IMG/VR virus record: IMGVR_UViG_3300031994_000004
Direction: 5' to 3' (one strand)
DNA length: 64,000 nt
Origin: a virus
Taxonomy: Duplodnaviria; Caudoviricetes
Shown: piece by piece, positions 1 through 64,000 of the stretch
Position numbering within the stretch: the first letter of the stretch is position 1
How the letters are laid out: each line of letters opens with the position of its first letter
Translations under genes and position numbers: made by a program
The notes under the pieces: model-generated
Told to the model about the DNA's origin: nothing
Seen by the model: only the letters and a program-made list of their open reading frames with translations
Database searches by the model: none

Positions 1-9258: not shown

Positions 9259-10728
9259 ATGAGTAATTGGACGCAAAATACACCAGATAAAATAAATGAC
9301 CCTGTTTATGACCCATCAACCCACCAGTTCAAGAAAGGTTGGATTGACGGTCATCCACGTGGTGGTTATCCGGCTAATTATTTCTTCGCCGATACAATAC
9401 GTTCTGTTATTGTAGGTTTCGGTAATTTCTTTAATGACCTTTATGTTATTCGTTATGATGAAAAAGGCGAACCAATTAAGCAGATTCAGGTTCCTTTGAA
9501 ATATGGACCTAGAATGAAGTCCCACGATTTTAGAGTGGAACAAGAAAGTGGTAAGAAGTATTACATCCAATTACCTAATATGACTTACCGAATTGAGAAT
9601 ATAGCCTTTGCGTCTGACAGATACTCAGGTGCTGGTGAGTCAAGAGGTTTCTACAACAAATACTTTGAAGTAAATGGTATTGACTATTTAATGGCTAACA
9701 AGTTTTGGGCTGATGTTCACCCAGTTCCATATAATTTAACAATTACTATGGAAGCTAAAACAGAACATATATCTGATGCTAATCAGATTATGGAACAAAT
9801 TTTAGTTCGTTTCGCTCCTGAAGCATATTTTGATTTGAAGGAGTTTTGGTTTATTAACAAGCGCCGTTCTATTAAAATGAAGTGTGAAAGTTCTAATATA
9901 GAAATGTCACAAGATTTCGGTGAAGAAGATAAACGAGAAATTACTGTATCTTTTTCATTCAGTGTAGAAGCGTGGTTATATAAACCAATTAGAGAAACCT
10001 ATGTAATTGACGAAATTATTACCAAGCTCGGCGTAAATGGTGATAAAGATTACTGGAAAGAAAGAATGGCTGGTAACTATGATGGAAGTTTCGTTTCTCG
10101 CCACGATTTTGATTACCAGTTCGGTACAAAAATCGGCAGAGTTTCCGCTATGTTACCATTTACAGAACAACCTGCTCCAGTTTCTTCAACTAGCGGTTGG
10201 TTCTACGAATATAAGTATGAAGAATTACCAGATATTACCAATTATCCGACCGGAAGTAAACTTTTATTAACAAAAACTATCAGAAATGACGAAACCAGTG
10301 CCATATATTCAGGCATAAACCAGTATTTGACGTCCTCTGCTCAGCATGTGGCAGTAAGTTGGAATGACTACACCACAAACCCACTTGGAAAAATGGGTCC
10401 TTCGCTCAAGTACTGGCAAGTAACGGCAAATAGCGGTGACTGGCTACAAGGTAATTTAAAACCTGATGTAAATGGTGATAGAATTTACCAGATTTATTAT
10501 GACCCAAATTATGTAGTTACCCAAGGAACATTAAATCCTGACGGAACTGTAAAAGACGAAGGTGTTTACGGGGCAACCTTCATTTTGGAAAACAAAAATT
10601 TGAAGGGTTTCGGTGATTTCAGTGATAATCTATTCTTTGGAACAAAAGATGCTGAACTCAATGGAACAGTTGTTAAAGATGCTCCTTGGGTTTCTCAAGT
10701 TTCAACAGAAAATAACGAAATTATATAA
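9259..10728 (+). CDS. tail terminator/sheath stabiliser, T4 gp15-like, with C-terminal extension
   Basis: YFFADTIRSVIVGFGNFFNDL...IQVPLKYGP...LPNM...PVPYNL...QIMEQILVRF pattern typical of gp15. Confidence 0.8.
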   Translation: MSNWTQNTPDKINDPVYDPSTHQFKKGWIDGHPRGGYPANYFFADTIRSVIVGFGNFFNDLYVIRYDEKGEPIKQIQVPLKYGPRMKSHDFRVEQESGKKYYIQLPNMTYRIENIAFASDRYSGAGESRGFYNKYFEVNGIDYLMANKFWADVHPVPYNLTITMEAKTEHISDANQIMEQILVRFAPEAYFDLKEFWFINKRRSIKMKCESSNIEMSQDFGEEDKREITVSFSFSVEAWLYKPIRETYVIDEIITKLGVNGDKDYWKERMAGNYDGSFVSRHDFDYQFGTKIGRVSAMLPFTEQPAPVSSTSGWFYEYKYEELPDITNYPTGSKLLLTKTIRNDETSAIYSGINQYLTSSAQHVAVSWNDYTTNPLGKMGPSLKYWQVTANSGDWLQGNLKPDVNGDRIYQIYYDPNYVVTQGTLNPDGTVKDEGVYGATFILENKNLKGFGDFSDNLFFGTKDAELNGTVVKDAPWVSQVSTENNEII

Positions 10729-10754
10729 ATACTATAAAATGGAGTTTTTGAATT

Positions 10755-11594
10755 ATGGAAAATAGACAATCACAATTTATTGAAAAGATATTGAAAATCT
10801 TTACCAATGCCGGATTTGGTGTTGAGAAATTTGACGCAGGTACTTACGATATTGTAGACCGTTCTATTATTGGTAAAGCAAAAATTGGTTCTATCAAGGC
10901 TTTGGGTGATGGTAACTTGTCCGTTAAACTCGGTGGCGAATCAAAGAAGCACGGAAAATTTAATTCCTTAATGAAACATACTTCTTTGAAGGCTAAACCA
11001 ACAGCTAATGTTGCTACAGTCGCCAAAATGGTTAAGGATATGTTGCTTGATTATAAGAAAGCCAAAAAAGAAATTTATAAAGAATCGTATAATAAGTATA
11101 CAGTTCCTGCTATTACTCGTGATTCACTTGAAGGTGCGATAGATAGTTATTTAACAAAGGTCGCATTACTCAAAGAGAAGACTGATATAGAAGAAAACTA
11201 TGCTGATTTATTGACTTTTGTCGCTGACAAATTGTCTTTGACAGAAGATGCTTGCGAAGCTAAATATGGTGAAATTCTTGATTTGACATTGAACTATGAT
11301 GAAAGCAAGTTCAATAAGGCTATGGATAGTTTGTTTGAAGAAACCGAATTGAAGACAGACTTTAGAAATTTCCTTAGAGAAGCCGAAGAAAATGATTTAA
11401 TGACTGAAATCAAGAATGACAGAGCTTTGAAGGCTTTGAGAAATACTGACTATTACAAAAATTTGGATGAAGATGACAAATATCGTAAGTTGTGGAAATA
11501 CATTGTAGGCACCCACGGTTCAAAATTTTCACAGAGTGAAGATTTGGAAGATATTTGTAGAACCTTGGCACACGAAGATGATGAAAACTTTTAA
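10755..11594 (+). CDS. hypothetical late protein (acidic, possible head-associated)
   Basis: TATAAATA at 10724, GGAG RBS; FRNFLREAEE motif. Confidence 0.7.
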   Translation: MENRQSQFIEKILKIFTNAGFGVEKFDAGTYDIVDRSIIGKAKIGSIKALGDGNLSVKLGGESKKHGKFNSLMKHTSLKAKPTANVATVAKMVKDMLLDYKKAKKEIYKESYNKYTVPAITRDSLEGAIDSYLTKVALLKEKTDIEENYADLLTFVADKLSLTEDACEAKYGEILDLTLNYDESKFNKAMDSLFEETELKTDFRNFLREAEENDLMTEIKNDRALKALRNTDYYKNLDEDDKYRKLWKYIVGTHGSKFSQSEDLEDICRTLAHEDDENF

Positions 11595-11623
11595 TATAAA
11601 TAAAATAAAATTTAGGAGATAAT

Positions 11624-12013
11624 ATGGATTTCAAAAATTATTACCACAACAAATTGAACGAAGAAGGTGTTACAATGGATGGTTTGGATGCTGATGCTCC
11701 AAAGCCACAGCAACAGCCACAACAAGCTGCTCCACAAGGTAAGAGTGGCATTGTTACACAGTATGTAAATGGAACTTCTTTGAAGCTTGGCTTGCGTAAG
11801 CTCGGTGACGAAATAGGTGATGGTATCTTTGAATATGCTACAAAGCAGCTTGTTCAGCCAACAGACTTCAAATCCGAAGATGACTACATTAAGTATTGCC
11901 AGGAAATAAGAACCGGTGTTGCTGAAAAGTACAATAAGACCTTGTCTGATTTGCTTTCTCAAATTGGTTTGTTCATTGACAACAAGGTTCACAACGCTTG
12001 CCCTAATAAGTAA
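11624..12013 (+). CDS. hypothetical late protein
   Basis: TATAAATA at 11595, AGGAG RBS; N-terminus MDFKNYYHNKLNEE. Confidence 0.7.
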   Translation: MDFKNYYHNKLNEEGVTMDGLDADAPKPQQQPQQAAPQGKSGIVTQYVNGTSLKLGLRKLGDEIGDGIFEYATKQLVQPTDFKSEDDYIKYCQEIRTGVAEKYNKTLSDLLSQIGLFIDNKVHNACPNK

Positions 12014-12080
12014 GTTCTGTGTAAATTAAAAATTTGAAAGGTCCCTATATAAATGGGGACTTTTTCTATATTTGAATAGT

Positions 12081-12917
12081 ATGGCATATTGCGATTATAA
12101 CAATTTAAACATTTTAATTTATCAAAATTTGTGGAAAATTCCACAGGATATAGATTTGATAGTTTGTATTCCTAGAAGTGGAATGATTATAGGTACTATT
12201 ATATCAGAATATAGAAATGTACCTATTTGTACTATTAACGAATACATAAACAATGTTTCTACAATTAAAGGAACAAATCTATCACAGGCAAAACAATTTA
12301 ATTCAAAAGATACATATAAACATATTTTATTAGTGGACGATACTTGTAGTTCAGGTGGAACTATACTTAATGCTAAAAAGATTATACACGATTTTAATAA
12401 TGTTAAATTAACTACCTTCGCTGTGTTTGCTGAAAATGAAGGAAAGAATATAATTGACATTTATTTAACTGAAGCAAATTGGCCGCTATTTCCATACAGC
12501 GTTTTGAAATGTAGTCATTTTGAAAGTTGTTTTGATATAGATGGTATTTTTACAGAAGAAGTGCCAGCTAATATAGATGACGATGGAGAAAAATATATAA
12601 ACTTTATTACTACCCAAAGACCACTTTATATTCCGCAGTCGGAAGTACTATGTTTAGTTACTGGACGAATGGAGAAGTATAGAGAAATTACTGAAAAATG
12701 GTTAGCTGAACATAATGTAAAATATAAGAATTTGTTTATGTGTCCTGCCAAAACAAAAGAAGAAAGATTACAAATAAATCCAGCAAAATATAAAGCCGAA
12801 ATTTATAAGTATTATAAGGCTAATATATTTTTTGAGAGTAGTTTGTATGAAGCACAAATCATTAAACAAGAAACGAATAAACCTGTATTTTGTACAGAGA
12901 TAATGAATTTTATATAA
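12081..12917 (+). CDS. phosphoribosyltransferase-domain / HAD-domain fusion protein
   Basis: IPRSG and ILLVDDTCSSGGT (PRPP-binding motif); C-terminal FDIDG...LVTGR HAD motifs. Confidence 0.75.
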   Translation: MAYCDYNNLNILIYQNLWKIPQDIDLIVCIPRSGMIIGTIISEYRNVPICTINEYINNVSTIKGTNLSQAKQFNSKDTYKHILLVDDTCSSGGTILNAKKIIHDFNNVKLTTFAVFAENEGKNIIDIYLTEANWPLFPYSVLKCSHFESCFDIDGIFTEEVPANIDDDGEKYINFITTQRPLYIPQSEVLCLVTGRMEKYREITEKWLAEHNVKYKNLFMCPAKTKEERLQINPAKYKAEIYKYYKANIFFESSLYEAQIIKQETNKPVFCTEIMNFI

Positions 12918-12924
12918 ATACTAT

Positions 12925-13407
12925 ATGCGAACAAACAAAATAGATACAATATACTTGGATATGGACGGTGTCATTTGCGATTTCTGTGGTGCTTGCGAAG
13001 ATATTGATGCCATTGAACATTACAAAGTAGATTGGGAAAAAGTACATGCCGCTGGAATAGATTTTTGGGCTAATATGAAGTGGACTAAAGAAGGTGAACG
13101 CTTCTATAAGTGGCTTGAAAAATTCTGTGATGAAGAAGGTATTGACCTTTGTATTTTGTCACAGGTAAATTATAACGATGGTGTGAATGGTAAGATTGAA
13201 TGGCTTATGGCTAATACCAAAGTTCCAAATAAAAACATTTACATTGTCAAGACAGGTAAGGCAAAAGCAAAATTTGCGAATAGTTCTAGTTTGCTCATTG
13301 ACGATTTTGGAAAGAACATTGAATCTTTCGTGTTGGCAGGTGGTGTAGGGTTAAAATTTGAAAGCCCAGGACAATGCCGACAAGCACTATTACAGATTCT
13401 CGGGTAA
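12925..13407 (+). CDS. HAD-family 5'(3')-deoxyribonucleotidase-like protein
   Basis: YLDMDGVICDF, ILS, K..W, LLIDD motifs. Confidence 0.8.
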   Translation: MRTNKIDTIYLDMDGVICDFCGACEDIDAIEHYKVDWEKVHAAGIDFWANMKWTKEGERFYKWLEKFCDEEGIDLCILSQVNYNDGVNGKIEWLMANTKVPNKNIYIVKTGKAKAKFANSSSLLIDDFGKNIESFVLAGGVGLKFESPGQCRQALLQILG

Positions 13408-13427
13408 ACTCTACTCGGTTCGTGCGG

Positions 13428-13460
13428 AAAAGACCAGTATCCTTCGGGGTACTGGTTTTT
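13428..13460 (+). terminator. intrinsic terminator with cUUCGg tetraloop
   Basis: GACCAGTATCC-TTCG-GGGTACTGGTT plus T-run. Confidence 0.85.
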
Positions 13461-13488
13461 CTTTATAAATATAGTTGAGGTATTTAAT

Positions 13489-14088
13489 ATGGCAAGAGAA
13501 GCAACAAGTGCACACTTAGATTCAATGATACACGTTTATAATGGCGGTCCTTTAGATGGAACGACTGCTCGTTTGTATGTAACACCTTGGGATAGAAATA
13601 CAGTCGCCGATGGTTATTGGCAGACAGTTAATACAATTCAACCTTTAATTAACCGTGATATTTACTTGGCAGATGCTATTGATAAATTATCAACAAAGTA
13701 TATAAGATATATTGATGGTTGGGGTATTGATATATCTGCTAATGCTGATGGAACTCATACAATTTCTGTTGAACCAGATATTGATTTTGAGAATGTTCCT
13801 GTATATAATTTTGATAGTAAGTATTTTACAGTAAACAAAACTGGTAATACAGCTACAGTAGGATTTAATTTAGCATCTGATGGTTTCATTACTGCTGGTA
13901 ATGATGGAATTTATTGTAACATTGACAAGTTATTATATGAAACAATAAACACTACTTCCTTTTCTTCTATTACAGCTAATGTTGTAACAGCATATACTTA
14001 TGATTATAGTGTTACTTCATTAGATTTATCAGCTACAAATAAATTACCAATACCTTTAAATCCAGGAACAGTTTATTTAGTCGGATAA
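13489..14088 (+). CDS. tail/baseplate-associated protein
   Basis: Late promoter 13464; W.R.TV.DG.W....I.PL.NRD.YLA..ID motif shared with 14090 and 41765. Confidence 0.65.
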   Translation: MAREATSAHLDSMIHVYNGGPLDGTTARLYVTPWDRNTVADGYWQTVNTIQPLINRDIYLADAIDKLSTKYIRYIDGWGIDISANADGTHTISVEPDIDFENVPVYNFDSKYFTVNKTGNTATVGFNLASDGFITAGNDGIYCNIDKLLYETINTTSFSSITANVVTAYTYDYSVTSLDLSATNKLPIPLNPGTVYLVG

Positions 14089-14089
14089 T

Positions 14090-14902
14090 ATGAAGCAATT
14101 TGAACAAGATACAGTAACGCATTTGTATGAAAATGCCCATAGTGGTTTTTATGGTTCTGATAACTCAGCTACAGTTGATTTACTTCCTAAAACTTGGACT
14201 CGTTATACAGTAACAGATGGTGACTGGATGCAAAAAGAAACTATTGACCCACTTGTAAATCGTGATATTTACCTTGCAAATAAGATTGACGAATTGGATA
14301 ATTATTTTGGCAATCTTTATAGTGCAGGTAAACACATAAGCATTGACCGAAAGACTAATACAATTAGTTTAAATCCTTATGAATACGAATATGTATTTAC
14401 CAGTGGCATCTTATGTGATGAATATGCAGTTACTACTGATTTGCCAGAAATGTATGGTGGACTTACAAATAAATTAACTGTAGATGAAAATGGTGTTACA
14501 TATAATTATATACAAGGTTCGTCTTATATAGATAGTGCTTTGTCTGGCGAAATAGTTATTAGTGCTGGATTGATAAGTGCAATTCAATTTCCAATGGATA
14601 AAAACATTGTTTTGGTAACTTCTGCAATATATCAAATGGATAAAGATTATAGTGATTCCGGCGAATGGATAGAAGGTTATACTGAATTATATGATAGAGA
14701 ACAAGGTAAAAAAGTTTATAAAGAATATCACGGTGAAAGACCAGAACCAATTACGGCAGATGAACATATAATTGAAGAAAATGTATTTAACCCAAGTGAC
14801 TTTACTAATTTTAATCCACAAGAATTAACTGGTGGTAAAAATTATAATACAAAAACTGGCGAATCTTTCAACCCAACCGGTGTATTATACATTTACGATT
14901 AA
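14090..14902 (+). CDS. tail/baseplate-associated protein
   Basis: Same motif (WTRYTVTDGDWMQKETIDPLVNRDIYLANKID). Confidence 0.65.
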   Translation: MKQFEQDTVTHLYENAHSGFYGSDNSATVDLLPKTWTRYTVTDGDWMQKETIDPLVNRDIYLANKIDELDNYFGNLYSAGKHISIDRKTNTISLNPYEYEYVFTSGILCDEYAVTTDLPEMYGGLTNKLTVDENGVTYNYIQGSSYIDSALSGEIVISAGLISAIQFPMDKNIVLVTSAIYQMDKDYSDSGEWIEGYTELYDREQGKKVYKEYHGERPEPITADEHIIEENVFNPSDFTNFNPQELTGGKNYNTKTGESFNPTGVLYIYD

Positions 14903-14910
14903 AGGTTTAT

Positions 14911-16710
14911 ATGAAAAAGTATTACTACAAAAATGATGTTGGCGATGTTTATACAAATGACCCTAATGTATTTGATACCAATACAAAACCAATAACAGCT
15001 TGTTATAGTGGTAGATTTTACAGACACGGCATAGATAATGACCAGGTAAATACTTATAATTATGGTAATCATAGTCCTTGGTTTTGTATGAAAGATGGTA
15101 AATATCCGATTTATCATATAACATCGGCAAACCCACATTTTAATGATAGTACATTTAAAGGATTTAGAAAAATTTTTGATTTCACAGTTAGTAGTTTAAG
15201 TGGACAATACTTTTTAAATCCATCGGCAAGCACCACACCAACAAATGTTTATACGAATTATAGAGTTCCTTTTACAACTCCATATTTACAGAAACTTGAC
15301 TGGATTGTAGATAATGAGAATTTATTTGAAAATGTTAATATGCAAAGTGCTACAAAACTACAATGGAAAATGAAAACTGATTTAATTACTGAATTTCGTA
15401 CTTATACACAAGGACCAAATTCTTATAATGGTGATACAGATGGTTTCGTACTAAAAGTTAGTATGAGAGGTTCTAAAGCTATTAAAAATGATGTTCATGG
15501 CTATGATGTTGCTAATGGTAGAGATATTCTTACTTTGTCATATATGGATTTTACAAATGTAACTCCTACTGTAATTTGGCACGAGGAAACAAGTGGAATT
15601 AATGGAGAATTGAAAATACACGGCACTGAAAATAAACCTGGTGAATTTAGTGTTAATGTTCCACCACATTTTACATTAAATAAATCTGGATTCCCAACTG
15701 ATGCCACAGGTATTAAAATAAAAGTTGATGGTCTATTTTTACATTCTAATTTTACAAAAAATTCTTATTATTTCCCTGATGATGAATACATTAACAATAC
15801 AGCAACATTTAATGCCGGTATTAAAAGTACAAATTGTTTAGGTTTAATTTATCAGTCAAATGATAGTACAGAATGGCATTGGAATAATGATGCTTCTATT
15901 GACTATTTGAATAACAATTATTCTGCAACTTTTGAGTATGTCCCTGATGGTGTTGGAAACAAATTAAAAAATAAATATACAGTTAAAACAACAAATAGAA
16001 CTGATTGTTTGAATTATTGGTATTACCCAGAAAAGCAAGAATTGACTAACCAAGCATTTTGGAATAACATATTTGTTTATAGTGCTAATACTACTAATAC
16101 AGATTTATATTTATTTGAAGGAAAAACTGATAAAACTGATAGTGGATATATGTATATGTCCGGAGATAGTACTGCTACTTGGACTTCCGCTTTTGTTATA
16201 ACTAAAGTTGATGATGCTTACCATATTTCAAATTCTAACTTTTTAACAGCTAATGTTAATGAACAAATGACTAATATGGATGGAGAAACTGTTCCTTTCT
16301 CTGCTAATGATAGATTTATCATTTATTCTTCACCAGGAGCATTAAATGCAGATTCATATTATAAATGCAACACATATAGTTATTGGGAAGGTGTAACTTC
16401 TACAAATTATGACTACTTTTATTTATCTGCACTTACTTCAATTAACGATTCTTTAACATCATATATTACCGAAGCTAGAGATGGATGGAAATGGAATACA
16501 ACAGGTAATGCTCCAAGTAGAAATGATTTTACTGCTAATAATTATAATTTCTCAAACTGTACTATGGAATACACTATTCCTATATCAGATGTTACAAGTC
16601 AATACTTACATATTTCATATCCAATAACTACAGTTAATTGTGGACCTTATGGAAGTCAAAATAAAGGACTTGTACTAGAATACTCATTAACTTATGAATT
16701 CACAAAATAA
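14911..16710 (+). CDS. putative virion structural protein (N/T/Y-rich)
   Basis: 599 aa ORF in a late operon, beta-rich composition. Confidence 0.6.
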   Translation: MKKYYYKNDVGDVYTNDPNVFDTNTKPITACYSGRFYRHGIDNDQVNTYNYGNHSPWFCMKDGKYPIYHITSANPHFNDSTFKGFRKIFDFTVSSLSGQYFLNPSASTTPTNVYTNYRVPFTTPYLQKLDWIVDNENLFENVNMQSATKLQWKMKTDLITEFRTYTQGPNSYNGDTDGFVLKVSMRGSKAIKNDVHGYDVANGRDILTLSYMDFTNVTPTVIWHEETSGINGELKIHGTENKPGEFSVNVPPHFTLNKSGFPTDATGIKIKVDGLFLHSNFTKNSYYFPDDEYINNTATFNAGIKSTNCLGLIYQSNDSTEWHWNNDASIDYLNNNYSATFEYVPDGVGNKLKNKYTVKTTNRTDCLNYWYYPEKQELTNQAFWNNIFVYSANTTNTDLYLFEGKTDKTDSGYMYMSGDSTATWTSAFVITKVDDAYHISNSNFLTANVNEQMTNMDGETVPFSANDRFIIYSSPGALNADSYYKCNTYSYWEGVTSTNYDYFYLSALTSINDSLTSYITEARDGWKWNTTGNAPSRNDFTANNYNFSNCTMEYTIPISDVTSQYLHISYPITTVNCGPYGSQNKGLVLEYSLTYEFTK

Positions 16711-16820
16711 TTCAAAAATGGTCGCTTTTTAGCGACCTTTTCTTATAAATATAGAGATTATAATTTAATTTGTGAGTGAGTGATTTTATTATTAGGTTTA
16801 AAAATTAAAGAGGTAATTTT

Positions 16821-19800
16821 ATGGCAAAGTATTCCGTGCCAGGTATTCGTTTTACAGAAATAGACAATACCATTCGTTCTAACTCTTTACCAGGTTTGGG
16901 CATTGGTGCTATCGTAATGAAGTCCAATAAAGGTCCTGTAAACCAGAGAGTTTTGACAACATCTTATGACAATTTCACTGACATTTATGGTCAGCCCGAA
17001 AATCTTGACGATTACGGTCACTTCGCTGCCGAAAACTATTTGGCAATTTCTAACCAGTTGTTGACTGTTAGAACCACAATGGGTGATGAAGGCTATGCTC
17101 AGATTCAATACCCATATACCGATGCTGACTTGAAGGACACATATCTTTCTAAAGATACTTCTGAATTCAAATACATTAACAATGAAGATAATGCTAATTT
17201 GAAGTTGTTGGGTAATTTGAATGATGTTACTCAAGTTTCTGCTTTGACAACAAATTATGAATGGCTACCATTAAATCCTAATTTGTCTGCTGCATTTGGT
17301 GTTTATCAAAAAGCAGGTCACGCAACTATCGTAGACTTGATTAACGATAACCCACCAGCCGTTGCTGTATTCAAGAACATTGGTAATGGTGAAGTAGAAG
17401 CAGAAAACATTGAAACCAGTGCTGGTCAATATGTTAAGTTTGCTACTAAAGTAAATAGCAAGGGTGAAGTCGGAAAGTGGTATGACGATTTGATTTTCAC
17501 CGAATCTGCTTGGAGTGGCACACTTCCTGTATCTTCTATGCAGGTTTCTAATACTGCATTACAATATGTTATAACAGGTGATTCTGCTAAAAGTGGAACC
17601 ATTTTGAAAGGTTATAAGACAGTATTTAGTATTCCAGCTGAATATACATTGAACAATGAAGGAACAACATTGACTGCTTATTATAAGGAAGATAGTGATG
17701 TCATTTCTGCTTATAATGATTCTGCAGTAAGTGCTATTGACATCACAGCATTGTTTAATAATGATAACTTCTATAAAGGTTCTAAAGATAAAGAAGCTAA
17801 CCCTGACCAGGTTACAAATTCTAAAGGCGAACTCGTAGATTATGAAGAACCTACATATAGTGAAGACCCAGAAGATGCAGTAAAGATTCAATTCCGTGAC
17901 TGGGACGATTGTGTAAACAAGACTTACTATGTTTTGAAAGACGAATTTGAAGATTCTGTTGGTCAGTCTGTTGGTATTCAATACCGTGAATATGGTATGA
18001 ATACACTTCAAGAAGCTCTAGCTTCTCGTTATACAAATTCTCTTCCAAGTAAATATACCGGTAAAACTTCTACAACATTTGAAGTTGAATTTAAGGATTT
18101 GAGTAAATTAGCATCTGAAAAAGATGGATTTGCTAAAATTAACGAATTGGCAGACTCTTATGGATGTGACCCATCTGAATTGTTAACCGATAACAAGTAT
18201 GGTTTATTAACTTATTATGATGTCTGGGAAGGCATTGAATATGAATATACTTATGACGAAGATGGTAATGCTACTCAAGTTGCAATTCTTAATACTCCTG
18301 TAGAAAAGGTAATTTATAAGAAAGACTGGGAAGAATTCGTTTCTAAACACCCACAAGGTGATGTCGGTTATGACGAAAAATTGTTCTGGACAGTTGGTGA
18401 AAAGAACGCCAAGACCCCAACAACAATTTCAGTTTACACTGCTGACGAGCCAAATGGTGTAGTTATTCCTTGGCAAGAAAATACAAAGAAAGACGAAGAA
18501 GGCTCTGAATCAATTAACAAAATGGCTGCATTTGCTACTTCCGAAATCTTGAATGGAACAAACGAAAGATATAAGGATGGTTATACTGTTTCCATTGAAT
18601 CTGATGACGAACCAGGTAATGGTGACATAGAACAGTATGTTTCTAATAAGGCCAACCAGTTGATTATTGCTTCTATTGGTCCTGGTGAATATGGTAATGA
18701 CATTGGTGTTTCCATTATCACTCCTGAATGTGCTGAAATCCCAGCATTGAACCATCAGAATGCTTTCATGTGGAAGTATAAGTATGACGATGAAGACCAA
18801 GTTGATAATGATGAAGTTGACCAGGATACTTTGACTTGGAAGAAGGTCTATCGTATCAACGTCTATGTAAAGACCAAATCACAGACTGCTGAAGCAGCTT
18901 GGGGAACTGGTATGGATGCACTCTTGAAGGACCCAGCTGAATCTTGGTTTGTATCTAATGACCCAACTGCTAAGGACTCCGAAGGTAATTCTTTGTATGC
19001 TCCTAACGTCATTAACGGTCACTCTGATTACATTTATGTTTCTCGTAATTCCGTAAACGAAGCAAGAACCGGTGCTGGTACCTATGCTATGCCACATCAG
19101 ACCTTCGCTATCTATGGATTGACTGGTGGTTCTAACTCAAAGAAGAACAATGTAACAGAAAAGATTGCTGGCTTGAAACTTTATGCTGACAGACAGAAGG
19201 CCGATTTTGACATCTTGTTCAACGTAGATGCTATTGACACATTCAATGGTAAACAGAGATACTCTGCTCTCCAGAGAAAGATTGCCGAAATTGCTGCTAG
19301 CAGAACTATTGACATTGGTGTAGTTCAGGTAACTTCAAGAGAAGCTAAATCTGTTAAGAGAATGCTTGGTGAAGCTAAAATGTTCTCCTTCAACAATGGT
19401 ACTTATGTTGCTGAATATGCTGGCTATGACAAGTATTACAATGGTACACTTGCATCTTGGATTTACTTGCCTAAGTCTATTGCTGGTGCTTGCCGTATGG
19501 CTTACTGTGATATGACTGCATATCCTTGGTTCGCTCCTGCAGGCGTTCAGCGTGGTAACATCACTTATACCAACGGTCCATTAACTCGTTTGACTGATGA
19601 TGAAATTGGTCAGTTGTATAACATCAATGTCAATACTTCTAGAGATTGTGGTGGCTTTGGTGAATGCTTATACGGACAAAAGACTGCTTTGAAGAAAGAA
19701 AGTGCTTTGAACAGAATCAATGTTCGTAGATGTTTGAACTACATTGAAAAGGTTCTTGAAAATATGATGCTCCCTTACTTGTTCCAGCAGAACACTGCTA

Positions 19801-20021
19801 ATACAAGAAGTGCTGCTAGAAACTCTATTGACGCTTTCTTGAACCGTGTTCAAGCTGCAGAAGGTGTGGAACAATACTCTTTGAGTGTTACACAAGATAA
19901 CGAAGACCCACACATTATGAATGTTGCTATTCGTATCGTTCCTGCTGAAGCTATTGAATTCATTGATGTTAAGATTACTGTTGATAGAAATACTGGTGTT
20001 ATTACTAGCGAAGCTATGTAA
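16821..20021 (+). CDS. contractile tail sheath protein, T4 gp18-like, with large insertion
   Basis: MAKYSVPGIRFTEID, KGPVNQ, PGEYGNDI, PWFAPAG..RG, GQKT......LNRINVRR, P.EAIEFI motifs. Confidence 0.95.
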   Translation: MAKYSVPGIRFTEIDNTIRSNSLPGLGIGAIVMKSNKGPVNQRVLTTSYDNFTDIYGQPENLDDYGHFAAENYLAISNQLLTVRTTMGDEGYAQIQYPYTDADLKDTYLSKDTSEFKYINNEDNANLKLLGNLNDVTQVSALTTNYEWLPLNPNLSAAFGVYQKAGHATIVDLINDNPPAVAVFKNIGNGEVEAENIETSAGQYVKFATKVNSKGEVGKWYDDLIFTESAWSGTLPVSSMQVSNTALQYVITGDSAKSGTILKGYKTVFSIPAEYTLNNEGTTLTAYYKEDSDVISAYNDSAVSAIDITALFNNDNFYKGSKDKEANPDQVTNSKGELVDYEEPTYSEDPEDAVKIQFRDWDDCVNKTYYVLKDEFEDSVGQSVGIQYREYGMNTLQEALASRYTNSLPSKYTGKTSTTFEVEFKDLSKLASEKDGFAKINELADSYGCDPSELLTDNKYGLLTYYDVWEGIEYEYTYDEDGNATQVAILNTPVEKVIYKKDWEEFVSKHPQGDVGYDEKLFWTVGEKNAKTPTTISVYTADEPNGVVIPWQENTKKDEEGSESINKMAAFATSEILNGTNERYKDGYTVSIESDDEPGNGDIEQYVSNKANQLIIASIGPGEYGNDIGVSIITPECAEIPALNHQNAFMWKYKYDDEDQVDNDEVDQDTLTWKKVYRINVYVKTKSQTAEAAWGTGMDALLKDPAESWFVSNDPTAKDSEGNSLYAPNVINGHSDYIYVSRNSVNEARTGAGTYAMPHQTFAIYGLTGGSNSKKNNVTEKIAGLKLYADRQKADFDILFNVDAIDTFNGKQRYSALQRKIAEIAASRTIDIGVVQVTSREAKSVKRMLGEAKMFSFNNGTYVAEYAGYDKYYNGTLASWIYLPKSIAGACRMAYCDMTAYPWFAPAGVQRGNITYTNGPLTRLTDDEIGQLYNINVNTSRDCGGFGECLYGQKTALKKESALNRINVRRCLNYIEKVLENMMLPYLFQQNTANTRSAARNSIDAFLNRVQAAEGVEQYSLSVTQDNEDPHIMNVAIRIVPAEAIEFIDVKITVDRNTGVITSEAM

Positions 20022-20045
20022 CACAAATTCAATAACAAATTAACA

Positions 20046-20072
20046 AAAGGACCGAGTAAAATCGGTCCTTTT
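20046..20072 (+). terminator. intrinsic terminator
   Basis: AAAGGACCGA-GTAAAA-TCGGTCCTTT. Confidence 0.8.
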
Positions 20073-20087
20073 CTCTATAAATAGATT

Positions 20088-29148: not shown

Positions 29149-31254
29149 ATGCTAGTAAGTGGTGGAAAAATAATTGCTATTGATGGTGTTAATACAACCA
29201 GTGCCACATTGTCTGGTGATGGTGTATTCACTCCACTGGGTGTTAATACAGATAATGTTGCTACAAAGAAATTCGTTACAGACAATTTGAATACTGTTAG
29301 TTCTAAACTAACAAATACAGATAATTATTTGTCTGCCGCTATTGATTATGTATCTGCTAATGCTGGTAAAACATATAAACCAGGTGCTGGTATTGAGATT
29401 GACAATAATAATGTTGTTAGTATCAGTTCAGATTATATTGATGCCATTACAAGTGTAAGTGCTATTAAAGGCACAATAATTAGTGGTGATAGTAATTTTA
29501 ATATTACATCGGCTAATAGTGGCAATAATATATTATGGAATTTGGAATTGACTTCTCAACCAGTTGTAACAGATACAACATTGAGTGGCTATAATGGTAT
29601 TATTGCCAGAAAAGATTCTACTGTTTCTAGTCAGTGGAATGTTGGACTTGATGGTACATATAAATCTGCCATTGAACAAGTTAGTGGAAAACTTGATAAA
29701 TCCGACAGTGCTAAATTCTATCCAATAACAAATCCAAGTGGATTTATCACTGGTATTCCTACAAGTTCTAATTGGGATAGTGTTTATTCAACTGTAAACA
29801 CTAACAGTGGAACTTGGAAAGATGTTACTTCTAAAGCAGACCAGACAGATTTGGAAACATTGAGTAGTAATGTTGAACATATAAGTGCTGATGTAGAAAC
29901 AATTAGTTCTAACTTAGACAATAAATTAAATAAAAATGATTTTACCGCTTGGTCTGCTAACATTGATACAGCATTTTATTCTGCTGGTGAAGGTCTAGCA
30001 TTAAATAATCACACATTCTCAATTAGTGCTAAGTATCTTTCTGCTAATGCACTTGACAATTTAAGTGGTAATTGGAACAGTGTTTATGATACTGTATCTT
30101 CTAACAGTGCTAATTGGAATAATCTAACTGCTATCAATACATTTAGTTCTATTGGTGGTGTTTCAGCTAGAAATAGTGCTGACGAATTATTGTTTGAACC
30201 AGGCGATAATGTTTCTATCACTACAGCTAATAATACCATAACTTTCTCTGCTAAAGATACAACTTATGACGAAAATGATTTTATTAGTGCTTCTCATTTA
30301 GATAACATTGGAAGTGTAAGTTCTAATGTAACAAGCAACTCTGCTGATTGGACATCCGCAGCTAGAGCATTAGAAGCTAGTGCTGATAAATGGAACACAA
30401 CACACGAACAATTCAACACAAGTTCTGTAAAATGGAATGAACTTTATGACGAATATCAAGTTAGTTCTAAACTATGGAATGATACCACAGATGCAGTAAA
30501 CACATTTAGTGGTGATTGGAATGAAGTTTCTGCTAAAGCAAATTCTGATGATTTGGAAGAATTGAGTGGTAAGGTTAAAACACTCAGTGGCGAATTAAAA
30601 ACAGCTAGTGCTTTCATTGAAGACCAAATTGATGTTTTGTCCGGTGCTATTGATGGTATAAACTATGATTTGAATTTCATTAGTGGCACAGTTGATAAAA
30701 AACTAGATATAAGTGCATTTGATAGTTATTCTGCAAATGTTAGTGCTGAATTTTCTGCTACTTCTGCTTGGGCACTTGATACATTCTTCAAAACCAGCGA
30801 ATACTTCTACGCTGTTTCAGGCACAGATAGTTCTTCTGAATATTTTAATTGGTCAGGAGATACATTGAGTGCAAGCTGGAAGGTCAAGCATTTTAATCTA
30901 TCGTTCAATTATGCCGTAAAGCCAGTTAGTGCTTGTCCTGATTTTATATATCGTTCACAAATGCAAGTTGGAAATACAATTATTGATGATAGACATTATA
31001 TAGAAGGCTATTCAGATACAGTAAACTACAATGTCAGCTATAACATATATAACGCCGACAATAAAACCTATAAGTTTACATTTAGTGCAGACGATAAGTT
31101 AAATCTTGAAAATCTTCATATCAGTTGTATCGGTTTTATTAACCCAAGAACTTTGAACGGAAACCTAGGATTTGTAGAAGACGGTACTTCCGGTAATTTT
31201 GTTGATAGTCAGGGTAATAAGTTTATATTCGTAGAAAAATTGCCAGTAGGATAA
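29149..31254 (+). CDS. tail fibre-like protein
   Basis: TLSGDG...PLG, Y.AG.G..I fibre motifs, S(A/G)xW coiled repeats; CATAAATA at 29122. Confidence 0.75.
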   Translation: MLVSGGKIIAIDGVNTTSATLSGDGVFTPLGVNTDNVATKKFVTDNLNTVSSKLTNTDNYLSAAIDYVSANAGKTYKPGAGIEIDNNNVVSISSDYIDAITSVSAIKGTIISGDSNFNITSANSGNNILWNLELTSQPVVTDTTLSGYNGIIARKDSTVSSQWNVGLDGTYKSAIEQVSGKLDKSDSAKFYPITNPSGFITGIPTSSNWDSVYSTVNTNSGTWKDVTSKADQTDLETLSSNVEHISADVETISSNLDNKLNKNDFTAWSANIDTAFYSAGEGLALNNHTFSISAKYLSANALDNLSGNWNSVYDTVSSNSANWNNLTAINTFSSIGGVSARNSADELLFEPGDNVSITTANNTITFSAKDTTYDENDFISASHLDNIGSVSSNVTSNSADWTSAARALEASADKWNTTHEQFNTSSVKWNELYDEYQVSSKLWNDTTDAVNTFSGDWNEVSAKANSDDLEELSGKVKTLSGELKTASAFIEDQIDVLSGAIDGINYDLNFISGTVDKKLDISAFDSYSANVSAEFSATSAWALDTFFKTSEYFYAVSGTDSSSEYFNWSGDTLSASWKVKHFNLSFNYAVKPVSACPDFIYRSQMQVGNTIIDDRHYIEGYSDTVNYNVSYNIYNADNKTYKFTFSADDKLNLENLHISCIGFINPRTLNGNLGFVEDGTSGNFVDSQGNKFIFVEKLPVG

Positions 31255-31264
31255 GGAATTTAAC

Positions 31265-31492
31265 ATGAAAGCAAGAGATTCAATTTATAACGTCGGAAAT
31301 GACTACCCACAATTTATTAGTATATACTATAATCCGACACCAACTCCGCCTGAACCTACACCTCCGGAACCGACACCGCCTGAACCTATTCCTGTGAGTG
31401 GAGAATTTATTTATGTAGAGAACGGAATTTCGGGTAGGATAGTAGATGATAAAGGGAACACTATTGTTTATAAAGAATATTTGAATCAATAA
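31265..31492 (+). CDS. small protein with PTPPE repeats
   Basis: PTPTPPEPTPPEPTPPEP; C-terminal YVENGISGRIVDDKGN resembles FVEDGTSGNFVDSQGN of 29149. Confidence 0.65.
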   Translation: MKARDSIYNVGNDYPQFISIYYNPTPTPPEPTPPEPTPPEPIPVSGEFIYVENGISGRIVDDKGNTIVYKEYLNQ

Positions 31493-31531
31493 ACACACAA
31501 AATTATAAATAATATAAAAATAGGAGAATGT

Positions 31532-34111
31532 ATGGATAAAAGATTTTCAGAATTAACGAACAATGCTACCGACTTCGCTAATGACGACGTTATTGCTCTT
31601 GATGGTGAAACTAATGGTACCAGAAAGATGAGTGGCTCTACATTGAAGAGTATAATGAAGGATAATACTTTAGCTACTACGGACAATAATGCTTATATGG
31701 TGTCTAATGGAGATGTAGTTAGAATTAAAGACTTGACTACTGCTATAAATGATTTCCGTAGTGGCGACGTAATACCCGTGGACGGAACGGATGGTACTGC
31801 AAAAATGTCGTATGAAAATTTGCTGAAAGTGACTGCGGGTATTCCTCTTGCAGAAATTACCGATTTGCGTGGAATTGAACCTTATGCGGGAGATCTTACG
31901 GCACTTTCGTCCGACCCTAGTGCTGACCCTAGCGTGTGGTACTTTAATTCGGACTCCTCTGCATCTACGTATAGACGTATAATGTACTACGATGCGGTAA
32001 ATGGCGCGTGGAGGTATTGTGTAAACAACTTAAAAATAGACGATGTAAAGACGTTTATTGCCATAAGAAATAATGCTATTTCTAGTATAATGGATGACTT
32101 GTTTACTGGAAGAAAGCCTGCACCGATTGCGTATTCCGGTGGCATTACTGTCATTACAGCGGACTCTAGTGCTGACAAGGAAAAAGTATATTATGATAAC
32201 GTAAACCCACCGTATCGTTTAATGTATTGGGATGAACAACTTGGCGTGTGGTCATACGTTGGAAACTATAACAAGAACCATTCATTAAGTCTTGCTGGTA
32301 TTGTCGGTGCTGAACCTTACTATGGTGGGCTCACATCGCTGAATGCAGATGCAGACGCGGATAAGTCTAAAATCTACCTGTTGAGTGTAAACTACAAGTT
32401 CGCCGTATATGACTCGGATAGTTCTTCGTGGGTGTACTACGATGCCATCTTCACACTTGAAAAGATGGTAAAATCGCTTTCAAAAATTTTCGGATTTGAG
32501 GTGTTCAATGGTAGTGATGCCGAACTTGCAAATGCGTCTTATAACGGCGACAAGAGCAAGATTTATCTTTCTTTGAAAGACAGCAACCCGTACGAGTTGT
32601 GGAAGTATGGAAGGTTTGTATTTTGGTCGCCTTACTTTAATTCGTGGCAGGTGTCCGATGTTGGTATAAGCGATGTAATCGCTAATTACTACAAGATAAC
32701 TGGAGCAGAGCCGTACTATAAGGGCGGTTTGACCGTCTTGAAGGCTGACCCGGATGCAGATACGTCAAAGACCTACTTTGTTATAACTCCTGGCGGAAAC
32801 TACCTGAAGAAAATGGTGTACGACTCCGTCAATTCAACGTGGGTATATACCGACAAGATAAACCTTGATGTGAACGGCTCGTTGCTTTCCATCATTTCTG
32901 GAATCGTAGGAGCGAAGGCTTACTTTGGCTCGTTACTTACACTTTCTTCGGATACTACCGCAGATACAACGAAGGTGTATTTCTGCGCCCTCGCCTCGTC
33001 TGCCGACTACCTCAAGATATTCGTATATGATGCTGCCACATCTTCCTGGACTTATGGCGGGAGTATTTCGGATTTTATAAACAAGAGCGACGAATCGTTC
33101 AACATTGAAAATGAAAAGGTGCGTGCATACCTTGATAATACTGCGTATGACAACACCGACTACACGTACACCGAGGTGCTGAAGTACGCCGCCAACAACT
33201 ATGACAAGCCGAACGGATTTTCTGTAAATTGGGAATTTGCTGGGACTTGCGACTCGTTCAACGTGAAGGTTTCGCTGACTGGCGACTTTGCCGATGGAAA
33301 GACGTACACATACAATGTTGTGAATACTGCTAGAAGTTTTGTTGTTAAAAATCTTGACCCGTCAAAGGTGGCTGGTGTAAAGGTTTCTTCCGTCACTGGC
33401 GGTGTAGAATCGGTTGTAACTTCAAAGGCTATTCCCTGCGAAGGACGAGTGCGAATGCTCGATGTAGATGGCATCCGTAATGTGCGAGATATTGGTGGAT
33501 GGGACTGCGGGAACGGAAAGCGAATCAAGTACGGCAAGTTTTTCCGTGGTAGTGCGATTGACGAGAGTGGCAGCACAATTACATCTGCGGGAAAGGCCGT
33601 ACTTTACAATTTGAACGGAGTGCGTGCAGAGATTGACTTGCGCTCCACCGCTTCGCCCACCACCTCCGACATTGGTGCATCTTGTGTAAAGTATTCTATC
33701 ACTGGCTATTCTTACATCAATGGTTTCAACAATACGAGCGATGCGTACAACGTATTTAGCCGAGTGTTTACCGAAATCGCAAGCGGACATCCTATCTATA
33801 TGCACTGCTCCGGCGGATGTGACCGCACGGCTTTTTATGTGTGTATGCTTGAAGGATTACTCGGTGTTTCGGAAAATGACATTACTAAAGACTTTGAACT
33901 ATCAAGTTTTATGGATAAGGCTTATTCCAACAACTACCGCAGATACCGCAGTATGGGTGTTGAATACTCTAATAGAGACTGGCTTGGCCTTATCACACTC
34001 ATCAAGGGCTTAACAGGTGGCACTTGGGTCGAAAAGTTTGATACATATTTTACTAGCCTCGGATTTACGCAGTCCGATATTGATGCGGTGCGTAATGCCA
34101 TGTTGGAGTAA
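31532..34111 (+). CDS. putative virion protein: duplicated N-terminal module, six ~60-aa repeats, C-terminal Cys-dependent (PTP-like) phosphatase
   Basis: NVRDIGGW...FFRGS...EIDLR...HCSGGCDRT (CX5R); late promoter 31504; GC-rich from ~31760. Confidence 0.8.
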   Translation: MDKRFSELTNNATDFANDDVIALDGETNGTRKMSGSTLKSIMKDNTLATTDNNAYMVSNGDVVRIKDLTTAINDFRSGDVIPVDGTDGTAKMSYENLLKVTAGIPLAEITDLRGIEPYAGDLTALSSDPSADPSVWYFNSDSSASTYRRIMYYDAVNGAWRYCVNNLKIDDVKTFIAIRNNAISSIMDDLFTGRKPAPIAYSGGITVITADSSADKEKVYYDNVNPPYRLMYWDEQLGVWSYVGNYNKNHSLSLAGIVGAEPYYGGLTSLNADADADKSKIYLLSVNYKFAVYDSDSSSWVYYDAIFTLEKMVKSLSKIFGFEVFNGSDAELANASYNGDKSKIYLSLKDSNPYELWKYGRFVFWSPYFNSWQVSDVGISDVIANYYKITGAEPYYKGGLTVLKADPDADTSKTYFVITPGGNYLKKMVYDSVNSTWVYTDKINLDVNGSLLSIISGIVGAKAYFGSLLTLSSDTTADTTKVYFCALASSADYLKIFVYDAATSSWTYGGSISDFINKSDESFNIENEKVRAYLDNTAYDNTDYTYTEVLKYAANNYDKPNGFSVNWEFAGTCDSFNVKVSLTGDFADGKTYTYNVVNTARSFVVKNLDPSKVAGVKVSSVTGGVESVVTSKAIPCEGRVRMLDVDGIRNVRDIGGWDCGNGKRIKYGKFFRGSAIDESGSTITSAGKAVLYNLNGVRAEIDLRSTASPTTSDIGASCVKYSITGYSYINGFNNTSDAYNVFSRVFTEIASGHPIYMHCSGGCDRTAFYVCMLEGLLGVSENDITKDFELSSFMDKAYSNNYRRYRSMGVEYSNRDWLGLITLIKGLTGGTWVEKFDTYFTSLGFTQSDIDAVRNAMLE

Positions 34112-34347
34112 TGGACTAATCGTTGCCACCCGCTGCCGTAGCCTGCAAAATGGGCTTAAAAGCCCAGCAGCTGACTAATAACCAAGTTTACTGAACAAGG
34201 AGGACTCCCCTATGCCTTACAATAGACAAATACCTGATGCACCCATGCAGGGTCTATGTTGCCTATGTTCATTGGTTTAGGGAGTCTCCCCCAACTAGAA
34301 TGGAATGCTTTTAACTAAATCACTTTTTATTTAAGGAGAACTTTACA

Positions 34348-34428
34348 ATGTCTTTCAAAATCAAAACACATACTAGCGAGTCCGCAGATTCCGTGTTTGC
34401 CGACCGAAAAAAGGAAGTGCTTGCATGA
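34348..34428 (+). pseudogene. 26-codon gene remnant at the end of the GC-rich insert
   Basis: AAGGAG RBS then MSFKIKTHTSESADSVFADRKKEVLA*. Confidence 0.35.
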
Positions 34429-34577
34429 AATAGTGGGCAAGTTTCAACAGCAACTGACTTTTAATAGTTGTAAAATAAATTAAAGCCATCTATACAATTA
34501 GATGGCTTTTCTATTATATTGTCAATTATAATAAAGTTCATAAATATATTGTGAATAATATATTAAGAGGTTTATAA

Positions 34578-36110
34578 ATGGCAATACAAAAGCACAATAC
34601 TTATTATGACACAACAAAGCCTAATTCAGGAATATATTGTTATGATGAAAATGGTAATCATAAAGAAGTATTAACCAAAAACGATTTAAATGCCATTTCT
34701 AGTATTAGTTCTATTAATGATAAAGTAACCGCTCTATCAGGTAAAACTGTAAGTGAAATTAAATCTACTGATACAGTTACTGCTACACCACATACTGCAC
34801 CAGATGGCACAATTTATTATGAATTATCAGTAGATGAAGTAGCTGTACCTGATATTTCTGGTTACAATGGAATTAGTGCTAGATACAATGAAGAAACTAA
34901 CCAATATGAAGTTGGTTTCAAAGAAAACGATTATGCTTACTTGTTTGGTCATTATGGAAACAATAGTACATTAACAGATGGTACAATTCTTAAATTGGAT
35001 AGTAACAACTATTACAAGATTACCATAGATGAAGATGGTTATATAACATTACCACAAACTACAAATAAATTTACATTTTGTATTAACGAATATATTGATG
35101 ATAACACTAACCAGAACCACGAATTTCTATTAAACAAATTAGTGTTGTCCGCTAAAAACAGTGACTCTATTGTTGCTTCACAGAATTACTATCCATCAGA
35201 AGTTGGTAGTAGTAATGTTACATTAGCCTTGACTATTGACAATAGTATTTCACCAAAAGAATATTGTATTGTTTATAAAGGTAGTGATGTTCCAACGAAC
35301 AAACTACACATTGAAGCTAGTATTCTTGAAGAAGTAAGAAGTTTAGATAGTTCTCGCGGTGAAGTAGATGGTTATACTGGTAGAGAACCAATTAGAGTAA
35401 TTCAAAATTCAAGAATTGTTGAATTACTTTATGATGAAGATGTATTTACACTTAAAGAAGATGCTTCATTAGGTGCTAAAAAATTGACTATTGAATCACA
35501 GGGTGGTGAAGTTGTTAATAAGGAAACCTTTGATAAATTGTTGAACACTATTAACGGTCGTATTACTGAAACTATCCCATTCGGTGCTTTAAACCAAGTT
35601 GGTTCAATGGCTGGTGCGAAACAATATGCTTATTTGTTTAGACCAACTATTGAATATGATATGACACAAGATACTGTAGCATATATGTTCGGTGGTAATT
35701 ATGACGATTCACAAAGAGTAGCGGTTGCAGTATATGATTCTTCAAAAACATCTGATAACTTAATTTGGCGTTCAGATTATCCATTACTTAATGTAGGTAG
35801 TGGTGGTGAACATACAATGCAAGCACATCCAAGCAGTCCATCTGGAACAATTTATCCTGATCACTTATATTATATTGCTGTTAGAATAGACAAAAATGGT
35901 GGTGGTGGTAGCTGGAACAATGTTCTTGGTGTACCTATTACAAACAATACTGATGTTGGTAATTTGCGTGTATGGCTTGGTTATGGTTTCACCGGTGGAG
36001 ATAATCTTGATTTCCCAAATTCAATAAACTTTAATACACAAGGTTCACTTGGTAATTTTGGTGGTTTGAAACCTTATGTTGGTTTTAGAACAAACATACC
36101 TAATGATTAA
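34578..36110 (+). CDS. tail-fibre-associated structural protein
   Basis: CATAAATA 34539; ISGYNGISAR resembles LSGYNGIIAR of 29149. Confidence 0.65.
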   Translation: MAIQKHNTYYDTTKPNSGIYCYDENGNHKEVLTKNDLNAISSISSINDKVTALSGKTVSEIKSTDTVTATPHTAPDGTIYYELSVDEVAVPDISGYNGISARYNEETNQYEVGFKENDYAYLFGHYGNNSTLTDGTILKLDSNNYYKITIDEDGYITLPQTTNKFTFCINEYIDDNTNQNHEFLLNKLVLSAKNSDSIVASQNYYPSEVGSSNVTLALTIDNSISPKEYCIVYKGSDVPTNKLHIEASILEEVRSLDSSRGEVDGYTGREPIRVIQNSRIVELLYDEDVFTLKEDASLGAKKLTIESQGGEVVNKETFDKLLNTINGRITETIPFGALNQVGSMAGAKQYAYLFRPTIEYDMTQDTVAYMFGGNYDDSQRVAVAVYDSSKTSDNLIWRSDYPLLNVGSGGEHTMQAHPSSPSGTIYPDHLYYIAVRIDKNGGGGSWNNVLGVPITNNTDVGNLRVWLGYGFTGGDNLDFPNSINFNTQGSLGNFGGLKPYVGFRTNIPND

Positions 36111-36118
36111 GAGGATAT

Positions 36119-36475
36119 ATGTTAATTAGTTATAACAAAGAAAAAATAGGACAAAATTATAATGATGCTTTTTTCGCAAAGCATTATGAGTTATATAATG
36201 CAGCTAATCATATATCTGGTCTAGACTGGAATTATTTAATCGCACCTTATTTGGATAGAGATTTACACGAAAAACTTTTAGCTGTAACATTAACAGATAT
36301 GCAGCCAATTATTACAGAAATTACCAGTATTCTTTCACTTATTCGTAGTGGTTATTTTTACACAGCATCTTTGATACTATCACAGTTAGATGTTTCATAT
36401 AGTACAACATTGAGCGAAATAAAAGTATGGTTATTGAAATCACTAAAAGAAGCAGACGATACGGAGGATAATTAA
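36119..36475 (+). CDS. small helical protein, possible fibre chaperone
   Basis: LSLIRSGYFYTASLIL resembles ISLVQTGSFREAKLVL of 39336. Confidence 0.55.
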   Translation: MLISYNKEKIGQNYNDAFFAKHYELYNAANHISGLDWNYLIAPYLDRDLHEKLLAVTLTDMQPIITEITSILSLIRSGYFYTASLILSQLDVSYSTTLSEIKVWLLKSLKEADDTEDN

Positions 36476-37926
36476 TGTCAGTTGAAAATATAAAGAACCC
36501 TAGTGTTACAGAAGACGCATTAGCCTTAGGTCTGGATTCTTCAGGTTATATAGTTTCAATTAGTGGGCATTACCTAGCTGGTGGTAGTGGAGGTGGCAGC
36601 ATTTCTTATAGTGGTAGAAATGGTGTTAGTATAAATGGTTCATATATTGAACTTGAAACTACTGCAAAGAATGCTGTAGATGCTATTGCTGGAATTACTA
36701 CTGATGTCGGAACATTAAAAACTGCTAGTGCCGGTTGGGATAAAGTAAGTGCTAAATTAGACACTTCTGCTTTTAGTACAGTTAGTAGTAATTTCGTAAA
36801 TAAGAATGATTTGAATAGTTATGCTACAAAGAGTGACTTAGAAACTACAAGTGGAGAATTATTGACTACAGCACAATATAAATCTGATATGGAAGACTAC
36901 TTAACAAAGAGTGAAGCTAGTACAACATATCAACCAACAGGTAACTATCTTGTTGCTAATGATATAACTGGTAAATTGGATAAATCCATTTATTCAAATG
37001 CAAGTGGTAATTGGGAAGCATCTTATAATGTTTTGACTGCATATAGTGCAGCAGGAACTTGGTTGACTGCTCACCAATCTTTAACAAACTATTATACAAA
37101 AGATGAAACAAGTGGTGCAGGTGAGTTATCTACTGAATTTGCTAAGTATCTTACAACAGCACAATATAATACAGATAGTGCTACATTCGCATTAAAATCC
37201 GATTTGAATGGATTAGTTAATAGTGCTAGTGTAACTACAAATGATAATTATGTAATGACTAACTCCGGTTGGAAAGTATTAACTCTTCCAGGTGGTGGAA
37301 TGACACAAGTTTATCACGATACCACATTAACAGGTGATGGTAATACTAATGATAATCAACTTGGTGTAAAATGGGAAACATTAAGTAGTAATACTATTGC
37401 TTATTCAAATTCTGCATTTAATTTAACTAATGGAACTTCTGTTTCTAGTTTTGACCAAATTTCTGCTGCTATTGATAGTAGATATTCAAAAACTGCAAGT
37501 GATAATAGATATTTACAAAAATCATTAGATGATACACTTACTGGTGATGGAAAAGATTCTTCACATAAATTAGGTGTTGCTTGGTCTGCATTAAGTGGTA
37601 ATACTATTGCTTCGGCCGAAAAAGCTGGTGAAGCACAAGGTTTTAGATGGGGAGATAATACATATCAAGATACATCTGCTGCACTTACTAATTTGTGGAA
37701 TGCAAAAAATCATGTTACTTTACAGACTGCTAATAATATACTAACAGTAGATAATAATGATAATACAAGTGCAACATTGAGTGCTATGAGTTATGTTAAT
37801 AATACATTGAATAACAGAGCATTCTTGCCACAAAAGGCTTGTGTATGTTTGGAAAGTGAAATAACAACTATGGCAACTTTAGCAAGCGGACAAGGTATGT
37901 TATTCTTTGTAGTTTCTGCACATTAG
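36475..37926 (+). CDS. tail fibre-like protein
   Basis: L..Y.TK.E repeats, two DTLTGDG...LGV.W..LS.NTIA repeats. Confidence 0.7.
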   Translation: MSVENIKNPSVTEDALALGLDSSGYIVSISGHYLAGGSGGGSISYSGRNGVSINGSYIELETTAKNAVDAIAGITTDVGTLKTASAGWDKVSAKLDTSAFSTVSSNFVNKNDLNSYATKSDLETTSGELLTTAQYKSDMEDYLTKSEASTTYQPTGNYLVANDITGKLDKSIYSNASGNWEASYNVLTAYSAAGTWLTAHQSLTNYYTKDETSGAGELSTEFAKYLTTAQYNTDSATFALKSDLNGLVNSASVTTNDNYVMTNSGWKVLTLPGGGMTQVYHDTTLTGDGNTNDNQLGVKWETLSSNTIAYSNSAFNLTNGTSVSSFDQISAAIDSRYSKTASDNRYLQKSLDDTLTGDGKDSSHKLGVAWSALSGNTIASAEKAGEAQGFRWGDNTYQDTSAALTNLWNAKNHVTLQTANNILTVDNNDNTSATLSAMSYVNNTLNNRAFLPQKACVCLESEITTMATLASGQGMLFFVVSAH

Positions 37927-37935
37927 GAATAATTT

Positions 37936-39333
37936 ATGGCTTGGAAAACAGAAGGTAAAATTGGTTATCTTATAGGTACTGGTGGACAAGGCGCAGCTCA
38001 TTGGGATGCTGAGCGTGTGCTTTATCAAGCACCTAATGTAAATACACAAGAAGAAATTGAAAAAGTATTTTACTTGCCTCCTGGAGGAAATCCAAATACA
38101 GATTTACTGCTTGTTTGGAGAAGATACTGGGAAGAAGTTAAACAACTTGTTGCTGGTAATCAAAATGTTGCCATTGAGTATATACCAACACAAGATATAT
38201 CAGTAACTGATATAGGCATTTTTACAAATGAAAATAGTACAGGTAGAAAACCTCGTATTAAGATTTTTCATGAATGTGGCTTATGTGTTGCATTTGCCAA
38301 TGGTGATGTACAAACTACAAACCAAGTAGTATATGAATTAAGTGGCTCTAACCACGATGCAGTAATTCAAGCAACTACCCTTAAAGCTGGACAAAAATAC
38401 TATATCGTTTATTCACACGGTTATGGTAGTGGTAATGATTTCTTCCCTGCATATTTTCAAAACACGAATGGAAATTATAAGGTTTATGAAAATGAACAAG
38501 ATAATATACAAGTATTTGATATAAGCGAAAATGCTCAATACTTGAAACCTTCAAAATACAAAGGTGTTTTGTCAAATTCTATGGGAATCTTTGCTTTCGC
38601 TACTGATGACTGGTTCGTATGGATGGGTTCCACAGAAACAGGTATGACACAAGGACAAGTATATAGAAGAACTGATGTTGGTGAAGGTTGGACTTTTGAA
38701 GGTATAATTGGTGACCCTACAAATTATCATACAATTACCAGTAATGATTTGTCTAATTTACTTTCTAAGGACAATGGTGCTGACTTTATTTGGTATGTGG
38801 ATGCAGTTCCTGGTATGAATCGTGGTGAAATATGGGGAAAGCCTGAAGGATTTAACCCACATTTAGTTGATTTAAGCACATATAGTAATTCGGGTGAAAA
38901 AGAGGCTTTTGTTGCGTATAACTTAACACAATATGATGATGTGATGATTTCAAATGGTCAAATTTGGTATAGCAGTGATATAGGTTATACACTTTCTTTG
39001 AAAGCAGGATATAAAAGTACAGTCACATCTATGACGCCATTGACTGCAAAGCCAACAAATCCAGTAGACAAAACTCTATATTATCTTATTAGTTCTGAAG
39101 CAGGTTATCACATGAATATAGTCTGTGTTTATGAAAATGGCAATTACACGGTCATTGATGATAGAAACATAACCAATTATTTCAATTATGAGTCTTTATC
39201 AACGAAATTGGAAAAAATTGGAACTAACCAACAATTACTTGAGGCATTATATAATGGAGATACTACATTCTTAAATGCTACAGTAAATACGGATAAGAAA
39301 TTTTATCTTAAATTAAATGGAAACGAGGTTTAA
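37936..39333 (+). CDS. tail-associated hypothetical protein
   Basis: 465 aa ORF in fibre operon. Confidence 0.6.
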   Translation: MAWKTEGKIGYLIGTGGQGAAHWDAERVLYQAPNVNTQEEIEKVFYLPPGGNPNTDLLLVWRRYWEEVKQLVAGNQNVAIEYIPTQDISVTDIGIFTNENSTGRKPRIKIFHECGLCVAFANGDVQTTNQVVYELSGSNHDAVIQATTLKAGQKYYIVYSHGYGSGNDFFPAYFQNTNGNYKVYENEQDNIQVFDISENAQYLKPSKYKGVLSNSMGIFAFATDDWFVWMGSTETGMTQGQVYRRTDVGEGWTFEGIIGDPTNYHTITSNDLSNLLSKDNGADFIWYVDAVPGMNRGEIWGKPEGFNPHLVDLSTYSNSGEKEAFVAYNLTQYDDVMISNGQIWYSSDIGYTLSLKAGYKSTVTSMTPLTAKPTNPVDKTLYYLISSEAGYHMNIVCVYENGNYTVIDDRNITNYFNYESLSTKLEKIGTNQQLLEALYNGDTTFLNATVNTDKKFYLKLNGNEV

Positions 39334-39335
39334 AG

Positions 39336-39977
39336 ATGCATTATGCAGTTAATAAAGAAACAAATTTGGTAAAGTATTCTGCTGATAATCTTTACCTATT
39401 ACAACATATATTTGATTTAAACAAAGATGATATACACAATTATAAAATTTTGGAGGATAGCGGCATGAAAGTTGTTAGCCGAATAGTTTATGTAGATGGT
39501 GAATGTATCTACAATTCAAAGTCATTCTGGCTCTCAGACACGCCAGCACAAATACTTGAAAATTATAGTGAACACGAAGTAATAGATTTCTTGGGTAAAT
39601 CAGTTGATGAACTTCGTTTCAAAATTGAGAAAGACAATAACCAATCAAGATTAGCGACCATTGAAGATAGAGCAGGTGAAGTTTGCTACAACATTGAAGT
39701 CGGTAATGAATTTATCGCATTATTCCGTGAAGAATGTATCTTTACAGATTTTGAAACGGTTACGCCATTGGAAATAGCCCAAAAGTTATTAACAGTTATT
39801 TCACTTGTTCAAACAGGTTCATTTAGAGAAGCTAAACTTGTTCTAAAGACAATAGAAAATGACGCTTTCTTGACACCTGAAAGAATACAAAAATATGAAG
39901 ATATGTTAGACTCAGCAGATGCCATTACTTATGCGACACCTGAAGAATTTTTCTACACAGCACAAGAAAATACATAA
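39336..39977 (+). CDS. hypothetical protein, paralogous C-terminus to 36119
   Basis: GAGG RBS; shared helical motif. Confidence 0.6.
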   Translation: MHYAVNKETNLVKYSADNLYLLQHIFDLNKDDIHNYKILEDSGMKVVSRIVYVDGECIYNSKSFWLSDTPAQILENYSEHEVIDFLGKSVDELRFKIEKDNNQSRLATIEDRAGEVCYNIEVGNEFIALFREECIFTDFETVTPLEIAQKLLTVISLVQTGSFREAKLVLKTIENDAFLTPERIQKYEDMLDSADAITYATPEEFFYTAQENT

Positions 39978-40056
39978 CAAAACTCATAAATATAGTGTAA
40001 ACTAAATTTGTGATTTTGATGATATGATGTTTATCTTTACTTTAAGGAGAAAAATC

Positions 40057-40506
40057 ATGTCAGTTAGTGTAAAAGGCGAAACAGCCGAAAAATTCAACTG
40101 GACTACCAAAGGGGATTTACATACTTTAAAGAACGATGCATCAATAATCTTAATGCTTGATTACCGTGGTGAAAGAAAATATGTAAAATTTTCATTCGCT
40201 AAAGGTTTTAAATGTGATGGTCTTTCGGTTCCAAGAATTTTCAGATGGTTTTTGAAATCCTGGGACAATAAAAATGACTTGTATAATCTTGCTGGTGTAG
40301 TTCACGATGCGTTATATGGTAATAAGGGCTTTGGTCTATTTACCCGTGACGAATCTGATGCTATTTTCCGTGGATTGTTGAGAGATGCTGGTTGTAATCG
40401 TTTCCACGCTTCTACCGCAGACTTCGCTCTTGGAATTGCTGCTAAATGCCATTGGGGAGATGACAACTTAGAGACTGCTAAATATGCCACTTGCGAAGAA
40501 ATCTAA
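40057..40506 (+). CDS. DUF1353-family protein
   Basis: GFKCDGLSVPRIF.W, AGVVHDALY, RDESDAIF; AAGGAG RBS. Confidence 0.8.
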   Translation: MSVSVKGETAEKFNWTTKGDLHTLKNDASIILMLDYRGERKYVKFSFAKGFKCDGLSVPRIFRWFLKSWDNKNDLYNLAGVVHDALYGNKGFGLFTRDESDAIFRGLLRDAGCNRFHASTADFALGIAAKCHWGDDNLETAKYATCEEI

Positions 40507-40596
40507 ACAAACTAACCACATTTTTTCTTAAAGGGACCCAAAAGGTCCCTTTTGTTATAAATACTATAAAACAAATTAAATTATGGAGATTTTAAA

Positions 40597-41124
40597 ATGG
40601 ATTTAAGAGAAGCCAAACAAATTTTGAATAAAAATGGTTATGAACTATTAGACGAAGGCATTTTTCAAGGTATTAAAGACCGATTTGCTGATAGAAAACT
40701 AAACAAAGTAAATAAGAAAGTAAATAAAGCAATAAATCGTCTTTCAAAAGAAGGCCAAACTGATATTGGTGGTAGCACTGTTGATGAAAATAAAGAATTT
40801 TACAAGGTAGCAACTAAGGATATTCCAAAAGCCCTTCGTGGACTTCGTTGGGGCATTGATGACGAGAAAGCCGAAGAAATTTTAGAGAAATATGGTGATA
40901 AATACAAGTTCAACTTCCAATACTATGTAAATAATTGTACTGGAAATGAAACAAAAGAAGCAAACGAAGAAAATGGTTTGGCTTTTGATATAGATGGTTA
41001 TAAGAAAGGAACATATTACTCTGATATTTACAGAAAGAATTTCTTTGAAGAACTTGAAAAATTAAAAGAAGATGAAGGTATTGATGACTTAGAAGAATTG
41101 TTCTATAAATTGAATAAAAAGTAA
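40597..41124 (+). CDS. hypothetical protein with shared N-terminal leader
   Basis: MDLREAKQILNKNGYELLDE; late promoter 40556. Confidence 0.75.
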   Translation: MDLREAKQILNKNGYELLDEGIFQGIKDRFADRKLNKVNKKVNKAINRLSKEGQTDIGGSTVDENKEFYKVATKDIPKALRGLRWGIDDEKAEEILEKYGDKYKFNFQYYVNNCTGNETKEANEENGLAFDIDGYKKGTYYSDIYRKNFFEELEKLKEDEGIDDLEELFYKLNKK

Positions 41125-41206
41125 TTTTTTAGTACAAAATAGCATAAAATTGGAAATAGGGACCCAAAAGGTCCCTTTTATTATAAATAACATAAAGAGG
41201 TTTATA

Positions 41207-41746
41207 ATGATTAAAGAAGAATTTTACAGTATCGTAGATAATTTGGCTATGCTTAACGAAGAAGCAGAAACTGAAGTAAAATCTGCTGAAGATATGGAAA
41301 AAGAAGTTGAGAAAACTAACAAAGAAGTAGCAGATAAAGATGCTACTAGCAAAGAAAGTGGTGAAGATGGAAAGAACCCTCGTGAATTGGTACACGAACT
41401 AATCAAACCTCAGGTTGAAATTGCGACTTCTACCATAAATTCCATTAAGGACGCATACGCCGACAACTGTAACAACACTAAGGAACTAAGTTCTATGATT
41501 GACCAGATTAAGAACTGGGAAGGAACCATTCGTGGTGCTTGTAGAACGATTGCTGCTACAGTTGAAAATAAGAAAATGATTAAGAGAAACGAAAACGGCA
41601 AATATGTTGCTTGGGATGGCAGAGAATTGAAGAAAGTCTGTTCTGGTAAGGCTTACGGTATGATTATCAACGAAGATTCCCGTGACCGTTCCACATTGGA
41701 CTTGGCAGCTGCCATTATCGTATTCTATAATTCTCTTCAAGGTTAA
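41207..41746 (+). CDS. hypothetical late protein
   Basis: TATAAATA 41182, GAGG RBS, ATG 41207. Confidence 0.7.
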   Translation: MIKEEFYSIVDNLAMLNEEAETEVKSAEDMEKEVEKTNKEVADKDATSKESGEDGKNPRELVHELIKPQVEIATSTINSIKDAYADNCNNTKELSSMIDQIKNWEGTIRGACRTIAATVENKKMIKRNENGKYVAWDGRELKKVCSGKAYGMIINEDSRDRSTLDLAAAIIVFYNSLQG

Positions 41747-41764
41747 TTTGTTTGGAGTTTATGT

Positions 41765-44700
41765 ATGGCTGATGAAGTAAAGAATGGTTTAAGTGCCGAT
41801 TCAAGTAGAATAGCAAGTAAATGGAATAGAAATACTGTAGCAGATGGTTCTTGGTTACAGAAATATACATTAAATCCATTAACTGCTAGAGACTACTATT
41901 TAGCAAGTGCTATTGATGCGTTAGGTAGTGCTACTGACGATACAACATCAGCATTGAGTGCGGCTATATCGTCTGTAAGCTCAATACACGATGAATATAT
42001 CAATTATTTGTCTGCTACAATTAGTGGTGATATCAGTGGCTACATTAATTATGTTTCAGGTAGTGTAACTGCTTTAAGTGGTGATTTAAAAACTTCAGCT
42101 GATGAATTATTGCGTTTAATTGATGAAGAACATGGTAGAGCGGATGATGCAGAAACAAAAATCAATAATAGACTTGACAATATGGAAGCCGCAACTGATG
42201 TTATAAACGTATATGGTTCGTGGGATGATTTCACAGATAATTCAGGTGATTTGTTCACATTATCTGGTATTACAGATAATGATATAATTAAAATTTTAAA
42301 TGATAAAAATAGTTATCCAAATGAAATGTTCCCAGGTGTACAACCAGTAGCAAGTGGACATCAAACATATTTCAGATGGATAAACTCAGCAATTCCGAAG
42401 TCTGCTCATATTAAACCATTAGACCCAACATCAGGTTATTGGAATTTTATTGGTTATGTGGACCCTTATTATACTACAACAGAAATTGACGAATACTTAA
42501 ATGAATTATCAGCAACAGTATCCGATAATTATTTGTCAGCAAATGAAAATGCAGTTAGTGCTGGAAAAAATATACAAATTATTTACGATGAAAATAAGCC
42601 AAAAATTACTATTAACACAAAAGATGATGTAGAATTTAATAATGTAAGCTCTAAAAATGTTTCATCAACAAATGTAACGGCATTAACTGCACAAGGTAAC
42701 AGTGCTAATTTCACTACCGGTAATTTTACTAATTTGACTTCTACTAATGCTACAGCTACAAACATACAAGGAACACAAGCAAACTATACTAATTTTAGTG
42801 GTTCATATCTTACTGGAGTAAATGGTAATAATACCGTTACTACTACAATTTCAGGTCTTATAAATTCAGCATCTGAGATTGGAACTAAATTAAATATATC
42901 TGATTTTAATAATTGGTCTGGTTCTACAGCTAGTTTGTTCAGTGGAACTTCTAGAAGTGCTAAATCAGCTAATAGTGCTACAAATGCTTATAGTTCTACA
43001 ACTGCTTATGCAGCTCAAAATGTAGGTAATGTTGCTAGTGCAGATTTAATTGGTTCAGCACAAAGTGGTAAAGCCGCATATAATGTATTATCTGCAGCTA
43101 CATTTACAGCAAATGATACAACGGCTAAACTATCGGCTGGGTTTAAACTTATTGCTGGTCAAGGTGTAGACATTCAACATGCCGCTGGTTCTACTGATAT
43201 AACCATAACAGCAGAAGGAACTACATATTCGGAAGGTGATTATATTTCAACAGCAAATAAAACTATTGCTGTAACTAGGGATTTAATTACATCAGCTAAT
43301 GCAGGTTCAGCCGCTAGTGCTTGGGTAAATTCTCATTCTGCTGGATTGAATATACAAGGCGGATATGGTATATCTACTGGTACAAATGAAAATGGAAATT
43401 TAGTAATTAACATACGAAACAATGGTTGTGATTATGCTGCCTATGGTTTAGCTTTAGGTAAGAATAGTAGTGCTATAGGTGCAGCAAATGGACCTAATGC
43501 TTTTGCATTCGGTGATTATTGTTATGCTCACGGGGCAAATGCTTTTGCTGCTGGATGTCATTCAACTGCTGGTAAATTTGCAGTTGCTATGGGTTGGAAT
43601 AATGTTGCTACTGGTGATTACTCATTAGCATTAGGTTATAATTCAACTGCTGAAAGAGCTTATACAGTCGCTATAGGTCGTGGTTTAAGTGGTACTGCAC
43701 AAACAACATTAGGAAAATTTAACGAATCAGTTAATGGTGCTCAGCTAATTGTTGGTGATGGGCAAGACCAAGGACATGATGTTACTGCAAGAAAAAACAT
43801 TTTAGTAATTAAAGACGATAAAGTAAGTGCTGCTGACTTCAGTGCTGGTAATGTAAGTCTTTCTTCATTAACTAATTTTTCCGCATTTGGTAATGGTATT
43901 ACAAATACAGCAACATTTAATTTGTCTGCAGTAAAATTGAGTGCTGGCCAAGGTATTGGTTTCAAGAATGATACTAATGGTGTATTATCTATTAGTGCTG
44001 AAGGTAGAGCTTATACAGGCGAAAACTATGTAAAAGTTGATAACACAACTAAAAAGATTAGTTTGTCAGGTGATTTAGTAAATTCTGCTCAATCAGGACA
44101 AAGTGCTTATAATTGGATAACAACAAAGAGTGCTACATTATCTGCTGGCCAAGGTATAAAATTTACATCAGCAGCCACAAACACTTTAGGTATTGGACTA
44201 GATACAGATAATTTTTCAGCATCAAACATTAGTGCATTAAATTTCTATATTCCTAGTGCCAATGATGGTGCAAGATCTGTTTCCGAAATATCTTCTAATT
44301 CTACTGGTGTCTCAGCACACATAGTAGAAGAGATGGTTAATAAAGTTGTTACAGCATCTTGGCGTTCAATTATTGATGCCGCAAATGCTGCTAATAAATA
44401 TGTACCATTAACTGCTGAAAAATGTACCATTGGTGATGACAATAATGCTTATGATAATTCTTTGGCACAAGGTTCTAATAATACAGCAGAAAATCAATCA
44501 TTAGCACAAGGTTGTTTAAATGAAGCACATAGTAATTCATTAGCACAAGGTTCTAATAATAGTGCAAATTCATGTTCATTTGCACAAGGTTATTATAATA
44601 GTGCTGCAAGTTATTCTCTTGCATTTGGCACACATTCACAAGCATATCAAGGTGGTTTTGCATTTTCTCCTTATTTATGGGGTACACAAACTAAACCTTC

Positions 44701-45598
44701 ATTAGCCAGTGGTAACTCATTTGCTTTTGGTAATGGTTGTACTGCTGAAATTAATTCTTTTGCTATGGGTTCTAATTGTTCAGCTATTACTGGTGGTTTT
44801 GCTTATGGAACTGATTGTACCGCCGCATCAAATAGTATTGCTATGGGTGTAGGTATGGTATCAAAAGCAAAACAAATTTCTTTAGGTTACTATGGTTTAA
44901 TACAATCAGGAGCAACTAATAATGTAGTTTTCCATGTTGGTTATGGGTTAGGTCCAGAAGACGAAAATAGAAGAGATGTTTTTAGAGTAACAAGTGCAGG
45001 TGCTATTGCTAGTTTTAATGCCGGTTATGCTAATCCACAACCAGCTGAAGTTCTATTAACTAATGAATTTTTCCAAGCACCTAGACAATTTGGTAGAAGA
45101 ATACCAATGCGTTTATCACAAGGTCTTGAAATGGGAAATGGTTTGAATCTTAATATCAAAACTTATCCTGCTGCTTTTACTGCTACACATAATATAATCT
45201 TTGGTGATGATGCCGAAGGATATTGTTTTAATATGTGGATTCCTGATACAACTGCATCACAAGAATTTACATTAACAAAAGCTGCTTCTATACATCGTGG
45301 TGTATATAGATTATCTATCGGTGTTGATAAAAATTATTCTATTATATTTAAAAACTTTGAACCAAATACAGGTAGTCAATCAAACCATACTGTAATTAAA
45401 ACGGGTACAAATGTTACTGGTTCTTGGCCTAATGGTGGTACTAATGCTACTTATGATTATTCATCATTTTTCTTGGATAAAGAACAAGCAACATCAAATA
45501 CATACTTTAATTTTCCAGCTATACCTTGCGATGATGTTATAACATTTATTGTTGATGGTGCAACAAAACAATTTATTATGATTAAAGGGCACAGCTAA
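41765..45598 (+). CDS. long tail fibre / adhesin with YadA-like head repeats
   Basis: 1277 aa; 13-aa SLAQG.NN.A and A.A.G...A repeats; LSAGQGI motifs. Confidence 0.8.
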   Translation: MADEVKNGLSADSSRIASKWNRNTVADGSWLQKYTLNPLTARDYYLASAIDALGSATDDTTSALSAAISSVSSIHDEYINYLSATISGDISGYINYVSGSVTALSGDLKTSADELLRLIDEEHGRADDAETKINNRLDNMEAATDVINVYGSWDDFTDNSGDLFTLSGITDNDIIKILNDKNSYPNEMFPGVQPVASGHQTYFRWINSAIPKSAHIKPLDPTSGYWNFIGYVDPYYTTTEIDEYLNELSATVSDNYLSANENAVSAGKNIQIIYDENKPKITINTKDDVEFNNVSSKNVSSTNVTALTAQGNSANFTTGNFTNLTSTNATATNIQGTQANYTNFSGSYLTGVNGNNTVTTTISGLINSASEIGTKLNISDFNNWSGSTASLFSGTSRSAKSANSATNAYSSTTAYAAQNVGNVASADLIGSAQSGKAAYNVLSAATFTANDTTAKLSAGFKLIAGQGVDIQHAAGSTDITITAEGTTYSEGDYISTANKTIAVTRDLITSANAGSAASAWVNSHSAGLNIQGGYGISTGTNENGNLVINIRNNGCDYAAYGLALGKNSSAIGAANGPNAFAFGDYCYAHGANAFAAGCHSTAGKFAVAMGWNNVATGDYSLALGYNSTAERAYTVAIGRGLSGTAQTTLGKFNESVNGAQLIVGDGQDQGHDVTARKNILVIKDDKVSAADFSAGNVSLSSLTNFSAFGNGITNTATFNLSAVKLSAGQGIGFKNDTNGVLSISAEGRAYTGENYVKVDNTTKKISLSGDLVNSAQSGQSAYNWITTKSATLSAGQGIKFTSAATNTLGIGLDTDNFSASNISALNFYIPSANDGARSVSEISSNSTGVSAHIVEEMVNKVVTASWRSIIDAANAANKYVPLTAEKCTIGDDNNAYDNSLAQGSNNTAENQSLAQGCLNEAHSNSLAQGSNNSANSCSFAQGYYNSAASYSLAFGTHSQAYQGGFAFSPYLWGTQTKPSLASGNSFAFGNGCTAEINSFAMGSNCSAITGGFAYGTDCTAASNSIAMGVGMVSKAKQISLGYYGLIQSGATNNVVFHVGYGLGPEDENRRDVFRVTSAGAIASFNAGYANPQPAEVLLTNEFFQAPRQFGRRIPMRLSQGLEMGNGLNLNIKTYPAAFTATHNIIFGDDAEGYCFNMWIPDTTASQEFTLTKAASIHRGVYRLSIGVDKNYSIIFKNFEPNTGSQSNHTVIKTGTNVTGSWPNGGTNATYDYSSFFLDKEQATSNTYFNFPAIPCDDVITFIVDGATKQFIMIKGHS

Positions 45599-46439
45599 TC
45601 AAATTACCACTGCAAGGACTAAAAGTTAATTCACTAAATTTAACTTGTCCGTTAATTGAATACAAATCAACACGAACAAATTTAAAATCCGAAGCCAATT
45701 TCTTAACGATTGGCTTCATTTTTTTATATGTTTCTTTTTCTTTACTTAATAACTTGAATCGCATTGGTTTAATTCCAATGTACATATCAGTATTTTCACA
45801 ACTAGAATCTGTAAAACAAATAAATTCTTCCAAGTTCTTACCTAATTTCCTACTTAATTGAATATATTTGATTTCACCATTCTCACACCAAAATTGCCAA
45901 TCTAACAATTTACCTAAATCTGGTTGTACAATAATTCCACGATTTATATTTTCATACTGCCATTCAAATCCACAAATATAAGCATAATTCAAATTTAACC
46001 ATTCATTCAACTTTGAAATTAGGTAACTTGGGTCATTTCCTTTTTTCTTTTCAAATCGCATATTCCAACCAGACCCGTGATTACATCTAAAAAACCATTT
46101 ACCATCTGGCAAATGATTAAACATATCCAAAGTGAATTCTGTGTTTATGAAAATATAAGCTGGTTGAATAAGTATATTTTTTAGTTCAGTGTTTAATGCG
46201 ATTTGATTATGAGCAGCTATTTTATCTGCCCATATTGCTTTTCTTTCGTCTTTATCGTAAATCTTACACCAGTTTATTCTATCTACAATGTTCTGTGGAT
46301 TTTCCAGATTCACGCTTGGAACATTCTTTTTAGTCCACTCAATCGCATACTGCATTTTATCTTCGGCAAATCTACAGTTGTTATAATCTGTATGATGTAA
46401 TCCTTTGAGCCATTCTTGTCTGTATTCTTCTTCGGTCAT
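45582..46439 (-). CDS. TupA-like ATP-grasp protein
   Basis: ADK..A, CNHGSGWN, W.YENI, FVRVDLY...VKFSELTFSP.SG. Confidence 0.85.
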   Translation of the reverse strand: MTEEEYRQEWLKGLHHTDYNNCRFAEDKMQYAIEWTKKNVPSVNLENPQNIVDRINWCKIYDKDERKAIWADKIAAHNQIALNTELKNILIQPAYIFINTEFTLDMFNHLPDGKWFFRCNHGSGWNMRFEKKKGNDPSYLISKLNEWLNLNYAYICGFEWQYENINRGIIVQPDLGKLLDWQFWCENGEIKYIQLSRKLGKNLEEFICFTDSSCENTDMYIGIKPMRFKLLSKEKETYKKMKPIVKKLASDFKFVRVDLYSINGQVKFSELTFSPCSGNLISCAL

Positions 46440-46702
46440 GTAAAATCCTTTTCAGATTTATATAATCTATAATTCAGATTTCTATATTTGAATTCTAAAG
46501 ATAACATGTTAAAAATTTGTCTTAATTTTTTAATACTATTTATAGGTGTACTCATAAAAGGTTGTGTATAAACAATATAATTATTTTTATTTTGTTCAAT
46601 AAATCCAACTATTTCAAATTTGAAATTTTCATACAAAATTTCATTCTTTTTTATTTTAAAATTAAATTCATGACACAAGTTTAACAATTTATCGTATCTC
46701 AT
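46436..46702 (-). CDS. xxDF-family small protein
   Basis: Ends LYKSEKDFT. Confidence 0.65.
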   Translation of the reverse strand: MRYDKLLNLCHEFNFKIKKNEILYENFKFEIVGFIEQNKNNYIVYTQPFMSTPINSIKKLRQIFNMLSLEFKYRNLNYRLYKSEKDFT

Positions 46703-47022
46703 ACAAAATCCTGAGATATATTATTTAGTATAATCTCTTGGTTATATTCTTTTATACCATGTTCAACAATTTGTTCTAATAATTTGTGAGTATATATTGA
46801 AGAAGAAGTATTTTCAGTTAAAAAGTATAACAAATTAACATCTATATTTTTTCTAATTATTATATCTATTATATGATTAACATTTTCAATAGCAAATCTA
46901 CTGTTTATATCTTTGTTACAGTTACATATTTTATTTACCAAATTTGTTAAAACTATACGATACTTATTAAAAATTATGATTTTATCTTTCCTATAATAAT
47001 CTTTATATTTTTCAAGCATCAA
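46699..47022 (-). CDS. xxDF-family small protein
   Basis: Ends LNNISQDFV. Confidence 0.65.
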   Translation of the reverse strand: MMLEKYKDYYRKDKIIIFNKYRIVLTNLVNKICNCNKDINSRFAIENVNHIIDIIIRKNIDVNLLYFLTENTSSSIYTHKLLEQIVEHGIKEYNQEIILNNISQDFV

Positions 47023-47329
47023 AGTCTCCTTCCATCTTTTTAAGTCTATCCAACATTTTTCGGTATTTTATTTTTGGCAAAAAATCAGTATCCATTACTT
47101 CACACGCTTCTTCGTAAGTTTCTATTATTAGAACTTTAGTGAAGAATCTAAGCGAAATCCAAGTTAGTTTAGTTTCAAATACAGTACAATTACAAATAGC
47201 AATGGCTGTATTCAGTGTAGGTTCGTATATTTTTGAAGGAAGATAAAAATAATTGTTGCTGTAATCTATACCCATTTCAACATTTAAATTATACTTTTCC
47301 TTAAATTTCTTAAATTCTTCAGGTGTCAT
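47012..47329 (-). CDS. xxDF-family small protein
   Basis: Ends LKKMEGDFDA. Confidence 0.7.
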   Translation of the reverse strand: MTPEEFKKFKEKYNLNVEMGIDYSNNYFYLPSKIYEPTLNTAIAICNCTVFETKLTWISLRFFTKVLIIETYEEACEVMDTDFLPKIKYRKMLDRLKKMEGDFDA

Positions 47330-47610
47330 TAGAAATCTTTATCCAAACTTTTAATTCGTTCTCGTTGTATATTTTCTTTAAGTTGTTTGATTTTGTTTGA
47401 CAAGCGTTCTTGTAAATCTTCTTCTTTAATGTGATTAAGAGTTTCACCTGTAAATGGATATAACCACAAAATACTTCTGTTAATCTTTTTTGTCAATAGG
47501 ATGTTCCCTATTGCTACTTTATTTTTGAAAACTAAAATATATCCATTATTACAAGGTGTGCGACCTAAACCATATTCGCAGACAATTCTATCAAAATCGG
47601 TATATGTCAT
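47329..47610 (-). CDS. xxDF-family small protein
   Basis: Ends IKSLDKDF. Confidence 0.7.
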   Translation of the reverse strand: MTYTDFDRIVCEYGLGRTPCNNGYILVFKNKVAIGNILLTKKINRSILWLYPFTGETLNHIKEEDLQERLSNKIKQLKENIQRERIKSLDKDF

Positions 47611-47876
47611 TTAAAATCTTCCTTAATGTCTTCTAGTTTGTTTTCCAGTTGAGTTTTCTTATATCTTTCAATGAAGTGCTCAAGTTTCAAAGTGAAAGCT
47701 ATAACATTATCATAAGCATCACATGCACTGAAAAATACAGTGCAACTTTTCATATCATTATTCATCCAATAATTTGCTACATTATTTTGTCTATAATAGA
47801 TACTTCCGTTGTCACACACAAAGCCATATTCATTACAAATTTCTATCATTTTTTCAATAGTCAAAGACAAATTCAT
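47607..47876 (-). CDS. xxDF-family small protein
   Basis: Ends LEDIKEDFK. Confidence 0.7.
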   Translation of the reverse strand: MNLSLTIEKMIEICNEYGFVCDNGSIYYRQNNVANYWMNNDMKSCTVFFSACDAYDNVIAFTLKLEHFIERYKKTQLENKLEDIKEDFK

Positions 47877-48184
47877 TGGAAATCCTTTTCTATGTTGTTG
47901 AGTTTACGCTTCATTTTAAATGCTTTTTCTTTTTGCATAAGTTCATTTACATAGAAATCATAATCTTCTTTTGTGAGATTAAGTGCGATTTGTTTGGGTA
48001 CAACTATTCTGGCGTGAGGAGCATCTTCTTTATCAACAAATTCAGTTTCGCACCAACCAGCACTTATCTGGTTCATAATTTCGTCAATCCACAAAACATA
48101 TTCGTGTGGTGTGTACTTTAGCCAGGAACTAACATTCAAATCTCGCCAAGTCTTTCTTGCCATTTCATAATCATATACTTCCAT
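47873..48184 (-). CDS. xxDF-family small protein
   Basis: Start MEVYDY coupled via TAATG; ends LNNIEKDFQ. Confidence 0.7.
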   Translation of the reverse strand: MEVYDYEMARKTWRDLNVSSWLKYTPHEYVLWIDEIMNQISAGWCETEFVDKEDAPHARIVVPKQIALNLTKEDYDFYVNELMQKEKAFKMKRKLNNIEKDFQ

Positions 48185-48429
48185 TAGAAATCCTCGCCCA
48201 TTTTCTGTAATCGTTTTCTTTCTTTGAAATACTTGTTGTATGCTTCGCACCATCTGTCAAACAATGCTCGGCTGGCTAAATCTTCATTTTCGTACATATC
48301 AAGATAATACCCGCCCTGGTGCATCTGGTGGTATAAGTAGTACCTCTCACAAAGTTCTAAAATTGTTTTTCCAGATACAACAGCGTCAATACAATTTCTG
48401 CTATCAGTAAAAATCTTTAGACTATACAT
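48184..48429 (-). CDS. xxDF-family small protein
   Basis: Ends LQKMGEDF. Confidence 0.7.
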   Translation of the reverse strand: MYSLKIFTDSRNCIDAVVSGKTILELCERYYLYHQMHQGGYYLDMYENEDLASRALFDRWCEAYNKYFKERKRLQKMGEDF

Positions 48430-48695
48430 TAGAAATCTTCCTTTAATTTTTTGAGTTTATCTTGCTCTTGTTTGTATCTTAAAATTGCTCTGTAATTCCT
48501 ACCATTCTCTCTTAATTCTTCAATCGTAAATTCTTTTGCAGGAATACCAGCCGTAACGGCTTGAAGTTCTCTAGTTCTTAAATCGGAAGTCCAATATGCT
48601 AATGAACCTTCATCATACCAACTGTAGATGGTTTCATCTGAATCCATAGAGTTATTAGTTTCTATCCAAAATTGTTTATATTCCTCAAAAGTCAT
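48429..48695 (-). CDS. xxDF-family small protein
   Basis: Start MTFEEY; ends LKKLKEDF. Confidence 0.7.
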   Translation of the reverse strand: MTFEEYKQFWIETNNSMDSDETIYSWYDEGSLAYWTSDLRTRELQAVTAGIPAKEFTIEELRENGRNYRAILRYKQEQDKLKKLKEDF

Positions 48696-48876
48696 TTTCA
48701 ATGTCCATAAGTTTAAGTTTTTCTTTAATCTCTTTAATTTCTTGCTCAATTTCAATTCGTTCTTCAGTTTTCATAGTTTCTCTAGCCATAGCACCAGTTA
48801 AGAAATCTCTGTATTCCAATCTGAGATTGAGTGTTTCCAATCGTATTTGTAAAAGCTGTGCTAAAAAACTATCCAT
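48685..48876 (-). CDS. xxDF-family small protein (helical-hairpin subtype)
   Basis: Ends LKLMDIENDF. Confidence 0.7.
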   Translation of the reverse strand: MDSFLAQLLQIRLETLNLRLEYRDFLTGAMARETMKTEERIEIEQEIKEIKEKLKLMDIENDF

Positions 48877-49091
48877 TAAAAATCCTGTTCAATACTATGT
48901 CTTTTAAGTTGTTCTTTAATTTGTTTTAATTCTTTCTCAAGTTCTATTTGCTTTTCTGCTGGTAATTTGTTTTTACCTTTTTGTTTAGCCGACTGGGCAA
49001 GTACAAATTCAATATGTCGGATTCTATCTTCATAAAGCCATTTGATAAAATCGTAACTATCCATACTTGGACTTGTATCTACTTCAAACAT
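48876..49091 (-). CDS. xxDF-family small protein (helical-hairpin subtype)
   Basis: Ends RHSIEQDF. Confidence 0.7.
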   Translation of the reverse strand: MFEVDTSPSMDSYDFIKWLYEDRIRHIEFVLAQSAKQKGKNKLPAEKQIELEKELKQIKEQLKRHSIEQDF

Positions 49092-49357
49092 TAAAAATCC
49101 TCTTGTAATTTATCCAATCTTCGTTTTTGTTCGTAAAATTTTCTATTTAATGTAGAATTAGAATGTAGCAAATTTCGTGCTTCTTCAGCAGTCATATCTT
49201 TCCAGGCTTTTGTATGCTTAGTCCAAACATATTCTTTAAGTTGTTCATTGTACTTGAAAGTTGAAGGTACTAAATCCATAGATGCTAAAATTTGTTCGTA
49301 TGAATAACCTTCAGTACCATTTGGAAAGAAAATTTTAATATGTTCACTATAAGTCAT
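49091..49357 (-). CDS. xxDF-family small protein
   Basis: Ends LDKLQEDF. Confidence 0.7.
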   Translation of the reverse strand: MTYSEHIKIFFPNGTEGYSYEQILASMDLVPSTFKYNEQLKEYVWTKHTKAWKDMTAEEARNLLHSNSTLNRKFYEQKRRLDKLQEDF

Positions 49358-49563
49358 TAGAAATCCTTTTCCATTTTAATCAGTTTCAATTTCATTTCAA
49401 TTTCTTTCTTGCGGAGTTCCATTTCGTGAAAATATGGTTTTGCTCGTTCTGATTGTTTTAAGCAGGACATATTCATATCAAGAAAGAAAAGTTCTTCTTC
49501 AAGTTCATCTTCAAGAGTTTGTGGTTGTTCAACCCAAGTTATTTGTGGTCCTTTGTCTTCCAT
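49357..49563 (-). CDS. xxDF-family small protein (helical-hairpin subtype)
   Basis: Ends LIKMEKDF. Confidence 0.7.
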   Translation of the reverse strand: MEDKGPQITWVEQPQTLEDELEEELFFLDMNMSCLKQSERAKPYFHEMELRKKEIEMKLKLIKMEKDF

Positions 49564-49739
49564 TAGAAATCCTGCTCCATTTCGTATTTTCTAAGTTCTT
49601 CTTTTTCTTGCTTAATTTGAAGTTCAATTTTAGATTTTTCTTCTGGAGAAAATGTTAGTGATAACTGTAAATACAATCTTCTAATCTCCAGTTTACAGCA
49701 TCGTATCATAAATTCTCTAATTTCTTCATTAGAAGTCAT
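49563..49739 (-). CDS. xxDF-family small protein, 58 aa (absent from ORF track)
   Basis: MTSNEEIREFMIRCCKLEIRRL...ELRKYEMEQDF*, fills the gap in the array. Confidence 0.7.
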   Translation of the reverse strand: MTSNEEIREFMIRCCKLEIRRLYLQLSLTFSPEEKSKIELQIKQEKEELRKYEMEQDF

Positions 49740-49926
49740 TATTTATTTTCGTTAGTTTAAGTTGAAGTTTCAAATGTTTAATTTCTGCCTCAATAGTTGC
49801 AACTTCGGCAGTTGTCAATTTTTCATCTTCATATACTGGGTATTTACTGCGGTCTAATTTTAGTCGCAAATCTCTTATTCTATTTTCAAGTAAGCCAATT
49901 AAAAATTCATTATATTCATCTTCCAT
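49729..49926 (-). CDS. xxDF-family small protein (helical-hairpin subtype)
   Basis: Start MEDEYNEF; ends LTKINNDF. Confidence 0.7.
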   Translation of the reverse strand: MEDEYNEFLIGLLENRIRDLRLKLDRSKYPVYEDEKLTTAEVATIEAEIKHLKLQLKLTKINNDF

Positions 49927-49994
49927 ATAATAAAAATAAAAAAAGACCACATATTTGACAATATGCGGTCATAATAAAGTGTTTAAGTTAGAAC

Positions 49995-64000: not shown

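Follow-up and report, generated by a model that had tools for sequence, protein, structure and literature searches.

A basic C-terminal helix ending in Asp-Phe is shared by small, mostly unrelated proteins of a T4-like gut phage and its relatives and may serve as a docking module

Results

The window analysed here is a 64,000-nt stretch of DNA from an uncultured T4-like gut phage, whose T4-like marker genes are topoisomerase II, gp18, gp21 and gp46/47. Positions 46436-49926 hold, on the minus strand, an array of 14 small genes, all of which end in Asp-Phe followed by no (nine genes), one (four) or two (one) further residues, with the consensus ..[KR]-L-x-x-[I/M/L]-x-x-D-F. Consecutive genes overlap by 1-11 nt at 14/14 junctions, the last one, into an ATP-grasp gene, included; seven junctions are of the TAATG type, four are ATGA and three are longer overlaps of 8-11 nt. 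Because every junction overlaps, the array genes are, to the extent that sequence can tell, translationally coupled. The first-pass annotation had described a coupled run of 14 genes each ending in a helix plus xxDF, and both parts of that description stand, the helix being backed by AlphaFold2. A GC-rich hairpin followed by a T-run (49945-49970, minus strand) separates the first array gene from a conserved 172-aa gene and is overlapped by a weak sigma-70-like match at 49961-49933; both come from a consensus scan only, and the hairpin may mark the start of the array transcription unit.

In transcription order, genes 1 to 3 are minimal helical hairpins with the tail: 49729-49926 (65 aa, ATG at 49926, ending ..KLTKINNDF), 49563-49739 (58 aa, ..RKYEMEQDF), which starts within the AATGAC of the preceding tail in an 11-nt overlap, and 49357-49563 (68 aa, ..KLIKMEKDF; TAATG junction). 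Gene 4 (49091-49357, 88 aa, ..RLDKLQEDF) has a head of its own and a 51% identical ortholog in the relative L004, and is followed by two more minimal hairpins, gene 5 (48876-49091, 71 aa, ..KRHSIEQDF; L004 ortholog 83%) and gene 6 (48685-48876, 63 aa, ..KLMDIENDF), for which AlphaFold2 predicts a hairpin of two helices, residues 2-21 and 37-62 (pLDDT 81). Genes 7 (48429-48695, 88 aa, ATG at 48695, ..KLKKLKEDF) and 8 (48184-48429, 81 aa, ..RLQKMGEDF) again have their own heads. Gene 9 (47873-48184, 103 aa, ATG at 48184, ..KLNNIEKDFQ) is predicted to combine an alpha/beta head with one 31-residue C-terminal helix, residues 72-102 (pLDDT 85), and gene 10 (47607-47876, 89 aa, ..KLEDIKEDFK) has an ATGA junction. 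The place of gene 11 (47329-47610, 93 aa, ..RIKSLDKDF) is taken in L004 by an unrelated DF-tailed gene, and in a further relative, L039, a two-gene insertion follows it. The last codons of gene 12 (47012-47329, 105 aa, ..RLKKMEGDFDA) contain the AAGGAG Shine-Dalgarno site of gene 13 (46699-47019, 106 aa, ATG at 47019, ..ILNNISQDFV); gene 14 (46436-46702, 88 aa, ..RLYKSEKDFT), which has an ortholog in L002, meets the TupA-like ATP-grasp gene in an ATGA overlap.

The heads that precede these tails are for the most part unrelated: 35 DF-tailed proteins of one record form 34 BLAST clusters and 22 of another form 22. The earlier statement that the N-terminal parts are mostly unrelated thus holds in general, with two exceptions found by BLAST. 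The five short members (48685, 48876, 49357, 49563 and 49729), rightly described as little more than a hairpin plus tag, are paralogues in one hairpin family (E 1e-9 to 2e-2), and the heads of 47873-48184 and 4937-5203 form the only other related pair. The models predict at least two unrelated head folds. No credible Pfam or PADLOC family was found for 46 members, and no PHROG or PDB matches were found for the DF proteins.

The tail was first presented as a feature of the array; it is present in 14/14 array genes and is not limited to them, since six more genes of the window carry it. On the plus strand these are 3580-4017 (145 aa, ..SYKMEEDFQ), uncoupled with the next start 147 nt off; 4521-4937 (138 aa, ..KFKSMSEDF), TAATG-coupled to 4937-5203 (88 aa, ..KLNKMKEDF), itself uncoupled; 5261-5653 (130 aa, ..KEKKLSKDF), uncoupled; and, after nrdG, 28742-29107 (about 112-121 aa, ..KLKEMNEDFI), also uncoupled. 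The sixth, upstream of gene 46, is 55536-56021 on the minus strand (161 aa, ..KLAKIESDF; uncoupled). The motif count across the genome and its relatives that the first-pass annotation had proposed extends the pattern: 13-24% of called genes bear the tail in the related metagenomic phage fragments G001, G002 and G004, against 2/180, a background level, in the more distant relative G003. By these sequences the tail appears restricted to one clade and is absent above background in G003. Scans of 185,579 species genomes for the tail in host gene islands gave no match. The DF-tailed proteins are small, 54-200 aa, and the DNA polymerase of a tail-bearing relative has the acidic C-terminus ..SGFDDFFV.

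The conserved module also reaches further than first reported. Around the DF core already noted it spans about 16 residues, with K(-15), K(-12), [KR](-8) and K(-5) forming a basic stripe that adjoins a hydrophobic one (L-7, I/M/L-4 and F0). Among 105 tails from six sources, K-15 is conserved in 94, K/R-8 in 99 and I/M/L-4 in 99; the last 16 residues carry a net charge of about +1.5, and about half of the tails have one or two residues after Phe. The strict pattern [KR][LIM]xx[LIM]xxDF matches 15 times in a six-frame translation of the window, 13 of these within two residues of a stop, whereas twenty triplet shuffles of the window gave 0-3 matches anywhere and about 0.05 at the C-terminus. Among about 527 non-coding stop-to-stop frames of at least 40 aa, 5 end in DF, which is the background rate. 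A chance origin of the tail is excluded.

Codon usage is varied, as had been claimed, and more strongly so: in the window tails Phe is spelled TTT 11 times and TTC 9 times, Asp GAT 16 and GAC 4 times, Leu at -7 with all six Leu codons, and K/R at -8 with AAA, AGA, CGA and AGG. Given the six codons at Leu-7, and given that 40/85 tails in four records are not overlapped by a downstream start, selection acts at the protein level. On this sequence evidence the tail is a C-terminus-specific module, selected as protein on mostly unrelated heads, much as the first-pass annotation had proposed.

A second layer of constraint lies in the DNA. The phage uses Shine-Dalgarno sites in general (40/62 genes), and in coupled genes the codon before Asp is chosen to give xAG-GAT, an AGGA site 6 nt before the next ATG. 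Codons at -2 that form AGGA or GGAG occur in 26/45 coupled tails (58%) versus 12/40 uncoupled ones (30%; Fisher p 0.016); in coupled genes the last tail codons double as the next gene's Shine-Dalgarno site. Where relatives differ by the gain or loss of an entire gene, the breakpoint falls exactly on the GAYTTY-TAATG joint. G002 has an extra DF gene of 101 aa (306 nt), missing here, exactly at the joint between 4521-4937 and 4937-5203, with the repeated joint on both sides; breakpoints likewise fall at joints both for the two-gene insertion in L039 and for the replacement of genes 46436-47019. Where array members are swapped in L004 and L039, the replacing genes are unrelated, yet tail-bearing. 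The repeated joint offers an explanation at the DNA level for some of the conservation, that of the last 4-5 codons.

The late-promoter motif TATAAATA was found just upstream of 14 structural or other genes and upstream of none of the DF genes, which lie on the strand opposite to the adjacent structural genes. The missing motifs and the gene orientation suggest that the DF genes are expressed early.

Discussion

The 14 genes would represent a local cluster within a lineage-specific accessory set of small proteins without late promoters, carried by a clade of uncultured, deep-branching, T4-like phages. Each protein may be regarded as a variable head to which a constant helix of about 16 residues is joined at the C-terminus, with K-15, K-12, K/R-8, K-5 and D-1 predicted on one face and L-7, I/M/L-4 and F0 on the adjacent one. 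In the reading we favour, to which we would give an even chance, the tail is a modular docking helix for one common partner. The conserved face would fit a hydrophobic, acidic-rimmed groove on that partner, host or phage, and docking would gather a wide range of heads on one machine. A docking function is suggested by the pattern of conservation; roles in turnover, localisation or nucleic-acid binding are just as conceivable for a conserved C-terminal helix, and the hydrophobic stripe might pack back onto each protein's own head. In coupled genes the last 12-14 nt (GAYTTY-TAATG or GAYTTY-NNATGA) equip the next gene with its Shine-Dalgarno site, spacer and start, and the same nucleotides act as a repeated joint for whole-gene insertion, loss or swap. 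Sequence comparison shows both DNA-level roles; the recombination mechanism itself we infer.

The hydrophobic residues recur with heptad-like spacing (0, -4, -7, partly -11 and -14) on a K/E-rich surface, as expected if the tail were a coiled-coil or oligomerisation helix through which DF proteins pair with themselves or each other and in which the conserved residues have a structural role. As helical hairpins, the minimal members could assemble into four-helix bundles, and antiparallel pairing of K-15 with D-1 is possible in 43/46 cases. We nevertheless regard oligomerisation as unlikely. The same antiparallel register sets K/R-8 against K/R-8, which is repulsive in 43/46 pairs; predicted g-e' pairs are repulsive as often as attractive, and parallel ones at -15/-10 are 16 repulsive versus 9 attractive. 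The hydrophobic seam has only about three strong positions, selection would normally oppose cross-pairing, and independent homo-oligomers give no cause for near-invariant K-15, K/R-8, D-1 and F0 over unrelated heads. Like charges beside a hydrophobic seam are more in keeping with a common hetero-partner than with self-pairing. A degron or stability tag, by which a host or phage protease or unfoldase removes (or protects) accessory proteins together at a set time, would account for a tail that is strictly C-terminal, common to a whole temporal gene class and found only on proteins of 200 aa or less; in G002, a DF gene cluster also encloses two genes, one MoxR-like AAA+ and one that combines DUF2201 peptidase-like with VWA-like domains. 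That pair occurs as well in G003, which is without DF tails above background. The bacterial C-terminal degrons known so far are short and lack structure, whereas AlphaFold2 models the DF tail with confidence as the last part of a long helix that runs on from the head, and this role seems just as improbable as oligomerisation. Four Lys/Arg positions on one helical face, with the positive net charge, would suit a tail that localises proteins to DNA, RNA or an anionic membrane; backbone binding would not predict an invariant Asp-Phe, conserved Leu and I/M/L or frequent Glu at -2/-3, and the hydrophobic face is probably too narrow and too acid-flanked for an in-plane membrane helix, making this rather a poor candidate.

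Three further readings have little probability. A variant of the sliding-clamp (gp45) binding motif of T4 gp43, gp33 and gp55, the analogy first drawn with T4 LDF tails, is invited by a T4-like phage and a C-terminal motif with a final aromatic residue after Asp. It is very doubtful: the DF tail is basic and helical, unlike T4-family clamp epitopes (PMC2988020). In a DF-clade phage the polymerase has another C-terminal motif, ..IELAQSGFDDFFV, and more than 100 early clients would presumably compete for three sites per clamp. T4-like phages load unrelated proteins into the prohead via a short shared tag, and the prohead protease gp21 is present here, so that a capsid-targeting signal for proteins to be loaded into the head and injected comes to mind; it is equally remote, since the T4 signal is N-terminal, cleaved after Glu and borne by late-expressed proteins, whereas DF genes lack the upstream late-promoter motif, lie opposite to adjacent structural genes and, at roughly a fifth to a quarter of called genes, would make too many cargo species. 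That the conservation acts only in DNA or RNA, as ribosome-binding site and recombination joint around a functionless peptide, is scarcely credible. The last codons of coupled genes do serve as Shine-Dalgarno site and spacer, and indels do break at the joint, so the earlier idea of an overlapping ribosome-binding site retains a part of the truth, seen in the enrichment of AGGA-forming codons in coupled tails. The whole motif is left unexplained by it: residues -4, -7, -8 and -15 are conserved 12-45 nt upstream of the joint with many synonymous codons, nearly half of the tails are uncoupled, and D-F is retained even where the next ATG falls 11 nt earlier, within AATGAC. By the codon data this reading is already contradicted.

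The docking helix resembles several known systems in part. The tails of SSB (..DDDIPF) and of T7 gp2.5 and gp4 (..DF) are acidic and disordered, with Phe last and its carboxylate free, and through them one hub protein contacts many partners. A terminal Asp-Phe or Pro-Phe as docking point is common to both; here, many proteins bear a basic helical tail, and because about half extend past Phe, a free Phe carboxylate is not required, so the SSB analogy drawn at first does not carry over. The capsid-targeting sequence of the T4 internal proteins IPI-III and Alt is also a short tag that unrelated proteins of a T4-like phage have in common. It sits at the N-terminus, is cut off by the prohead protease and belongs to late genes; DF tails are C-terminal, on genes without the late-promoter motif. 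Poxvirus ankyrin-repeat/PRANC proteins offer a parallel in many fast-evolving, paralogue-like viral genes whose variable target-binding heads share a constant C-terminal docking module for one host machine. PRANC, F-box-like, is a folded domain of about 40-50 residues in viruses of eukaryotes, its partner is Skp1/SCF and its heads are all ankyrin repeats, whereas the DF heads are unrelated in fold, their common module consists of one helix and its partner is only postulated.

Clamp-binding tails of T4 are short and hydrophobic-acidic, sit on divergent linkers and hardly vary from client to client within a phage (PMC2988020). They share with the DF tail the form of a short C-terminal module on unrelated proteins of T4-like phages, with an acidic and then an aromatic residue at the end, and the logic of one hub with many clients. 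The epitope, about 6-11 residues on a flexible linker, is of the same type as that of the polymerase. The DF tail extends the head as an unbroken basic helix, occurs on a large share of called genes and differs from its clade's polymerase tail. At the DNA level the nearest likeness is to the PeSLs of T4-type phages, described as intergenic promoter and stem-loop elements that mediate modular shuffling (Arbiol et al. 2010, PMC2839356; Comeau et al. 2014, PMC4122927). As far as those descriptions go, there too gain, loss and replacement in hyperplastic regions affect small early genes as whole units, and the breakpoints coincide with a short conserved motif that recurs at gene boundaries, whereas the DF joint is itself coding, its Asp-Phe codons and overlapping stop and start superimposed on a protein motif.

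A conserved C-terminal helix on otherwise dissimilar proteins

All 14 small genes on the minus strand between 46436 and 49926 end in Asp-Phe followed by zero to two residues, and neighbouring genes overlap by 1–11 nt at every junction, in agreement with the first-pass annotation of the region as an array of translationally coupled genes with a common C-terminus, here called the DF tail. The strict pattern [KR][LIM]xx[LIM]xxDF has 15 matches in the six frames of the window, 13 of them within two residues of a stop; shuffled sequence yields zero to three strict matches in total, with hardly any at a C-terminus. The same tail closes six more window genes on both strands (at 3580, 4521, 4937, 5261, 28742 and 55536). 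The motif as originally described is present but was drawn too short, since conservation extends back to a Lys 15 residues before the Phe. When 105 tails from the window, three related IMG/VR phage records (G001, G002 and G004) and two metagenome loci are anchored on Phe as position 0, Lys occupies −15 in 94 tails, Lys or Arg −8 in 99, Leu, Ile or Met −7 in 85, and Ile, Met or Leu −4 in 99; Lys is also frequent at −12 (48/105) and −5 (45/105). A helical wheel groups −15, −12, −8, −5 and −1 (K, K, K/R, K and D) in one stripe, adjoined by a hydrophobic stripe made up of −7, −4, 0 and partly −11 and −14, and the last 16 residues carry a net charge of about +1.5. AlphaFold2 models support a helical tail. 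A 63-residue member is predicted to be a two-helix hairpin whose second helix spans residues 37–62, and a 103-residue member an alpha/beta head with a single 31-residue C-terminal helix (72–102); in both models pLDDT is mostly 80–94 where the tail ends a continuous helix.

The tailed proteins are all 54–200 residues long, and the tail occurs on no large enzyme. Clustering the heads by BLAST within each record reduces 35 proteins to 34, 22 to 22, 13 to 12 and 20 to 19. The earlier impression that the N-terminal parts are mostly unrelated thus holds for the majority, which show no BLAST kinship, but not for the five short hairpins, which are paralogues, nor for the head of 47873–48184, which matches that of 4937–5203. 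Pfam and PADLOC gave a credible family for none of 46 DF proteins, PHROGs no match for the ten array members searched, and the ESM Atlas no match for DF proteins. The tail profile found nothing below an E value of 1 among PDB sequences, and Foldseek with the 103-residue model nothing below 0.39 in the PDB. A literature search returned no relevant description of such a tag, and none relevant on Fibrobacter jumbo phages.

Genomic setting and distribution

The window derives from an AT-rich (about 33% GC), uncultured T4-like myovirus that encodes topoisomerase II subunits, tail sheath and sheath stabiliser, prohead protease, NrdD/NrdG and Rad50/Mre11-like gp46/gp47. Its sheath is only about 30% identical to those of the nearest cultured relatives, over a third of the protein, and the array matches neither DNA nor protein in 50,697 GenBank phage records. 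The array region lies on the minus strand between a convergent tail-fibre-like gene (41765–45598) and the gp46/47 unit, whose Mre11-like and Rad50-like ORFs (52611–53606 and 53691–55370, minus strand) have TTG starts and an N-terminus that looks truncated. In order along that strand come a GT-A-like glycosyltransferase gene (51408–52316), a TupA-like ATP-grasp gene (50515–51411), a conserved 172-residue gene (49995–50513), a hairpin with a T-run, the 14 small genes, and a second TupA-like ATP-grasp paralogue (45582–46439). This layout, with two paralogous ATP-grasp genes flanking the array beside a tail-fibre-like gene, is kept in three metagenome scaffolds of related phages (L002, L004 and L039); the ATP-grasp and glycosyltransferase genes may act in decorating a surface glycan of the virion or the host. 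The 172-residue protein, which directly precedes the array in all relatives, is acidic, belongs to PHROG 1401 and has a hydrophobic C-terminus (..GVFMLYMFKSEF). Its gene occupies roughly the site of gene 55 in T4, but we found no evidence for identity.

A second and different C-terminal module, ..(D/E)(D/E)FE(A/K)EYQ(A/I)FI-x-x-L(K/R)-x-K.., occurs near the C-terminus of several otherwise dissimilar proteins and is followed by a short charged extension. Its carriers are encoded at 59944–60150 and 60095–60877 on the plus strand of the window and at 681–908, 912–1235 and 1319–1606 on the minus strand of L002.

In public metagenomes the hairpin subfamily comprises 360 clusters at 90% identity, on contigs of up to 409 kb; at 50% identity it has only 18 representatives among 1.84 billion proteins, each matching at the very C-terminus. 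By a simple greedy gene call the tail is carried by 35 of 150 genes in G002, 22 of 93 in G001 and 13 of 100 in G004. G003, a more distant relative (142 kb, sheath 47% identical), has it on 2 of 180 genes, which is background; this record showed no other shared tail, and tblastn found in it no homologues of 53 DF proteins. Searches of 185,579 species genomes with the tail alignment and with the hairpin family gave no confirmed match.

Gene exchange at a coding joint

The array site is subject to rapid turnover. In L004, a 409-kb scaffold, it holds 13 genes, of which nine or so are orthologous to window genes (39–87% identity); one window array gene is missing, and at three positions stand unrelated genes that all still bear the DF tail. 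The corresponding site in L002 holds a single DF gene. The DNA of G002 in the 4521–5203 region, otherwise about 92–96% identical to the window, has an extra 306-nt DF gene between 4521–4937 and 4937–5203, flanked by repeated GARGAYTTYTAATG and absent from the window. In L039 two genes are inserted behind the orthologue of 47329–47610 and there is a two-gene replacement of 46436–47019, both changes ending at the joint formed by the gene boundary (GAYTTY-TAATG or GAYTTY-NNATGA). A base is missing from one of the L039 joints, where the tail consequently reads ..DFNDT, and the L004 replacements also break at joints. Judged from these alignments, the breakpoints of gene insertions, deletions and replacements coincide with the joint.

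Modular shuffling at PeSL motifs is described for T4-type phages (PMC2839356, PMC4122927). As in the PeSL cassettes, the insertions, deletions and replacements between close relatives of the window phage are flanked by a repeated boundary motif. The PeSL is an intergenic early promoter with a stem-loop, whereas the array joint is coding and the array contains no intergenic DNA; a hairpin and a weak promoter-like sequence occur together only at the head of the array.

The late-promoter motif TATAAATA immediately precedes 14 plus-strand genes, structural and other, and a scan of the window found it upstream of no DF gene, for which reason the DF genes are probably early or middle genes. The idea that the single copy inside 46436–46702 drives late transcription of the ATP-grasp gene was rejected; this copy is not conserved in the ortholog or other relatives, and so is probably there by chance.

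Selection on protein and DNA

Because the tail overlaps the start of the next gene in the array, its conservation might be attributed wholly to the ribosome binding site (RBS) of that gene. Such sites are in general use by the phage (Shine-Dalgarno sequences precede 40 of 62 other genes), and coupled DF genes bear a trace of them: G is favoured as the last base of the codon preceding Asp, and xAG-GAT places AGGA 6 nt upstream of the following ATG. An AGGA-forming codon is present in 26 of 45 coupled and 12 of 40 uncoupled tails (Fisher p 0.016). Direct reading of the sequences further shows that where Phe is followed by just one residue (E, K, Q, V or T), the overlap is NNATGA, not TAATG. The RBS-only explanation is nonetheless rejected, as 40 of 85 tails in four records have no overlapping downstream start and the conserved residues use varied codons. 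Leu −7 is encoded by all six of its codons, Phe and Asp each by both, and the basic residue at −8 by four, and Asp-Phe is also retained when the following gene starts 11 nt earlier, within AATGAC. The earlier argument from codon variation to protein-level selection is therefore sound, and that the signal is purely one of DNA is extremely unlikely. In sum, the codon patterns indicate that the tail is conserved at both protein and DNA level, in layers.

Function of the tail

One conserved helical face on unrelated, fast-turnover heads, kept by every replacement gene, points to a shared interaction surface, and we give about even chances to the tail being a docking helix for a partner with an acidic rim. 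The helix might instead pair with itself, a reading that the hydrophobic stripe invites. In the self-pairing register K/R −8 would face K/R −8, and predicted g-e′ pairs are equally often repulsive and attractive; since like charges flank the hydrophobic seam, self-pairing looks less likely than docking, and we regard an oligomerisation helix as improbable. Complex prediction for tail-to-tail pairing of 47873–48184 (103 residues) with the 63-residue hairpin 48685–48876 returned no answer (score 0.00) and speaks neither for nor against. That the tail is a degron or stability tag appears similarly doubtful, and binding of nucleic acid or membrane is also an outside prospect.

A MoxR-like AAA+ (AAA_5) gene adjoins a gene for DUF2201_N (peptidase-like) and DUF2201 (VWA-like, DxSxS intact) in a DF cluster, at 4357–5772 and 5962–7167 on the minus strand of the scaffold L036, equivalent to about 84.4–87.2 kb in G002. 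This pair was set aside as a tail receptor: G003 also has it (30343–31605, 38% identity) and lacks a shared tail, and the pair therefore has no specific link to the tail.

No other pool of unknown function in phage genomes is as large as that of the small early genes, which are usually studied singly. In most fragments of the lineage considered here, between about a fifth and a quarter of the called genes share one conserved handle. If only one partner binds that handle, a single pull-down would show where an entire class of takeover or counter-defence proteins acts. Metagenomes could also be screened for such genes by their tail, which might find use as a portable tag as well. The joint, a stretch of coding DNA that is at once protein motif, RBS and recombination point, shows a route for in-frame gene exchange in the hyperplastic regions of T4-like phages.

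Comparison with known tags and adaptors

The likeness to T4 clamp-binding motifs proposed at first reading does not survive comparison. The clamp epitopes of the T4 family, which gp43, gp33 and gp55 have in similar form, are short hydrophobic-acidic sequences carried on a linker (PMC2988020), whereas the DF tail is basic (K/R at −15, −12, −8 and −5) and, in the models, ends a continuous helix rather than a divergent flexible linker. A clamp epitope also closely resembles, and can be interchanged with, the polymerase C-terminus of the same phage. The DNA polymerase of one DF-clade contig (P0141, on the metagenome locus L033 with DF-tailed neighbours) ends in ..IELAQSGFDDFFV (C-terminal residues SGFDDFFV), unlike the DF tail, and ends of the [G/T][L/M/F]-x-x-F-F-x type are found in about 40 polymerases of the wider group among the matches listed; the clamp motif of the lineage is therefore a different sequence. 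A search of five IMG/VR records for gp45 (PF09116, PF02916) did not find it, and the protein at the gp45 position in G003 matches nothing in the PDB and has only five close homologues, all from outside the DF clade. A clamp-binding role for the tail is very unlikely. Near the same polymerase gene, L033 encodes a PARG_cat_microb protein (microbial-type poly(ADP-ribose) glycohydrolase domain; 2223–3050, plus strand). In the DF-free G003 a 135-residue protein (99190–99597, plus strand) ends in ..GMFEFFG and the polymerase (about 93.1–96.1 kb) in ..GMFNFFG, and on this resemblance the former is likely an additional clamp client.

The analogy with SSB tails fails in a similar way: the tails of SSB and T7 gp2.5 are acidic and disordered with Phe final, whereas the DF tail is basic and helical, with one or two residues after Phe in 23 of 46 proteins. 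The PIP box, Q-x-x-[LIM]-x-x-[FY]-[FY], was rejected as a match, position 1 being Leu, Ile or Met in 85 of 105 tails and positions 7–8 Asp-Phe; the two agree only in the [LIM] at position 4 and in spacing. The T4 capsid-targeting sequence is N-terminal, is carried by late proteins and is cut by the prohead protease, whereas the DF tail is C-terminal and its genes lack an upstream TATAAATA, and capsid targeting seems to us highly improbable.

A more far-reaching form of the docking proposal, which we put forward tentatively and as less probable than not, is that the DF helix is an address label. Considerably more than a hundred effector heads, unrelated to one another and exchanged rapidly, would be plugged through it into a single machine of the host or the phage, perhaps a protease/unfoldase, perhaps a hub of transcription or replication. 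Since the last codons of such a label are also RBS and recombination joint, each gene would be a self-contained, plug-and-play cassette. Were the address-label reading true, the array and its relatives would be a bacterial-virus counterpart of the ankyrin/PRANC adaptor libraries of poxviruses.
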